The notes under the pieces are model-generated. The model saw only the letters and a list, made by a program, of their open reading frames with translations, had not been told where the DNA came from and searched no databases. DNA of 64,000 bases from a virus: positions 1 through 64,000 of IMG/VR virus record IMGVR_UViG_3300025133_000022; one strand, 5' to 3'. Of the stretch, positions 1 to 64,000 are shown in pieces (the first letter of the stretch is position 1; each line of letters starts with the position of its first letter). Made by a program: the position numbers and the translations under genes.

Positions 1-850
1 GATAAATAATATTAGCGTTACGCCCACGCATGGTACCACCACCAGAACCATCGGCTTTGGTGGCAACACCAGAGACGAAGCCGTTAATTACAGCTCCATT
101 ATCCATATCCATATGAAAGTACGGGGTCTTAACATAATAAGACCCACCTGACGCGGTCTTGATTCGTTTACTCAATTCGTAAGCTTCTTTACGCTTAAGT
201 AGTTTCTCCATCTCGTCAAAAATATTAAGCAGCTGAGACTGAAATGGAGTAACAACCATAATCTCTGGACCGGTCATAATCTTCTCGCCAGTCTTTTTAT
301 CGGTGCCGCGCTGTACCTCTCGATTGTACGCCAGGTACAGTAGCTTCAATGCAATAATAAAAGTTTTACCACTACGACGACCTTCCCTGATGACTAATTT
401 TTCACTAGTACACCGAAGCTGTTCTTTCTGATATGAACGCAAATTCCATGTAGGGTCCGCATCGTCAAAACCGAACATCAAGGTCGCCCAAGCAACTGGG
501 TCTATGGTACTTTTAAGCAGCAACTGGGCCCGTTCTGGGTCCATGTTGTTTTCTACAATCATTTTTCGCAGAGTGCCAGCACTGCCAGGAGGTAGGCTTT
601 TTGCAATACCTTTGCAGGGCACTTTGAATTCGTTGATAATGTTACCATCATCATCTCGTCTTCCTGCGTACTTTATCATTTGTCTTGCTTGGCAGTTGAT
701 GCAAGACCTGTGGACATCTGTACGAATTCCATACTTATTAGATAGCCAGTCTATGTCTTGGATATCTAATCGAGCGTCAGGATTTTGATATTCAATCCCA
801 TACTCATTTTTAACATAAAGTTTCTTCTTGATTTCAGTTAGATTCGGCAT
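1..850 (-). CDS. terL: Terminase large subunit, N-terminal ATPase part (partial, runs off left edge; absent from ORF track)
   Basis: Manual translation from ATG at 850 (MPNLTEIKK...) is open to the window edge. It contains LRSYQ (adenine-binding motif), REGRRSGKT (Walker A), IMVVTPFQSQ and RGRNANIIY leading into Walker B. Confidence 0.9.
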   Translation of the reverse strand, partial: MPNLTEIKKKLYVKNEYGIEYQNPDARLDIQDIDWLSNKYGIRTDVHRSCINCQARQMIKYAGRRDDDGNIINEFKVPCKGIAKSLPPGSAGTLRKMIVENNMDPERAQLLLKSTIDPVAWATLMFGFDDADPTWNLRSYQKEQLRCTSEKLVIREGRRSGKTFIIALKLLYLAYNREVQRGTDKKTGEKIMTGPEIMVVTPFQSQLLNIFDEMEKLLKRKEAYELSKRIKTASGGSYYVKTPYFHMDMDNGAVINGFVSGVATKADGSGGGTMRGRNANIIY

Positions 851-1250
851 CCTGTGCGTTCCCCAAATAGACCACTGTGCAATTGCCTAGCTTCAAGAAC
901 GGGCGCACATGTGTCTTCCAAGCTTTAGCATTCACACCATGGGCGTCTTCGACAAGGTAAGCCTTTGAAGGAACTCTGTTTTTCGACCCACTTACTACAT
1001 GCAAGTTTTGTCCAGTTTCTAAATTAACACACTGCAAAGAGCCACCATTTTCAAACGAAACACGAACAAGTGGATTCGTTTGGGAAACTGAGACCTTGTC
1101 AAGATGATACGCGAGCTCCCTGACTAAAGCTCTGTCTAGCGCATCGAACCAAACACCAGAGCCAAACAAAATTAAATCTTGTTTCTCTTTGGCAGCTTCG
1201 TTGAGAAGCTGTGTTGCAAGCCTAAGTCTGCTCTCGTATAGCATAGCCAC
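834..1250 (-). CDS. Small protein resembling a degenerate terminase ATPase subdomain
   Basis: VSFENGGSLQCV, YLVEDAH and W..HVRPFL..VVYLG echo the terminase F.NGS / DEa / w..i.P.l pattern; no Walker A. Confidence 0.5.
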   Translation of the reverse strand: MAMLYESRLRLATQLLNEAAKEKQDLILFGSGVWFDALDRALVRELAYHLDKVSVSQTNPLVRVSFENGGSLQCVNLETGQNLHVVSGSKNRVPSKAYLVEDAHGVNAKAWKTHVRPFLKLGNCTVVYLGNAQDAESN

Positions 1251-1251
1251 C

Positions 1252-1575
1252 TCAAAACATACTAAAAATCAATCCTGCAATCCCGCTGGCGATAAGAGAC
1301 GCAACAGCTGAAGCAATTCCAATGTAAATTTTGGTACTCTGTTGCAGACTTATCATCTGTTTATCAAGATCGGCAGTACGAACTTCCAGAGCCTCACGTT
1401 TTCTTCTCTCAGCTTCCAGAGCATTTTCAAAATCTTGACGCATAACAGTCTCCCCCCTGAGATGAGATATCTCAAGACGAATATCATTCATGCTGTCTTT
1501 GACTTCGCTAAGCTCTGTTTGTAATAACAATTTGATCTCCGCAATAAGCTGGGCAGGTTGAATTTGATTACTCAT
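1252..1575 (-). CDS. Coiled-coil protein with C-terminal transmembrane helix (holin/XhlA-like topology)
   Basis: Likely start MSNQ at 1575; heptad region then IYIGIASAVASLIASGIAGLIFSMF. Confidence 0.55.
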   Translation of the reverse strand: MSNQIQPAQLIAEIKLLLQTELSEVKDSMNDIRLEISHLRGETVMRQDFENALEAERRKREALEVRTADLDKQMISLQQSTKIYIGIASAVASLIASGIAGLIFSMF

Positions 1576-1756
1576 CTTCCACCTCCTTTTCACAAACCGT
1601 ATGACAAGTGTACTCTATCATTATATTTTTCACAGCTCCGTTTTTAATAGAGTTTGTTTTGGGTTCTTGTATTACAAGAAGCTGAGAGGGTTTTTGCTCT
1701 GTGACCAACTCGTTAAGTTGGTCAAGAAGGAAGATCAACCTGCCTAATCTATTCAT
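1568..1756 (-). CDS. Hypothetical protein
   Basis: 62 aa, overlaps both neighbours in the operon. Confidence 0.6.
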   Translation of the reverse strand: MNRLGRLIFLLDQLNELVTEQKPSQLLVIQEPKTNSIKNGAVKNIMIEYTCHTVCEKEVEDE

Positions 1757-2661
1757 CTGTACCTACTGTGATAATTTTTACTGGGCATGTGCATAAAACC
1801 TGCCTCTTGCCCTAAGGCACTTCGTGCGTTTAAGTGTGATTTGTGCATTGCTTGCACAGCTCTGGAGCGCATAGTCATCGCATTCTGAGTCATAAAAGCT
1901 GCCATGCTACCACTGGTGTCAATACCACGCTGTCGTTGGCGATGCTGATACCCTTGTCGAAGAATGGCTGTGCTGCCTTTAACAACGGCAGCACTAGCAG
2001 CTGCCGTGACTCCAACAGCAGCCATGCCACCTGCAATTAGCGGATTGGTAGCTGCAAAACGCAAAGGCGCAGCTCCAATAAAACCACCAATAAAAGCACC
2101 AGGAGTACCTAAAGCTGCTTGACCAATGGAAGCTCCAATGCCAGCTCCAGCGAACCTAGCCATGCCGCCAATTATGCCTGCCCCACCACCAAATGCAATC
2201 CTAGCACCAGCAGTTTTTACTCCAGTTTGAGCAATCCTAGACATAAATCCAATGTTTGCGCTAGGACCACTTGTGCCTAACGCCCCATATGCAAACCGTG
2301 CTACAGCACTAGCTGTTGCCACTTCCCAAACCGCTGCATCCTTGGCACCAGTCCATCCACCTTCCTGACCGGCCGAGTAAACATTATAAAAACTAAAAGC
2401 CCCACCTGCTGCGCTTCCAAGCATGCGTCTTCCCACGCCTTTAGGAAACATCCTTCGGGCAATATCTGGCATAACTGTTGTAGGAGAAGCATCCAGAAGT
2501 GCATTGTACCCGTGCCACCTAACACCATTAGGTAAACCCTTTACAGGCTCAAAACCTCCAGCAAGCATACCTCCTGCCTGAGCGTAATTCCGAAACCCAC
2601 TTGCGTATGGATTGTTCCAGGTCTTTCCGATAGTATTTTTAAGTCCTTCCCACATTCTCAC
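1753..2661 (-). CDS. Gly/Ala-rich protein, probable internal virion or membrane-penetrating protein
   Basis: 302 aa with long GxxG/AxxA hydrophobic stretches, in the late operon. Confidence 0.55.
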   Translation of the reverse strand: MRMWEGLKNTIGKTWNNPYASGFRNYAQAGGMLAGGFEPVKGLPNGVRWHGYNALLDASPTTVMPDIARRMFPKGVGRRMLGSAAGGAFSFYNVYSAGQEGGWTGAKDAAVWEVATASAVARFAYGALGTSGPSANIGFMSRIAQTGVKTAGARIAFGGGAGIIGGMARFAGAGIGASIGQAALGTPGAFIGGFIGAAPLRFAATNPLIAGGMAAVGVTAAASAAVVKGSTAILRQGYQHRQRQRGIDTSGSMAAFMTQNAMTMRSRAVQAMHKSHLNARSALGQEAGFMHMPSKNYHSRYR

Positions 2662-5609
2662 ATCCTATGGTGGCCAATTGGGCTACTGCTACTTAGAGCC
2701 TGTAATGTTTTTCTTTGGTGAAGGGCCATCCGGGCCTTTCTTGCCCTAGAAAGAGCCTTTCCCGAACCATACTGTTTAAAAGCAGCTGATCGACGTTTGC
2801 TGTGAATCTGGTTGCTGGTACCAACAGTGTCAAGAGCCATAACGGCATCAAGACGACCGTATCCGTTTCTATGGCTAAGTTTATTACTGTTTTCATTACG
2901 TCCTTTTGTTCTGATGAAGCCAGCAAGATCTTGAAGCTGTTCCTGCATATAACTTGTGCTCGGGGTACTTGCAGCCGACATAATTTGTGGGCCAACATGG
3001 TCTGCCCCCACATTGTAACGACTACCTAGATCCGCAGCAAGTGCAGCCGAAGCTGGTGTAAACTGCCCTGATGTTTGGGCAGCATTCATTGCGCTTACCA
3101 TCATCATTGTTCCGGCGTTCTTCACAACAGATTCAGGATTGGCCAACTGGTTAAATGTCACTCTGTTTCCAGAAGCAGCTGTATGCTCATAAAAACTACG
3201 AGCCCATGGCTGGCTCCACATACCCCTGTTAGTCTGATAGGCTCTTGTTTCAGCTTCTTTTAGCGCAGCATAATTAATACTTGCGTATTGTGCCTTTCCA
3301 AAAGGCAAATGGCTAGCTATTCCTCTTTTCACAAGTTCGTAGTTAAGGTTTCGCCCATCAGCGTAAACAGCACCCAGTGCACGACCATATGTTATTTCGT
3401 TTGGGTTGAAGATTAAATCAATATCACTGGCGCCAGCAAGCATAGCTTGGAAAGCCTGCGTTGCTTGATTGGCAAATGGTTGTGCCGGTCTATCTCCGTG
3501 TGCAACTTCCGGAGAGTCAAGGCCAGCCAGTCGGAAACTATAAGACTTATTTAAACCAAAGAAATCTTGCAATGCACCTGTGAGCCCACCTCTGCGAATT
3601 GTTACAGTATCAGCATCGTCTGCCGTAAGTTTCCAGTTCCCATCTTTAATATTGATCTTTTTCAGATCTCCTCTCATGCCGTAATCAGCACCCGCAACTG
3701 TTTGTCCACTTTTTACAAAATCATAGCCACCACCAATAAATGGACTCCAGGTAGGCAGCGAAGGCACCTTGTTTTGATAGTGTTGTGCTCCGTACTGGAC
3801 ACGCAACCACTTCTCTCGCTCGCGGAGCATTTCTTGGTCGATGAAAACTTGCTGAACCCCAACAGGTCCACGGTATGGTGAACCAAAGTCAGTCATGCTA
3901 TGGCGTTGCTGTTTCGCAACGGCTCCCTCGGACATTCCCTCGATTTGCTGCCTGCTAACCCATTCGTCATAACCATAATGCAGAATGGATTCTGGGCGTG
4001 CAGGCTGTTGTTGAAACACGCTTGCCGTCGCTCCAATAGCTGACAATGCAGCAGCAGCGCCTGCAAATACGCCTGCACGCCCTCGTGCGGCCCTAACACC
4101 CATCTCCATAAGCTCAAGGCCAACACCAGCCTTCGGTCGCTGCAGGACCTTGCTTAAGCGTGCACTTGCACCGCCAACTTGAATTTGAGAATACTGGTTG
4201 CGCAACTGAGAAAGACGATCGTGTACATATCGATTAAGACCTTGCTCGTCCTGAGAGTGCTGACTCATGCGTTGCCAAAGCGCATCTAAATCAACCTGGT
4301 CGTAACGTCCCTCTGCACGCACGTGCCCAAGGACCTGATCCATTGTACTGTAATTTGTACGCGTACTTCTTGTGCGCCAAACCTGAGTAAACTGCCCTTT
4401 GGGTGTAAGTTGGCTTTGAGCGAAAGGCAAACCGCCTTGTCGCTGCTGAGTAAACCCTTGTTTTAAGATATCCTGCTGAGCGCGTTGCAGTCGTTTCAGA
4501 GCCTGCTCTTCCTGCAGGATCGGTGAGTGTTCTTCCAGAGCCTGGAAATACATACTGACTTGCCCTAAGACACCATCGCTACCTTCTTTCAAATATCTCT
4601 TACCTAGCTCAGTACCCTCTGCTACGTGTTGAAGAGCACTAGTAAGCTTTACCCCTCTTTCGAGAACATAGCTTTCATGAATAGCTACATCTTCTGCTGC
4701 ACGGTGAACTTCCCTCATTCCGATACGCTCGGTATTGCCCTCTGCAAGAGCGTGGAGCCTGTGAGAGATATCTACACCTGTACCAAGGTAGTTTAAGTCC
4801 TTCTCTGTGAAGCCAAGTTTCTTTCCGTACGAATGGAGTGCGCGCGTCACATCCTGAATATCACGAACTGCCGTCTCCCCCGCCTTGGGTTGGTTTTGCA
4901 GGTAAGCTTTCCAAACACCAGTCCAGTCTCCATTTGCTTGAGCACGAGTACGCGCACGAGTAACTTCTGAACCAGTTACGTAGAACGGGTCGGGGCTTTG
5001 CGGATTCCATGTCTCTAATCCGGACTTGAACTGCTCAGCAGCTTCGGGACCCAGCGCCCCAAGCTGTGCGCCAACTTGCTTGCTTTCAAAAACAGCATTG
5101 GCAATCCAAACGGTCTTGCCACTCATTACCTGCTTGAGAGTTCCAAGAGCATCTTCAACACCAACCTGTTTCCCCAGGTTGGCTTTTATGCCAAGTTTTT
5201 CAAACCTGGTAGTACGAGCAGCGTTTTGAGCATTTATCTCGGCTGATGACGCTCCTAGTAAGTGCGGGTAGTGCTGAATCATACTTGCAAGCCATGGCTG
5301 CTGCTCACGCAATAGCGCCATTGTCTGTCCACGAGGAACTGGTGCTCCTGCTTGCCTCTCGACTTGAGCATGAAGTGCGTGCATCCAGTTACTGTACTTG
5401 TGTGCAGTGTATTGGTCAGCCGATGTACTTGCCAGCTTGGTATGCTCTTGTGGCATAGTCTGGATGGTTACTGCATTTGGGTTCAGTACAAAACTTTGCA
5501 AGTTGCGCGACTGCACATCCATAAAAGCCAGCTCATGCATGCCGGCACCACGTTCGAGACCAAGGGTCTCAGTGTCAAGAATAATTGCACGACGAAGTAA
5601 TTCAGACAC
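2658..5609 (-). CDS. 983-aa fusion: N-terminal DEDDh (DnaQ-like) exonuclease and C-terminal thermonuclease (SNase) domain
   Basis: IILDTETLGL (ExoI), WIANAVFES (ExoII-like), HRAAEDV (ExoIII); DADT, RLAGLDSPE, QPFA.QA, YGR.LGAVYADG.NLN.ELVKRGIA, RGMW (SNase). GTG start with AGGAG RBS. Confidence 0.8.
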   Translation of the reverse strand: MSELLRRAIILDTETLGLERGAGMHELAFMDVQSRNLQSFVLNPNAVTIQTMPQEHTKLASTSADQYTAHKYSNWMHALHAQVERQAGAPVPRGQTMALLREQQPWLASMIQHYPHLLGASSAEINAQNAARTTRFEKLGIKANLGKQVGVEDALGTLKQVMSGKTVWIANAVFESKQVGAQLGALGPEAAEQFKSGLETWNPQSPDPFYVTGSEVTRARTRAQANGDWTGVWKAYLQNQPKAGETAVRDIQDVTRALHSYGKKLGFTEKDLNYLGTGVDISHRLHALAEGNTERIGMREVHRAAEDVAIHESYVLERGVKLTSALQHVAEGTELGKRYLKEGSDGVLGQVSMYFQALEEHSPILQEEQALKRLQRAQQDILKQGFTQQRQGGLPFAQSQLTPKGQFTQVWRTRSTRTNYSTMDQVLGHVRAEGRYDQVDLDALWQRMSQHSQDEQGLNRYVHDRLSQLRNQYSQIQVGGASARLSKVLQRPKAGVGLELMEMGVRAARGRAGVFAGAAAALSAIGATASVFQQQPARPESILHYGYDEWVSRQQIEGMSEGAVAKQQRHSMTDFGSPYRGPVGVQQVFIDQEMLREREKWLRVQYGAQHYQNKVPSLPTWSPFIGGGYDFVKSGQTVAGADYGMRGDLKKINIKDGNWKLTADDADTVTIRRGGLTGALQDFFGLNKSYSFRLAGLDSPEVAHGDRPAQPFANQATQAFQAMLAGASDIDLIFNPNEITYGRALGAVYADGRNLNYELVKRGIASHLPFGKAQYASINYAALKEAETRAYQTNRGMWSQPWARSFYEHTAASGNRVTFNQLANPESVVKNAGTMMMVSAMNAAQTSGQFTPASAALAADLGSRYNVGADHVGPQIMSAASTPSTSYMQEQLQDLAGFIRTKGRNENSNKLSHRNGYGRLDAVMALDTVGTSNQIHSKRRSAAFKQYGSGKALSRARKARMALHQRKTLQALSSSSPIGHHRM

Positions 5610-5680
5610 CTGTACTCCTAGTCAAATCCCATATACAAAGAAAGGAGCCATACGGCTCCTCGTGAACAGTAAGCAACCTG

Positions 5681-6448
5681 TTAGTCGTCTAACATAATAG
5701 CCCGATCTTCATCAGGAACACCAGTTAGGCTAGACCGAGCCGCTTCTTCAAGATATTTACGGACAGCTAAAATCTCTTTTAGGACGTTGCTGTCTTCGCG
5801 CTGTCCACCAGTCTGAAATTCGTGTTTGGCTTTAGCAGCACGTGTTTCCATAAGGCGCTCAAGAAGTCGTTCGCGCCTGCGCTCAAGTCTATCAAGCACT
5901 TCAAAAACAGGGTGAAGTTGTGTGCTGAACACCTCGTATGTAGCGTCCCCAGCTTCCTTGACGTCTTTATCTTGACGAAGAAAGTCACGCCCTTCGCCAT
6001 CACGGTCACCTTCGCTAGTTATCATAAGTGCTCTGTTTTTATACATGTCGATGATAGCCAATTCGTTAACTAAGGCTAATTCAACAGGGTTGGCAGGATC
6101 AACTTCTAGGTGTTGGCAATACTCTATAATTTTTTGTCGCTGGTACATGGTCTCAAGCACACAAGGCATCATCATGGGGTAATTGCTGTCGGGACCATAG
6201 TCTCGTTTTTGTTTCTGTTTTACATCCGGAATAGGGCAGTGGTTTACAAACGGACAGCGCGAAGGCCCCTGGCACGTGAGTGGAGCAACTGTGTGCAGGC
6301 CATGGCGCATACGATTGAGAGAGTTGGTAATGCGCTGACGTTTTTCCGGAGCCATACGCTGCAGGAAATCCATATAGGCGCTTTCCTCTTCCTGAAGCCC
6401 CTGAAGTAATGCTTGCTGCTTCTCCTGTATTTCCTGCTTCTTGCTCAT
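5681..6448 (-). CDS. Hypothetical protein with Cys cluster and coiled coil (possible terminase small subunit)
   Basis: CQGPSRCPFVNHC...PC motif and C-terminal helices; located upstream in the terminase operon. Confidence 0.45.
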   Translation of the reverse strand: MSKKQEIQEKQQALLQGLQEEESAYMDFLQRMAPEKRQRITNSLNRMRHGLHTVAPLTCQGPSRCPFVNHCPIPDVKQKQKRDYGPDSNYPMMMPCVLETMYQRQKIIEYCQHLEVDPANPVELALVNELAIIDMYKNRALMITSEGDRDGEGRDFLRQDKDVKEAGDATYEVFSTQLHPVFEVLDRLERRRERLLERLMETRAAKAKHEFQTGGQREDSNVLKEILAVRKYLEEAARSSLTGVPDEDRAIMLDD

Positions 6449-6777
6449 CTTAGGCTCAACTCCACAGTAGGTGCCTCAATTCCAAAATCGGAAACATCAC
6501 CAGCCTTTAGGTGAGAGCTGGCGTCAAACAGTTCCTGAGTCTGCAGAGCCTGCTGGAGTGCATCGCCTAGCTGGGCACGATGGCGTAAATCCATCTGTTC
6601 GCTCTGAAGGACAAGTACGCGCTCTAGCAGCGCGTCTGCTGCCTGGGCATCAGTAGCTGGCCAAATAGTATCTTCAGTCTCCCAGAACCAGCCTTTATTG
6701 TAACTAAGTGTAGGGTTGACTGGTTGGCCTTGTGCCTCAAATTCAAGGGCTTGGATTTCAGTTGCTGGAATTTTCAT
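6445..6777 (-). CDS. Hypothetical protein
   Basis: Probable start MKIPATE at 6777, overlapping the upstream stop. Confidence 0.6.
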   Translation of the reverse strand: MKIPATEIQALEFEAQGQPVNPTLSYNKGWFWETEDTIWPATDAQAADALLERVLVLQSEQMDLRHRAQLGDALQQALQTQELFDASSHLKAGDVSDFGIEAPTVELSLR

Positions 6778-7003
6778 CAAGTAGGTCCTCTGCTTCATAG
6801 GGATTGAAGTCTTGTAGTAGTGTGCTGCGGGCGCTGCATACGATCTCGCACTGTACGCCAACTACACTGAGAAGTGCTTCGCACTCGCCGTCTGTAGTGG
6901 CCATGAAGTTAATCATCTGTACGCCCAGAATGGGCTCGCCGGTACTGGCGTTGATGACCTTGGTGCCATCGGCAGTCCCATCGCTAATGATTTTAAGTTT
7001 CAT
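6758..7003 (-). CDS. Hypothetical protein
   Basis: 81 aa, beta-rich, co-oriented. Confidence 0.65.
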   Translation of the reverse strand: MKLKIISDGTADGTKVINASTGEPILGVQMINFMATTDGECEALLSVVGVQCEIVCSARSTLLQDFNPYEAEDLLDENSSN

Positions 7004-7262
7004 TGAGTAATTTTAAAATTTGGGAAAGTTTGGGTGGAACGGGCTCAAGAGTCTTGAGAAATTTAAGTAATTCCTGTTGCTCGTTATCTACGTAGTATAA
7101 CTTAATACAGGCTTTACCGTATCGGCAGTGACGCCCTCGGGGGCTACTGTCAACGAAAAACTTATACCTATAACTGTGGAAACTCATGAAAACATCATGG
7201 CCGTAGCGGCGGTGAAGTCCATGAAGTAGATTGGATAATTCGTACATACGGTCATGCTGCAT
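6993..7262 (-). CDS. Hypothetical protein
   Basis: Probable ATG at 7262; first gene of the leftward unit. Confidence 0.5.
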   Translation of the reverse strand: MQHDRMYELSNLLHGLHRRYGHDVFMSFHSYRYKFFVDSSPRGRHCRYGKACIKLYYVDNEQQELLKFLKTLEPVPPKLSQILKLLNET

Positions 7263-7570
7263 ACTGGTAGTATAAACGCCTACGTGTACAGGGCAACCAA
7301 ATGAAATGAAAATTTCAAACACAGGAAAAGAATTGAGTGAAATGAAAATTTCGGGAACAGAAGAGTAAAAACACATACAGGACTGCAGTACCTGGTTTAT
7401 TTAAGGCAGTGTAGGTAGGGTCCCTTTGTGTTCGGAGCCCACCCCGGTCTAAGTATGAGACCATTTCCTTCTTTTTTACGCACGTGGGCAATGTTGCCCA
7501 TGTGTACATACCGGAGGGACACATGTGTGATCCAGAGCGGGGAGATATATTCGACATGTAAGTCGGGTAT

Positions 7571-7617
7571 GGGAGAGCGCAAGCTCTCCCCTCCTTTTTA
7601 TGGCGTGCTGAAGCCAT
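7571..7617 (+). promoter_or_regulatory. Early cassette element (hairpin, pyrimidine tract, ATGGC..GCCAT hairpin)
   Basis: GGGAGAGC-GCAA-GCTCTCCC CTCCTTTTT ATGGC-GTGCTGAA-GCCAT. Confidence 0.6.
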
Positions 7618-8300
7618 GTGTACTGTGAGTACATGTGGTGAGCGTCGGCTGAGAAGCCTTAAGTCCTGATTACTGTGTGGTGTGTAGGCAACCAGCAGTA
7701 AGCTCTCTCCCTACACAACAATGACCCGGTATGGGGATACTCACAAAGGGCACAACCGCAAGATGTAAGACATCTGCATGTGCCTGGCAATACATACCTG
7801 CTTATGCTCCTGCAAGGAAGGAGTTAGTGAGCCCGCCACTAGGATGCGGGAGGTGACAGTACCACCGATGTACGTTAGTCAGCCTGCGACTAGGATGCAG
7901 GATAGTGTAGCCCCTACTAGGACAGGGGATGTATGAGGGAAGGTGGGGACTGCCCACGGATACCTCTGGTGTGTTGCTCACCCAGGACTGGAGCTGTACG
8001 TATGCCTAGTGCATGCGTATAGTGGCCGGATGCAACTGCTTAGGCCACTATAAGGAAGTGGTAGGTAATCTGCACCTGAAAGCAGGGACGATAGCGCTCG
8101 TACAAGCGCTAGTACACAGGTACGACCTAGTAGGACATGGGCTCAGGTAGGTAGGCATGCCTACACTGAGATGGCACTGCTACTAGGTAACATGCAAGGA
8201 TAACAGTACGTCCTATACGTGCTCGCTGTGGGGTGAGATGCCCACATGTACACACTGTACAACCCGTGCACTTAAGCACATAGATGTCCTGGAGGACACC

Positions 8301-8873
8301 ATGACCAGCAACACAATCATCGAGATCGTCAGTACATTCACCACATACCTGAACACAGGTATCGCATTCATGCTAGCTACCCTAGTAGCGCTTGTGTGTG
8401 CAGGCATCGCAGAGAAGATCATGCACGCACAGAAGACGGCACAGTACAAGGCCCCCTCTGAGGAAGAGGTCTGTGAGGAAGAGGTCATCGCCTGCATAGG
8501 CCTGGAGAGCATCAGCGCTGAGGAGTACATGGACATGGAAGATGCCTCGGTGGTGGTAGTAGAGACCGCCTATCTGACCCTGGTGGATGAGCCCGTGTAC
8601 TCTGATGAGGAGTACATGGCTGAGGAAGACGCTCAGGTAGAAGAGCAGGAGATCACGCTCGAGCAGAACATGGACATGGTAGTGTGGACAGTGAGTCGGA
8701 AGATCCTGTCTGCGGTCAAGTTCGTCAAGGCTCTGGTAGAAGCACCTGCTCGTATAGCCAAGCTGGAGCAGGAGATCGCCGAGCTGAAGCAGAACAACTT
8801 CGACTTTGACTTTGACTTCTATGCTGACGTGAGTGAAGATGAGGGCGTCGAGCAGTACAGGCGCCAAGCGTAA
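8301..8873 (+). CDS. Acidic early protein with one TM helix
   Basis: GGAGG RBS before ATG 8301; TM IAFMLATLVALVCAGIA; Glu-rich body. Confidence 0.75.
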   Translation: MTSNTIIEIVSTFTTYLNTGIAFMLATLVALVCAGIAEKIMHAQKTAQYKAPSEEEVCEEEVIACIGLESISAEEYMDMEDASVVVVETAYLTLVDEPVYSDEEYMAEEDAQVEEQEITLEQNMDMVVWTVSRKILSAVKFVKALVEAPARIAKLEQEIAELKQNNFDFDFDFYADVSEDEGVEQYRRQA

Positions 8874-8881
8874 GGGCATTT

Positions 8882-8920
8882 GAAAGGCAGCCCACTGGAG
8901 GCTACCTTTCTTTTATGGCC
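8882..8920 (+). promoter_or_regulatory. Early cassette element
   Basis: GAAAGGCAGCC-CACTGGA-GGCTACCTTTC TTTT ATGGC. Confidence 0.6.
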
Positions 8921-8969
8921 TCACAAGGATATGCATTTCGCATGTTCGGGCCATACCAAAGGAAGCACA

Positions 8970-9653
8970 ATGCGCACCATCACCATGACCGACGCCGTTC
9001 TCGCCCTCATCACCGACGATGCAGACAGGGAGTTGATGTCTAGCATGAAGGACAGCGAAGCCCCTGAGGACATCATCAAGGATATGCTGACTGAGGGGTC
9101 CTACAGCCGCCTGTTCGCAGGCAACAACCATGCAGTCGCAGAGCTGCATATCACTGACAACAACAACGCTCAGGAGAGCACCATGATCGAGACCAAGACC
9201 ACCAAGACCGCCACCCTGTCCTACATGGGCATAAGCTTCGAGATCACTACCAAGATGGACAAGGCATTCGCTGACAAGACAATCACGGCTGAGGACTTCC
9301 CAAACCTGTCCAAGGGCATGCTGCTACAGATCGCTACCTGGCAGAACGAGCACGTCAACGCTCAGGACGTGGAGACCCCTGTGGCGGAGACCCTCACCCC
9401 TCGGCAGATGTTGAGCAAAGCTTACAACGCCCAGCTCTCGGCCAAGCAGAAGACCTGGCTGCGTGCCAACAACCGCTACAAGGGCATCCACTTCGAAGAC
9501 ATGGGAAAGGGTCGCTTCAAGATCCGGTTCGCCAACTTCAGCACCAAGAGCAAGAAAACCCTGGAAGGCGTGTTCCAGAAGGCTGCTGATGCCAACAACT
9601 GGTACTGCAAGGTGCAGGCATCGCACGTGTACATCAACATGCACCTCGGCTAG
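8970..9653 (+). CDS. Hypothetical early protein
   Basis: AAGGAAG RBS, ATG 8970, strong C/G-ending codon bias. Confidence 0.8.
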   Translation: MRTITMTDAVLALITDDADRELMSSMKDSEAPEDIIKDMLTEGSYSRLFAGNNHAVAELHITDNNNAQESTMIETKTTKTATLSYMGISFEITTKMDKAFADKTITAEDFPNLSKGMLLQIATWQNEHVNAQDVETPVAETLTPRQMLSKAYNAQLSAKQKTWLRANNRYKGIHFEDMGKGRFKIRFANFSTKSKKTLEGVFQKAADANNWYCKVQASHVYINMHLG

Positions 9654-9665
9654 TAGCTGAACATT

Positions 9666-9733
9666 GAAAGGGCACCCACAGGAGGTGCCCTTTTTCTATG
9701 GACACTCAAGTCCATGCCTTGGAGGGCATTATG
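9666..9733 (+). promoter_or_regulatory. Early cassette element
   Basis: GAAAGGGCACC-CACAGGA-GGTGCCCTTT TTCT ATGGAC..GTCCAT, then RBS hairpin. Confidence 0.6.
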
Positions 9734-10057
9734 ACAACCAACAACACACTGCCTTGGCGCACAGCCGGATCTCTTCGGAACAACACAGTCAAGATCGTAG
9801 ACAGGCGTGCAGCCTACGACTCAAACTGCGAGCGTGCCTGCGGCGAATGCGCGGAGTGCAATCGGGCCTGGAACAAGGCTGAAGTCTTCAAGCAAGATCG
9901 TGCTGACCTGCACATCCGCATGTGGCGTGAGCGTGGTGGGCTTATTCCCAACGCGATCGTAGGCTTTGTGCCCTTTGGGCAGAAGAGCTGTGGGTGCATA
10001 AGACATTTAGAAGATTGCATGTGTAGGATGGTGATAGAAGGTGACATTACGTTCTAA
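9731..10057 (+). CDS. Cys-rich hypothetical early protein
   Basis: CxxxCxxCxxC and CxC motifs; GGAGG RBS. Confidence 0.7.
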   Translation: MTTNNTLPWRTAGSLRNNTVKIVDRRAAYDSNCERACGECAECNRAWNKAEVFKQDRADLHIRMWRERGGLIPNAIVGFVPFGQKSCGCIRHLEDCMCRMVIEGDITF

Positions 10058-10062
10058 GCCTT

Positions 10063-10132
10063 GAGAAGGTAGCCCGCTGGAGGCTACCTTCTCTTTTATG
10101 GCACTTACGCCATGATCAAGGAGATCAACATG
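10063..10132 (+). promoter_or_regulatory. Early cassette element
   Basis: GAGAAGGTAGCC..GGCTACCTTCTC TTTT ATGGC-ACTTAC-GCCAT. Confidence 0.6.
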
Positions 10133-10423
10133 ACAAAGAACATTACCCTCGCCCTAGCCCTCACTGGTTGCGGCGATGCAACCTATGGCAAATATGAAGA
10201 CTCGTTTAAGGAAGTCGACGAATCCAGAGTCCAGGTCGAAGTGCTAAGCACTCAGTGTGATTTGATAGACTTAAGCTACGATAGCACGCTAATCATAAGT
10301 GCTACCCACTGGACCAGCAACGGACTTCGAGAGCCGATAGGAGGCTGGTGGGAGGGTGAGAACGGAAACGTTCTGCTTCAAGGCTGCGAAGCCAACGTGG
10401 AGATCGTTTGGCTTGAACGGTAG
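10130..10423 (+). CDS. Predicted lipoprotein
   Basis: MTKNITLALALTG-C lipobox. Confidence 0.7.
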   Translation: MTKNITLALALTGCGDATYGKYEDSFKEVDESRVQVEVLSTQCDLIDLSYDSTLIISATHWTSNGLREPIGGWWEGENGNVLLQGCEANVEIVWLER

Positions 10424-10429
10424 GCAGTT

Positions 10430-10493
10430 GAAGGGTGGTGCAAGCCACCCTTCTCTTTTATGGCAATCAAGCCATGTCCTGGAGGACATTATG
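10430..10493 (+). promoter_or_regulatory. Early cassette element
   Basis: GAAGGGTGG-TGCAAG-CCACCCTTC TCTTTT ATGGC-AATCAA-GCCAT GTCCTGGAGGACATT ATG. Confidence 0.6.
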
Positions 10494-10625
10494 ACCAAGA
10501 CCGATATCGCTACAACCCTCGCTGTTGGGGCATTCTTCTTCCTGTTCGTCGGGATTCCCACTGATGACGGCCTGTACTTCGGCTACTTCTGGAAGCTCGC
10601 CCTCTGGCTCAGTGAGGTGATGTAG
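10491..10625 (+). CDS. Small membrane protein (44 aa)
   Basis: GGAGG RBS; hydrophobic. Confidence 0.6.
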   Translation: MTKTDIATTLAVGAFFFLFVGIPTDDGLYFGYFWKLALWLSEVM

Positions 10626-11005
10626 TGAGGAACAGCAGGTCTGTCCTGTGGTTTGCCGCAGGGTGTCTGCTGTTCATGCCTGCATTCACCCCTATGATGG
10701 TCGACGTTCAGTTGACTGTCTGGATGTTCGTGGTGGACATGATCAAGCCCAACCCAGCACTGCTCTTCGGCTCCCTGTTCTACTGGCCTGTGCTCATCGC
10801 ACTTACAGGCTGGTACTGGGTGTGGAGGGCAGTACGATGGGTCTTCGGCGATGAAGGACCTCTCCCCAGGTTCTTCAAGCTGTTGGGGATAATGTGGGCT
10901 CCTGTCTATGTTATCCCCGGCATCGTCATCATCAGTCTCCTGGGTTGGCTCATATGCTTCTACAAGGCATATGAGATCCACCTGGGGGACAAGAAGGATT
11001 CGTGA
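10625..11005 (+). CDS. Multi-pass membrane protein
   Basis: Three to four hydrophobic segments. Confidence 0.7.
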   Translation: MRNSRSVLWFAAGCLLFMPAFTPMMVDVQLTVWMFVVDMIKPNPALLFGSLFYWPVLIALTGWYWVWRAVRWVFGDEGPLPRFFKLLGIMWAPVYVIPGIVIISLLGWLICFYKAYEIHLGDKKDS

Positions 11006-11307
11006 GTACAAGACATGTCCGCGAGTACTGTTCGCACTGCAGGTGTGAGCAGTGGTGCACACTTAAGGGATGGGGCCTCTACTGTGATGCGAAGGATCAC
11101 TTCGTTCGTAGTAAGAGGGCCGCCAAGAGGAAGGCTCCTACATCCACAAGTATGTACAAGGATGTGCGCGGACACATTAACGATACATTCAATGGGCGTG
11201 GGACCTACACCTGGGATGAGCTGATCATCTGGTGTACTCGCACACACTTCAATGACCTCAAAGGCTTCTGCGAGGACATGAGGGAGGTAGAATGTTCTAC
11301 GTCGTGA
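11002..11307 (+). CDS. Zinc-ribbon hypothetical protein
   Basis: CSHC...C...C motifs; overlaps upstream stop. Confidence 0.7.
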   Translation: MSTRHVREYCSHCRCEQWCTLKGWGLYCDAKDHFVRSKRAAKRKAPTSTSMYKDVRGHINDTFNGRGTYTWDELIIWCTRTHFNDLKGFCEDMREVECSTS

Positions 11308-11430
11308 ATCAGTACGACGAAGAGACTGACCTGAAAGCTACGAGCTGGAAGGAAGCTTACAAAGAGGTTCGGGAGATGTTCCCGCACTTCTACGGAAAGC
11401 TGAACTCAATCATCTTCAAGAGATAGCATT

Positions 11431-11496
11431 GGAAGGGCACTAGAAGGTGCCCTTCTCTTTTATGGCAATTCCTGCCATGTCCTGGAGGACATTATG
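11431..11496 (+). promoter_or_regulatory. Early cassette element
   Basis: GAAGGGCAC-TAGAAG-GTGCCCTTC TCTTTT ATGGC-AATTCCT-GCCAT GTCCTGGAGGACATT ATG. Confidence 0.6.
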
Positions 11497-11769
11497 CGTA
11501 ACAGTACAACAGATCGCCTCGGTGCAGAGATCACCAATCAGTGGCGTGCGTTCAAGGGCACAAAGGCAGAGTTCATGGCTCAGCTGGAAGGCGTCACTTT
11601 GGACCAGCAAGTCATTACGTACGTCAATCCGCTGATGAAGCACATCAAGCAGCAGTTCATGCCATGGGCAGCTGGGATGGAGATCAGCTTCTACTGCACC
11701 ATCGTCCGTGGCCGCAGCTTGATCAGCGTATACAGCTATGGCGACAGTGACTGGCATTGCAAGTACTGA
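11494..11769 (+). CDS. Hypothetical early protein
   Basis: GGAGG RBS; 91 aa. Confidence 0.75.
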   Translation: MRNSTTDRLGAEITNQWRAFKGTKAEFMAQLEGVTLDQQVITYVNPLMKHIKQQFMPWAAGMEISFYCTIVRGRSLISVYSYGDSDWHCKY

Positions 11770-11778
11770 GATAACATT

Positions 11779-11813
11779 GAGCGGGGGCCTTCGGGCTCCC
11801 CTCTCTTTTATGG
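11779..11813 (+). promoter_or_regulatory. Early cassette element upstream of the RNA polymerase gene
   Basis: GGGGGCC-TTCG-GGCTCCC CTCTCTTTT ATGG. Confidence 0.55.
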
Positions 11814-11956
11814 TACTCCGCTTTGGACCTGATGGTCCGGGACTCCGCTGTCCGAGATGACTAGAGGACCAACCATCAGGAGGGGCGTGGCTCGCGCAGC
11901 TCGCCTTCTTCAAGGATTTCGCGCACTAACGTCCAACATGCTGGAGGGCATAATTC

Positions 11957-14900
11957 ATGGACAGACCAACCAACGAAGAGCGCTATAACGCGTTCGCCAA
12001 GAACAACATCATCAGCAACCACATGGACCTCGTATGGGGCATCATGGTTGGCTTCGACCTGGCACCAAGTGTCAGGACATACTGCGCAGCGCTAGGAGAG
12101 GACTTTGAAGTAGAGGCTCTCGAGCATGACCCCATGGGTAAGCTCATCCTTAATCACGTAAGCGATCTGTGGGAGCAGCGGAAGGCCGAGAAGCTGGAGA
12201 AGAGGTGGGCCAAGGAGGTGCGGCGTGTTGCACGTCGCGCCGCATACGCTGACGCTTCGGAGATCAAGGCGAGTAGTCGTCGTGATGGCACCGTGCGATT
12301 CTCCTTCGATACTGCCATGGCCTGCATGGGCCTCATGGCAGAAATCCTCAACTACGAGGGTGTCTCTCAAGAAGAGCCTGTGGTTCTGAATTTACTTAAT
12401 CGCCTCCCCTTCGTCAAGAACGAGAAGGGTAAAGAAACTACCAGACAGCATGATGTTCCTATTAGTGAAGCTGAGAACTTCGGCACCTGTGGTTACGAGC
12501 TATACCAGCTCAAGACCCTATGGAACTCGAAGATCACCGAACTGTGGGACATCTTCGAACGTTGCCTTCCTACCGCAATTGATCGAAGCAGCTATCATCG
12601 TCGGATGCGTGCTCCACTCATCCCCGGCGGCTTCTTGGCTGCGCAGCGCGTCCGCGTCGGCGAACTGCATGTGCGTGGCAAGTCCATGCAGGCTGATGGT
12701 AGTGGGTGGTATGATCCTCACCACGAGGACATGGCTGACCTCATGGCAGAGTACGGTCCTGTCGGACTGCAGTACACTGCCGTCAACCCCATCACCGGTC
12801 ACTTCTTCAAGGGTATCATATACCCAATGGAGAGTATGAATGACTGCGGTGAAGACACTGCGGCCATCCAATTCGACCATCTGCAGGTCAAGGGCGCCAA
12901 GAAGGCTGCCCACAAGACGCTTGCCAAACTTGATCCTCGCGGACTGCTGGCCGGCGCATTCATGCTTGACGGTGTTCACATCGGCATCATGAAGGCCAAG
13001 ACCACGATCGGTAAAGTCTCGGGCTGCTTCGAGACCTTGGAGAACATTGGCCCTAACCCTGCTCACTATGAGAAGGGAAAGGGCAGTGCCAAGTACATCC
13101 GCGATAAGCTTCGTGTGGCTAAACTCATCGCAAGTCTGACTGCTGAGTCAGTCAATGCCATTGGTGAGCTTGGCCCACAAGGCCTGCTCGGTCGTGCCAC
13201 CCGTGACGATCCTCACCTGCGTCGTTTGGCAGAGTTCATCGCTCTGGCAAACGGCAAGGGAGCGGGCATCAACCCGCTCGGCATTCCGCTGCTGGCTTCT
13301 AAGCTGCGGGAGAGCTTGAGTCGTCGCATGTGGGGTCCTGCCAATGGTGCAGGTATCGATGGCAAGTACCCGATGGTCGTGATTGACGCAACCCTGAAGC
13401 CAGGGACCTGCGTCATCGCTGGCTACAAGACCGGCACCAAGCTCGCATGCTGGCGTTTCCCCACCGTTCTCGCCCAGTCCTTGCTGGTTCTCGAGGTCGT
13501 TGGTGGCAAGCGTCATCACCGCGTGGATGATAAGGTTGTTCGCAACCTCATATACATGAACCCGCATGACATCACGACATGTCAGCAGGGTGACGACGAC
13601 GGAGATGAAGTAGGTATCTCCGATGACCCACGAGTCATCGAGTTGTTCAATCATAAGATCGACAACGGTGTCTACCACATCGAGCCCACGTCTGAGAAGC
13701 TCGTTCACCTAGCCAGGGAGCCAAAGGGCAAGGAATATTTACGAAAGAACCCAATGGGGCCAGTTGGTCGCATCACTATCTGGCGTGCAGCTCTGCTCGC
13801 CGTTGGCGATTATCAACTGGCACGTGCCTTCAGTGTCCTCATCCAAGAGGCCATTGACATGCAGAAGAACATCGTCCGCATGACACACCCCCTAAAGGCC
13901 TCCAACCTTAACAACTGGTACAAGAATCGTAATGGTGAGTATCACATCCACTACAAGTGCAACGGCAGTGCAAACTGTCTCTGCACCGAGCGAGTGGATG
14001 GGAAGTGTCCCAATAAGGATAGCGGCTACCTGACGGACAACTGGCTCCAGGAAGAGCCAGGTTTCGACATGGACGTAGTTGAGGATGTCTACAAGAACGC
14101 CCTCATTAGTGCGGGTTGCAGCAGAGTCGTAAAGACCAAGGGTGGCGGGACGAAAGTCATCGCCGGCTGGCCTCTTGGCTGGCGTAACCAGGCTCGCATC
14201 ATCGAGCTCGGAGACGGCAAGAAGGGTGAAAACCCTATCCGAAAGGCAGTGGCTCTAGACAACTGGAAGTCCTGGCGCGAGAAACAGGATGGTGAGTTCA
14301 GTAACTGGGTCCACGTGGCCCACGACCTGGCCATGATTCGCTGGCGCCAATGGCACGACAGCTTCAAAGTGTCAGAGGAAGTACCTACCAAGGACGTCCT
14401 CCACAAGATTCTAACTGCCCTGGGCTCCCCGCTCAAGCCACTACCAATCACGTGGCAGCAATACGCAGAGAAGTCGCACAGGAGTAATCCTGACCCCCTC
14501 CGGGTCCGTGCTGGCATCATTGCCTATGGCGCTGATATGAAGCGGATTCGTACCGAGGGAACCAAGGATGAGGGAAACCTCACTGGTCCAGTCGACGAAT
14601 CAGCGAGAATGGCTAGGATTGACAACATCAGGGCTCACCTGGAGCTAGCGCTCAGCAACCTTAGTCCCCAAGAGCTTCTCACCGTATGGGAGAAGGAACT
14701 GACGGACTGCTGGTACTACGGTAGGCAGGGTAAGCCTAAGTGTTACACAACAGACAAGAAGTCCATTCCAGAAGGAGTGAAGTTCTACACAGCAAACAAG
14801 CCCAACTACGCCTTCATGGCCCTGTGTTCCAGACACTCGGCAATCATGAAGGTCTTGGGCATGGAAGCTTCAGAAGCCTGCAGCTGGACCAACGAGAAGC

Positions 14901-15229
14901 GTTTAGTGTCGTACGTGAAGTGGTGCCGCGCCCAACCTGACAGCTACAAGGCTCTCTCAACGATTATCCGAGGCAACAAGGGTCATCTGAGGGATGTCCA
15001 CGATGAGAACGGCAAGCATCTGCATCTCACTGAGTGCAAAGAATGCACATCTCGGCTCGAAACCGCGCTGGTTCGCTCTATCCGGAGTGACCGCACGGCA
15101 GACGAACAGGAGAAGACAAAGACTCTCATCAGCGCAATGAATAAGCTTCCACACGAAACTGTGGAAGGCACCCAGCAAGAAGAGCCTGCGTACGTAGAAG
15201 TGTACATAGATGACAATCCATACGGTTAG
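11957..15229 (+). CDS. Putative single-chain two-barrel RNA polymerase (YonO / QDE-1-cRdRP-like)
   Basis: 1090 aa. QQGDDDGDEV matches the DxDGD catalytic loop (nt about 13589-13606), preceded by CWRFPTV (R.P motif); DGSGW and FKGII match cRdRP-family upstream motifs. Confidence 0.75.
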   Translation: MDRPTNEERYNAFAKNNIISNHMDLVWGIMVGFDLAPSVRTYCAALGEDFEVEALEHDPMGKLILNHVSDLWEQRKAEKLEKRWAKEVRRVARRAAYADASEIKASSRRDGTVRFSFDTAMACMGLMAEILNYEGVSQEEPVVLNLLNRLPFVKNEKGKETTRQHDVPISEAENFGTCGYELYQLKTLWNSKITELWDIFERCLPTAIDRSSYHRRMRAPLIPGGFLAAQRVRVGELHVRGKSMQADGSGWYDPHHEDMADLMAEYGPVGLQYTAVNPITGHFFKGIIYPMESMNDCGEDTAAIQFDHLQVKGAKKAAHKTLAKLDPRGLLAGAFMLDGVHIGIMKAKTTIGKVSGCFETLENIGPNPAHYEKGKGSAKYIRDKLRVAKLIASLTAESVNAIGELGPQGLLGRATRDDPHLRRLAEFIALANGKGAGINPLGIPLLASKLRESLSRRMWGPANGAGIDGKYPMVVIDATLKPGTCVIAGYKTGTKLACWRFPTVLAQSLLVLEVVGGKRHHRVDDKVVRNLIYMNPHDITTCQQGDDDGDEVGISDDPRVIELFNHKIDNGVYHIEPTSEKLVHLAREPKGKEYLRKNPMGPVGRITIWRAALLAVGDYQLARAFSVLIQEAIDMQKNIVRMTHPLKASNLNNWYKNRNGEYHIHYKCNGSANCLCTERVDGKCPNKDSGYLTDNWLQEEPGFDMDVVEDVYKNALISAGCSRVVKTKGGGTKVIAGWPLGWRNQARIIELGDGKKGENPIRKAVALDNWKSWREKQDGEFSNWVHVAHDLAMIRWRQWHDSFKVSEEVPTKDVLHKILTALGSPLKPLPITWQQYAEKSHRSNPDPLRVRAGIIAYGADMKRIRTEGTKDEGNLTGPVDESARMARIDNIRAHLELALSNLSPQELLTVWEKELTDCWYYGRQGKPKCYTTDKKSIPEGVKFYTANKPNYAFMALCSRHSAIMKVLGMEASEACSWTNEKRLVSYVKWCRAQPDSYKALSTIIRGNKGHLRDVHDENGKHLHLTECKECTSRLETALVRSIRSDRTADEQEKTKTLISAMNKLPHETVEGTQQEEPAYVEVYIDDNPYG

Positions 15230-15334
15230 GCGTGCGTAGCACGCCGTATTGGGCGAGTGGGTCGTGCCGCTCGTCCTCCAGCCTGAGTGTGGGCCCAAAC
15301 GGGCCCCCTCTTTATTTACAACCAATGAGAACCA

Positions 15335-15778
15335 ATGAGAGCAACCTACGAGAAGACGTTCAACGTCATCGTAGTAGAACTCTCTGCAGAAGAGGCCGAG
15401 AAGTACTGCGCAGCAGAAATAAGTGAAAGACATATGGACCTTGAGAAGCAGGGAAACACCTACTATTACACAATTCCATGCGGGAACAGATTCTACCAAA
15501 TGACTCAGCGTCAAAAGGGTGGTATTCAACCATGGGGGCCTGACTACCTTCGTCAGGCTATAAGAGCAGCCGTGGCAAACAGGTTCGTAGCCTGGGAAAG
15601 CCAAACGGGCCAAGAACAATTCAAGAAATACAAGTCCGAGTGGAATAAAGTGTTCCAAAGTCTACTCCGGAACGTACGCTTGAAATTCCCAACGGGTCGG
15701 CACCCACGTGGCCGACTCAACAAGAGTGAGTACAAGTTTCGCGAGCAATGGCGAGATAAATACGTTTGTAGCCGATAG
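15335..15778 (+). CDS. Hypothetical protein
   Basis: 147 aa, co-oriented. Confidence 0.7.
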   Translation: MRATYEKTFNVIVVELSAEEAEKYCAAEISERHMDLEKQGNTYYYTIPCGNRFYQMTQRQKGGIQPWGPDYLRQAIRAAVANRFVAWESQTGQEQFKKYKSEWNKVFQSLLRNVRLKFPTGRHPRGRLNKSEYKFREQWRDKYVCSR

Positions 15779-15790
15779 CTACAAGAATAT

Positions 15791-15819
15791 GGGGTCCGTA
15801 GGACCCCTTATTTTATGAC
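15791..15819 (+). promoter_or_regulatory. Class I hairpin element (triloop, 15 nt, TGAC)
   Basis: GGGGTCC-GTA-GGACCCC TTATTTTA TGAC. Confidence 0.55.
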
Positions 15820-15836
15820 TCAGTCCAGGAGGGAAA

Positions 15837-16040
15837 ATGCCCATCAAAGTCGCGCACAACCTGCACTCACCATACTCAATGACTAACTTCAAAGTCATTG
15901 AGCTTTCACCAGAAACCCTTGCTAAGCTTCTCGGCAACTTGGCAGCGAAGCACGGCTTGTATGGTCAGGCACCAAACGAAGATGTAACCATTATGGGTTA
16001 CATCTTCAACAACGGCATCGCAGTTAACGTGCAGCACTGA
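15837..16040 (+). CDS. Hypothetical protein
   Basis: GGAGG RBS. Confidence 0.6.
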   Translation: MPIKVAHNLHSPYSMTNFKVIELSPETLAKLLGNLAAKHGLYGQAPNEDVTIMGYIFNNGIAVNVQH

Positions 16041-16098
16041 GCCCCACTCTGCAACGTTTCGGAGAATACATGAAACTCATCGCCACACTCCTTTGTAT

Positions 16099-16127
16099 GG
16101 CTCCCGCAGGGAGCCCTCTTATTTGAG
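16099..16127 (+). promoter_or_regulatory. Class I hairpin element
   Basis: GGCTCCC-GCA-GGGAGCC CTCTTATT TGAG. Confidence 0.55.
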
Positions 16128-16157
16128 ACATTTCGTCCCTCACAACCGGAGCCCACC

Positions 16158-16463
16158 ATGTCAGACCCTGCAGACAGCAACCGCCTTGCATTCGCCATTG
16201 CCAGCTTTATCTTTGGCGGAGGTATGATAGCTACCGTCGTAGCATTCACCGTCGTTCCCTTGTCGGAATTGATGACTTGGACGATAACTATCCTCCTGCC
16301 GGTCAGCGCAATCCTCATCGGAACAGGCCTCGTCACCAAGAGCACCTGGGACATGCTGTCTCAGGGAGTGAAGAAAGGCAAGCTCGACGAGCAAATCAAG
16401 CACTGGACAAGCGTGCTGGAGAAGAACCCAGAGGCGACAGTCGACAACACAATGTACAGCTAG
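16158..16463 (+). CDS. Two-TM membrane protein
   Basis: Two hydrophobic helices. Confidence 0.7.
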   Translation: MSDPADSNRLAFAIASFIFGGGMIATVVAFTVVPLSELMTWTITILLPVSAILIGTGLVTKSTWDMLSQGVKKGKLDEQIKHWTSVLEKNPEATVDNTMYS

Positions 16464-16535
16464 TCTGAGGGCCCCGTAAGGGCCCTTTTTTTATGAGACC
16501 CGTTCCTGGGTTTTACAACTACTTGGAGAGCTATC

Positions 16536-17183
16536 ATGCCAGTCATCACCCCCACCGAGAAGAGCTTCACAGTCGGCGAAGAAACCTTCGAAGCAATCTT
16601 AGAGCGCGTCAGGGACTCTCTCCACGAGAGCCTGCAGTGCGACATCCGCATCATCCGGAACGAAGCCAACGGCAACTATCAGTTGTCGTTCGACAACAGC
16701 CTCTTCGTCGGGGTGAATCGCAACCTTCCTCGTGAAGAGAACGATCGTCGTCGCAGCCAGGCCGTCGGGAAGCGCTTCGCACTCCTGGGTGCCCTGACCA
16801 ACGAGTTCGCCAAGCTCGGCCTGGAGTTCGGCAAGCACCTCGCGCCGCGCGATACCCGTCAGTCTACGGATGCCGATGGGAACCGACGATGGACCGCAAC
16901 GACGCAGTTGTGGATTAACATCCCGAACGCACAGAGTGCCGGAACAGCAGCTCCAGCCGCTACAGATGAAGACCTGATGGCCAATGCTTTGGCCATCAAC
17001 TCTGACAAGGCCGATGCCATCTTGGAGAAGGAGTCCAGCATCAATGCCGATGGCAAGCTCACGACCCTTGCCAGGGCTCGTCTGCGGGCACTCATCGCCA
17101 GCTCGATGACCAAGGACGTCCCTGCACCTACACCTACACCTACAACCGAGACTGCAGAGTCCAACAACATGCCGACCGACTAA
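16536..17183 (+). CDS. Hypothetical protein
   Basis: 215 aa with high codon bias. Confidence 0.8.
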   Translation: MPVITPTEKSFTVGEETFEAILERVRDSLHESLQCDIRIIRNEANGNYQLSFDNSLFVGVNRNLPREENDRRRSQAVGKRFALLGALTNEFAKLGLEFGKHLAPRDTRQSTDADGNRRWTATTQLWINIPNAQSAGTAAPAATDEDLMANALAINSDKADAILEKESSINADGKLTTLARARLRALIASSMTKDVPAPTPTPTTETAESNNMPTD

Positions 17184-17349
17184 GCATGTCCCTCCCTCGG
17201 GAGGGTTTTTATTTACCTAGGCAAGCAAAGCTTGCCCTGTGTATAGAGCCAGCCCCCCAACGGGGGGCGAACCCCCGATAGGGGGTGAGCGGAGTCCACT
17301 CCACTCTTTTTAGCTTATCTGAGCATGACTCGAACGCAGTGAGAGACTT

Positions 17350-17835
17350 CTAAACCCTCGATGCAATCTTCTTAACCTTATCCAAAAAGAACTCCCTAGA
17401 ATGGTTGTTCTTGGCCACGTTACAGAAACAACAGCAACTTACCAGGTTGTCGACTTGGTAACCCACATTATTGTCCACACGATCAAGACCCACGGTTTCC
17501 ACTATATCTCCACAGTATGCACAAGGTTTTTGCCAGAAACTTTTGAACTCTTCCAAGGCAAGACTCCAATCCTTACCCCTATCTAAAGCACTTTGCTTAC
17601 ACTTCTTATATCTCCCCACTGCGGATTTCCTATAGGTATAGTTGTACTCTCGTCTCTTCTCAGGAGGAAAGTACTTGGCCCGAGAAACCTTGGCGCAAGG
17701 TCTACATTTTCCCATCAAGCCATCTTTAGCTGCGCTATTCCGACCATATTCCCCCACAGGCTTAAACCTCTTGCAATCATAACATTGCTTGAGTGCTACT
17801 CCGTCTATCGTCTTGTGTCTTGTACTAGTCTTCAT
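17350..17835 (-). CDS. HNH homing endonuclease with N-terminal Zn finger
   Basis: CYDC..KP..EY..CRPC; CAYCG..GLDRVDNNVGY..NLVSCC..CN.AK. Confidence 0.8.
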   Translation of the reverse strand: MKTSTRHKTIDGVALKQCYDCKRFKPVGEYGRNSAAKDGLMGKCRPCAKVSRAKYFPPEKRREYNYTYRKSAVGRYKKCKQSALDRGKDWSLALEEFKSFWQKPCAYCGDIVETVGLDRVDNNVGYQVDNLVSCCCFCNVAKNNHSREFFLDKVKKIASRV

Positions 17836-18215
17836 AAGCTCACCGTAAACGAATTAAAGACATAAGTCAACTTTCAAGATGCTGGAAATCTCATATTAAA
17901 CAAAACTTGTCGAAATAGACACGAAATGAGTCTCCCTGGGAGACTCTTGTTCTAAACTGCACGAAAGTGTTAGAAACCGGTCTCTTTTGCTTAGAAGTGA
18001 TACAAGTAGGAGAAGTTTGAAATAGGGCTTAGCACCACGAACCATCATAAACCATCACAAACTGTTTTTCACCTAATTCCACGAACATACAAGCACTCCT
18101 TCCGCTCCCTCCAACGTTCCTGACGCTAAGTACTTGTACTTACTGCGTTTCCACACAGGGCCTAGAACCTCGCTTTCAACAAGTAAGGAACTGCACCTAC
18201 CACCATGGCGACAAA

Positions 18216-18515
18216 ATGTCCACAAGCATCGAAATCTACGGCTGGCCGCCCCAGCACAGCCGGGGACACTGGTACAGGCAAGTACGTACACAAGTACCTG
18301 CCTCCAGGCTCTCCAGAGCTCGAGTTCGTGATGAACTCGACATCCAATACCCAAGTGGAACTACAATCCGAGTACGAGTCTTTGCTATCCGGAGAAATCT
18401 CTCTACTGGTAATCAGACTCTACAAGTAGAAGCTAGTCCTTATGGACGTAAACTACATAAGCCTGTGGAGGGGATAAAGGTGCCCGCGAACTACAAACAC
18501 GCGAGGAAACGATGA
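18216..18515 (+). CDS. Hypothetical protein
   Basis: Co-oriented, overlaps next gene. Confidence 0.6.
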   Translation: MSTSIEIYGWPPQHSRGHWYRQVRTQVPASRLSRARVRDELDIQYPSGTTIRVRVFAIRRNLSTGNQTLQVEASPYGRKLHKPVEGIKVPANYKHARKR

Positions 18516-18970
18516 ACTTCCAAGAAATGCTTGCTGAAGCAACTCGACTTGAGGTCGAGGCTGCAAAACTCCGGACGAAAGCCAAACCACTCATTGGCAA
18601 AGCATTCGTCGACCTTCTTCAAAAGGGCTGCTGGAAGATCCGGAACGAAACTCTCTGCCCTGCCGACTCGGCTACTCGCAAAACAGCATACACCCTAGCG
18701 CAGGCCACTGGTGTCACCTGGTATCACGAGGCATTCAGCTTCTACTACGAAGAACTGCAGATCGAAGGCAAAACCGACGATGGAACTGTAACCTTCGATA
18801 TCTACAAACTTGCCAAATTAACCAACCTGCGAATCATCAACAGCAACAAGTGGATTCGCGCTGAGATTACTGAAATCAACAGACAAGCAGACGACCTACA
18901 AACCAGCCTTGTGAAACTTCTCTCTGAGCGAGACAAATTCATATCCATGCTCACTAAGGAAAAACGATGA
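18512..18970 (+). CDS. Hypothetical protein
   Basis: 152 aa, ATGA overlaps. Confidence 0.7.
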   Translation: MNFQEMLAEATRLEVEAAKLRTKAKPLIGKAFVDLLQKGCWKIRNETLCPADSATRKTAYTLAQATGVTWYHEAFSFYYEELQIEGKTDDGTVTFDIYKLAKLTNLRIINSNKWIRAEITEINRQADDLQTSLVKLLSERDKFISMLTKEKR

Positions 18971-19155
18971 GAAACTTCACCACCATCGAACGAGGAACTG
19001 TCAATGACATGCCGTATTACGTGGCACGTCGACACTCAGACGGATGGACAAGATGCTGGATCAAACGAGGCGATCGCAACATCCGTCGATCCATGAATTG
19101 GCTTCGCAAGCAGAAAAAGCTCAACACCGTTACAACCCACTGGAAAAAACAATGA
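18967..19155 (+). CDS. Hypothetical protein
   Basis: ATGA overlaps. Confidence 0.6.
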   Translation: MRNFTTIERGTVNDMPYYVARRHSDGWTRCWIKRGDRNIRRSMNWLRKQKKLNTVTTHWKKQ

Positions 19156-19355
19156 CCAAAATTCAAAAGGTCAAGGAACTACGACGTCGTACCGGATGCT
19201 CACTCTCTGAAAGCATGATGGCTCTACGACTTCATCACTACAACCTACAGGCTGCTACTACCCAGCTGCAAACAGGTAGTAGGAACTTTACTGCAATCCT
19301 AATCGACAAAATCCTGGCCTTAGAAGCCAGGATACAAGAACTAGAGGAACAATGA
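19152..19355 (+). CDS. Small protein with EF-Ts N-terminal / bL12-CTD-like helical domain
   Basis: KIQKVKELRRRTGCSLSESMMAL resembles KVKELRxxTGxxxxxCKxAL; C-terminal coil. Confidence 0.5.
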   Translation: MTKIQKVKELRRRTGCSLSESMMALRLHHYNLQAATTQLQTGSRNFTAILIDKILALEARIQELEEQ

Positions 19356-19636
19356 AACTCAAGAAACAAACTCCTCGACGTATCAGGCGTCGAGGATACG
19401 CTCTCTGCTGTAGGTGCGGGTGCGTTCTTCCGTCCACTAGCACCTGTTGCTATGCTTGTACTATCCAAACAACAGCAGGACCACCTCATGCCTCTACTTA
19501 GAGCAATTGCAGTAGCAGGAACAACAATTCTTGGTTTCGCCTTGCTCGCAGCTCTCAATGGCCACGAAATCTCTTTCATAATCTACATTCTCACTCCCCT
19601 GCTGACTGGTGGTGTCAGCACCATCCCAGAAGAACT

Positions 19637-19918
19637 ATGAGCAACTATGAAAGGGCTTGGAACAACTACATCATGTGGTGGCCCCTCAACCAAGAATGCA
19701 CAAAGTGCATTCACAAACAGAATATCGAACTCAAGGACATGCAAGCCCTCGGTATGTTCACCAGCGTGCAAGTACTGGATGACAAAGTCACCGGCTACGA
19801 AGCTAACGAAACCTCCCTGCTCTATCATGCAAGCAAATGCAAACTAAACAGGTTCCTGTCTCCTGGCTCCAACTGTTCTGGAAAGCAGAATAAAACACAA
19901 ACCTCAACGAGAACCTAA
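19637..19918 (+). CDS. Hypothetical protein
   Basis: ATGA overlap; Cys motifs. Confidence 0.55.
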   Translation: MSNYERAWNNYIMWWPLNQECTKCIHKQNIELKDMQALGMFTSVQVLDDKVTGYEANETSLLYHASKCKLNRFLSPGSNCSGKQNKTQTSTRT

Positions 19919-20145
19919 TGCATATACCAAACTACTGTGGCATGGCTATCCATAGCTACAATTGTATCAAGCATGGAAGCAACCCAAGTTCCTACCCAGC
20001 CAGTGGCACAGTCATGCTTCATGACAGCATGACATTTACCTTCATAGATCCGTCTGGCAAAATTCACATATGTCCAATAGCTGGCGCTATTCTTATGAAT
20101 GTAAAAGAAGTGGAAAACAGAGCTACAAGATATTCTCCCGCGTAA
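19918..20145 (+). CDS. Hypothetical protein
   Basis: TAATG overlap. Confidence 0.55.
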   Translation: MHIPNYCGMAIHSYNCIKHGSNPSSYPASGTVMLHDSMTFTFIDPSGKIHICPIAGAILMNVKEVENRATRYSPA

Positions 20146-20151
20146 ATCCAT

Positions 20152-20180
20152 GGCACCCGTAGGGTGCCTTCTCTTGTGAG
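20152..20180 (+). promoter_or_regulatory. Class I hairpin element
   Basis: GGCACCC-GTA-GGGTGCC TTCTCTTG TGAG. Confidence 0.55.
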
Positions 20181-20201
20181 ATTCAGACTCAGGAGAGAAC
20201 A

Positions 20202-20483
20202 ATGAATCCATTCGATAACCTAATTGCTGTTGCAACCTACAGCAACTACTCAACCTGTTTTATCAAAGAGCAAGCTGACAAGCACAATAAGCTACAGAAA
20301 GAAAGCATGTGGATGTGTGGTGCGCGCGACGGTAAAGATATCTTAAACCTCAGCCGTGTCAACGACGTTGTTTACCTGTTCACTCGTACTGGCACTGAAA
20401 ACACAGTCCAGCGTCTTCCTGGCGAACACAGTGCAGGCAAGCGGGAGCTCATCAAGCGCTTATTTCGCGCCAAATACAATTGA
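20202..20483 (+). CDS. Hypothetical protein
   Basis: AGGAG RBS. Confidence 0.7.
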   Translation: MNPFDNLIAVATYSNYSTCFIKEQADKHNKLQKESMWMCGARDGKDILNLSRVNDVVYLFTRTGTENTVQRLPGEHSAGKRELIKRLFRAKYN

Positions 20484-20488
20484 AAACA

Positions 20489-20517
20489 GGAGGCCACAGG
20501 CCTCCTTCTTCTTTGAG
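20489..20517 (+). promoter_or_regulatory. Class I hairpin element
   Basis: GGAGGCC-ACA-GGCCTCC TTCTTCTT TGAG. Confidence 0.55.
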
Positions 20518-20539
20518 CACTAACAGTTCTGGAGAATCA

Positions 20540-20827
20540 ATGAAAGAACTTACAAAACAGCTGCTGCTCGAAGCCGCTGAAGCCCTCGCGCAATGGAATC
20601 ACGGACAGGGCGTTAGCTGCGACAAAGATCTTATCCACAAGCTAAGAGAACACACCAACCCTCCCAAGCCCGTCTGGACAATCCTTAGTGGCTGCATTGT
20701 CCTTGGTGACACAGTACTTGGTTGGCACTGCCCAAACTACCGAGGCGAAGGTCCACCGATTTGCAACTACGAACTACATGGCGAAGACCAGTGTTCGTAC
20801 TGCGGTGAACCAGACGAGCGCAAGTAA
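20540..20827 (+). CDS. Hypothetical protein with C-terminal Cys motif
   Basis: GGAG RBS; HCP..C....CSYCGEPDERK. Confidence 0.7.
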   Translation: MKELTKQLLLEAAEALAQWNHGQGVSCDKDLIHKLREHTNPPKPVWTILSGCIVLGDTVLGWHCPNYRGEGPPICNYELHGEDQCSYCGEPDERK

Positions 20828-21056
20828 CCTGCTCTCTACATACGCAGTTTGTAATTAAGGCACCCCACTGGGTGCCTGTTCTTTATGAGCAAACTAATCT
20901 TGGGACTACCATGAACCTAATCGAACTAAATACCATCTCAACAACACGCTACCCATCGGGCATTGAGCTGACATACTCTAATGGCAATACGCTGTACTTG
21001 CCATACTTCAGTTTTGTGACAGTTGGAGTAGCTGCTGACAACTGGCTGGAGAACTC

Positions 21057-21380
21057 ATGAACAAAGAAGAAAAGATTCAATATCTTATGTTCCTGACGAA
21101 TGAGCGAGAAGCTCTTTGTTGGGCAGCTTTGGAAAGAAACTACCTAGACACAGAAGCAGCCTATAAGGACATCACCGGAAGAAGCCCAGTAGGGAAAATA
21201 GCAAAGATAAGATACTTGTGCCGCAACGTAGACATAAGTCTAAGAGAAGCAAAAGTTTCTCTAGAAAAAAACAACGACGACATAGAACTCACGTACACTC
21301 AGTTAAAGCCGTCAAATCTCAGAGAGAGAGTTGCAATCTTAGAAGCTCAAGTAAAAGCACTTCTTGCTGAACGCCAATAA
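21057..21380 (+). CDS. Small protein with bL12-CTD / EF-Ts-N-like motif
   Basis: GKIAKIRYLCRNVDISLREAKVSLE resembles KI.vIK.vR....gLkEAK..vE. Confidence 0.5.
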   Translation: MNKEEKIQYLMFLTNEREALCWAALERNYLDTEAAYKDITGRSPVGKIAKIRYLCRNVDISLREAKVSLEKNNDDIELTYTQLKPSNLRERVAILEAQVKALLAERQ

Positions 21381-21434
21381 GAACCCTTGAAAGGGTTCTT
21401 TTCTATGAGTACGACTGCAACTCATGGAGCAACT

Positions 21435-21821
21435 ATGGAACTAACCCCACAAGAACTAACTCTCTTTGCAGCCAGCGCTAGTGCAGCTGGCTACTTTCTC
21501 AAAAGCTATTTGCTCTACAGAAAGAATAAAGCCATACCTCCTAATGGGCTTCAAGGAGAAATCTATCCACAAGAACACTACCTGTTTGAAAACAGATATG
21601 TCACTATCCAAGATGTCCATCAAGACTATCTTGACATACACCTTTATGAAAAAACTCCTAGATATGACCAGCATACCATTGAAGTTTATCAAAACTCTTT
21701 CAGAAAATCAGCAATACGAGTAACTGCAGACCAAATAGCACAAGAAGTAAATATGCAAGCAATACTTGCTGCTAAACATACCAATGACATGCTAGCTGCA
21801 TATGCTGAGCTAGATAACTAG
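21435..21821 (+). CDS. Hypothetical protein with N-terminal TM
   Basis: GGAG RBS; hydrophobic N-terminus. Confidence 0.65.
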   Translation: MELTPQELTLFAASASAAGYFLKSYLLYRKNKAIPPNGLQGEIYPQEHYLFENRYVTIQDVHQDYLDIHLYEKTPRYDQHTIEVYQNSFRKSAIRVTADQIAQEVNMQAILAAKHTNDMLAAYAELDN

Positions 21822-21843
21822 GGAGGCAAAGCCTCCCTTGTGG
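21821..21843 (+). promoter_or_regulatory. Class II hairpin element (triloop, 8 nt, TGTGG)
   Basis: GGGAGGC-AAA-GCCTCCCT TGTGG. Confidence 0.45.
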
Positions 21844-21856
21844 AACAGGAGATATT

Positions 21857-22444
21857 ATGACCACAATAGCAATCATTGGTAGTGCCGGCAGAAAAGACGA
21901 CGCGCAACACATGAGTCCAGAACTCTACAGACGTATGTACGCTGCAACTCGACTGCGTATGTACCAGTGGAAACCCACTCGACTTATTAGCGGTGGGGCA
22001 GCGTGGGCTGACCATCTAGCCGTTCAGCTATACCTACAAAGACACGCACAAGCACTCAAACTCGTGCTGCCTGCCTACTTCAAAGACTGCAAGTACCTAA
22101 GTACAGGATATCGTAGTCCAGGAGGAATCAGCAATTATTACCACAAACTCATGAGCGACGTGGTCGGGTACAACACCCTCTCTGACATCCAAGCTGCCAT
22201 TGACCAAGGTGCAGAAATTGAAGTCATTCCTGGATTTAAAGCCAGAAACACACCAGTAGCACATGATGCAGACTATATGCTGGCCATGACCTTTGGCACC
22301 AGCAGTGGCTACTACACACAAGGTACACCTGGGTATGTACAGCCTGCAACAGCTGGGTTGAAACTCGGAGGCACAGCCGATACGTGGTTCAAATGCAGAA
22401 ATGCCCGCGCAAAATATCACAAGAACCTACACGAGCTATTGTAA
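21857..22444 (+). CDS. SLOG-superfamily (DprA/YAcAr-like Rossmann) protein
   Basis: IAIIGSAGR, LISGGAAWADHLA, FKARNT.VA..AD..LA, GGTADT. Confidence 0.7.
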   Translation: MTTIAIIGSAGRKDDAQHMSPELYRRMYAATRLRMYQWKPTRLISGGAAWADHLAVQLYLQRHAQALKLVLPAYFKDCKYLSTGYRSPGGISNYYHKLMSDVVGYNTLSDIQAAIDQGAEIEVIPGFKARNTPVAHDADYMLAMTFGTSSGYYTQGTPGYVQPATAGLKLGGTADTWFKCRNARAKYHKNLHELL

Positions 22445-22507
22445 CTAAGGCCCCCGTAAGGGGCCTTCTTCTATGAGTACTTACACTCATTCGCCACGGA
22501 ACCACCA

Positions 22508-22702
22508 ATGCCAAACCCCGTACCTACTTGGATCTCCAGAGATCCATATCCACCACAAATCCTTAAAAGCCGAGCTGGCTACTACATTGGCACCAAGACC
22601 CCCGAAGGCATGCCTTACGCCCGATGGACCAGCTACACCTCTAAAGAACAGTGCCGAGCATGGATCGATAGCGGCAACATCCCATACAGGTTGCACCCTT
22701 GA
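22508..22702 (+). CDS. Phage hypothetical protein
   Basis: ILKSRAGYYIG...PYAR motif. Confidence 0.6.
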   Translation: MPNPVPTWISRDPYPPQILKSRAGYYIGTKTPEGMPYARWTSYTSKEQCRAWIDSGNIPYRLHP

Positions 22703-23017
22703 ACGTCCAACAAATGGTATGCCTCGCCATGGACAATAACTGGCCTGCTGAAAGTCCAGAAGCATGGGAAGCAGCATGGACAGTAGGTGGCATTCAACAC
22801 ACCATACAAGCCCTGGGTGATGCACCATCAAGTACGAATATGTCATCCAACATGAAGATGACAAGTTCGCCCTGACTCTTAAAGGCAGTGAATACTGGCT
22901 AGCAAACTTCTCTGAAGGCTTCAACGACAGAAACACCAAGTAGCAATCAAACTAACCCAGCCCCCATCAGGGGGCTTACTTATTGAGTATTTCCACTCTA
23001 TTCTCACAAGAGTCACC

Positions 23018-23689
23018 ATGAAACTTCAAGTCAATGACAGCATCGTTACTCTACCCACCAGCTGTGCTTGCGGTGGTAATACTGCCTATTTTCTTAAGCG
23101 CGCCAATGGTACTAAAATCAGCATCGGCTGCACTTGCTGCACTGCCATCAGCATCAACATTAAGCAGCAGTCAACACATCGCGCCTATGGCAAAATCCTC
23201 ATTGCAGGTACATGGCATTGCAGCCCCACATACAAGGGGAATGTCTACCATTGTGGACAAATGATCGCAACATGGTTTAGTACCAAAGGTCAAGAAGTAG
23301 ACAGCCCCTGGGCTGTCTACTACAAGCCTATCATCGGTGGCTCCTACAAACTGCTATGTGAACAACACAATGGAGCTGCACTCCTACACAAGCACAGTTT
23401 CGAACAAATCTCTAGTGAAATACAAGACCTGCTAAACAAACTCTCTGACCTAGAGTACATCAAAAGCCAATGCCAGAAGTTGAATCAACATGGTATGGCC
23501 ATATGGGCAACACTTCCAAAACTCGATCCACCTTTCCAGCTGGTTCGAGACGCTGCCACTATGGGGCTTCTTAACGTAAAAGGCGGCAAGATGTTTCTCA
23601 CGGAAACAGGCCTTGCTTATGCTGACACCAGCACTGAAGGCTTCAACAGCAGAAAAGCATGGCACGGCTGGACGTGCAACAAATACTGA
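23018..23689 (+). CDS. Hypothetical protein
   Basis: 223 aa after a class I hairpin. Confidence 0.7.
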   Translation: MKLQVNDSIVTLPTSCACGGNTAYFLKRANGTKISIGCTCCTAISINIKQQSTHRAYGKILIAGTWHCSPTYKGNVYHCGQMIATWFSTKGQEVDSPWAVYYKPIIGGSYKLLCEQHNGAALLHKHSFEQISSEIQDLLNKLSDLEYIKSQCQKLNQHGMAIWATLPKLDPPFQLVRDAATMGLLNVKGGKMFLTETGLAYADTSTEGFNSRKAWHGWTCNKY

Positions 23690-24075
23690 TGAGCAACAGA
23701 AGAAGAACAGAACGCATTCAAGCTCGCGATGGTTCACGATGTTGCTGGTGTGGGTACCTGCTTTGCAATCGCACAGAATATACTCCTGACCAGCAACATC
23801 GCATTGCTACCCTTGAACACGTAATACCACTTAGCAAGGGTGGCAAAAACAGTGATGGCAACTATCGCGTTGCATGTCATGACTGCAACACCGTTCGTCA
23901 AACAGGATGGAAACCTGATGAAATAGTATACTATAAAAAGTGTCCACTAATTCATTTCTTAAAACGTATAAAACACCCTGTACGTAAAAAGTTTTGGTTG
24001 CCAACACGAAGCCGACCAAAAACACCTATCCTGCACCTGGTTAACACATGGCAACATACTCTCTCTACCTCCTAG
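23689..24075 (+). CDS. HNH endonuclease
   Basis: RDG.RCCWCG, TLEHVIPLSKGG.N...N..VAC..CN. Confidence 0.85.
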   Translation: MSNRRRTERIQARDGSRCCWCGYLLCNRTEYTPDQQHRIATLEHVIPLSKGGKNSDGNYRVACHDCNTVRQTGWKPDEIVYYKKCPLIHFLKRIKHPVRKKFWLPTRSRPKTPILHLVNTWQHTLSTS

Positions 24076-24287
24076 AAGCCGATGAAATAAAGCTTATTAA
24101 GAGCTCTGTGGATCCAGTGGAAATACGTAGAATTTCCAGAAGCAAAAAACTGCAAAAACGCGCTTCACGCCAAGGGAACAAACTTTGGTGTGAGCGTGAC
24201 AATCGGGTTCTCAGACTCGACCGCCTTGATAAAATCTGCTATCAACTCTGGCTTCAGCACCCAACACACCATACGCCCTGGACCTAA
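24048..24287 (+). CDS. Hypothetical protein
   Basis: Co-oriented. Confidence 0.55.
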   Translation: MATYSLYLLEADEIKLIKSSVDPVEIRRISRSKKLQKRASRQGNKLWCERDNRVLRLDRLDKICYQLWLQHPTHHTPWT

Positions 24288-24289
24288 TC

Positions 24290-24547
24290 ATGACAAATGT
24301 CCGTTTCGGCATCATCTCAGTAGCCTTGATAGCACTCCTGGCTGCTGCCAGTATCGATGGCTATAGCTTTAAGCTTATCAATGACAATTTAGAAGAAATC
24401 AAAGGACACATCATGCTTCATGATAGTGAAGCCTGCGTCATTCAAAGCGAAACGCTTGCTAACGAAGAGCTGGCTATCCAGCTTGTCCGTGCATGTGTCA
24501 AAACCCACCAAGAGCGCACCAATGCCAAAATATCAGAGCTACGCTGA
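24290..24547 (+). CDS. Protein with N-terminal signal/TM helix
   Basis: FGIISVALIALLAAASI. Confidence 0.6.
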   Translation: MTNVRFGIISVALIALLAAASIDGYSFKLINDNLEEIKGHIMLHDSEACVIQSETLANEELAIQLVRACVKTHQERTNAKISELR

Positions 24548-24731
24548 GCGAAATCGACATGGCTGCTGCGCAGTTACACGCTGCGAAAATCCACTTGACC
24601 CAGAAAATACTTGGATCAACAGCCTTAATGGCAATGAATATTGTGAATCATGCAAAAACTGGTTCTACAACAATCACGATCGCCATGCAAAAGGCCTTGT
24701 TAGAGCCTGGAGTAAGAAGCAAACCAATTGA
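24522..24731 (+). CDS. Cys-rich hypothetical protein
   Basis: CCAVTRC...YCESC. Confidence 0.5.
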   Translation: MPKYQSYAERNRHGCCAVTRCENPLDPENTWINSLNGNEYCESCKNWFYNNHDRHAKGLVRAWSKKQTN

Positions 24732-24855
24732 AGCTAGAGCGGGCGTAGCCCGCTTTTTATTGTGAGTATTTGTGGTGGTCCATACATGCTTTTAGAGAAG
24801 CCCTATCCCAGGGGCTTCTCTTTGAGGACTTTGCGCCTCCCAACAAAGGACCACC

Positions 24856-25287
24856 ATGATACCACTCACAACAAAACTCCTAGGAAAGAATTTTACAACT
24901 GCAACCCTAGGAAAAGTTTTAGGATCGCACATTCATGTCAGCGACATAGGGGCAATTCAAGAAGACGGTAGAAGAACCGCTGATCAAGCAGCATATACCG
25001 ACTCTACGGAAACTATGGCTATGCATGTCAGCCAAACAAGAAGAGACATTGCACTGCGCTCACATATGTACGAACGCGCTGCTCTTAGGGCAGTAGATGC
25101 CAGCCTGGCCGAACCAATTAGACGCAGTGCAGCACAACGAGCAAAACAAATAAAGCAAAAACAAAAAAGAGAGCTTGAAGAAGCTCTCGGCTCCCTGGTT
25201 ACAGAAGCTAGATGTAAAATAGCAAGAAGAGACATTCCATGGATCTTAGCTTACAGCCAAATGCTAAAAGGCGATGAAGGTGCCTAA
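24856..25287 (+). CDS. Hypothetical protein
   Basis: AAGGA RBS. Confidence 0.65.
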   Translation: MIPLTTKLLGKNFTTATLGKVLGSHIHVSDIGAIQEDGRRTADQAAYTDSTETMAMHVSQTRRDIALRSHMYERAALRAVDASLAEPIRRSAAQRAKQIKQKQKRELEEALGSLVTEARCKIARRDIPWILAYSQMLKGDEGA

Positions 25288-25371
25288 AGTGCGTAAGTTT
25301 CTCCGTCAATTTCTAGAGAATTTGAACAGATTGCAACACATGAACTTGCCATAAAGTTCCAAGGAGACATC

Positions 25372-25608
25372 TTGTATGCACTAAGATTAAAAAGCGTCAC
25401 CAAGCCAGGTGCTTGGGCCTATATTAGCTTATGGACAGGAACCAGACTGTATCGTTCCGCCTACAGCAAACTAGAACTTGCGACCCTTGAAGAAGCAACT
25501 TCCCTGATCCAAGAGATTAAAGACGCTTGGGAGTCAGGTCGAATCACTTCCTCAAGACTTACAAGTGAACGAATTAACTCAATTGAAATCTACAAGCTCC
25601 CATATTAA
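25372..25608 (+). CDS. Hypothetical protein
   Basis: AAGGAG RBS, TTG start. Confidence 0.55.
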   Translation: MYALRLKSVTKPGAWAYISLWTGTRLYRSAYSKLELATLEEATSLIQEIKDAWESGRITSSRLTSERINSIEIYKLPY

Positions 25609-25797
25609 AAGGAGCTAAGGGTGATCTGTAGTTTAGAGACCTTTAAAGTTAGTAGCGTTTCGGCAACCTACTCATGGAGATAACCTTCCAGCAAGTCTCA
25701 CTTGGGGAATCATGGATAAAACACAGGAAAAACTATCTGGATTTGGGGTTCAAATCCCCTTCAGATCACCCACTCTTAACAAACAATCAGGACGACT

Positions 25798-26082
25798 ATG
25801 GTAACCATTGCTACCACAATTGGAATCTTACTTTTTATCTTTGGATTGGCGGTACTATTCCTTACAGCCCGCCTGCCCAGTAGCAATACTGGAAGTGGAG
25901 TCGGAGCTATGGCGATGCTAGCCACAATAACTCTCTACTTCATTAGTGCTGGCATTATGGTCGCCAGCACCATACCGTTTGGCATAGCACTATATGCAGC
26001 CGGATACACCTTTCCTGCTATCCTTATAGGAGGTTTCGGATTTCTAACGATCGCTGCAAGTTTGTACTTTTGGTTTAGATAG
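25798..26082 (+). CDS. Three-TM membrane protein
   Basis: Hydrophobic segments. Confidence 0.65.
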   Translation: MVTIATTIGILLFIFGLAVLFLTARLPSSNTGSGVGAMAMLATITLYFISAGIMVASTIPFGIALYAAGYTFPAILIGGFGFLTIAASLYFWFR

Positions 26083-26202
26083 TGCACAGTCCAGATCACC
26101 CTCTGCATTCAGTATATTGCTTTTTCCAAATACTTTGCGTAGTGATGATCTTAGCAAGTGTTTTTACTCAATGCTAAATCACCCTAACCAACAGGAAAAA
26201 GA

Positions 26203-26646
26203 ATGAATCTCAAAGCATTCGCACCATACACCCTGGATCCAAGGACCTGGGGGTCCTGGGTCCCATCAAATCTCTTGCAAAAACATGCTTATGGTAACGA
26301 AAATCCAATTGCCATTGGACACGCTCCTGGAACTGGTTGGTTTATACTAACTAAAGATCCAGAAGAACGAATGCTCTTTTGCGAACACGAAATAGAGCCA
26401 ACAATCAACAACCCAGCTGAAATCAACTGGGGAGTCTGTGGTTTCCCAAGCCTGGAAGGCTCATGTTTAAATGCAATGGCATTGATAACCATTCTGAAAT
26501 TCACTCCTGCAGCAATGAAACAAGTGCTTGGCATGAGTGTCGGAAAAATCAGAAACATTAAAATTCACAATCGAGTGTTTTCATTAAGTAGGATCCACTC
26601 TGATATTTATCGAATTATCAATATCTTAAAAACACCAAAAATCTAA
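26203..26646 (+). CDS. Hypothetical protein, C-terminus weakly RNAP alpha-CTD/HhH-like
   Basis: SCLNAMALITI..LKFT..MKQVLGMSVGKIRNIK. Confidence 0.5.
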   Translation: MNLKAFAPYTLDPRTWGSWVPSNLLQKHAYGNENPIAIGHAPGTGWFILTKDPEERMLFCEHEIEPTINNPAEINWGVCGFPSLEGSCLNAMALITILKFTPAAMKQVLGMSVGKIRNIKIHNRVFSLSRIHSDIYRIINILKTPKI

Positions 26647-26658
26647 TCGGCTCAAATA

Positions 26659-26800
26659 AGTCCCGGCAAAAGTACACAGCAGGGCCTAAATAGACGACTA
26701 GGGGAGATGAGTTTTCTATCTCCAGTAACAAACAGTAGTTCAAGGTCTGAACTGCTCTTGAATAAGAGAACAAAGACCTAATTCGACAAATGCCGGGATT
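26659..26800 (+). ncRNA. Unassigned structured RNA with pseudoknot
   Basis: Closing stem AGTCCCGGCA/TGCCGGGATT, three internal hairpins, loop AGGTC complementary to downstream GACCT. Confidence 0.5.
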
Positions 26801-26859
26801 GAAAGATTCCTAAGACCCTCCGAAAGGAGGGTCTTAAATTGAGAGAACACACCATCTTA

Positions 26860-26887
26860 GCAGCGCGTAGCGCTGCTTGTGGGGTGA
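26860..26887 (+). promoter_or_regulatory. Class II hairpin element
   Basis: GCAGCGC-GTA-GCGCTGCT TGTGGGGTGA. Confidence 0.5.
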
Positions 26888-27070
26888 CAAGGTGTAGCCG
26901 TAGGCGAGAATCACCGAGTCCGTTCAACCAAACAAGACCGACGGTTAAAATGGCCGGTGGACCCGTCTTACCCTCCTTGTAGAGGTACATTTATACAACA
27001 TGCATTTAAAAGCAACTTCCGTACGAAATTGGTACCAGTTTCGACCAGTTGCGCTAATGCAAACGTATAC

Positions 27071-27112
27071 TCATGGGTGGCGCGCAGCGCCACCTGTGGG
27101 GCGAGAGTAGGT
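27071..27112 (+). repeat. 42-nt exact repeat (copy 1) containing a class II hairpin element
   Basis: TCATGGGTGGCGCGCAGCGCCACCTGTGGGGCGAGAGTAGGT, identical to 61175-61216. Confidence 0.9.
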
Positions 27113-28155
27113 GGTTACCTACTCAAGCTTGACTTCATGTCCAAAGGTACTGCAACTCCTAGAGTCCAGAAGCCTGACCACATGAGCAAAGTACATTGAT
27201 CTGAAACTTAGACACTGTTCTCCAAAAAGGAGTCTAGGACGAGGCTCTACAGATCATACCCAAGCCAGGTGTCTGGTCCTTCGGGACAGGGCCCTGGGGC
27301 GGCTTAGCGTCCATTAGGATAATCTGCGGTAACGCAGGAAAGGGAGAACAGACAAACTCCCGCCAATTAGTGCTTGCACTAAGGTCCAGCTAAGCAATCT
27401 CAGACTTCAGGTTAAAACCTGGACTATCACTTCAGTGGTGGGATAGTCGGTAAGTTGTAGGATGGAGAGATAAGCGATGTCTAACCCGGAGCAGTAGCAA
27501 TACTATTCGTAAGGAAGCACGTGAAGAGGTCCTGGGAAGGATTACCTCCATCCAAATCCATGCAACGAACGAGGAAAGTCAAGAGAAGTTGCGTTCATAA
27601 GGAGCAAAGCCAGCTCCCAAATAGTCCAATTGGGTAGAACCATAGGGCACGCAGCAGTACGGAGGATGAAAGGTCACAAACCTGGAATCCAATGACACCG
27701 GTAAAGGCGGCTACGCCGAATGCCACGAGAGAGTGTGGGACTTTGCAAACCAAAAGTTTGCGAACCTACTCGTCAAAGCACTCTCTCAGTCTGGGCTCAC
27801 GCTCGGAGTAAATCGAGCACTCCAAATTAAACAACGGAATCAAAACGCAAAAGTCTTTGACGACTATGAAGTGAAAGCAGCCTAAGACCAAGCCTCAAGA
27901 GGTCCTTGGTGTATGGAGTCCCGCAAGGACAAAATACTTGGTAGCTAGAAAGCATATGTGGACCCGCAATTCCACAAATGCAAGAAAGCGCCGATCAGCT
28001 CATAGTAAGGGAGACTGGAACCCTCAAAAGACCAGTGGCTGTGGCATGTACCTGTGGCAACACAGGTGGACACGTTCTTAGCTATTAGGCCTCGCAGCCT
28101 AATCGGTACGGGAATTAAAGAATGACCACAAGAAGACTTAATCTCAGTCTTCTCT
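27095..28155 (+). ncRNA. Large structured ncRNA, GOLLD-like
   Basis: About 1 kb with no credible long ORF and dense hairpins. Segments GCAATCTCAG, GGTTAAAACCTGGACTATC, GTCTAACCC, GAGTCCCGCAAGG, GNRA hairpin+GGACACG and a terminal TAATCTCA-loop hairpin resemble GOLLD motifs as recalled (not searched). Confidence 0.55.
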
Positions 28156-28558
28156 TCCTTCTCTTTTGTAATCTTGATTTGCAAAAGAGAAATCAGATTA
28201 TGAGGGTGGGTAAAACCACCCTCTAATTTTCTATATCAGGACAAACCATGTTTATTTCAGCCTGCCTTGCCATCTTGGTATATGCTGCTCTAAATAAAGT
28301 TTGCGACTGGCTAGAAAGAACAGGTTGCTTGTTCGCAATCTTGCTTATTTTCGCACTATCAATGTTAGCTTTTAAATGCATTGTAGCTGTTGAGCAAGAA
28401 TTCTGGAGCATTCTAAACCTCTGAGCGATGCATCGCTCATGTCGCTACGGTACACCACTGAACCGTACAGGCTTGGTAACGTCAGAAGAGCTCGAGCAAT
28501 CTTCTTGAAGTCAGCCCGACGAACTACTCACCCTCCAACGCCACCCCTGGAGATCCTC

Positions 28559-28966
28559 ATGGACATTTTCTCAGCAGGCTTTGCGCTAGCTTTCAGTGTC
28601 GTAATCAGTCTGATTGCAACCGTTCACAAACTGCCACCCTGGATGAAGGCGTGGCTTATCCGCCACCGACTCATCACAGACGTCATTGTATTCCTCGGAA
28701 TCACTGCCTTCTTGACCTTCATCAGCAAGAGTGTCATCAGTCTCATTGGTAGCACGCTTGCTACCCTGGCTGTCAGCCTTGGTCTCGAAGGTCTCGTCTG
28801 GTGGGAAAAGAGGCGACTCGAAAACGGCTTGGCTCCAATGTTTGGAAAAGCAAATCCAATTGTTGATCCCGAATCAAACTTAAAGAAAGATTCCAAACTC
28901 AGAAAACCAGCAACAATAATAAAGGCCATTTGGTATGCTTTTACAAAGCCATTGCCAAATCCTTGA
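28559..28966 (+). CDS. Membrane protein
   Basis: GGAG RBS; three TM segments. Confidence 0.7.
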   Translation: MDIFSAGFALAFSVVISLIATVHKLPPWMKAWLIRHRLITDVIVFLGITAFLTFISKSVISLIGSTLATLAVSLGLEGLVWWEKRRLENGLAPMFGKANPIVDPESNLKKDSKLRKPATIIKAIWYAFTKPLPNP

Positions 28967-29028
28967 TGCCAGAGCCCGCTAAAAGCGGGCTTTTAAATTG
29001 AGTATTCACACCGCAACACGAGTAATTC

Positions 29029-29328
29029 ATGAATATGGAACAACGAGTCACAAACCTGGTCTGCGCAACCTTGAGTGAAGAAGATGCTGTCGAATACAAA
29101 AACTTGATGGCAAAACCCCCCGACTCCCTCTCTCAAGAAGAAATCAACTTTTTGAGAGAAAAAGAAGAAACCGCCCTCACCAAGAGCCTTCAAAAAAAGG
29201 CTCTCTTTGAAGAACCACCTACCTGTACCTGCAATGCCGGTTGGTCAAGCCACCGACAGTATTGTGAGCTCTACGGCAAACCCAGTCTAGCGCAACAATT
29301 CACAAACATTTTAAATGTGCCCAAGTAA
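29029..29328 (+). CDS. Hypothetical protein with C-terminal CxC..H..C motif
   Basis: Follows class I hairpin at 28974. Confidence 0.65.
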   Translation: MNMEQRVTNLVCATLSEEDAVEYKNLMAKPPDSLSQEEINFLREKEETALTKSLQKKALFEEPPTCTCNAGWSSHRQYCELYGKPSLAQQFTNILNVPK

Positions 29329-29360
29329 GCACTGAGTCCGGCTTAGCCGGACTTTTATAT

Positions 29361-29920
29361 TGAGTGGCTTAGTCACCCCAATTCCTCTGCAAGTAATTGC
29401 CTTGACGTGGCGCAGAGGCTTTAAACTAAAATTACAGTTCTTGGCGTGTCCCCTAATCTCACGCGTCTGCCGAATTCTAGCAAATTGCCCACCAAGGGAG
29501 TATAGCAAGCTTCCAGAAGCTAGAAGCAGGAACATAAGGGGTTCGCTGGTTGAAAAGCCACGAAGTACGAAAGTACGTAGGGTAAGTCAAGGAAATAATC
29601 AAGCATCCTTGTACCTGAAGAATTTTAGCCAAAACGGCAATCGAATGGTATTCGAAGCTGATATACAAGTAGATGTAAGCCATAGTTAGGTACTTCTATA
29701 CCGGTCAATGCCCTAAGGTAGACTGCAAGAATACAGTCCTATGTTTTCTGCTGGCAACGAGTGCATGCACGGAAAGTTCAGAATTAGAACTGCACTCACC
29801 CTTACCTCTGTGGCCTAATCGGCATAGGCACACGATTCAAAACCGTGCACCCACAACAAGTACACTTAAGTGGAAAGTGAGGGGGATATGAGTTCGAAAC
29901 TCATCAGGGGTTCCACTTCT
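29361..29920 (+). ncRNA. Large structured ncRNA, ROOL-like candidate
   Basis: About 560 nt starting at the TGAG of a class I element. Many GNRA/UNCG-type hairpins; ATTGCCTTG near the 5' end, AGCTGATATACAAGTAGAT centrally, terminal AAGTGGAA/TTCCACTT stem enclosing a T-loop hairpin. Confidence 0.45.
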
Positions 29921-29938
29921 AAAAACATACAGGAAACC

Positions 29939-30208
29939 ATGTCAATTCCAAACGAACCACACTGGGCAATTATCACCACTGTAAGCACGCACATTCCTGG
30001 TGACGAACGTAGTCGAACCAACCCAGGTCACGGCTACCCCGCTCATACAGTCGAAAGCATCAACTACAAGGTGTTTACCGACCGGCAGAAATGGGAACGT
30101 GCAATTGCAGACCTGATGAAACCCAAATACGGTAATCCACGGCCATTCACAGCCATTAAGGCGATTCCTGCAAGAATTACAACCTCAGTACAAATTCAAG
30201 TTTCTTAG
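29939..30208 (+). CDS. Hypothetical protein
   Basis: AGGA RBS. Confidence 0.7.
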   Translation: MSIPNEPHWAIITTVSTHIPGDERSRTNPGHGYPAHTVESINYKVFTDRQKWERAIADLMKPKYGNPRPFTAIKAIPARITTSVQIQVS

Positions 30209-30266
30209 CCACTTGCGTGGCTCCCCTTGATCGGGTCGCTATTCAAAGCACCCGCTAAGGAGTACA

Positions 30267-30701
30267 ATGAACTTACAACAAGCACTAGCAGAAAGAAAAG
30301 CTAGAGAAATATGGCCTCACAGAAAATACTACTGGCCATTTGAAGAAGGCGTCAGCAATATGCTGCGCCATCACTATCATTCCGAGCTGCCATTACCTGA
30401 ACAAGGCGACGGTCGAAAACTCTTTCTCAAAAGCGGACTTCAACTCTCCAATGGCTATAATGGAATAATCATAGGAGATTATGGAGCCTATGTGGAGATA
30501 ACACCCGAACAAATCATCCACAGTGCCATTAAGGACAAGTTTGGAAAGAGAGGGACGCCTCGACGTCCAATCAAATACTGGTGGATGATCCCAACAGACG
30601 GCAGCAATGCCAAAATCTATGAGCAAGTACAAACAGTTTCCTACGCGGACTATCTGCCCGGAATGTTCTACATCTCTCCAGATGAACTCAAGACGCGCTA
30701 G
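30267..30701 (+). CDS. Phage hypothetical protein
   Basis: AAGGAG RBS; IIIGDYGAYVE motif. Confidence 0.75.
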   Translation: MNLQQALAERKAREIWPHRKYYWPFEEGVSNMLRHHYHSELPLPEQGDGRKLFLKSGLQLSNGYNGIIIGDYGAYVEITPEQIIHSAIKDKFGKRGTPRRPIKYWWMIPTDGSNAKIYEQVQTVSYADYLPGMFYISPDELKTR

Positions 30702-30932
30702 TTTATCTCTAGCTAGTCAGGACTGTAGTCCCTGACGAAGAAAAGGAGTGATATCCTTATGAAGCAATACCAGTAAGCCAAAACTGCAGTGATCACCAGC
30801 AGTCAAGCGAAACACTATTGTGGAAAAACTATACAGCTCTGTAAAAGCCGGCTGCAGGAGCCGTAAGATAGATAGCCGTAGAGCCCCTGGGGTCCTTGGG
30901 CTCGTAGATCGTGAATCTATCACCTGACACTA

Positions 30933-31019
30933 GGGACGGTTGCCGAGTGGTTGAAGGCACCAGACTTTTAATCTGACACAGATAATGCTGCACCATGGGT
31001 TCGAATCCCATCCGTCCCA
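30933..31019 (+). tRNA. tRNA with UUU (Lys) anticodon but a long variable arm (type II body)
   Basis: Acceptor GGGACGG/CCGTCCC-A; D arm GCCGAGTGGTTGAAGGC; anticodon loop CTTTTAA; variable region about 18 nt; T arm ATGGG-TTCGAAT-CCCAT; no encoded CCA. Confidence 0.8.
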
Positions 31020-31039
31020 CTGTTTTTCAAGAGGAACCA

Positions 31040-31324
31040 ATGACACAAAACTCTATGAACACCAAGCAGTCCGCAAATTCAAAGATAGCAATTCCTAGCA
31101 ATTGTATGGACTGTCCTGCGCATCGCGTAGTACACGATCCAGATCCAACTGATAGCTTTTGCAGAGATGACAAGGCGGTTTTGTGCGCCCACACAGCCAA
31201 CACAACCGATTCCAAAAGCTGGGCAAGCCAAACTCTGTTCCCTCACCGACCTATTACCACTAGCTGCAGGCCTTACAACAAGCGCAAAGAATGCTCTACG
31301 CCTGCCTGGTGCCCTCTTCTTTAA
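31040..31324 (+). CDS. Cys-rich hypothetical protein
   Basis: CMDCPAH..DD..V.C...P.WCPL. Confidence 0.7.
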   Translation: MTQNSMNTKQSANSKIAIPSNCMDCPAHRVVHDPDPTDSFCRDDKAVLCAHTANTTDSKSWASQTLFPHRPITTSCRPYNKRKECSTPAWCPLL

Positions 31325-31365
31325 CCAAAACTCACAACACTTAAAAAGACAGAGAAAAAATAACA

Positions 31366-32568
31366 ATGCAAACCGAAACCACCATCAATAAGCCCCACTT
31401 CAACATCGGCACCATCGGTCACGTCGACCATGGCAAGACCACGCTGACTGCGGCGATCAGCGCAACCCTGGCCAGCCAGAACGGCGCCAAAGCTGTTGAC
31501 TTCGATCAGATCGACAACGCCCCTGAAGAGAAGGCTCGCGGTATCACCATCAACACCGCACACATCCAGTACGAGACCAGCACGCGTGAGTACGCCCACA
31601 TGGACTGTCCAGGTCACGCCGATTACATCAAGAACATGATCACCGGTGCAGCCCAGATGGACGGCGCTATCCTGCTCGTCGATGGCTCTCAGGGTCCTGA
31701 ACCCCAGACCATCGAGCACATCCTGCTCGCGCGTCAAGTCGGCGTAAAGCACATGGTTGTGTTTGTCAACAAGTGTGACATGCAAGAAGACCCTGAAATC
31801 CTCGAGCTTGTTCAGATGGAAGCCGAAGAGATCCTAGAGAGCAACGACTTCGAAAACGTCACCTTCGTCTTCGGCTCTGCTCTCAAGGCCCTGGAAGCCA
31901 TCCAAGGTGGCGCAGACCACACGGATCCAGCATGCGCATGCATCCTGGACTTGATGCATGCAATCGATCTCATCAAACAGCCCGAGCGAGACCTAAACAG
32001 CCCATTTCGCATGAGCATCGAAGACGTCTTCTCCATCAAAGGCAGAGGAACCGTCGTCACTGGATGTGTCGATCGCGGCAGTGTCAAAGTCGGAGACAAA
32101 GTCGAAATCATCGGCTTTGGAGAAGAACGTGAAGTCGTGGTAACGGGCACGCAGGCATTCCGTAAGGACATCCCTGCTGCCGAAGCCGGCATGAATGTCG
32201 GTCTACTTCTCCGTGGCGTCGCCAAGGACGAAATCAGTACTGGTCAAGTCATGGCGTTCCCCGGCTCCATCAAAAGCTATAAGAATTTCACTTGTGACTT
32301 CTTGACACTAACAGCAGAAGAAGGTGGACGAGTTCATCCGTTCAAACCCGGCTACAAGCCCCAGTTCTTCTTCGGCACAACAAATGTCACCGGCACCATC
32401 CAGACCATCGACAAAGATGGTGTTGAACAGCCGATCTGCACCCCAGGTGACCGCATCACCTGCAACGTAGAGCTGATGAAAGATGCAGGCATGGACGTAG
32501 GTACTCGTTTTGCAGTTCGAGAAGGCAGCCGTACCATCGGTGCAGGTATGATCACCGCTGTCAAGTAA
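31366..32568 (+). CDS. tuf: Elongation factor Tu (divergent)
   Basis: [74 protein letters not shown]. Confidence 0.95.
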
Positions 32569-32585
32569 ACTCCTTTGGAGTTAGA

Positions 32586-32614
32586 GCCCCGCTTAGCGGG
32601 GCTTCTTTTGTGAG
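32586..32614 (+). promoter_or_regulatory. Class I hairpin element
   Basis: GCCCCGC-TTA-GCGGGGC TTCTTTTG TGAG. Confidence 0.55.
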
Positions 32615-32792
32615 CGGCATAACGCCGACAACCTAACATTTTCAGGCACAACCGAAAAAGCAGGTGTTGTGGCGACACCTGCCCTGGTGGTGAAACTAGT
32701 CCGGAGTAACTCAAACAGAAGCTGCCACGCTTCAGCTCGAGCCAAATGGACCGGTGGATCCACCTAGGTACTCCCTTTGCCCAGAGTACACT

Positions 32793-33515
32793 ATGAACCT
32801 CTCTCTCATCTGCAACGACAAGACTCTCCAAACAGTCACTCACCGCAGAACCACCTTCTTCGTCGTTGAAGAACACATGCGTGGAAAGCCCTTCGTGGCT
32901 CGTGTCACCAACAAACATAATGGCCGCGTTGCCTTTTTTATGTCTATGGACGGTGTCTGTGTTCAGACCGGCAACACAGACTGGACTAACTACCGCCAAG
33001 ACTGTCGAGCCTACCTACTGGATCAACATCGCAGCCAAGATGTCAAAGGCATCCGCACCAGCCAACACACCGAAGGCGAATTCGTCTTCACTGAAGAAGC
33101 ACGCAGTTACGCAACTGCAATTGGAAGCAGCACCAACGCCAAAGGCAGTATTGGACTCATCAGCTGGAGCGAATACGTTGTTCCGAACAAGCCTTCATAC
33201 CTGACTCCACGTACCCGCATGAGTCAAGGGCTTGAAAGCATGGGCGGAGGGCTTGAAAGCATGGGCGGAAGGTTCGAATCTCTTCGCAGCACCGAAAAGG
33301 GTGTCGGTGTTGGCATGGGACGCGACGTGCAAAGCAACGTCCGCACTGCCGAATTCGAATGGGGTCACATGCTGAATCAAACAACCTACCGATACGCAAC
33401 TCGCGCTCAGCTGATAAGTTGGGGGATTCTATATCCCGAGATTCCTGCCGTCGATGCATTCCCCAAACCTGCTCAATACGCAGCTCGAGTGAATACAAAC
33501 CCCTACGAAGAGTAG
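32793..33515 (+). CDS. Hypothetical protein
   Basis: 240 aa with an in-frame GLESMGG tandem duplication. Confidence 0.7.
   Translation: MNLSLICNDKTLQTVTHRRTTFFVVEEHMRGKPFVARVTNKHNGRVAFFMSMDGVCVQTGNTDWTNYRQDCRAYLLDQHRSQDVKGIRTSQHTEGEFVFTEEARSYATAIGSSTNAKGSIGLISWSEYVVPNKPSYLTPRTRMSQGLESMGGGLESMGGRFESLRSTEKGVGVGMGRDVQSNVRTAEFEWGHMLNQTTYRYATRAQLISWGILYPEIPAVDAFPKPAQYAARVNTNPYEE
33228..33269 (+). repeat. 21-nt tandem duplication within CDS
   Basis: GGGCTTGAAAGCATGGGCGGA x2. Confidence 0.85.
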
Positions 33516-33529
33516 ATTCTGCAAAACTA

Positions 33530-33558
33530 GGCGTGCGTAGCACGCCTTCTTAGTTGAG
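33530..33558 (+). promoter_or_regulatory. Class I hairpin element
   Basis: GGCGTGC-GTA-GCACGCC TTCTTAGT TGAG. Confidence 0.55.
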
Positions 33559-33578
33559 AGCTGCAACAGGAGCTCCCA

Positions 33579-33971
33579 ATGATAACAATTTTCCACTGGA
33601 AAGCCATTGGATATGATCCAACAAATCGATTCCCCAACGGCTTCCACATTTTGTTCGATTACGACGCACCCAAGTACATCGTAATTCTAACGCTTCAACA
33701 CCTTCTGGGATACATGCCCTACATAACGGATGCATTTCCGTTTAGTGATCTTCTTCCAGAAGCGACTCTTGACCAAGAAAGTCTAACTTGGAAACTGAAC
33801 AAATCATTATTTGTTCAATCTAAGCAAATGCAATCAAAAGTCATCCCAGCAGGAACCGTAGTAAAGCATCAACTTTGCCACGAATTGCTATTCTCCCCAA
33901 CAGAAAGAGAAAAATGGAACTCACAGCAAAAGGCGCCAGCGCCAACATCCCTCCCAACGTCGCCAGTCTGA
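33579..33971 (+). CDS. Hypothetical protein
   Basis: 130 aa; 3' end overlaps the next gene. Confidence 0.5.
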   Translation: MITIFHWKAIGYDPTNRFPNGFHILFDYDAPKYIVILTLQHLLGYMPYITDAFPFSDLLPEATLDQESLTWKLNKSLFVQSKQMQSKVIPAGTVVKHQLCHELLFSPTEREKWNSQQKAPAPTSLPTSPV

Positions 33972-34465
33972 ACATCTTCCTGAGTTGGCAGAAGCCAGTC
34001 GATTTCGACCTGCTGATCATCGGCCAGAGATCCGATGGCTCCCACCACGCCTTCTACTTCGGCAACAAAACCGGTACGGGTATTCAGCTCGGCGAAGATG
34101 CTGGTGTGGGTGACTCCGGAGACAGCAACAACGAAGAAGCCACCATCGATGCCAGCTTCTGGGACACCTACGAAAAAGCACTGGTCGGAATCATCGACTA
34201 TCCAAACGTCAGCGCCGGACAGAACGGACGGTTCGACACCGACACCCCGACAGTCATGGTCATGGGCATGGATGCTGGTGGCTCTCAGGTGGTTGACCAC
34301 CTGGCACGCCCAGATGGTGGAACACTCGATGGCAATGCCTATGCGGTGGCCAAGCTCACCCGCAGTGGCCCTGTCACCCGCTTCGAGGTCGTAAGCGAAG
34401 AAACCCTTCTGAAGGGTTTCGACGGTACAGCCATCGAAAACTGGGCCAGAGGCATTCTCGCCTAA
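33914..34465 (+). CDS. TerD/TerA-like stress protein
   Basis: L.W..VDFDL, FYFGN, I.LG.DAGVGD..D.NNEE. Confidence 0.75.
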   Translation: MELTAKGASANIPPNVASLNIFLSWQKPVDFDLLIIGQRSDGSHHAFYFGNKTGTGIQLGEDAGVGDSGDSNNEEATIDASFWDTYEKALVGIIDYPNVSAGQNGRFDTDTPTVMVMGMDAGGSQVVDHLARPDGGTLDGNAYAVAKLTRSGPVTRFEVVSEETLLKGFDGTAIENWARGILA

Positions 34466-34592
34466 AGCTACTAGTTTCAGTCGAAACACATAGCTCACAA
34501 ACCGGGGTGCGTAGCACCCCCTTTTCTTCGGGCTTGATTAAAGCCATTCGAATTAAATCTCCTACAACTTCCTCCAACAGTTGAGACTCACA

Positions 34593-35003
34593 ATGACAAT
34601 CGTGACCCTTCTCTCCCTCGTAAGTGCAACCTTGACCGCCTTGAGTGCCTCTGTCAAGGCCGATGGTGTCGTCGACGCCGACGAAGTCAACTCCCTCGAA
34701 AGCGAAATCTACGCCGACGGGTCTGTCGATGCTGAAGAAGTCGCTGTCCTCTTCGACATCGCCGACAACTGCACCTATGACTCCAACTTCGAGAACCTCG
34801 TCAGTCGCGCCGTGCGCGACTGGGCCTACGCCGATGGCTCTGTCGATGCCAGCGAAGCCACCCACCTCCGCTCCTTCATCGAAGCCGACGGTGAGTACTC
34901 GGATCTCGAGATCCGCATCCTCAACGAGATCTTGAACTCCGGAGCCAGCATGCCCGACGACTTCAAGAGCTGGGCCAGCGGCATCGTGAACCATCCTGAT
35001 TGA
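34593..35003 (+). CDS. TerB-like protein with acidic ADGxxDxxE repeats
   Basis: ADGVVDADEV, ADGSVDAEEV, ADGSVDASEA, ADGEYSDLE. Confidence 0.65.
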   Translation: MTIVTLLSLVSATLTALSASVKADGVVDADEVNSLESEIYADGSVDAEEVAVLFDIADNCTYDSNFENLVSRAVRDWAYADGSVDASEATHLRSFIEADGEYSDLEIRILNEILNSGASMPDDFKSWASGIVNHPD

Positions 35004-35088
35004 TTTGTATCAAATCAAACCTGAAGCCCCTGCCACGGCAGGGGCTTCTTGTTGTGAATTCTTTCCAGCTTCAACCCCAAGGACCACT

Positions 35089-35871
35089 ATGAAACTTACA
35101 TCAAAGACAGCAAAAGATAAAAACATGAACCGCATGGTTCTACAAGCCAAAACCACTGCAGCCAAAAAAGGCTTATTCAATCGCAAAGCCCAAGTTTATC
35201 TTAGCATTGATACCAGTGGTAGCATGCGCGACCACTATCGTAGTGGACGCGTACAAGAAATCGTCGAGCGCATGCTGGCCATCGCCCTAAACTTTGATGA
35301 TGACAAAGAAATTCGTATCTTTGCCTTTGGTACACAGCCTGTTGACTGTGGCGTAGTCACCATGAAGAACTACCACGAGTGCGTGGTCTACAACCCCAGT
35401 CGTAGCGTCACCATCAACGGCACCAATATCCGTCTTACCGGCACCAACTACGCTCCAGTATTCGAAGCTGTACTTCAAGACGCCTTCGGCATCAACTGGG
35501 AAACACTCAACAACCCCAAAGGGCTTTTTGGCTTCGGCAAAACCAAGAGCAGTCGCCCTAGTGTCAAGAACCCCTTGGACAACCCGGTCTTTCACTTGTT
35601 CGTCACCGACGGCGAGTGCGCAGACCGAAACGCCTCTCTAGCCATTGTAGACAAGAGCAGTAAGCTGCCGATGTTCACTCAGTTTGCAGGCTTCGGAAGG
35701 GATTTCCACACCCTAAGTCAAATTGACAACATGCAAGGTCGCTATGTCGACAATGCTGGAGTCTTCACGGCCTCCAGCCTGAATATCACTGATCAACAAC
35801 TGTTTGACGGCATGTTAAACGAATTTCCCGACTGGCTTCGGGCTACCTCAAACAAAGGCTGGTACAAATGA
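35089..35871 (+). CDS. vWA domain protein (TerF-associated type)
   Basis: MIDAS DTSGS, TNYAP, FVTDG, FTQFAGFG, GRYVDNA. Confidence 0.85.
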   Translation: MKLTSKTAKDKNMNRMVLQAKTTAAKKGLFNRKAQVYLSIDTSGSMRDHYRSGRVQEIVERMLAIALNFDDDKEIRIFAFGTQPVDCGVVTMKNYHECVVYNPSRSVTINGTNIRLTGTNYAPVFEAVLQDAFGINWETLNNPKGLFGFGKTKSSRPSVKNPLDNPVFHLFVTDGECADRNASLAIVDKSSKLPMFTQFAGFGRDFHTLSQIDNMQGRYVDNAGVFTASSLNITDQQLFDGMLNEFPDWLRATSNKGWYK

Positions 35872-36164
35872 ATACAGAAACCACAGAAGCTAAAGCTACT
35901 GTGGAGAAGGTGCCCGAGAAGAAAGCCGTCAAGAAGATACAATTCACCTTCGAAGATGGCACAGTCACCAGGCTGTGCTTTGATTACCAAGAGTGGTGGG
36001 TTGAAGATGGCGAAGGCGTCATCCTGGAGCCAGATGGTAAAAACGAGTTCTATAAGAACTCAGCCAACATCACAGGCTACTTAACTGAAATGGCTGGCTG
36101 GGGATACCTCATCCAGCCAATGTTCGGTCCTAAATTCATGCTAACGCCACCTGAAGCTCAGTAG
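35868..36164 (+). CDS. Hypothetical protein
   Basis: ATGA overlap. Confidence 0.65.
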   Translation: MNTETTEAKATVEKVPEKKAVKKIQFTFEDGTVTRLCFDYQEWWVEDGEGVILEPDGKNEFYKNSANITGYLTEMAGWGYLIQPMFGPKFMLTPPEAQ

Positions 36165-36169
36165 TTCAA

Positions 36170-36198
36170 GCCCGCCTAAGGCGGGCTTCTTAATTGAG
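36170..36198 (+). promoter_or_regulatory. Class I hairpin element
   Basis: GCCCGCC-TAA-GGCGGGC TTCTTAAT TGAG. Confidence 0.55.
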
Positions 36199-36320
36199 TC
36201 AGAAGAGAGCCCTAAGGTCCTATGGGCTATATCTCTAAGCTGCTGTAGTAGACATGTAATCACATGTCAGACACGATAAATAGCTGGCGTAGGCGCGATC
36301 CAGCCTGACTCATCTTTTTT
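36195..36320 (+). ncRNA. Multibranch structured RNA or leader upstream of the antiporter
   Basis: TGAGTCAG/CTGACTCA closing stem, three internal hairpins, then TCTTTTTT. Confidence 0.45.
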
Positions 36321-36345
36321 AAAACTTCCTTCTACTGAGGTTCAC

Positions 36346-37428
36346 TTGGAAGCACTCTATCCTCTATTTATGATTCTTATCGCTTGTGTCGGCATCATGT
36401 ATGCCTGCAACCTGTTCGAGCAAGCCTCTGACTACCTTGGCCGAAATATGGCCCCTGGTGTTAAAGGCGCGACCATAAATGCCATTGGCAGCTCTCTTCC
36501 AGAGCTGTTCACTACACTCATTCTGCTCTTCTTTTACAAAGACATGGATGGGTTTACTGGTGGAGTCGCGACAACTGCAGGCTCAGCAGTCTTTAACGCT
36601 GTTCTCATACCTGCAAGTGTAATTCTAGCCGTCACAGTCTGGAAAGCAACTACCAGCGATATCAAGATTAGTCGACCGGTCCTCCTGCGAGACGGCTTCT
36701 TCGTCATCGTAGCCGAGCTTGCCCTGATCTTCTTCCTGGGTGCAGCTGAACTAACTACCTGGATGGGTTTGGTCCTCATGAGCATCTACGGTGCGTACTT
36801 CACGTACTTGATGATACAAAACCTACACCACGAAGAAGAAAATGAGAAAGAAGACGAACACCTAGTAGCCCTGGGATTCTGGCAAGACCTTTGGACCGGC
36901 ACCACCGGCAAGGATGACATTGGCTTTGACAAAGGCCCCGATAGCAGTGCATTGCACGGGGACTTGCGTGCATGGATCTTCTTAAGCCTGGCTACCAGCG
37001 CAGTTGGTGCATTCTGTCACCTGCTGGCTCACGCCACCGTTAGTCTAGCTACTATCTGGGAAGTGCCGTTGTTTATCACAACAGTCGTCTTCGCAGCAGC
37101 AGCAACCAGCGTTCCAGACACAATCATCAGCATCAAGGATGCACTCAAGGGCGAGTACGAAGATGCTGTTGCCAATGCCATTGGCAGCAATATCTTTGAT
37201 GTCTGCTTTTCCCTAGGGTTGCCCCTGGCACTTTACACAATTGTCTACGGTCCTGTACACCTTCAAGGCGGAGCGGAAATACAAGTTCTCCGCTGGGTAA
37301 TGCTTGGTTTCACCCTGGTCGTCCTTGCCGTATTTCTCAAAGGTAAAGTTGGTAAAAAAGCTGGCTACACAATGCTTGGCATGTACTTCAGCTGGTTAAG
37401 CTATATCGCATACATTGCTTTTAGCTAA
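36346..37428 (+). CDS. Ca2+/cation (Na+/Ca2+) exchanger, CaCA/YrbG family
   Basis: Alpha-1 repeat GATINAIGSSLPELF and alpha-2 repeat AAATSVPD...NAIGSNIFD; about 10 TM. Confidence 0.9.
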   Translation: MEALYPLFMILIACVGIMYACNLFEQASDYLGRNMAPGVKGATINAIGSSLPELFTTLILLFFYKDMDGFTGGVATTAGSAVFNAVLIPASVILAVTVWKATTSDIKISRPVLLRDGFFVIVAELALIFFLGAAELTTWMGLVLMSIYGAYFTYLMIQNLHHEEENEKEDEHLVALGFWQDLWTGTTGKDDIGFDKGPDSSALHGDLRAWIFLSLATSAVGAFCHLLAHATVSLATIWEVPLFITTVVFAAAATSVPDTIISIKDALKGEYEDAVANAIGSNIFDVCFSLGLPLALYTIVYGPVHLQGGAEIQVLRWVMLGFTLVVLAVFLKGKVGKKAGYTMLGMYFSWLSYIAYIAFS

Positions 37429-37486
37429 TATTAAAGTGGGACAATGCGTCCCACTTCTTAATTGAAACACAAACAGAAGAGAATTA

Positions 37487-37789
37487 ATGACTCCAGGAAC
37501 TATTATCCAGGCAAAGACTTTATACTTTTTAGTACTTTACCCTATTAAAAACAATATTAAAATACCATGCGTTGCATTGTCTACCGAACCTTATGATAGT
37601 GGTGTCATTGATATTGTCCTTTCTAATAAAGGGCAATATTATCTACTGCCAGCGGTTGCAATGATTAAAAAGACGACCCTAGAAGAAATGAAAACAATAG
37701 CAAATGCCGACCAAGATCAACTAAAAGCTATTGCACACTCTCCTTCGGTAGTTAGTCAAATACAATACATAATGAAACAAAATCAATAA
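37487..37789 (+). CDS. Hypothetical protein
   Basis: AT-rich ORF after a class I hairpin. Confidence 0.6.
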   Translation: MTPGTIIQAKTLYFLVLYPIKNNIKIPCVALSTEPYDSGVIDIVLSNKGQYYLLPAVAMIKKTTLEEMKTIANADQDQLKAIAHSPSVVSQIQYIMKQNQ

Positions 37790-37795
37790 GGAAAC

Positions 37796-38170
37796 ATGCT
37801 TTCTATTCTAGCCAAAATATTACTGCTCCCATTTGAAATACTATACTATTTCAAACCAGAACTAAGAAAAAGATTCGCACCAAAACCACATGAACTTATG
37901 GATGTAGACAACTCCCCCAATATGCATCCAAAAATTCAAGACGCATGCAAAACACTAGCCCTCGGTCTAATTTCTGGACCTGTTTCAAACCATGTAACAT
38001 TCCACCTGCTGCATGACGAAGGTCGTGATGTAGTAGTAGATGTTTATTTTGTAGACGGACTAAGTCCATCTCAAAAAATTGCACGTCTCGAAGCCCTGCT
38101 AGAAGAAGCTGGGGTGGAAAATCCTTTCCACTTTAGTAAAACAAGACTGGACAAACCTAACATGAGGTAA
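37796..38170 (+). CDS. Hypothetical protein
   Basis: AAGGA RBS. Confidence 0.65.
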   Translation: MLSILAKILLLPFEILYYFKPELRKRFAPKPHELMDVDNSPNMHPKIQDACKTLALGLISGPVSNHVTFHLLHDEGRDVVVDVYFVDGLSPSQKIARLEALLEEAGVENPFHFSKTRLDKPNMR

Positions 38171-38404
38171 TGCATGAAATTCTATTTTGGATATATTGTA
38201 GGTTGGGCAACAGCAATCTGTCTTTTCAGTCCTGGAGACTGGCCAAGTATTCTCGGTGCCATTCTTGGCTGCGGGGCTGGCAGTGCGATTTACCATAAGC
38301 TCAATCGCTAAGAACCACGCCATGGGGCGACGTAGTCGCCCCTGCGGCAAAGAGTTTAGTTACAGAGCGAATAGCTCACCCACCGCACACCCCCTAGATA
38401 CACA

Positions 38405-38755
38405 ATGAAACTTACATACGAAGGCGAAACCGTCACATTCGAAGACTGGACTCCAGAAGAGTCTCAGCTCGGAAAGATTCGTCTCATGCTAGAAGCAGGA
38501 GATATGGCAGAAGGCATCTGGGTTTGGATTCATCCTGACTACAGAGCCAAATACGACAATAACGACTCTTGCGGTGAACTCATTGTCTGCGCGTTAGCAA
38601 ACCAAAGCCTCCTAGGTATTCCCTGGGGGGCCTACGTGCTAGCTCGTACCAATGGGGAAAGCAGACCAGAGTGTTACGCAATGAGTCACGACGGCCTAGA
38701 AAGCCCTAGAGACTTTACTCTTTGCCCAAATCTGAAATACAAAGGCGAAAGATGA
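38405..38755 (+). CDS. Hypothetical protein
   Basis: 116 aa. Confidence 0.7.
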   Translation: MKLTYEGETVTFEDWTPEESQLGKIRLMLEAGDMAEGIWVWIHPDYRAKYDNNDSCGELIVCALANQSLLGIPWGAYVLARTNGESRPECYAMSHDGLESPRDFTLCPNLKYKGER

Positions 38756-38789
38756 ACATACTCATCTGATGGCCTCACTGTAAACCTAT

Positions 38790-38873
38790 GCGAGTATGGC
38801 GGAATGGTATACGCATCCGGTTTAAAACCGGTAGGGGCTTGTCCTCGTGAGGGTTCGACTCCCTCTACTCGTA
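38790..38873 (+). tRNA. tRNA-Leu(TAA)
   Basis: GCGAGTA/TACTCGT-A; loop TTTAAAA; long variable arm; T arm GAGGG-TTCGACT-CCCTC; no CCA. Confidence 0.9.
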
Positions 38874-38878
38874 CTTTG

Positions 38879-39565
38879 TTAAAACCAAAGCTTATCTGTC
38901 CCTAAGACCAGAACACTATTACTAACAGGACTCATGCTGTGGTTTTCAGGATCGTCCATTGCAACAACCATACCTAGAACGCACCCCCTACTATCAAAAA
39001 CAGGGCCACCACTATTTCCAGGTAAGACTCTTGCGTCTATGTATATGAATCCATCAATATCATTAGTAATAGCTCCACAAGTAACTTCACCTATTCGTCC
39101 AAGTGGCGCACCAACAACACAAACAGAATCACCAACAACGGTATTGCTAGCAATTCTGCTTGGCCTAAGTCCCACAGGCAGCGCATCTACCTGCCAATAC
39201 GCCCAGTCGTGCCTAAGGCTCTCTCCAACAATTGGCCCAACTGCATTAAATCGATCTAAGGCAATGCAATTGTGCTCACTAGAGCACACTTCAAGTACTC
39301 CAGGTAAAGTCATCGTACCCAAAGCAACGTGCTGCGCAGTCACAATCTTGTAATGCCAACCATCCTTGACAACCCAAGCAGATCCAATTACTTGAGAAGG
39401 AAAAGCCAAATCTGGAAGCACACTAACGTCAGGTGTAAACTGAATATAGCCTGTTTGACTTACCAGTGCTGACACATGATCAACACGTCTTCCTGCTTGA
39501 GCATGACATGCTGCCAAAGCAAGAAACACCACACTTGCTATCACATTTGTAATTTTACTCCACAC
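38879..39565 (-). CDS. Trypsin-like serine protease, predicted lipoprotein
   Basis: GTG start at 39565 with GAGGAGG RBS; LALAA-C lipobox; triad TAQHV / DWA / GNSGGP. Confidence 0.85.
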   Translation of the reverse strand: MWSKITNVIASVVFLALAACHAQAGRRVDHVSALVSQTGYIQFTPDVSVLPDLAFPSQVIGSAWVVKDGWHYKIVTAQHVALGTMTLPGVLEVCSSEHNCIALDRFNAVGPIVGESLRHDWAYWQVDALPVGLRPSRIASNTVVGDSVCVVGAPLGRIGEVTCGAITNDIDGFIYIDARVLPGNSGGPVFDSRGCVLGMVVAMDDPENHSMSPVSNSVLVLGTDKLWF

Positions 39566-39597
39566 AAAACACCTCCTCAAATAGTGTAGCACAACAA

Positions 39598-39675
39598 TGC
39601 AACGTAGCTCAGCGGTAGAGCAGCTCGCGCACAACGCCTGGTTTGTCGGTGGTTCAAATCCACCCGTTGCAACCA
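39598..39675 (+). ncRNA. tRNA-like RNA with non-pairing anticodon arm (pseudo-tRNA)
   Basis: Perfect acceptor TGCAACG/CGTTGCA-ACCA, canonical D and T arms; the 25-nt middle lacks a 5-bp stem and U33. Confidence 0.7.
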
Positions 39676-39686
39676 CAGGAAAAGCA

Positions 39687-40370
39687 ATGCAAATCACTGG
39701 AAAATTAAAATTAGATCCACAGGTACTTGCCACCGGCAAAACCCGCATACGGATCATCAGACGCCATAGCCAGCAACTAGCTATCTGTGCTCGTGCATAT
39801 GTTCCTCACCTCGAAAACAGTACACGAAGAAAAGCAAATCAACTAGACCAATTACTGGTTGATGACCCAAATTACTGGATTCGCCGCAAAGGAAAAATCA
39901 GTGAAGCTCACAAACTAGAAAGCCTCTTAGAGCATGCTCGTGAGATTGCACAAACTCAAAACAACTATCCAGAAATTAAGAAAATCTTGCAAGACACTAT
40001 CAAACAGATAGACAGTAGTCTTGTCCTTACCAGACAAGATAAAGGATGGGCAATTCTTAATGTATCCAAAAGCACTATCCTTCCATATCTTAAAAGCATC
40101 AGAAACACTGGTGTTCGTATAAACACCAGTGTTTGGGGTCCACACATTTCCGTAATTCGCGGAGAGCTTAGCCATTGGGAAGCTTCTCAAATGCATATGC
40201 TAGACGGAATGAAATTTGAAGTTGAGATAGGCGACACTATTCGCAAAAACCGTTCAGGTTACCACTGGCTAACAGTAAAATCCCGCAGATTAGAAAATTT
40301 GCGCTCAGAGCTAGATCTGCCACCTAGACCAAGCCCACCATTTCATCTAACTATCGGCAAAGGATGCTAA
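39687..40370 (+). CDS. 2H phosphoesterase family protein
   Basis: Two HxS/T motifs: GPHISV and PFHLTIG. Confidence 0.75.
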   Translation: MQITGKLKLDPQVLATGKTRIRIIRRHSQQLAICARAYVPHLENSTRRKANQLDQLLVDDPNYWIRRKGKISEAHKLESLLEHAREIAQTQNNYPEIKKILQDTIKQIDSSLVLTRQDKGWAILNVSKSTILPYLKSIRNTGVRINTSVWGPHISVIRGELSHWEASQMHMLDGMKFEVEIGDTIRKNRSGYHWLTVKSRRLENLRSELDLPPRPSPPFHLTIGKGC

Positions 40371-40546
40371 ACAGCAAGTTGTTTTTACCAGGACTTGCAG
40401 GAACCCTAACAATGGCCACGATCAAGTGGCAAGTTCAAGGAACTATCCTGGAGTGTCCTGTACCTCTTCATTATGGCATCTACTTATGTCTGTTTGCTCT
40501 GCTTCTACCTGTCGCAGAGTGGATACTACAACAGGTACAAAAATGA
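40364..40546 (+). CDS. Small membrane protein
   Basis: Two hydrophobic segments. Confidence 0.55.
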   Translation: MLNSKLFLPGLAGTLTMATIKWQVQGTILECPVPLHYGIYLCLFALLLPVAEWILQQVQK

Positions 40547-41097
40547 GCACATACTTCACAAGCGACACCCACTTCGGCCACAGAGGTATCATGCGCTGGG
40601 CAAAGAGACCTTTTGCCAGCGTAGAAGAAATGGACAAAGAAATGATTCGTCGGTGGAATGAAACAGTAGGCACTAACGACACTGTTTATCACCTAGGCGA
40701 CTTTGGGTTCCACAGTACAGCTGAACAACTGGATCCAATCCTAGCACAATTAAATGGCAAAATTCATTTGATTCTCGGCAACCATGATCAAAATCCAAAC
40801 ATTGAAACATTTGCTCACTGGCGAATCACTAGCTTTAAAGAACTACTCAAAATAAGAGTAGGTGGACAAGACATTGTGCTTTGCCACTACCCATTACAAG
40901 AATGGGATGGAGCATTCAGAGGAACATGGCATCTCCATGGTCACTCCCATAATCAATGGCCAATAAGTTCCTGGAAGCAAATTGATGTTGGCACTGACGG
41001 TCACGCATTTCACCCATGGTCAATGCAAGAACTTCATATCGAAATGTCAAAACGCAAAATCATGACTTCAGAAATCTATCAATCTCAGCCAAGTTAG
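40543..41097 (+). CDS. Calcineurin-like metallophosphoesterase
   Basis: SDTHFGH, HLGDF, GNHD, CHYP, HGHSH. Confidence 0.9.
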   Translation: MSTYFTSDTHFGHRGIMRWAKRPFASVEEMDKEMIRRWNETVGTNDTVYHLGDFGFHSTAEQLDPILAQLNGKIHLILGNHDQNPNIETFAHWRITSFKELLKIRVGGQDIVLCHYPLQEWDGAFRGTWHLHGHSHNQWPISSWKQIDVGTDGHAFHPWSMQELHIEMSKRKIMTSEIYQSQPS

Positions 41098-41165
41098 TTC
41101 AGTCTGGCCAGAGCACCTGGTTTGTAAGCAGGATGTCGTCGGTTCGAATCCGACACTTGGCTCCA
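41088..41165 (+). tRNA. tRNA-Thr(TGT)
   Basis: GCCAAGT/ACTTGGC-TCCA; loop TTTGTAA; T arm GTCGG-TTCGAAT-CCGAC. Confidence 0.85.
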
Positions 41166-41279
41166 TTCTATTTGACCGTCGGTCAAAAACACCAGCAAAC
41201 TCAAGCAAATCTTGATAAGCTCTAAATGTTCTAGCATTAACACAGTAGATAGCGCAATAAAAATCCCTAAAGGAAAACT

Positions 41280-41588
41280 ATGTTTCACGTTACCCTTCAA
41301 GTTTCACCAAGAAAAAAAGATTCATATGGCTATTTTAGCAGTATAGAAGTAGCCACACATGTGGCCGAGAGCCTTACAGGCTATTCAAAAGACAACGATC
41401 CAGTTTGTGGCGTCGTGACTGAAGTGCCAATTGACACAAGCGCTTCAATCGCAGAATACAAAGAAAAGTCAACCAAAGCTGCAGAACTAACTGAACGCAA
41501 GCAGTGGGCGAATTTCTATGAGCAAATGACCAGTCAGCAAAAAGACCTCATGTCCAAATTTGCTCCAGCGTCCCTTCAAGATACCTAA
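41280..41588 (+). CDS. Hypothetical protein
   Basis: AAGGA RBS. Confidence 0.65.
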   Translation: MFHVTLQVSPRKKDSYGYFSSIEVATHVAESLTGYSKDNDPVCGVVTEVPIDTSASIAEYKEKSTKAAELTERKQWANFYEQMTSQQKDLMSKFAPASLQDT

Positions 41589-41620
41589 ACTGAATATGCT
41601 GCTAACAGCAGCATGCTTAC

Positions 41621-41694
41621 GCTCCGGTAGCTCAGTTGGATAGAGCATCGGCCTTCTAAGCCGGCGGCCCTAGGTTCAAGTCCTAGTCGGAGCA
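41621..41694 (+). tRNA. tRNA-Arg(TCT)
   Basis: GCTCCGG/TCGGAGC-A; loop CTTCTAA; T arm CTAGG-TTCAAGT-CCTAG; no CCA. Confidence 0.9.
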
Positions 41695-41721
41695 CTACTC
41701 TCACAAAAAAAAGAGAAACTT

Positions 41722-42147
41722 ATGCCAATACTACTTGAGCGACCAAAACTAGTCATAGATGAAAACGGAAGGCCAATTTCAGAAAACGAAATGAAAAAAC
41801 GACAATGGAAAACCACAGTTGTTTGCGGCCAGCACAGCCTTGGCTGTGGTGCCAAATCAGAAATCGTTTTCAACGACATCTTCAAAAAAGTAATTCAAAA
41901 CCCTTCAATGACTCAAATCGGATATCATGCAAAATGCATGCATTGTCACCAAGATTTGGTAATTCCTCATAATGACACTCCTTGGCATTACGATGAAATT
42001 CCCGTGAAAACCAAATGGTTAAAAACCTATATGACGAGTCTAGTCGATACACTGCATGCAGAGTCCAACGACCGCCAACGCCTTAAAATAGATCTAATGA
42101 AAGACAATATCGATATTAAATATCTTAGAGAATACGACTGGTCATAA
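41722..42147 (+). CDS. Hypothetical Zn-ribbon protein
   Basis: C....GCG and C.HC motifs. Confidence 0.65.
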   Translation: MPILLERPKLVIDENGRPISENEMKKRQWKTTVVCGQHSLGCGAKSEIVFNDIFKKVIQNPSMTQIGYHAKCMHCHQDLVIPHNDTPWHYDEIPVKTKWLKTYMTSLVDTLHAESNDRQRLKIDLMKDNIDIKYLREYDWS

Positions 42148-42205
42148 TTCCTTGACGCCAAATTCATAGCAGGGTTACCATCTTGCTAATGGGCGAGGTG
42201 TCAAA

Positions 42206-42694
42206 ATGACAAGTGAAAACACTCATAGAGATTTATGTAAATTAGCAACAGGTTGGTTAGTTAAGCAATCTTGGTGCGATATCGCGTGTTACGAACTTAA
42301 GGTAGGAAGAGGATTTGCTGATGCTATTGGACTCAGCAAACCCAGAGCACGTGTACATCGTATTACTATTATCGAATGCAAAAGAACTCGTTCAGATCTT
42401 TTGCAAGATCTGCGTGCCGGCAAATACCGCAAATATGAACAAAAATCTACCCACTGCTATCTAGCTGCTACTGCTGAAGCCTATGGTAATAAAACAAATA
42501 GTCAAATATTAGTAGATATGAAAAACAGAGGTGTTCCAGATCACTGGGGGCTTCTAAGGTTTGGACCAAGAAGTGAGATTATTTGCATTCGCTCAACAAA
42601 AGCACACAGACGCACTACAGCAACACAAGTCCGTGGACTTGTACGAAAAGTTGCCAGATCTCTATGTTATAGAGCAATTCAAGGAAAACTATGA
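42206..42694 (+). CDS. PD-(D/E)XK nuclease-like protein (MmcB-like)
   Basis: YEL..ADAIG...IIECKRTRSDL..D..K...Y. Confidence 0.7.
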   Translation: MTSENTHRDLCKLATGWLVKQSWCDIACYELKVGRGFADAIGLSKPRARVHRITIIECKRTRSDLLQDLRAGKYRKYEQKSTHCYLAATAEAYGNKTNSQILVDMKNRGVPDHWGLLRFGPRSEIICIRSTKAHRRTTATQVRGLVRKVARSLCYRAIQGKL

Positions 42695-43041
42695 GCCTAC
42701 AAGAAACAACAGCAGCATGGACTAAACTCCAAGAACTTAAGATAAAGCATCTTCGAATATGGCAGCCTAAGAAAGATTCTATAAACATGACAGACATGAC
42801 TTCCATTCACAGTATGGCAAAAGCCTTAAACATACAAATGTCAAACGCCATGGATGTAGAAGAAATTCACGAAGCTGCCTATGCGCTCGCTACCAAAGTA
42901 GCCGCACTGCCCTTTAGTGAATTCACTACATGGAATCAAGGACAAGCAGAACGCTCTATGAGTACCGGCCAACTTATGAGTGAAATCAGCAGTTCCAAGC
43001 TAATGGCTATGGCAGGCATTTCAACTTCTGAGCATTTCTAA
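42691..43041 (+). CDS. Hypothetical protein
   Basis: ATGA overlap. Confidence 0.6.
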   Translation: MSLQETTAAWTKLQELKIKHLRIWQPKKDSINMTDMTSIHSMAKALNIQMSNAMDVEEIHEAAYALATKVAALPFSEFTTWNQGQAERSMSTGQLMSEISSSKLMAMAGISTSEHF

Positions 43042-43248
43042 TTGGACAATAAAGAAAGATACATCTTACAATTCGAAAGCCTTGGAATCTCTTGTCAATG
43101 TGGTTGGACTGGTAAAATAAAACATTTAAATCAAAAAATGTGGAGCTGGCTGTGTCCTAGCTGCAGTCTCATTCTTCTCGGTCAACATCATTACAAACCA
43201 CCAAAATCTTACTACAAAACTACGAAACTTCTATAAAAGGATTTCCAA

Positions 43249-44610
43249 ATGAGCTACCAAGGCATCATAACCACAGTCAAGCTGAAACCACATCCTAGTG
43301 CAGACAAATTACTTCTTGCAGAAGTGGCAGGACACCAGCTAGTCTGCGCCAAGAATGCATACGAAGACGGTGACATCGTCATTTTCTTCCCCGAAGGTGG
43401 CCAACTCAGCCACCCGCTCTGCTGGTACAATGACCTCTACCGAGAAAACAAAGGTGAAAACCGCACACCTAATGTCTATGGATACTTTAGTGAAAATCGT
43501 CGAGTACGCAGCATTAAATTACGTGGTGAAATCTCAGAAGGCTTCATGCTTCCACTCGAAGGCTTGGCTTTCGTTGGCTCAGCCAAACCCCCGAGCGAAC
43601 TCCTTCGTCCCGGCATGCTTATCAACGAACTGCTAGGCAACGAAATCTGCAGAAAATACGAAACCCGTGCAACGAAACAAGCCCGACAAAAAGCAAGTGG
43701 TAAAGCTCGTAAAGACATTAACAACTTTGCCAAGGTTGGACAAACCAGTAAATTCCGCTACGTGATGAACAGCATCCCTAAAGATGCCATCATAACCATA
43801 TCTGAAAAGATTCATGGTACCAGTGGCAGAACCGGTCTTGTTAAAATCAAAGAACGTGTTGACCTACCATACCCCTGGTGGAAGCGTGCTTTGTACTGGA
43901 CTCGAGGACTGTTGCCCAACTGGACTTACGATCCAAAATACGTACCCCACACCCATACGCGAGAATTCAAACACCTCAGTGGCAGTCGCCGTATGATTGT
44001 GGCTCAAGACGAACAAATCTGCAAAACTCGTCCAGATGGTACTCCAATTCCACTTGGTTACCGCAAAAAGATTCACAACGCACTAATCAGCTGCCTCCGC
44101 CCAGGAGAAAGCCTATATTACGAAATCGTAGTGTGTAACGATCAAGGTGTATCCGACTTCCGACAAAAAATCGGCAACAACAAAAGCGACACAGTTCTCA
44201 AAAGTCTTCGAAAGAAATACGATGAACAAATGAACTATAGTTATGGGGTTGCTCCAGGCAGTTACAACATCTGGATATATCGCATCACCATGCAAAACGA
44301 ACGAGGTGATGCGATTCGCCTAGGATGGAATCAAATGACCAAGCGTGCCGCAGAGCTTGGAATTAGTACCGTTCCAGTGCTTGATCAATTCATCTACGAT
44401 GGTGACGCAGAGGCTCTTAACAAACGTCTTGCTCTCATCAGTGATGGACCTAGCACTTTAGACAGCACACACATTCGAGAAGGTGTGTGTGTGCATATCG
44501 ACAGTCCTAAAATGCAAAACGTATTTAAGCGAAAGGGTTTTGCATTTTGTCACTTGGAAGGAATAGCCAAGAACGACGATGAGTACGTTGATCCAGAAGA
44601 CATTGCGTGA
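43249..44610 (+). CDS. ATP-dependent RNA ligase, Rnl5/DRB0094 type
   Basis: N-terminal OB-like PHP.ADKL..FFPEG; motif I EKIHGTS; motif IV REGVC; motif V FKRK. Confidence 0.85.
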   Translation: MSYQGIITTVKLKPHPSADKLLLAEVAGHQLVCAKNAYEDGDIVIFFPEGGQLSHPLCWYNDLYRENKGENRTPNVYGYFSENRRVRSIKLRGEISEGFMLPLEGLAFVGSAKPPSELLRPGMLINELLGNEICRKYETRATKQARQKASGKARKDINNFAKVGQTSKFRYVMNSIPKDAIITISEKIHGTSGRTGLVKIKERVDLPYPWWKRALYWTRGLLPNWTYDPKYVPHTHTREFKHLSGSRRMIVAQDEQICKTRPDGTPIPLGYRKKIHNALISCLRPGESLYYEIVVCNDQGVSDFRQKIGNNKSDTVLKSLRKKYDEQMNYSYGVAPGSYNIWIYRITMQNERGDAIRLGWNQMTKRAAELGISTVPVLDQFIYDGDAEALNKRLALISDGPSTLDSTHIREGVCVHIDSPKMQNVFKRKGFAFCHLEGIAKNDDEYVDPEDIA

Positions 44611-44652
44611 TACTATACCCCTATAGCGACTTTTGTCATATAGAGGGCATTA

Positions 44653-45213
44653 ATGCACACCGGAACAATAACTATTAGAGGAGTTGAATACTCCTCTATT
44701 ACCGAGGCTACCAAGGCCCACGGTATTAACAACCGCACGTACCACACAAGAATCAAGAGAGGGTGGTCACCAGAACAAGCACTTCAACTAGTGGCCCCAC
44801 CCAAGAAGTACTTCAGCGCATATAATCACTGGCTAGCACTTCAAGACGAACCCGTTAGAATCTGCAACGCCTGTGCTGAAGAGAAGCCTCTAGAAGACTT
44901 CTACAAGAAAAGCTCAAAGATCGGCTATGGTGCTCGATGTCGACCATGTGTAAGCAAACAAGTCCTCAGAAATTTACGAAAACGTGTCTACGGTTTAGAT
45001 CCAGACCAATGGAAAGCACTCTTTGAATCTCAAGACAGATGCTGTGCTATCTGCAAGACCAAGCACCCAGGCAAAGGAACTTGGCATACCGACCATTGCC
45101 ACAGCACAAATACAGTAAGAGGCATCCTGTGCAGAAATTGCAATGTAGGACTAGGCTTCTTTAAAGACAAGACCGAGCTGCTACAAGCAGCCATAGGATA
45201 TCTAGATGAATGA
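44653..45213 (+). CDS. Endonuclease VII-family homing endonuclease
   Basis: Q..CCAIC, HTDHCH...VRGILCRNCN.GLG; N-terminal DNA-binding and Zn-finger segments. Confidence 0.85.
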   Translation: MHTGTITIRGVEYSSITEATKAHGINNRTYHTRIKRGWSPEQALQLVAPPKKYFSAYNHWLALQDEPVRICNACAEEKPLEDFYKKSSKIGYGARCRPCVSKQVLRNLRKRVYGLDPDQWKALFESQDRCCAICKTKHPGKGTWHTDHCHSTNTVRGILCRNCNVGLGFFKDKTELLQAAIGYLDE

Positions 45214-45448
45214 GAAAGACATTGCAGCTTTACTTTCCGGTGGAATTCCTATTCTGTTGCTCATTCTTGCAGGACTCTTTGGAGGCGTGTTTATAACAGC
45301 TTTCAATTACTACATAGTTGGCTTAATCATAATAGCAGGCATCGCAATGCAAGTCTTGTACATATTGGAAAGCCCCTTAAGAATGGCTCTCATTTACAGT
45401 GCCTTTTATGGCATCTACTGGTTGCTTACCATTCCTGGCACAGCATAA
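45206..45448 (+). CDS. Membrane protein
   Basis: Three hydrophobic segments. Confidence 0.65.
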   Translation: MNEKDIAALLSGGIPILLLILAGLFGGVFITAFNYYIVGLIIIAGIAMQVLYILESPLRMALIYSAFYGIYWLLTIPGTA

Positions 45449-45519
45449 ATAATAGAAACACAAATACAACTTAAAATATACTTGGTGGATGCCAAGCAAA
45501 CCCAATAAAGGATCCAACT

Positions 45520-45747
45520 ATGACACATGGCAAAGCAACAACGCTTTCGCAGTTAATAGATCAAAAGCGAAGAGAGTACGGATTAGACTGGGACGCCCAC
45601 AAGCAAGTATGCCGAAAAGCATGCATTAACTGGTCGATAGCAAACCAAAAGGCCATCCTGCACACTCCAGACATGGGTCGTGTAACCCTTGAGGGTTATA
45701 TTAAAGCTTATCATCAGCTTTATGTGAACCCAGAGGAAATATCATGA
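45520..45747 (+). CDS. Hypothetical protein
   Basis: AAGGA RBS. Confidence 0.6.
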   Translation: MTHGKATTLSQLIDQKRREYGLDWDAHKQVCRKACINWSIANQKAILHTPDMGRVTLEGYIKAYHQLYVNPEEIS

Positions 45748-46061
45748 ATAAGCAAATTGCAGCAACAGTCATTGGTGCGATTTCAGGTGCTATGTATTTT
45801 GCATTTGCAGTTCACATGCTGACAAATACCCTGTTGTGAAATATCCAGAACAAGTACAACGACTGATAGACCAATGTGTCGCCGCTCCTAAACAGAGCGA
45901 GCGACAGCAAGCTGTTGAAGCACTTATTGAGCTTCTTACAAAACCAAAAAATGACTTCTCGTGCATTTGTACCAAAAACGACCCTTGGTGTATTTGCTGG
46001 AGTAGATGAGCGGGGCGTAGCCCCGCTTTAGGTAAGAAAACTTAATAAGGAGCACAAGCCT

Positions 46062-46367
46062 ATGAATACTGTTCAACTTTACAGAACAATGCACGCAGCC
46101 CTACATAATAGTGAAGCAAAAACAGTACAAGTAGAAGAAAACACATATCAGGTTGAAACCACAAACAAAAGTATTCGTTACATACGATATAAAAATATCG
46201 TATTCGCACAACAAGATACAACTCAAATGGGTTACCTAGCCCATTTAGCAAAAAGTCAACCAATTTCTAGAATTATTCGCACAGGACAAAAGTGGGGTTG
46301 GATTTCAAACAAAGAAATCGCTGACCCACTCCTCGTGAGCAATGATGGCCAGGTGGCGCAACGGTGA
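46062..46367 (+). CDS. Hypothetical protein
   Basis: AAGGAG RBS. Confidence 0.65.
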   Translation: MNTVQLYRTMHAALHNSEAKTVQVEENTYQVETTNKSIRYIRYKNIVFAQQDTTQMGYLAHLAKSQPISRIIRTGQKWGWISNKEIADPLLVSNDGQVAQR

Positions 46368-46427
46368 CGCAGCAGGTTTAGGCCCTGTGATCTAATGATC
46401 TTGCGGGTTCGAATCCCGTCCTGGCCA
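46347..46427 (+). tRNA. tRNA-Leu(TAG)
   Basis: GGCCAGG/CCTGGCC-A; loop TTTAGGC; variable arm; T arm GCGGG-TTCGAAT-CCCGT; no CCA. Confidence 0.85.
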
Positions 46428-46463
46428 CTATTTTTATTCTACAATCTTAATCCAAAGAAAAAA

Positions 46464-46793
46464 ATGAGCACACCTCCAATAGAAGAACTACTCCCAAAAA
46501 CCGAGTTTGAAAAGCCACGCGCTCCACTCGGTATGAGAAAGTTCACAATATATCGTCCTTCAGATGAAACCGGTGTCAGTGGAATAGGAATTGTCGCTCA
46601 AGGCATCTTGTTTGCTGATGGTACTGCCAGTGTGCAGTGGGTCTGCCCACCTGCTGCTGGAGATGTACAAACCAAAAAATGGGAAAGTTTCTTAGACGTA
46701 CATGTACGTCAACACCCAAAGAACCAAACCATCATTACTTGGGAAGACGGCAAGCAAGACATATACGAACCTGTTGCAGAATCTACAGAATAA
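46464..46793 (+). CDS. Phage hypothetical protein
   Basis: F...R..D.TGVSG.G.VA.G..F.DG...W motif. Confidence 0.7.
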   Translation: MSTPPIEELLPKTEFEKPRAPLGMRKFTIYRPSDETGVSGIGIVAQGILFADGTASVQWVCPPAAGDVQTKKWESFLDVHVRQHPKNQTIITWEDGKQDIYEPVAESTE

Positions 46794-46861
46794 CAAATAC
46801 CCCGACTGTAGGTACAACAAGATTCAATTACAAACACAAATCTTAAACCAAAGACCCAACC

Positions 46862-47767
46862 ATGAACCTTACTGAAAAAACGGCACCACCACGCACGCTG
46901 AACCCAAACGGCTGGTACATTCAAATGCACAACTATATTGGATGGGACTACAGCAAAAGAAACTTTTGTCCATTCTTTTGGAAAACTGCACTTGGATGCG
47001 CTCTCATCGGCTTCATCTTCGTCTGGCGTCTTAGCATTGCCATGCTTAAGATCGCAGCTCATGGCATCGGCTGGTGCTTAGGCGGCGTCCACAAGGCCGT
47101 TTGTTGGCTAATTCCACACAAACTTCTAAATTTCCTAGCACGCACTCTGACCAACACCATTAGCAAGCTGATAGATATTTATGAAATACAAGAGCTAAAA
47201 AGACTTGAACGTCTTTACGGCCATTACGATCAATTTGCTATGCTCATTGCATATCGTTTAGAAAACGCCAAAGATATCTCGCCCAATACACGATCAGCAT
47301 ATTACAAAACAATTACTGATCGTATCAAAATCACCAATGACGAAAACCAGACACACTGGACGCGATACCAGACAATTCCTGGAGGAAAATTACGAGTCAA
47401 ACCTGCATTAAAAATGACTGATGTCTGTTTATACAAAAATGACTACAAGCCCATTTCAGATGCAATAGCTACTCATAATGCCAAACATCAAGCAATTTTT
47501 GGTAGCATCTTGCTGTTCTCTATAGCCTGCGTGCTCTTGACTGTAATTTATGCTGTCATCGGGACTGGTGGAATGCTATCTGGCCTACTCTTTGTCAGTA
47601 AGTGGTTGCTAATAGTTGGTGGCGTTATCGCCACCATCGTTGCTACTGTTGCTGGAGCTCCTCTTGTATGGGGCTACTGGAAAGATGTAGTCATGCAAAA
47701 ATACTGCCCATCAATCATATGGGAAGAAGAAACTCAAGATAACAATTTACCAACAAAAGAGAAATAA
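46862..47767 (+). CDS. Membrane protein
   Basis: 301 aa with N- and C-terminal TM pairs. Confidence 0.7.
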   Translation: MNLTEKTAPPRTLNPNGWYIQMHNYIGWDYSKRNFCPFFWKTALGCALIGFIFVWRLSIAMLKIAAHGIGWCLGGVHKAVCWLIPHKLLNFLARTLTNTISKLIDIYEIQELKRLERLYGHYDQFAMLIAYRLENAKDISPNTRSAYYKTITDRIKITNDENQTHWTRYQTIPGGKLRVKPALKMTDVCLYKNDYKPISDAIATHNAKHQAIFGSILLFSIACVLLTVIYAVIGTGGMLSGLLFVSKWLLIVGGVIATIVATVAGAPLVWGYWKDVVMQKYCPSIIWEEETQDNNLPTKEK

Positions 47768-47770
47768 ATA

Positions 47771-47956
47771 ATGAGCAACTCAAAAAATAAAGTCATTGTC
47801 AGTTCAGGCATTAGCACCGGAACCCTTGTAGCTGCAATAGCTAGCTACTTGCTTGGAAACAGCTTTGGCTGGATCATCTGGCACGGAATTATGGGATGGG
47901 CTTATGTCCTGTACCTGATAGCCGGGTGCGGTGGCGGCCTACCTGCACTTCCTTAA
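47771..47956 (+). CDS. Small membrane protein
   Basis: Hydrophobic 61 aa. Confidence 0.6.
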   Translation: MSNSKNKVIVSSGISTGTLVAAIASYLLGNSFGWIIWHGIMGWAYVLYLIAGCGGGLPALP

Positions 47957-47957
47957 A

Positions 47958-48350
47958 TCAAGGACATGCCAACAACAATCGCGCTTCGTTCAGAGTAAGG
48001 GGTTCGCGCCCCTGCTCCTCGTCGCACGATGCTACAAGTAGCGCTTCACCTGTAAGTCCATTCCAATCCACAAGAGCATCCCAGCAAACTCCATCATCTG
48101 AAGTAATTTCAATAATTACTCCATCAGTTTGAATTAATAGATTTTCATCTAAACAATATTCAGACAACACAACCCCATCTTCAAAAAGCATTTCTACCAT
48201 TCCGTCATCTCTAAAACGTCCACAAACACCTTCGTATGATTGAATAACAGCTGGAGCTTCTTCAACCTCCAGCCAGAGATTTATAAAATCATATTTGCCT
48301 GTAGAGTTCTCAGGGGTTACAATACATGCTACTAGTAGCCAAATCAACAT
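47958..48350 (-). CDS. Acidic predicted lipoprotein on the opposite strand
   Basis: AGGAG RBS; MLIWLLVA-C lipobox. Confidence 0.6.
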   Translation of the reverse strand: MLIWLLVACIVTPENSTGKYDFINLWLEVEEAPAVIQSYEGVCGRFRDDGMVEMLFEDGVVLSEYCLDENLLIQTDGVIIEITSDDGVCWDALVDWNGLTGEALLVASCDEEQGREPLTLNEARLLLACP

Positions 48351-48379
48351 TAGTTTCTCCTGTATCTTTGAAAACATAT

Positions 48380-48456
48380 GGCTGGATAGCTCAGTCTGGT
48401 AGAGCACGGGATTGAAAATCTCGGTGTCAGCGGTTCAAATCCGCTTCCGGTCGCCA
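48380..48456 (+). tRNA. tRNA-Phe(GAA)
   Basis: GGCTGGA/TCCGGTC-GCCA; loop TTGAAAA. Confidence 0.9.
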
Positions 48457-48780
48457 TAGAATGTTAGTAGGTAGGATTAATAGTATCCAGGGTTTTGTAC
48501 CCGTTTGCAACTCAAAGAGCTGCGGCTGGTGAAACACCCAGCTAGACTGTAGCATCTAAAGCTCTTGCAGACCCTTTCAAGAGTGGAACAAAGGTATTGA
48601 ACACGGAAATGTGGGAAAGGACCATTGTGTCCAGAACCATAATTCTTGCGCAAAAGAAGAAGTCTCACACTGGTTAAAAGACCAGCTAAACAAACTCCGC
48701 CGAGCTACAAGAGACAACTTTGCAGGCCGTGTAGATATACTGGGCCTTTGGTGTAACAACACGCTAATATTCTTCCTCCC

Positions 48781-48855
48781 GGCCGGTTAGCTCAGTGGGA
48801 GAGCGTCCCCTTTACACGGGGAGGGTCACAGGTTCGATCCCTGTACCGGCCACCA
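48781..48855 (+). tRNA. tRNA-Val(TAC)
   Basis: GGCCGGT/ACCGGCC-ACCA; loop TTTACAC. Confidence 0.92.
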
Positions 48856-48866
48856 CAAGGAACATC

Positions 48867-49100
48867 ATGAAACGAAAACACTTGCTAACTCGAAAAGGGA
48901 TTTACTGCGGGGAAAAGGAAACTCCAGGCAACTGGACTACAAACACCTCCCTCGATCTCAATCAGCCAATTGTCGTTACCTGTTCTGAGTGCAGACTTCA
49001 CCTTCGGCAACGGCACAAAGACAAGGAAAACATGAAGAAAACCTTCACCTCCACCCTCATTGCCGTATTGTCATTCCTTTCAGGAACGTACATTAGTTAA
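48867..49100 (+). CDS. Hypothetical protein
   Basis: AAGGA RBS; C..C motif. Confidence 0.55.
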   Translation: MKRKHLLTRKGIYCGEKETPGNWTTNTSLDLNQPIVVTCSECRLHLRQRHKDKENMKKTFTSTLIAVLSFLSGTYIS

Positions 49101-49221
49101 ACGAGAGTGGCGAAATTGGCAAACGCGACGATCGAGGAAAACCTAATGGTTTAGAGAACAACTTTCCAAACTCGCCTGAAGACTAACCATCCGATTATAG
49201 GTTCGAGTCCTGCCTCTCACA
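49101..49221 (+). ncRNA. tRNA-like RNA with about 70-nt insert replacing the anticodon arm
   Basis: GAGAG/CTCTC acceptor core, Leu-type D arm TGGCGAAATTGGCAAACGC, T arm AGG-TTCGAGT-CCT; insert forms ATCG/CGAT and ATGGT(T)TAG/CTAACCAT helices. Confidence 0.65.
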
Positions 49222-49237
49222 TACACAAAGGAAAACA

Positions 49238-49684
49238 ATGACTAAATTGCATTATTTCAACTTTAGTTGGGGGCATGTTGAAAGCAGTAGGATTGCTATG
49301 CTGCCAAGCTGGTACCACGCTGTGGGTTTCGACACCGTAGAGGCAGCTGCCGAAAGTTTTGCTCGCTGCTTGATGACACAGGTACCGCCAACTAAAATGT
49401 GCCCAATTCATGGCAAGCACAATAGCCACTTCTGCCCCGACTGTGGCACAGCGACCACTGTCGGACAATTAAGTGAAGATTGGCAATTCGCTTACGAATT
49501 CTTCAACAACCTATACGTCACAACAGCCAACGACTCACCCAGCAGTGACACTAACGACTGGGACAGAAACTGGTACGCTGAATGGGAAGTCATTGAAACT
49601 GCAGGCATGAAGCCAATTGTAGTAGAATGTTTCGACCGATACCTGGAGACAGGCGACCCAGAAGAACTAATTTGCGATGAATAG
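49238..49684 (+). CDS. Hypothetical Zn-ribbon protein
   Basis: CPIH..FCPDCG. Confidence 0.7.
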   Translation: MTKLHYFNFSWGHVESSRIAMLPSWYHAVGFDTVEAAAESFARCLMTQVPPTKMCPIHGKHNSHFCPDCGTATTVGQLSEDWQFAYEFFNNLYVTTANDSPSSDTNDWDRNWYAEWEVIETAGMKPIVVECFDRYLETGDPEELICDE

Positions 49685-49688
49685 AAAT

Positions 49689-49765
49689 GGGGTGTTGGTC
49701 TAGTCTGGTTAAGACGCCGGCCTGTCTCGCTGGTAACACGGGTTCAAATCCCGTACACCCCGCCA
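49689..49765 (+). tRNA. tRNA-Asp(GTC)
   Basis: GGGGTGT/ACACCCC-GCCA; loop CTGTCTC. Confidence 0.9.
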
Positions 49766-49826
49766 CCCAAGGAGTCAAAAAAAATGGAAGAGCACTTTCG
49801 CTGAGCTACTTATAAAGGAGCCAGCA

Positions 49827-50045
49827 ATGCACACTAACCATAGACATACGCGGTTAAAGCGCAAAAAGCGCAACAAATATAAATACGATATGCGCAGCCT
49901 AAAACCACCCAAAGATTGGGCATATTTTAGAGCCGCAGAGCAAGAGTGCTTCAACCGAATCCTTCAGGAAGAAGATCCAGATGATATAATCTGGCCTACT
50001 AAGTTAAAGCATATTCCAATCTACAATCCACGTTCATATGATTAA
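49827..50045 (+). CDS. Basic hypothetical protein
   Basis: AAGGAG RBS. Confidence 0.6.
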   Translation: MHTNHRHTRLKRKKRNKYKYDMRSLKPPKDWAYFRAAEQECFNRILQEEDPDDIIWPTKLKHIPIYNPRSYD

Positions 50046-50295
50046 TCTAGGCCGCTATAAGCGGCCTTTGCTTTACGAGAAACCAATGCAATGGAAAACC
50101 AAAAGAAAACTTAAATTAGGTGACACTAGACGACGCCATGTTTTTGCATGGCTTCCTACAGAACTTAATGACGGTACAAGCGTATGGCTAGAAAACTATA
50201 TGCTTGTAGAAGTCTGGTTTCTACACGAAACAGCACATGAAGCATTAGACTATGAGTTCTGGTCTGTAGCAAACAGACTACCAATAGACAACTAA
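50038..50295 (+). CDS. Hypothetical protein
   Basis: FAWLP...WLE.Y motif. Confidence 0.6.
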   Translation: MINLGRYKRPLLYEKPMQWKTKRKLKLGDTRRRHVFAWLPTELNDGTSVWLENYMLVEVWFLHETAHEALDYEFWSVANRLPIDN

Positions 50296-50297
50296 CT

Positions 50298-51314
50298 ATG
50301 TTCGAGAAAACCTCAATGAATTCTAAACCAGCGTTACACTACTGGGAGCACGTCAAGATAGCTATAAGTCTTGACACAAACGTATTTAAACTCATTTTTA
50401 CTAAAAAAGATGCAGTTGCAGAAGCAGTGCTTTACCGCTATGGTTCTTTTGCCAAACGAACGGTAATCTGCACCAGTACCCAAAGCGGCTGTCCTATGGG
50501 TTGCCGATTCTGCGGAGCCGGTGAATACTTCAACCGAAGCCTGACGGCCGAAGAAATCTTCGAACAAACCACAGTTGCCATGCAGCTTGTAAAACTGTTA
50601 GAAAATATCAACAGTACTAACATCGACAGCATGCAAATCATGTTCATGTCCATGGGCGAACCTACACTCAACCAGAAAAACCTAGCCACTGCAATCAGGA
50701 AGCTACACTCTTGGTACCCTGAATCAGCACTGCTTATCAGCACCAGTGCACCCCGTGTTAGCTACGATGAAATTTTCAAAGTCTCAGCCGAGATTAATAA
50801 AGTTGGACTGCAATTCAGTGTACATGAAAGCACTGACGAAGCTCGCAACAAACTCATCCCTATCAAAGGCAAGCTGACTCTTCGAGAGATCAGCCACCTT
50901 GGCAACGCCTGGGCAATGACCACTGGCAGAACTCCGTTTTTCAACTACTGTGTTCATCCAACAAACAACAGTATCGAGGACGCTGAGCGACTCTGGAACC
51001 TCTTCAGTCCCATGGTCTGGCAGGCAACCATCTCTGTCATTTGCGAACGCACAGAAAGCGTCGCAGCAGCCAACATCCGGCAGCGCAAACTCGCAACGAA
51101 CTTCGAGAAACACTTAATGGAACGAGGCTTTAGTACTCGTACTTTCGACCCTGCAGGACAAGATGACATTGGTGGAGGTTGTGGACAGCTTTGGTTTGTC
51201 CAAAAATGGCTACGAGAACATCCAGAACATGCCAAAAAGACTTGTGGAACTGGCCTACCTCAAGTGCACACTCCCACAGTGAACCCAATTAACGAAAAAA
51301 CCACATTAGAATAA
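50298..51314 (+). CDS. RlmN/Cfr-like radical SAM RNA methyltransferase
   Basis: STQSGCPMGCRFC, MSMGEP, ISTS, SVH, DIGGGCGQL. Confidence 0.85.
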   Translation: MFEKTSMNSKPALHYWEHVKIAISLDTNVFKLIFTKKDAVAEAVLYRYGSFAKRTVICTSTQSGCPMGCRFCGAGEYFNRSLTAEEIFEQTTVAMQLVKLLENINSTNIDSMQIMFMSMGEPTLNQKNLATAIRKLHSWYPESALLISTSAPRVSYDEIFKVSAEINKVGLQFSVHESTDEARNKLIPIKGKLTLREISHLGNAWAMTTGRTPFFNYCVHPTNNSIEDAERLWNLFSPMVWQATISVICERTESVAAANIRQRKLATNFEKHLMERGFSTRTFDPAGQDDIGGGCGQLWFVQKWLREHPEHAKKTCGTGLPQVHTPTVNPINEKTTLE

Positions 51315-51329
51315 AACCCATGATTCAGA

Positions 51330-51358
51330 GCCCGGCATAGCCGGGCTTTTTAATTGAA
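51330..51358 (+). promoter_or_regulatory. Class I hairpin element
   Basis: GCCCGGC-ATA-GCCGGGC TTTTTAAT TGAA. Confidence 0.55.
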
Positions 51359-51391
51359 ACTTTATTAAAGCTTCTAAAAACGAGGTACTTT

Positions 51392-52096
51392 ATGTCAAAC
51401 CCAACTCAATGGGACGTAGGAGGCTACGTCCGCGATGAACTCCTAGGTATTCCTAGCAAAGATCGCGACATTATGGTTGACCTGCCAAGCTACGAAAAAC
51501 TAGAAGCATGGGCAGAACAACATCTAACAAAAATCTATGAACGACGTCCTGAAATGCTTATCTTGCGAGGACACGGCCCCCTGGGGCCAGTCGATTACAA
51601 CCTCCCGCGCAACGAATCAGCCTACAGTGACAGCAGAACTCCAAACTCAGTAACGGTAGGCACTTTCGAGCAAGATATGGCTCGCAGAGATTTTACTTGT
51701 AATGCTATTGCCAAAAACATTGCAACCGGTGAAATCATAGACCTCCATGGAGGAATGTTAGACATCAATATGCGACGACTACGAATGGTAGGAAGCGCTT
51801 ACGCACGCCTTGATGAAGACCACCTACGAATTGTTCGTGCAATTCGATTCTGCATCACCAAAGGTTTCACACCATATGGAGAATTAGAGAAAATTCTACT
51901 ACATGGTGAATATGCAGATAAACTAGAATCCCTACCTGTTGAACGCATTGCAAATGAAATGTGTAAAGCATTTCATTTCAATACTGCATCAACACTGCAC
52001 TTTCTTGCGTCAATTCATCCAAAATATACAGAAGCCATCTTCTCAAAAAGACTCTGGCTACTACCAACCTTAAAAAATCGCAAATCTGCGGGATAA
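51392..52096 (+). CDS. tRNA nucleotidyltransferase (CCA-adding / polyA polymerase family), compact
   Basis: VGGYVRD..LG..DRD, DMARRDFTCNAIA, EDHLRIVRAIRF, ERI..E..K. Confidence 0.9.
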   Translation: MSNPTQWDVGGYVRDELLGIPSKDRDIMVDLPSYEKLEAWAEQHLTKIYERRPEMLILRGHGPLGPVDYNLPRNESAYSDSRTPNSVTVGTFEQDMARRDFTCNAIAKNIATGEIIDLHGGMLDINMRRLRMVGSAYARLDEDHLRIVRAIRFCITKGFTPYGELEKILLHGEYADKLESLPVERIANEMCKAFHFNTASTLHFLASIHPKYTEAIFSKRLWLLPTLKNRKSAG

Positions 52097-52100
52097 CCAT

Positions 52101-52691
52101 ATGGTATTTGACATAAAGAAACGCCTCAGAGCATTTCTACGAGATCCACCCGACACCACTCGTGAAGAACTTCCAGAATCAGAAACAGAATGGTATTCCG
52201 TCCTATCAGAAGAACAAAAAGAAGAAGAAAGAGAAACATGGACATTAAAAGAAATGTCCGTTCAGCTCATTGAAGAAGCTCGAGCAACTGTTTCTCTAAT
52301 GAGTAAATGGGTGCCTGACGAAAAAACACTTTCTGAAGTCGCAAAACTTCTTCCAGAAGACAAAAAAGAATTAATCAACTCTCCCGAATTGTCTGAATTA
52401 ATTACAGAAATTCAAGACAAATACGTTTCTCAACCATTCTTAACCAAATACTTTGAACGCTTGCACAGCTTTCAAGAAGATGTTGCTAATCTTGAAAAAG
52501 ATGACCACATTATGCACTACTTAGAAGTAAGCACAATGGCTAGTCAACTAGCTCAAATCATGGTGATTTCAACTCAAGCCCTAATTGCTAAAGCGTATGC
52601 TTTTAGACTTAAGGAACTTGAAAAAACTAAAGAACCAGCCGCAGAGCAACCCAATTGGACAACTTGGGGTGGAGTTACCGGTGAAGGATAA
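52101..52691 (+). CDS. Acidic helical hypothetical protein
   Basis: 196 aa. Confidence 0.7.
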   Translation: MVFDIKKRLRAFLRDPPDTTREELPESETEWYSVLSEEQKEEERETWTLKEMSVQLIEEARATVSLMSKWVPDEKTLSEVAKLLPEDKKELINSPELSELITEIQDKYVSQPFLTKYFERLHSFQEDVANLEKDDHIMHYLEVSTMASQLAQIMVISTQALIAKAYAFRLKELEKTKEPAAEQPNWTTWGGVTGEG

Positions 52692-52938
52692 ATTCTTACT
52701 CTGGCTAGAGCAATACATCCTAAATTCAGATTGGCTGTACTTCACTTCCGCATTCTACTGGGCGAGAAACAGAGAGCGAATTCGCCAAAAACAAGAATAT
52801 GAAGTACGCAAAGCTAAAGACAAAACCAAACTAGACAGCTCTGTCAAAACAATTCTCGATCACTACAACGAAACTGGCAAATCACCAAAAGTCATTATGG
52901 ACTATGGTACCAGACTAGAAGCATTCTACGAGGAATAA
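52681..52938 (+). CDS. Hypothetical protein
   Basis: GTG start with GGAG RBS. Confidence 0.6.
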   Translation: MKDKFLLWLEQYILNSDWLYFTSAFYWARNRERIRQKQEYEVRKAKDKTKLDSSVKTILDHYNETGKSPKVIMDYGTRLEAFYEE

Positions 52939-52941
52939 GCA

Positions 52942-53760
52942 ATGAGCAGAACAATCTTCATCGGAGACGTACATGGATGTTTAAAAGAACTTCAAGAACT
53001 TATTTGTAAGATACACTTACATCAAAACGACCATCTTGTTTTCGTTGGAGATCTGATTCATAAAGGACCCGACAGTACAGGAGTTCTTGAATATGTTCTC
53101 AACTTAACGAAAACATATAAAGTTGATATCATTTGTGGAAATCATGAAGAAAAACATCTTCGCTGGCTAAAAACAGAAGCATCTTGTCTTAAAACAAACA
53201 CTAAGAACACAATGCTACACGTAGAAGAATACCCATCGGTCAACGTCTCAAGCGAAGTCAAAGAACTTCTAGAAAACACCTACATTGCAAAAAAATACAA
53301 TAACACTGTAGCTGTACATGCTGGCATCCCTAGCAATTTGCTAGAACTCAAATGCATAACACATGCCGAGTGGTCTGCAACTAGCGGCAAACAGAAACGC
53401 GCTCTTGCTCAAGTTATGAGAGTTCGATTCCTTGCTGGACCCAACAGAACTAGCACAAATAGCAAAGGCAAAACAAAGAAAGTACAAATGGGCAAAATGA
53501 TTGCCCTTGGTCAAGAAAAACCAGAAGACAACTACTGGGCTAACGTTTATGATGGACGCTTCGGAACAGTAGTTTTTGGACACAACCCATTTATGGAAAA
53601 CAAGCCAAGAATCTTTCCCTATGCCTTTGGGGTTGACCTAGGATGCGTGCACGGAGGCTACCTCTGTGCACTAATCAAGAAAAATAAAACCACTACACAC
53701 GTTGTAGTCAAAGCAAAACAAACCTATCAAAAAAGTCCATCTTGGATTTACAAAAACTAA
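52942..53760 (+). CDS. PPP-family metallophosphoesterase (PrpE/ApaH/Pnkp phosphatase-like)
   Basis: GDVHG, GDLIHKGP, GNHE, HAG, FGH, DLGC.HGG.L. Confidence 0.9.
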   Translation: MSRTIFIGDVHGCLKELQELICKIHLHQNDHLVFVGDLIHKGPDSTGVLEYVLNLTKTYKVDIICGNHEEKHLRWLKTEASCLKTNTKNTMLHVEEYPSVNVSSEVKELLENTYIAKKYNNTVAVHAGIPSNLLELKCITHAEWSATSGKQKRALAQVMRVRFLAGPNRTSTNSKGKTKKVQMGKMIALGQEKPEDNYWANVYDGRFGTVVFGHNPFMENKPRIFPYAFGVDLGCVHGGYLCALIKKNKTTTHVVVKAKQTYQKSPSWIYKN

Positions 53761-53770
53761 AGGAACCAAA

Positions 53771-54127
53771 ATGTTATTTTGTCATGCACTCGTTGCTTAC
53801 ATGTATAAAAATGACCCCACTGAACGCACAACCCGATGTACATTTGCGGTCCGGCAAGACGAAAACCAAACATACTCATATGCAACCGCGTGGGCCTCTC
53901 CGTCAGACAACTTCGCTAAGAGGATTGGCCGACAGATCGCCCACGCTCGCCTAATCAACAACTCCCCCGTTCATGTCAATAAAGTAACTACTGGCGCTGA
54001 AAATTATCGTGACATCCTGAAAACAGTCATGGCCGACGCTATGGACAAAGGGCCATCTCGATGGACTGTCACAGATATCACATTCTTCAAAACTACCAGT
54101 GATGCAATTCTCGCACAGACTCAATAA
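53771..54127 (+). CDS. Hypothetical protein
   Basis: A.ASP.DNF.KRIGR.IA..R motif. Confidence 0.65.
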   Translation: MLFCHALVAYMYKNDPTERTTRCTFAVRQDENQTYSYATAWASPSDNFAKRIGRQIAHARLINNSPVHVNKVTTGAENYRDILKTVMADAMDKGPSRWTVTDITFFKTTSDAILAQTQ

Positions 54128-54188
54128 ATCAAATTCTAGAGACACACAAGCCGCCTTTAAGGCGGCTTCTTATTTGAAGGAGTGACTT

Positions 54189-54638
54189 ATGCCAACAGAA
54201 CACCATCAAGGCGACTTGCTTGCCAGCAACTGCACAGTCATAGCACATGGTTGCAATTGCTTTAACACAATGGGAGGAGGAATAGCACGTGTTATCAAAG
54301 CACGCTATCCCAAAGCCTACCAAGCCGATTGCGAAACCACAAGAGGTGACGCGAACAAGCTTGGCACCTACACTATGTGTTCGTACCCTGATCGCAGAAT
54401 CTTCAACCTGTATACACAATACAGGTTTGGAACAAACAAAATGCATCTTGATTATGAAGCACTTGTTAAGGCTCTCTTGCAATTGCGTTCGGCCTTAGAT
54501 AAACACGACCCCCACCATAATGAAATCGTAGGCTTCCCACGCATTGGTTGCGGATTAGCCGGTGGGAATTGGAAATACGTTGAAGAGCTTATCGAAACAG
54601 TATTCCCTAACAGAACGATACACATCTACACACTTTAG
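54189..54638 (+). CDS. Macrodomain (ADP-ribose binding/hydrolase)
   Basis: GDL, HGCNCFNTMGGGIA, NLYTQ, FPRIGCGLAGG.W. Confidence 0.9.
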   Translation: MPTEHHQGDLLASNCTVIAHGCNCFNTMGGGIARVIKARYPKAYQADCETTRGDANKLGTYTMCSYPDRRIFNLYTQYRFGTNKMHLDYEALVKALLQLRSALDKHDPHHNEIVGFPRIGCGLAGGNWKYVEELIETVFPNRTIHIYTL

Positions 54639-54645
54639 CGGACAC

Positions 54646-54861
54646 ATGGACAACGAAAAACCAAGACGCTCAAAAAAAGCCCAAAACCGCCGACGCGGTG
54701 GATCTAACCCAATCGCAATAGCTCATGGTAAACGCGGTGGGGCAGGAGGAGGTGCGCACCGCAACAAAGCAAAAAGCGCACAACGCAGTGAGCGTCACCA
54801 GAAACACAAAAGGTCTTGGTACGATGAATACCAAGACCTTGAAGATTACTCAGAAGAATAA
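54646..54861 (+). CDS. Small basic hypothetical protein
   Basis: R/K/G-rich, acidic tail. Confidence 0.55.
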   Translation: MDNEKPRRSKKAQNRRRGGSNPIAIAHGKRGGAGGGAHRNKAKSAQRSERHQKHKRSWYDEYQDLEDYSEE

Positions 54862-54864
54862 ATC

Positions 54865-55302
54865 TTATGCAAACGTCACAGCAATATAACCTGGGAAACC
54901 AGGAACATTGAGTGGACGAACCATAAGGTGAAATGTATCAGTTGATGTTTGTAAATCTTCTATATCAATAACTGCAACTCCAGAAGAGTTAGTAGTTACA
55001 ATTAAACGTGGCTGAGCAGTTGTACTAACCTCAACACCAGTGGTTGCTGCTAAGTGAGCGTTAGTCACTAAAGCATCAACACCAGTATCTGTTAAAAGAA
55101 CACATTCAAGAGTAATAGCTTCGTCAGCAGTTACATAATCATTAAGAGCCTCTTGAAAAGTAGTCATAGTGATTGTAACAGCAATCTTTTCAGATGCTTC
55201 TGAAGCAGCAACAAGCTGCGGAATATATCTACGCTGACGCAGAAAACGTTCTTGAACCCATCCATTGGCTGCACTTGCTGCAACAATCGAAGAACTAGGC
55301 AT
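54865..55302 (-). CDS. Beta-rich protein, possible virion decoration protein
   Basis: GGAGG RBS; T/A/V-rich; late-strand orientation. Confidence 0.6.
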   Translation of the reverse strand: MPSSSIVAASAANGWVQERFLRQRRYIPQLVAASEASEKIAVTITMTTFQEALNDYVTADEAITLECVLLTDTGVDALVTNAHLAATTGVEVSTTAQPRLIVTTNSSGVAVIDIEDLQTSTDTFHLMVRPLNVPGFPGYIAVTFA

Positions 55303-55440
55303 ATTGACCTCCTATAGCTTACTAAGCTATCTAGTCTCTCATCAACCAATAGATGGACACCCATATGTGTCGGACTAGCCAACACCAGCATATCTAAACA
55401 ACAACAACACGTCAAGTGCAATCACAAAGGAAATGAAAAC

Positions 55441-57024
55441 ATGCCAAACCCAAACTTATTCCACACCAAAACATCCCAGCCACTAGCCACCAGCCACAAC
55501 AACGCAGGTGGTCGTGCTTACAAAACTTCCGATATGCATGCGCTTGCACAGCTAGCATGCACTGGTGTATTTAACAACACCTACTACACCAAAGCTGAAA
55601 ACCAACTCAAGCAAGCTCGCGCGCTCTGCAAAAAGGTAAGCCCAGCAACAGTTGCACGTATCGCTGTATACTCACGTCAACAAGGCATGATGAAAGACAT
55701 GCCTGTGCTCTTGCTTACCTACTTGTTTTCCATCGAAGACAAGAAATACTTCAATGCCGCATTCCCGTATGTCGTAAACAACATCGGACAGCTACGCAGC
55801 TTTGTGCAAATGGTTCGTAGTGGTGTTTGTGGTCGTCGCTCTCTTGGCTCTGCAGGCAAGCGCGCAATCGCAAACATGCTCAACACCATGACTCCTCGTC
55901 GAATCTTCTGGCAAGCCACTGGCAAAGGTATGAGTTTTGCAGATGTTCTCAAGCTTGCTCATGTAAGACCACAAAGTGCAGCACACGACAGCTTCTTTGC
56001 CTACATGTTAGGTAAAAGTGTTTCTGAAGACTTTGAGAAACTACCAGAAAACATCCAGCACTTCGAATTGTTCAAACGCAAAGAGTACAGCGAAGTACCA
56101 GATGTACCATTTCAACGCCTGACCAATCTAGATCTTAGTGTAATCCAGTGGGGTGAAGTCACGCGCAAAATGACTTGGAACCAGCTTCGTTTCAACCTAA
56201 ACAACCTCACTCGCAAAGGTGTGTTCAAGGACACTCAGCTGGTTCTCGAAGTAGCAACCAAACTTCGCAATCCCAAAGCAGTGCTTGGCAGCAAGGTTTT
56301 GCCATTCAGTCTATACAACACTGTCAAACATCTAGATGACAGTGTTCCACAAGCTCTAAAGAACGCTATGGTCGATGCACTGGAAATCAGCGGACAAAAC
56401 GCCCCTGTGCTTCAAGGCAACACCCTCGTTCTCGTCGACTCTAGTGGCTCTATGAACTCGCCAACAACTGGCTACCGTGCTGGCGCAACCACCACCATGC
56501 GTTGCGTCGAAGCAGCTGGATACTTTGCAGTCAGCATACTCAAAGCCAACCCAGACAGCACCACCATCCTGCCATTTGACGGCCGAGTTCATCCAGTGAA
56601 CTTAAATCCACGTGATAGCATGGCAACCTTAATCAAAAAACTCCCAACTGCAGGCGGAAGCACCAATATTGCTTGCGGTATTGAATGGGCACTACACACA
56701 AGTACAAAATTCAACCAAATCATCATTGTTTCTGACAATGAGAGCTGGGTGAACTCTGATCAATACATGTGGTACAGTCACAAAATCACTGCAACCAAGC
56801 AAGCTTTTGAAAGATACCGTCGTCACAAGAGCCCTGGCTGTAAAATGATTTGTATCAATATTCAGCCAAGCACTACAACAACGCAGGCACCCGATGACAA
56901 AAATACACTAAACGTAGGAGGACTCAGCGACGCAGTCTTCCGTGTTGCTAGCCAATTCCTCACCAGTCGTGGTAACGCGCACTGGGAAGATGTACTTAAC
57001 AAGATTCTTCCGAATCTCAAATAA
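55441..57024 (+). CDS. rsr: TROVE-vWA RNA-binding protein (Ro60/Rsr homolog)
   Basis: N.AGG.AY, LAQLA.TG.FNNTYY, R..G.MKDMP, GRRSLGS..KR, LAH.RP, vWA DSSGSM, GGSTN, SDNE.W. Confidence 0.9.
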   Translation: MPNPNLFHTKTSQPLATSHNNAGGRAYKTSDMHALAQLACTGVFNNTYYTKAENQLKQARALCKKVSPATVARIAVYSRQQGMMKDMPVLLLTYLFSIEDKKYFNAAFPYVVNNIGQLRSFVQMVRSGVCGRRSLGSAGKRAIANMLNTMTPRRIFWQATGKGMSFADVLKLAHVRPQSAAHDSFFAYMLGKSVSEDFEKLPENIQHFELFKRKEYSEVPDVPFQRLTNLDLSVIQWGEVTRKMTWNQLRFNLNNLTRKGVFKDTQLVLEVATKLRNPKAVLGSKVLPFSLYNTVKHLDDSVPQALKNAMVDALEISGQNAPVLQGNTLVLVDSSGSMNSPTTGYRAGATTTMRCVEAAGYFAVSILKANPDSTTILPFDGRVHPVNLNPRDSMATLIKKLPTAGGSTNIACGIEWALHTSTKFNQIIIVSDNESWVNSDQYMWYSHKITATKQAFERYRRHKSPGCKMICINIQPSTTTTQAPDDKNTLNVGGLSDAVFRVASQFLTSRGNAHWEDVLNKILPNLK

Positions 57025-57070
57025 CAAAGAGCCCACTCGTTGAGTGGGCTCTAATATTCAAACCACAAAA

Positions 57071-57637
57071 ATGAAAGTATACTTATTTTTATCAAATTCA
57101 CTGAAAGACGCACTTGCTGCACACGGAATTAGTCAAGAAGATTATCGCCCGGCATATGGCGGGGAAAGCGTTGGTTTAGACCTATATAATGCAGGAGACA
57201 GAATTATAATTCCACCTGTTGAAAAGCTACGCTACTTTGCACAACTAGAACTCAATCAGGAAATGGCAAAACCTGATACTTGGTCTGATATGCCAGAAAG
57301 CGCACGAAAAGCAATTTTCAAACGACTTGTTCCTACTGGGATAAGATCAGTAATTCCTACAGGTTATGCCGGTATCATCATGGAGCGTAGTTCTATAGTA
57401 AAGACACCCCTGAAGGTGCGAGCCGGAGTTATAGATCCTGGATATACTGGAGAAATCTTTATCAATATGATAAATGTTTCAAGTATACCGTTTGTACTTG
57501 AGCCAGGAGAAAAAACTCCATTTCAGCTTATTGTGCAAAAAGTAACAACCAATTACAACGTCGTAAGCGCACAAGAGTATTCAGAACTCATAAGCAAAAA
57601 CACTCGACAAGAAAAACGTATTGGTAGCTCCGACTAA
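57071..57637 (+). CDS. dut: Trimeric dUTPase
   Basis: GLDL, ERSS, GVIDPGYTGE, FQL, RIGSS. Confidence 0.85.
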   Translation: MKVYLFLSNSLKDALAAHGISQEDYRPAYGGESVGLDLYNAGDRIIIPPVEKLRYFAQLELNQEMAKPDTWSDMPESARKAIFKRLVPTGIRSVIPTGYAGIIMERSSIVKTPLKVRAGVIDPGYTGEIFINMINVSSIPFVLEPGEKTPFQLIVQKVTTNYNVVSAQEYSELISKNTRQEKRIGSSD

Positions 57638-57644
57638 GGATAAT

Positions 57645-57966
57645 ATGAAAACTAGAAGTACAAGAGCATTTCGATTAAGCGAAAAATTTATCGAACCATA
57701 TAAAAACAAAAACGTACCATGGGGACCAATAGGATACGTCACGTATAAGCGTACATATCCACGTCGTCTTGACGACAACAACCCAAATGCAGGTACAGAA
57801 GAATGGCATCAAACATGCAGACGAGTGATCGAAGGCATGTTCACCATGCAAAAACGCCACTGCGTTCAAGCAGGTCTTCCTTGGAGCAATGCGAAAGCTC
57901 AACGCACAGCACAAATCGCATATGACAGATTGTTCAATCTAAAGTGGACACCTCCAGGTCGTGGGT
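57645..57966 (+). CDS. nrdJ: Class II (B12) ribonucleotide reductase, exon 1
   Basis: GYVTYKRTY, EEW.QTCRRVIEG, WTPPGRG; joins exon 2 to give PPGRGLWMMGT. Confidence 0.9.
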
Positions 57967-58989
57967 TAACTCCATAGCCCACGCTAAAGAATGTAAATTG
58001 CTGGAAACTCCTTAGAGCCTCGGACACCACACGACTGCAAGTCGAAAGGTTTGACAAGAACGAGGATTGGACAATCAGCAGCCAAGGGAATTTAATGATC
58101 AACAACCAACTACTAAGGGAAATAGAAGAAGGAGTGATTTCTAGCAGACGCCAGCTCTACAAACGAGTAGGTAGAAGTAAGAAATTATTACAGTGGCTTA
58201 ATGACAACAACATCTTAGTCCCACAAAAATGGGATGCTGGTAGAGTTAAAGCTGAACTTCTACAACTTAAGAACAAGTTGGGCAGGCTACCAAAAGCTTG
58301 TGATAATGAAGCTCTAACGGCAAGAGCACAGAAATATTATGGCACATGGAATAATGCCCTAAGAGAAATCTTTGGAGTAGTGAATCAACGATGGCACAAT
58401 CACCTGTCAAACGATCAGCTCATTGAGCTGGTTAAACAACATGTAATCACTAACCAAAGACTACCACTTAGAGAAGAGTTTGATGGCAAATCACCGGCCT
58501 ATCCATATTTTGAAGTCTATCTAAATAGATTTAACATCAAAATATGGTCAGAAATCTACACTATAGTAGATCTCACAGGAATCAAATACTTTCCACACAA
58601 GAAACATGGCACAGGATACATTTACATGCATCAAGGCGTTGTTTACTTGTCGAAGCAAGAATACCTAATAGGCAAATATTTAGTAAAAAATAACATCAAA
58701 TTTAAGAAAGAAGTACCATATGGTAATTGTAAATATATCTTTGACTTCTATCTTCCAGAACTAGACTTGTACATTGAGTACTACGGGCTAGCAACTGAAG
58801 AATATAAAAAGAAAATAGAAAACAAAAGACTACATTATGGTGTAAGAAGCGTGCTTGAGATTTTCAAGCACGAGAACACGATCAAGAAATTAAATTCCAA
58901 GGTTCAGAGACTATAATCATTCCTCGTTGGTTTAATCACGAGAAGGTATAGTCCAGCGCATGGTGAAAGCTATGCGAAAGTCCCATCTG
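57967..58989 (+). mobile_element. Group I intron in nrdJ
   Basis: P1 GTGGGT/GCCCAC with U-G at the splice site; AAATTGCTGGAAA, CAATCAGCAG, GTTCAGAGACTA, GGTATAGTCC core motifs; terminal G at 58989; splicing restores GGG-TTA-TGG. Confidence 0.92.
58095..58916 (+). CDS. Intron-encoded homing endonuclease (N-terminal repeats plus PD-(D/E)XK/Vsr-like domain)
   Basis: LGRLP...YYGTWNNAL repeats; KEVPY...FDFYLP..IEYYG. Confidence 0.8.
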   Translation: MINNQLLREIEEGVISSRRQLYKRVGRSKKLLQWLNDNNILVPQKWDAGRVKAELLQLKNKLGRLPKACDNEALTARAQKYYGTWNNALREIFGVVNQRWHNHLSNDQLIELVKQHVITNQRLPLREEFDGKSPAYPYFEVYLNRFNIKIWSEIYTIVDLTGIKYFPHKKHGTGYIYMHQGVVYLSKQEYLIGKYLVKNNIKFKKEVPYGNCKYIFDFYLPELDLYIEYYGLATEEYKKKIENKRLHYGVRSVLEIFKHENTIKKLNSKVQRL

Positions 58990-60911
58990 TATGGATGATG
59001 GGCACAGACTTCGTTCAAGAACGCACCGCAGCTGGTTTGTTTAACTGCGCGTTCAGGTCTACTAAGGACCTGGCTGCCAAAGGCGGCTATCTCTTCCAGT
59101 GGATGATGGATGCCCTCATGGTGGGTATTGGAGTAGGTTTCGACACCCTCGGTGTCGGCACCCTCAAAATCAAAGCTCCTGGTAGCAAGTTCCCTACCCC
59201 AGAGCAAGTTCCTGAGATGGAAAACACCTACCATCGCATCAATGGTGAGTGGACTTGTATCATTGCTGACAGCAGGGAAGGTTGGGTTGAAAGTGTGCGC
59301 GTTCTCCTGAACGCATTCTACTTTGGCTACGAGCTACCCAACTTCTGCTACGATAGTATTCGTCCAGCAGGTAGCCTCATCAAAGGCTTTGGCGGTGTTG
59401 CCAGTGGCTCTGGGCCCCTGGCTGACCTACATCAGTCACTCATTGCTATGTACTCTGAAGCCGTTGGTAAGTTGATTACTACCGAGAACATTGTAGATAC
59501 TCAGAACCTTATTGGTAGGTGTGTGGTTGCCGGCAACGTCAGGCGCTCCGCAGCTCTAGCAATGGGACAAGCAGGTGACAAGCACTTCCTGGTACTCAAG
59601 GACCCAACCCAGGTCCACGAGTGGGAAGCTGAGCTAGCTGTATCTCTTGAGCAATACCCTCCTCCCGTACCACTCGACACATCAGTTCTTGCTGGTGCAT
59701 TGGGAGCCGAGTACGCAGAGCAGACAGCTGAAGAAGCAACAAAGATCGCGCAGCTCCTGGCAGAATTCCAAGTAGCTTGGGATCGTCAAGCTGAACTCAA
59801 GGAACTCATCACTAACCACCCTCTACGTCATCACCGTTGGGGTAGTAACAACAGCGTTGATGTCAGTGGCGTCACAGACTTTACAGAATACGCTGAGCTC
59901 ACCGTAAAGAACGGAGAGCCTGGATATATCTTCTTGGAGAACGCACGCAGACACGGGCGTCTCAAGGACCCTGAGAGAGATGACGACCTACTCGTCATGG
60001 GATTCAACCCCTGCGTAGAACAGCAACTAGAAGATGCAGAGCTTTGCTGCCTGGTGGAAACCTATCCATGGTTGCACGAGAGCTACGAAGACTACCTCAT
60101 CACCCTCAAGATCGCTTACCTATACGCTAAAACAGTTACACTGGCTAAAACCCAGTGGCCTGAGACTAACGCTATCATGCTTAAGAATCGACGTATCGGA
60201 CTAAGTATGAGTGGGTTTGTCCAAGCTGCTTACCAGCGTAGCTTCACAGAGATGTATGAGTGGTGCGACAATGCCTACGACTATGTTCAAAAGCTAGACG
60301 GCACTTACAGTGACTGGTTGTGTGTTCCGCGTAGCAAGCGGACCACCTCTATTAAACCTTCCGGTACTGTTAGCAAGCTAAATGGTAGTTGGCCCGGCAT
60401 TCATCACCCTGAATCAGAACATTACATTCAACGAATCAGGTTCTCTGAAGACAACGACATGCTACCTGCTCTCATTGCCAATGGCTATCATGTAGAGGAC
60501 TGTGTTTACAGTCCTGGCACCAAGGTGGTTAGCTTCCCTGTTAAAGAAGAACACTTTGTTCGCGGCAAAAAGGAAGTAAGCATGTGGGAGCAGTTAGAAA
60601 TCGCTGCCCAAATGCAATACTACTGGGCAGACAACAGCGTCAGCGTAACGGTAACCTTTCAAGATCACGAAGCAGCAAGCATTCCTCATGCATTACAGCT
60701 ATACAGCAAGCGTCTAAAAGCAGTAAGTTTCCTCAAATACAAAGAAACAGGCTATGTGCAAGCTCCTTATGAGCCTATAAGTGAAGACACTTATAAACAG
60801 ATGATAGCCAAAGTGACTCCACTTCAACGCGTTAACGCATCCACTCAGGGCGTTGGTGAGCGTTTTTGCACTACGGATAGCTGTGAAATCGACTTTAGCA
60901 AACCTAACTAA
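58990..60911 (+). CDS. nrdJ: Class II ribonucleotide reductase (monomeric RTPR type), exon 2
   Basis: FNCAF, GVGFD, SGVASG, VAGNVRRSA, SNNSV, NPCVEQ, RRIGLS, TSIKPSGT, DNSVSVT, C-terminal C...C. Confidence 0.95.
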
Positions 60912-60920
60912 GGAAAAACA

Positions 60921-61130
60921 ATGACAAGATTTAAAATCGGAGACACAGCAACAAGAACTATTGAGAACTCAGTCGGACATCCAATTGATGTACCTGTCGG
61001 AATTTACATACAAGACAATACTCTTGACACTCACCCAATCCTAGTCATGATGGATCCAATGACTATAACTGACGTACGCAAGTACACAGAAGAACTAGTC
61101 AAAACACTTAACGCAGCTGTACATAAGTGA
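60921..61130 (+). CDS. Hypothetical protein
   Basis: AAGGA RBS. Confidence 0.6.
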   Translation: MTRFKIGDTATRTIENSVGHPIDVPVGIYIQDNTLDTHPILVMMDPMTITDVRKYTEELVKTLNAAVHK

Positions 61131-61156
61131 GGCGTAGCCTCACTTGTGGGGCGAGA
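61129..61156 (+). promoter_or_regulatory. Class II hairpin element
   Basis: GAGGC-GTA-GCCTCACT TGTGGGGCGAGA. Confidence 0.5.
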
Positions 61157-61174
61157 ACAGGTCCTCTTTCACTT

Positions 61175-61216
61175 TCATGGGTGGCGCGCAGCGCCACCTG
61201 TGGGGCGAGAGTAGGT
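61175..61216 (+). repeat. 42-nt exact repeat (copy 2) containing a class II hairpin element
   Basis: Identical to 27071-27112. Confidence 0.9.
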
Positions 61217-61660
61217 TATAAGCTTGGTCTTGCTACTAGACGACCAACAAGTTGCAAATCTAGAGCTCCAAGCACTCTAAAATATAAATTTTCCATCATT
61301 CTAAGAATAGTGGAAGTAAAACTTTGAAAACAAATGTTTAAAAAGAAACAAAACTTTCAATTGTCTCTAGAAGACGTTATTGATTGAAAGTTCTATCTAT
61401 AACAATGTTTGTTGGAAAAATGCGGATACTGTAACTTAGAATGTCGTTTAGCTTCGGTGCGTTTAACACTAATTCAAAATCCCTAGGGACACTGAACGTG
61501 AAAGTCAAACCAATTGCTAAGAACTTTTTAAGCACAATAGCCTGACAACTTGAAAAGCAAGTTGACAGTCTGGAATAGACAGACGCTTATTTATAAGCAG
61601 CAGACGGGGCCCAGTAGGGCCCCGTCATATTTACAAAAATACAAATTACAATCAAATTAT

Positions 61661-61770
61661 GTAGTCTTGTCTTGGAAGACCGAACAGCAGACATCGAATG
61701 TTGGTTCAACTCCAACAATATACTTAGTATGTCCCCAGATGGGAAGAGAGTTCGATTCTCTCGGACTACA
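61661..61770 (+). ncRNA. tRNA-like RNA with two T-loop hairpins
   Basis: GTAGTCT/GGACTAC-A acceptor-like stem; D-like GTCT-TGGA-AGAC; internal TGTTGG-TTCAACT-CCAACA; terminal GAGAG-TTCGATT-CTCTC. Confidence 0.55.
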
Positions 61771-61863
61771 TTAAAAAATTCCACGCGCGCGGAAACGAAA
61801 ATGTTCTTAATTCAATTCCGCGATATTGCAAAAGCTAATTCCAAAAAAACATAGGTACCAAAT

Positions 61864-62466
61864 ATGAAATACGAATGCTCATGCGGAGCTAACGGCTGTA
61901 AACTCTGGCGACTGTACAACATCTTCATGAGTAGTCAAAAACTATTCTGTGCGAGCTGTGCATTGGCAAACCAAAAGAAAAAAGGCCATATTGATCCCAG
62001 CGGAAAATATCAAAGCAAATATGGTCTTGTTGACCAAATTGGCAGTCTTATTCCAGCCGTCCCTATTGACCTTACCAAGCTTCAAGACATTCAGAGTTTC
62101 TGGGGGTACACCAGTGTACCTAGTAGTGGATGTGAGTGGTGGTCTTCCTTACCCTCCTATTTTCAAGAAGACACCGTATCCAAGGGTCAGTATGCTATTG
62201 TTCACAACTCTACTGGCAGTCGCTCTATTGCCTACAAGAACGCAGCTGGCAAAACCATAGTAACCATGAGGATCTGTTCAGAAGAGCAAATCAACAGCAT
62301 GTCTCATGGTAGCTTCAAAGGCTACCGTAGCAGAATCTTTGATTGGAGTGAAGCTGTGCATTCTTGCGGAACTCCAGAAGCAATTCGTACTATCGACTTT
62401 CTAATGAATGCATGCAAACGTTCAAAAACCTTACGTAGCAGAAACAACAACCCACCTCTATGTTGA
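61864..62466 (+). CDS. Hypothetical protein with N-terminal Cys motifs
   Basis: C.CG..GCKLWR.Y..C..C, D.IG.LIPA.P, FWGYTSVP...WW..LP. Confidence 0.7.
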   Translation: MKYECSCGANGCKLWRLYNIFMSSQKLFCASCALANQKKKGHIDPSGKYQSKYGLVDQIGSLIPAVPIDLTKLQDIQSFWGYTSVPSSGCEWWSSLPSYFQEDTVSKGQYAIVHNSTGSRSIAYKNAAGKTIVTMRICSEEQINSMSHGSFKGYRSRIFDWSEAVHSCGTPEAIRTIDFLMNACKRSKTLRSRNNNPPLC

Positions 62467-62479
62467 GTTAAAAACAAAA

Positions 62480-62788
62480 ATGAAACCTACTGTTAGCAAA
62501 GTCAAAAGAGAAAATCATATTCACCATGTTTCTCGCCAATGGTTAAACAATCCAAGTCACCATACTGTTGCTGCAGTACTCTTCTCTGCCACGTATTGGA
62601 TCAGGAGAGCTGGTCGGCCAGTTTTAGAGAATTTAGATCTTACAATTGCTGATTGCAGCAGAAAGATTACTTTAGAACTAAACCACGACACAGAAGAGGA
62701 AAGAACAAATAGCATACAGAAACTAAAGGTTTTGATAGCACATGCAGAACTTGCATTAACCTATCTTGAAACTGAAATCGAACCATAA
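62480..62788 (+). CDS. Hypothetical protein
   Basis: Co-oriented. Confidence 0.6.
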   Translation: MKPTVSKVKRENHIHHVSRQWLNNPSHHTVAAVLFSATYWIRRAGRPVLENLDLTIADCSRKITLELNHDTEEERTNSIQKLKVLIAHAELALTYLETEIEP

Positions 62789-62798
62789 AATCAGTTTT

Positions 62799-62891
62799 GG
62801 AGACGTGACCGAGTGGCCGAAGGTGCTTGATTGCTAATCAAGTGTGGGGTAAAACGCTCCACCGAGGGTTCGAATCCCTCCGTCTCCGCCA
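62799..62891 (+). tRNA. tRNA-Ser(GCT)
   Basis: GGAGACG/CGTCTCC-GCCA; loop TTGCTAA; long variable arm. Confidence 0.95.
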
Positions 62892-62902
62892 AAAAGGAAG
62901 CT

Positions 62903-63595
62903 ATGAAAACATTCTTTAAAAAAAGATTCCGTAACCGCAACGACTGCAGATACGAACAGCTCGACCAAAATAGTTTACCTAAACATTTAAATGACGCAAA
63001 GCCAACAATCATTGCACATAGAAAAACATACTATGATTATTGGACCTACAATCGACTTGATCGTATTTCAACGTCAGAAAATATTAAAAAACTAATACAA
63101 CGCAGACGAGAATTACTAGCCGAAAATCATGCAGATACACATTGGGTAGAATTTTATGACAAAGTCATTGCACATGGGTGCAATGTAACTGGCAAAACTA
63201 TTAATCCATATAATGGAACTGTACAAATATCCACGGTATCTCCAAGCCAAAAACGAGACGGGTCTATTCTTTTCAGTAAGAACGACAAGCTTCCTGTAGT
63301 TGTAGATGACAAATGCATGACAGTCTGGTCAAGAGGGCAACGACATATGCTCTTTCGTAAAAGAATCATAAATATGATTGAAGAACTGCTAACAATAGCA
63401 GGCAAAGACAGACTGCCTCCATTACCACAAGAAACCAAACTCCCTATAGAAAAAATGGGAAGAGTCAATCTATGCGGCTTGACAATTCTATATACTGTTG
63501 ACAACCGCTTTGTCACAACCAGCAACTGCTATATCCACTGGTGGAAATTGTACTACATCAGTGAAACTAACGATATCGAATATGTCGAAATCTAA
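62903..63595 (+). CDS. Hypothetical protein
   Basis: AAGGA RBS. Confidence 0.65.
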   Translation: MKTFFKKRFRNRNDCRYEQLDQNSLPKHLNDAKPTIIAHRKTYYDYWTYNRLDRISTSENIKKLIQRRRELLAENHADTHWVEFYDKVIAHGCNVTGKTINPYNGTVQISTVSPSQKRDGSILFSKNDKLPVVVDDKCMTVWSRGQRHMLFRKRIINMIEELLTIAGKDRLPPLPQETKLPIEKMGRVNLCGLTILYTVDNRFVTTSNCYIHWWKLYYISETNDIEYVEI

Positions 63596-63669
63596 AAAAC
63601 AATTATAACTGAGTGGAAAATTGTTCTAAACTCAGTTACATACACTAGTGCTCAAAAGCACTAGATCGA

Positions 63670-63742
63670 TGGGGATTAGCTCAATTGGCAGAGCATCGGT
63701 TTTTGATACCGTTGGTTCTGGGTTCGAGTCCCAGGTCCCCAA
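63670..63742 (+). tRNA. tRNA-Gln(TTG)
   Basis: TGGGGAT/GTCCCCA-A; loop TTTTGAT; T arm CTGGG-TTCGAGT-CCCAG; no CCA. Confidence 0.85.
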
Positions 63743-63760
63743 TTTATTTAAGGATATCAT

Positions 63761-63991
63761 ATGCTTTATAGACAATTCGTACTGCAAGACAGCAACACCA
63801 GCACAACTTGCTGGTTGCCAGAAAAGAAAAAAGGTATCGTCCTAGAGCCAGGTGTGCGCATCACCTTAGAGGACGACAAGGAAAGCCGATGGTGGACCGT
63901 CCAGTCTGTAGGCTCAATTACCAAAACCAAAGCTGAAGTAAAAAACAAAGAAAAGCTTCAGCGCAAATACAAATCCACAACTGATATCTAA
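63761..63991 (+). CDS. Hypothetical protein
   Basis: AAGGA RBS. Confidence 0.6.
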   Translation: MLYRQFVLQDSNTSTTCWLPEKKKGIVLEPGVRITLEDDKESRWWTVQSVGSITKTKAEVKNKEKLQRKYKSTTDI

Positions 63992-64000
63992 CCAACTAAT

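What the first reader, a model, noticed from the sequence alone, without database searches (positions are those of the whole stretch)
27095..28155. About 1-kb GOLLD-like giant ncRNA
Seen: more than 1 kb devoid of credible long ORFs, with many hairpins and an H-type pseudoknot (AGGG/CCCT with ACTGG/CCAGT near 28007-28035), a 5' class II element and a terminal AAGAAGAC-TTAATCTCA-GTCTTCT hairpin. Known: GOLLD RNAs are about 800-nt phage-associated RNAs near tRNA genes that can form RNA-only multimers; function unknown. Inference from recalled consensus segments: a GOLLD homolog, longer than typical.
Basis: partly seen in the sequence, partly recalled or inferred. Interest (0 to 1): 0.8.

Follow-up and report, generated by a model that had tools for sequence, protein, structure and literature searches.

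The report
Divergent GOLLD RNA in marine phage
The gene-free stretch is a real but unusually divergent copy of GOLLD, a known giant phage RNA that builds protein-free cages; it sits, as usual, next to the phage's tRNA genes, so it is a new member of a known class, not a new kind of RNA.

Summary
The Rfam GOLLD model (RF02032) matches window 27726-28150 (+) end to end at 156.2 bits (cut-off 150, E 7e-42). That model covers only the conserved 3' half.

The conserved 5' half starts at 27298, not 27095. There a 14-nt start motif lies one mismatch from the motif that opens the 5' domain of more than 100 IMG/VR GOLLD loci. It closes a helix (27302-27308 with 27389-27395) whose one changed pair is compensated.

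The conserved GOLLD core is therefore 27298-28150, 853 nt. That is ordinary size, since env-38 GOLLD is 833 nt. The "extra" 203 nt (27095-27297) are an unconserved leader behind a hairpin+TGTGGGG element, whose 42 nt recur exactly at 61175-61216. An intrinsic terminator follows at 28202-28232.

Three features are unusual:
- It has the lowest score of the full-length GOLLDs compared here (others 190-305 bits).
- Hairpin P21b is absent.
- About 320 nt of the 5' cap domain align to nothing.

No close relative and no RNA data were found. Function is inferred from solved GOLLD structures: an RNA-only cage.

This scan has noted GOLLD RNAs many times on other DNA.

The parts
27076..27106 (+). 'Class II' element: 8-bp G+C-rich stem with GCA triloop (27076-27094), then TGTGGGGCGAGA. 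It is a candidate phage-specific promoter or 5'-end element for the GOLLD unit.
   Evidence: The hairpin and motif were found by script. The 42 nt 27071-27112 are identical to 61175-61216 and 74% identical to 61121-61162. Independent metagenome contigs break at this repeat and show the other copy's flanks. The role is inferred, not shown.
27095..27297 (+). 203-nt leader between the element and the conserved GOLLD start. It is moderately structured and resembles no other GOLLD locus.
   Evidence: Fold z-score -2.5. No blastn or nhmmer match in 154 loci. No Rfam match at E<=5. No significant pairing with the 3' trailer.
27298..27402 (+). GOLLD 5' sub-domain 1 (my numbering: P2-P5). It comprises the start motif GGCGGCTTAGCGTC, the closing helix 27302-27308/27389-27395, and three to four hairpins inside it.
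   Evidence: The motif is unique in the 192-kb genome at <=1 mismatch. The same motif opens the 5' domain in 111 IMG/VR loci. The helix is 100% paired in 15 sequences, with U-A replaced by C-G in the window, L056 and L086. Covariance models of the env-38-like 5' domain place their best window hit here, but weakly (E about 0.17).
27403..27725 (+). The rest of the 5' (cap) domain, about 320 nt. It is well folded but cannot be aligned to any GOLLD 5' domain examined.
   Evidence: The whole 5' domain (27298-27725) folds with z -4.1. The 5'-domain models R1 and R2 give no hit here, and blastn/nhmmer give none.
27726..27788 (+). P13/P14 hairpin, with the conserved CAAAA loop at 27751-27755.
   Evidence: Rfam alignment, model positions 1-62. 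L14 makes an inter-subunit minor-groove contact in solved GOLLD cages (PMC12286853; PMC12990946).
27789..27846 (+). Variable linker J13/15. It contains one small hairpin and no embedded tRNA.
   Evidence: Rfam alignment. ARAGORN finds no tRNA here.
27847..28150 (+). Conserved GOLLD 3' core. It holds GCAAAAGTCTT, the J17/18 segment GAAAG..CTAA, helices P17-P27, the L22-J17/22 pseudoknot (28008-28036), a GCAA tetraloop on P24, and P27 with loop TTAATCTCA. Hairpin P21b is missing, and the P25/26 loop carries a 29-nt insertion.
   Evidence: Rfam RF02032 alignment: full model length, 14 'v' marks (about 7 non-standard pairs). P21b is also absent from L044 and L047 and from S. agalactiae GOLLD (PMC12990946).
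28154..28232 (+). 3' trailer: CTTCCTT directly after P27, a hairpin at about 28159-28191, then an intrinsic terminator (stem 28202-28223 plus a T run).
   Evidence: Terminator scan. The MFE fold shows both hairpins. Relatives have the same order, P27 then CTTCCTT then terminator, in 23 of 37 distinct loci.

Best explanation
This is a genuine gene for a GOLLD RNA in an uncultured 192.5-kb marine phage.

Shown:
- The 3' domain (27726-28150) matches the curated GOLLD model over its whole length.
- The 5' domain starts at 27298 with the motif and covarying helix that open the 5' domain of the large env-38-like phage clade.
- A terminator follows at 28202-28232.
- The locus heads the phage's tRNA and small-RNA island.

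Inferred:
- Transcription starts at or just after the hairpin+TGTGGGG element at 27076-27106, possibly by one of the phage's own two-barrel RNA polymerases. That would give a primary RNA of about 1.1 kb, of which 853 nt form the conserved fold.
- By homology with the three solved GOLLD assemblies (env-38 14-mer; S. agalactiae 12-mer; its 3' domain alone mainly a 10-mer), the RNA is expected to self-assemble without protein. The product would be a dihedral cage in which 3' domains form the rings and 5' domains form the caps.
- This copy lacks P21b and has a different, larger cap, so its subunit number may differ.
- The biological role is unknown for the whole family. The most likely role here is in the phage's translation and tRNA programme during lytic growth, for example as a scaffold or container. 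The reasons are that the gene is co-located and co-oriented with at least 11 tRNAs, Y-RNA-like genes, and genes for an EF-Tu-like protein and an RNA ligase.
For: - Rfam RF02032: 156.2 bits against a cut-off of 150, E 7e-42, model 1-416 of 416, no other family at E<=5.
- Retained hallmarks: P14 CAAAA loop, GCAAAAGTCTT, GAAAG..CTAA, P17, P22 with its pseudoknot, GNRA loop on P24, and P27/L27.
- The pseudoknot pair covaries in relatives, AU 7 and CG 7.
- The 5' start motif is unique in the genome and shared with 111 IMG/VR loci.
- The closing helix is 100% paired, with a compensated change in the window.
- The 5' domain folds at z -4.1.
- Terminator at 28202-28232. Relatives show the same P27, CTTCCTT, terminator order.
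- Virus record judged 100% complete by CheckV. tRNAs lie downstream on the same strand.
- Cage formation, and its dependence on the 5' cap and on P21b: PMC12286853 and PMC12990946.
Against: - The score is only 6 bits above the cut-off and is the lowest of the full-length GOLLDs compared (others 190-305 bits).
- P21b is absent. In env-38 it forms one of the kissing loops that join the two half-shells.
- About 320 nt of the cap domain match no known GOLLD 5' domain, so the cap contacts cannot be checked.
- I could not identify the L20-J13/15 (L15-L20') kissing loop.
- No relative with the same 5' domain was found, so the new part has no covariation support.
- The promoter role of the hairpin element is pure inference.
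Confidence: 0.85

Rival explanations
1. The mature RNA is the whole 1.06-1.14 kb (27095 to about 28155-28232). The 203-nt leader would then be an integral extra domain, making this a truly enlarged GOLLD.
For: - The leader begins with an element that also opens another non-coding tract at 61.2 kb.
- The leader is moderately structured, z -2.5.
- Relatives also carry 60-130 nt between their promoter and the start motif.
- The env-38 construct of 833 nt appears to include about 100 nt upstream of the motif. This is inferred from L033 coordinates.
Against: - The leader resembles no other GOLLD locus and matches no model.
- Homology with the family starts sharply at 27298.
- The leader does not pair significantly with the trailer.
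- The 5' end has not been mapped.
Confidence: 0.3
2. It is a decaying GOLLD relic: it is recognisable by homology but no longer folds or assembles.
For: - It has the lowest score among the full-length GOLLDs compared.
- P21b is lost.
- No relatives with the same 5' domain were found.
Against: - About 7 pairs, by my count of roughly 93 aligned, are non-standard, and every conserved loop and junction motif is intact.
- The pseudoknot is retained and is even longer, at 4 bp.
- The changed base in the 5' closing helix is compensated.
- The fold is strong, z -4.1.
- The terminator is intact.
- Loss of P21b also occurs in functional, cage-forming S. agalactiae GOLLD.
Confidence: 0.05
3. It is not GOLLD but a new large RNA or a coding region, and the Rfam hit is spurious.
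For: The score is close to the cut-off. Sequence-only searches barely detect it (nhmmer E 8e-5 to two loci).
Against: - E 7e-42 over the full model with the structure preserved.
- The same family search over 14 control genomes gave no match.
- The 5' motif and covarying helix give independent support.
- ORFs are at most 80 aa and match no family.
Confidence: 0.02

Closest known systems
GOLLD env-38 (marine metagenome, 833 nt; 14-mer cage, PDB 9MEE; Kretsch et al. 2025, PMC12286853) and its IMG/VR relatives (L032-L043, L051-L152 here)
   Same: - Full 3'-domain architecture: P13/14 with the CAAAA loop, linker, GCAAAAGUCUU, P17-P27, the L22 pseudoknot and L27.
- The same 5' start motif and closing helix with the inner hairpins.
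- The same P27, CUUCCUU, terminator order.
- Marine phage origin.
   Different: - The window scores 156 bits against about 290-305.
- It lacks P21b.
- Its 5' domain is 428 nt against about 323 nt, and only the first 100-125 nt can be aligned.
- It has no upstream tRNA-Met, no GTTCTTTGAA box and no sigma-70- or Bacteroidota-type promoter. A hairpin+TGTGGGG element stands there instead.
Streptococcus agalactiae GOLLD (700 nt; 12-mer, PDB 9L0R; its 3' domain alone mainly a 10-mer, 9LMF; reviewed in PMC12990946) and the Lactobacillales-type loci L044-L046 here
   Same: - P21b is absent.
- The window's 3' domain is nearest by sequence to L030/L046, the same record as L046 of this L044-L046 group (nhmmer E 8e-5).
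- Both lie near tRNA arrays.
   Different: - Those loci lack the GGCGGYTTAGCG start motif.
- They are prophage- or chromosome-borne in Firmicutes.
- Their 5' domain is reduced, while the window's is enlarged.
ROOL RNA (phage and prophage large RNA; 6- to 8-mer cages)
   Same: A large ornate phage RNA near tRNA islands that forms an RNA-only cage.
   Different: Sequence and fold are unrelated. Nothing but GOLLD matched in the Rfam scan at E<=5.

Membership tests
GOLLD RNA (Rfam RF02032) | Covariance-model score at or above the curated gathering score, over the whole model | tested here: met
   156.2 bits against 150, E 7e-42, model 1-416 of 416, not truncated. The margin is small: relatives score 190-305.
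GOLLD RNA (Rfam RF02032) | P13/P14 hairpin with the conserved A-rich loop (CAAAA), followed by a variable linker (J13/15) | tested here: met
   Hairpin 27726-27788 with loop CAAAA at 27751-55. Linker 27789-27846 with no tRNA.
GOLLD RNA (Rfam RF02032) | Conserved single-stranded segments GCAAAAGUCUU and GAAAG..CUAA, flanking the long-range helix P17 | tested here: met
   Exact GCAAAAGTCTT at 27847-27857. GAAAG and CCTAAG follow, and the P17 strands pair.
GOLLD RNA (Rfam RF02032) | L22-J17/22 pseudoknot | tested here: met
   AGGG 28008-11 pairs with CCCT 28021-24 around P22. The homologous pair covaries in relatives, AU 7 and CG 7, with 0 of 500 shuffles as high.
GOLLD RNA (Rfam RF02032) | P21a and P21b hairpins, the symmetric kissing loops that join the half-shells in env-38 | tested here: not met
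   P21a is present, with a loop that contains GC (27958-27975). P21b (model positions 249-265) is deleted. This feature is not universal: it is absent in L044 and L047 and in cage-forming S. agalactiae GOLLD. Its absence therefore does not exclude membership.
GOLLD RNA (Rfam RF02032) | P23-P27 with a GNRA loop on P24 and the terminal P27 loop UAAUCUCA | tested here: met
   GCAA loop on P24. P27 at 28131-28153 with loop TTAATCTCA. The P25/26 loop carries a 29-nt insertion.
GOLLD RNA (Rfam RF02032) | Structured 5' domain upstream of P13 (variable between subgroups) | tested here: inconclusive
   The first 100-125 nt are homologous to the env-38-like clade, through the motif and the covarying helix. 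The remaining 320 nt or so are well folded (z -4.1) but cannot be aligned.
GOLLD RNA (Rfam RF02032) | Encoded in a phage or prophage, usually beside tRNA genes | tested here: met
   IMG/VR virus record of 192,537 bp, CheckV 100%. There are 11-12 tRNAs downstream on the same strand, the first at 29804.
GOLLD RNA (Rfam RF02032) | Self-assembly into an RNA-only dihedral cage (10-, 12- or 14-mer) | not testable with these tools
   Known only from cryo-EM and mass photometry of other members (PMC12286853, PMC12990946).
GOLLD RNA (Rfam RF02032) | Expressed as RNA, rising in lytic growth | not testable with these tools
   Only DNA runs hold the sequence.
ROOL RNA (Rfam) | Match to the ROOL covariance model | tested here: not met
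   GOLLD is the only family found in 26400-28400 at E<=5.

The most novel reading that the evidence does not exclude
This is a distinct GOLLD subtype. It combines an env-38-type entry module (P2-P5) and a P21b-less 3' ring with a rebuilt, roughly 100-nt larger cap domain. It would therefore assemble into a cage with a subunit number or geometry not yet seen. It would be transcribed not by the host polymerase but by the phage's own two-barrel RNA polymerase, from a hairpin+TGTGGGG promoter shared with the Y-RNA/tRNA-like array at 61 kb. That would place GOLLD in one co-regulated phage non-coding-RNA regulon.
Probability: 0.25. Interest if true: 0.55.

Novelty: new member of a known kind. Interest (0 to 1): 0.3.

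Why it matters
GOLLD is one of the largest bacterial or phage non-coding RNAs. It is now known to form protein-free cages, yet its function is still unknown.

This copy adds a very divergent data point. Published structures link the subunit number (10, 12 or 14) to two features, hairpin P21b and the 5' cap. Here those features occur in a new combination, so a single in-vitro assembly experiment would test that structural rule.

Its setting could also help frame functional hypotheses. The phage carries its own RNA polymerases, an EF-Tu-like gene, an RNA ligase, Ro60/Y-RNA-like genes and a large tRNA set. GOLLD appears to share an upstream element with another non-coding locus.

In itself, finding a GOLLD RNA next to tRNAs in a marine phage is expected.

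Tried and rejected
- Close relatives by DNA. blastn of 26600-28250 against 50,697 GenBank phages gave no match.
- Related phages by protein. The upstream ORF and the 1090-aa RNA polymerase as queries in IMG/VR found nothing.
- Window-type GOLLD relatives:
  - Two metagenome scans gave 0 hits. One used the start motif with the window-specific TAGGATAA. The other used the start motif with P13 at the window's spacing.
  - A P13-specific pattern in IMG/VR gave 27 hits, about the number I estimate from chance. One (L155) could not be searched. None of the 17 records searched contains GOLLD.
  - The 5' start motif gave 0 hits in genome contigs (one genome for each of 185,579 bacterial and archaeal species).
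- Covariance models of the env-38-like 5' domain (R1, R2). They hit the window only weakly at 27295-27429 (9.9 and 4.5 bits, E about 0.17). This supports placing the start there only together with the motif and helix evidence, and it says nothing about the rest of the domain.
- Sequencing runs. No RNA holder is listed. Three marine DNA metagenomes from three studies hold the stretch, or parts of it, with no differences, so there is no variation to test for covariation.
- Leader-trailer processing stem, as in rRNA operons. The duplex energy is not better than shuffles (47 of 300 shuffles as good). Rejected.
- Embedded tRNA in the linker. None found.
- Coding reading. Small ORFs of at most 80 aa on both strands match no Pfam or PHROG family.
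- Host-type promoters. There is no sigma-70 promoter directly upstream (one weak site at 26884-26911). The Bacteroidota-type TAnnTTTG motif and the relatives' GTTCTTTGAA box are also absent.
- The published GOLLD alignment (a supplement of PMC12286853). In the passages read it begins at the same 3'-domain consensus as the Rfam model, so it gave no 5'-domain reference.
- The L20-J13/15 kissing loop. I could not map it with confidence from text alone, so it is left untested.

Full report
**Observation.** The stretch between the stop of ORF 26203-26646 and the ATG at 28248 holds only short ORFs, at most 80 aa on either strand. None matches Pfam or PHROGs.
- the interleaved AGGG/CCCT and ACTGG/CCAGT pairings at 28008-28036;
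- the terminal hairpin 28131-28153 with loop TTAATCTCA;
- a G+C-rich triloop hairpin followed by TGTGGGG at 27076-27101.

**The decisive test.** A scan of the whole window against Rfam 15 gives one non-tRNA match. RF02032 (GOLLD) hits 27726-28150 on the + strand at 156.2 bits against a gathering score of 150, with E 7e-42. The match covers model positions 1-416 of 416 and is not truncated. A permissive scan of 26400-28400 at E<=5 finds nothing else, so no ROOL and no other family. The same search on the complete record finds this single copy, and the same search over 14 control genomes gives no match. The record is an IMG/VR virus contig of 192,537 bp that CheckV rates as complete.

**Retained hallmarks of the 3' domain.**
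- The P13/P14 hairpin with its CAAAA loop.
- A 58-nt linker.
- An exact GCAAAAGTCTT.
- The GAAAG..CTAA junction.
- The long-range helix P17.
- P22 with its pseudoknot.
- A GCAA tetraloop on P24.
- P27 with the UAAUCUCA-type loop.

Fourteen 'v' marks, about seven pairs, are non-standard. Two differences stand out. The hairpin at model positions 249-265 is deleted, and the P25/26 loop carries a 29-nt insertion.

I aligned the 3' domains of 14 diverse IMG/VR relatives (A4) and counted the corresponding pseudoknot pair. It is A-U in seven and C-G in seven, the neighbouring G-C never varies, and no shuffle of 500 reaches the observed covariation score. MAFFT places the window's 5' pseudoknot strand four columns off. 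Read directly from the sequence, the window forms four pairs with the same two-nucleotide spacing to P22.

**Where the RNA really begins.** The Rfam model covers only the conserved 3' half. In the passages I read, the published alignment starts at the same 3'-domain consensus. To find the 5' half I collected GOLLD loci from IMG/VR with a core-motif pattern and confirmed them with RF02032 (17 loci at 190-305 bits).

Twelve of them form an env-38-like group. Several lie just after a tRNA-Met gene, as published for env-38. Their conserved upstream sequence starts about 323-329 nt before P13, with GGCGGTTTAGCGTC. The window has GGCGGCTTAGCGTC at 27298. This is the only match with at most one mismatch in the whole 192-kb genome on either strand.

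A pattern search with this motif found 111 IMG/VR stretches. Nearly all have a GOLLD core 420-450 nt downstream. RNAalifold on 14 diverse representatives pairs GUUUAG of the motif with CUAAAC about 90 nt downstream. In the window the T-to-C change in the motif is matched by A-to-G in the partner, GCTAAGC at 27389-27395. L056 and L086 show the same double change. Over 15 sequences the helix is 100% paired, and that pair is U-A in 12 and C-G in 3.

Inside the helix the window has the same order of elements as the relatives: a hairpin with a GNRA-type loop, AAAGGG, and two further hairpins.

Covariance models of the env-38-like 5' domain place their best window hit here, but only weakly (9.9 and 4.5 bits, E about 0.17). 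They find nothing in 27403-27725. blastn and nhmmer against all 154 loci also find nothing there.

**Size.**
- The conserved GOLLD fold spans 27298-28150, which is 853 nt.
- Its first 100-125 nt are homologous to the env-38 clade.
- The next 320 nt or so are well folded (z -4.1 for the whole 5' domain) but cannot be aligned.
- The 5' domain is 428 nt, against about 323 nt in the env-38-like group.
- The whole core is close to the published 833 nt of env-38. From the coordinates in L033 (tRNA-Met end to model end is 833 nt), that figure appears to include about 100 nt upstream of the motif.
- "Longer than typical" therefore holds only modestly, and only for the cap domain.

**Flanks.** The 203 nt from 27095 to 27297 are a leader with no similarity to anything examined. 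It has moderate fold stability, z -2.5. It opens with an 8-bp stem and a GCA triloop followed by TGTGGGGCGAGA.

- The 42 nt 27071-27112 are identical to 61175-61216 and 74% identical to 61121-61162.
- A further copy lies at 26859-26887, and weaker ones at 21821 and 67286.
- Contigs of two independent marine runs stop at the repeat and carry the flanks of the other copy. The repeat is therefore real and not an assembly artefact.

Downstream, P27 is followed at once by CTTCCTT, then a hairpin, then an intrinsic terminator at 28202-28232. Relatives show the same order in 23 of 37 distinct downstream sequences, which supports this 3' boundary.

Upstream, relatives carry a sigma-70-type or Bacteroidota-type (TAnnTTTG) promoter and a conserved GTTCTTTGAA box 15-100 nt before the motif. 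The window has none of these. Earlier notes of this scan report two phage-encoded two-barrel RNA polymerases of the P23-45 type in this genome (I did not test this). In P23-45 the non-virion enzyme uses G+C-rich promoters (PMC10770324). That the hairpin+TGTGGGG element is such a promoter is therefore a reasonable inference, but it is untested. A leader-trailer processing stem was tested and rejected.

**How it most likely works.** No tool here can show function. By homology the RNA should behave like the solved GOLLDs. Env-38 forms a closed D7 14-mer of 380 Å in which the 3' domains form rings and the 5' domains form caps. It is stable at nanomolar concentration (PMC12286853). S. agalactiae GOLLD forms a 12-mer, and its 3' domain alone forms mainly a 10-mer. 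The review attributes the different stoichiometries to differences in the 5' domain and to P21b (PMC12990946).

By my mapping, model positions 233-245 are P21a and 249-265 are P21b. The window keeps P21a, with a GC-containing loop, and lacks P21b. The same is true of L044 and L047 here and of S. agalactiae GOLLD.

The window thus combines three things: an env-38-type entry module, a P21b-less ring and a unique, larger cap. I expect a cage, but I cannot predict its subunit number. I could not map the L20-J13/15 kissing loop.

The biological role of GOLLD is unknown. Published hints are a rise in expression during phage lysis, ribosome pull-down, and tRNAs embedded in the linker. Here the gene heads a same-strand island of tRNAs. 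That island also holds genes for an EF-Tu-like protein, an RNA ligase and a PHROG 'RNA-binding protein'. A role in the phage's translation or tRNA programme is the most likely one. This is inference.

**Relatives and expression.** No close relative was found in GenBank phages, IMG/VR, JGI metagenomes or genome contigs, which holds one genome for each of 185,579 prokaryote species. The stretch, or parts of it, occurs without any difference in three marine DNA metagenomes from three studies. No RNA run is listed.

**Verdict.**
- The boundaries are refined. The core is 27298-28150. The likely transcription unit runs from about 27095 to 28232.
- This is a new and very divergent member of a known family, with a variant cap domain.
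- It is not a new kind of RNA.
- GOLLD RNAs have been noted many times by this scan on other DNA.

Noticed in passing
window 27071-27112 and 61175-61216 (also 26859-26887, 61129-61154, 21821-21843; genome 67286): A hairpin (8 bp, GNA triloop) is followed at once by TGTGG(GG). Two copies are identical over 42 nt although they lie 34 kb apart. Tandem pairs of the element precede both non-coding tracts, GOLLD and the tract at 61.2 kb. Independent metagenome contigs break at the repeat. It is a candidate phage-polymerase promoter or RNA 5'-end module.
   Followed up: partly
window 26647-27075: A further 430 nt or so of non-coding sequence lies upstream of the GOLLD leader. It holds a terminator-like hairpin at 26814-26840, then another hairpin+TGTGGGG copy, then about 200 nt with fold z -2.4. 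It matches no Rfam family and no relative. It may be a separate small RNA or a second start for the same unit.
   Followed up: partly
window 28154-28160; relatives such as L004, L051, L059, L064: A CTTCCTT motif (ACCTTCCTTAACCTC in many relatives) lies between GOLLD P27 and the intrinsic terminator in 23 of 37 distinct relatives, and directly after P27 in the window. It resembles the pyrimidine-rich 3' end of 16S rRNA (the anti-Shine-Dalgarno region). Its meaning is unknown.
   Followed up: partly
IMG/VR loci L002-L152, upstream of the GOLLD start motif: Env-38-like GOLLD genes carry a conserved GTTCTTTGAA box 15-100 nt upstream of the GGCGG start. Many also have a Bacteroidota-type TAnnTTTG -7 box, while others have TTGACA/TATACT. 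This suggests the clade spans phages of different host phyla. The start motif is found in 111 IMG/VR stretches but in none of 185,579 prokaryote species genomes.
   Followed up: partly
L052, L073, L153, L154: Four IMG/VR loci carry the GOLLD start motif followed by TGGCGCTAGATAA. In L153, the only one long enough to check, no GOLLD core follows and the downstream sequence looks coding. This may be a remnant or a chance match.
   Followed up: no
window 29804-29912: Rfam calls a tRNA here (40.9 bits) that ARAGORN does not report. It is 109 nt long, so it is probably an unusual tRNA or one that contains an insertion.
   Followed up: no
window 31366-32568, 43249-44610, 55441-57024: The tRNA island downstream of GOLLD holds three genes with PHROG matches: a translation elongation factor-like protein, an RNA ligase (phrog_968) and an 'RNA-binding protein' (phrog_850). 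Together with GOLLD they make up a phage RNA and translation toolkit.
   Followed up: no
L047 and L048 (IMG/VR): Two divergent GOLLD loci carry a complete tRNA (Gln-CTG and Pro-AGG) inside the J13/15 linker, as published for some GOLLDs. The window's linker has none.
   Followed up: partly
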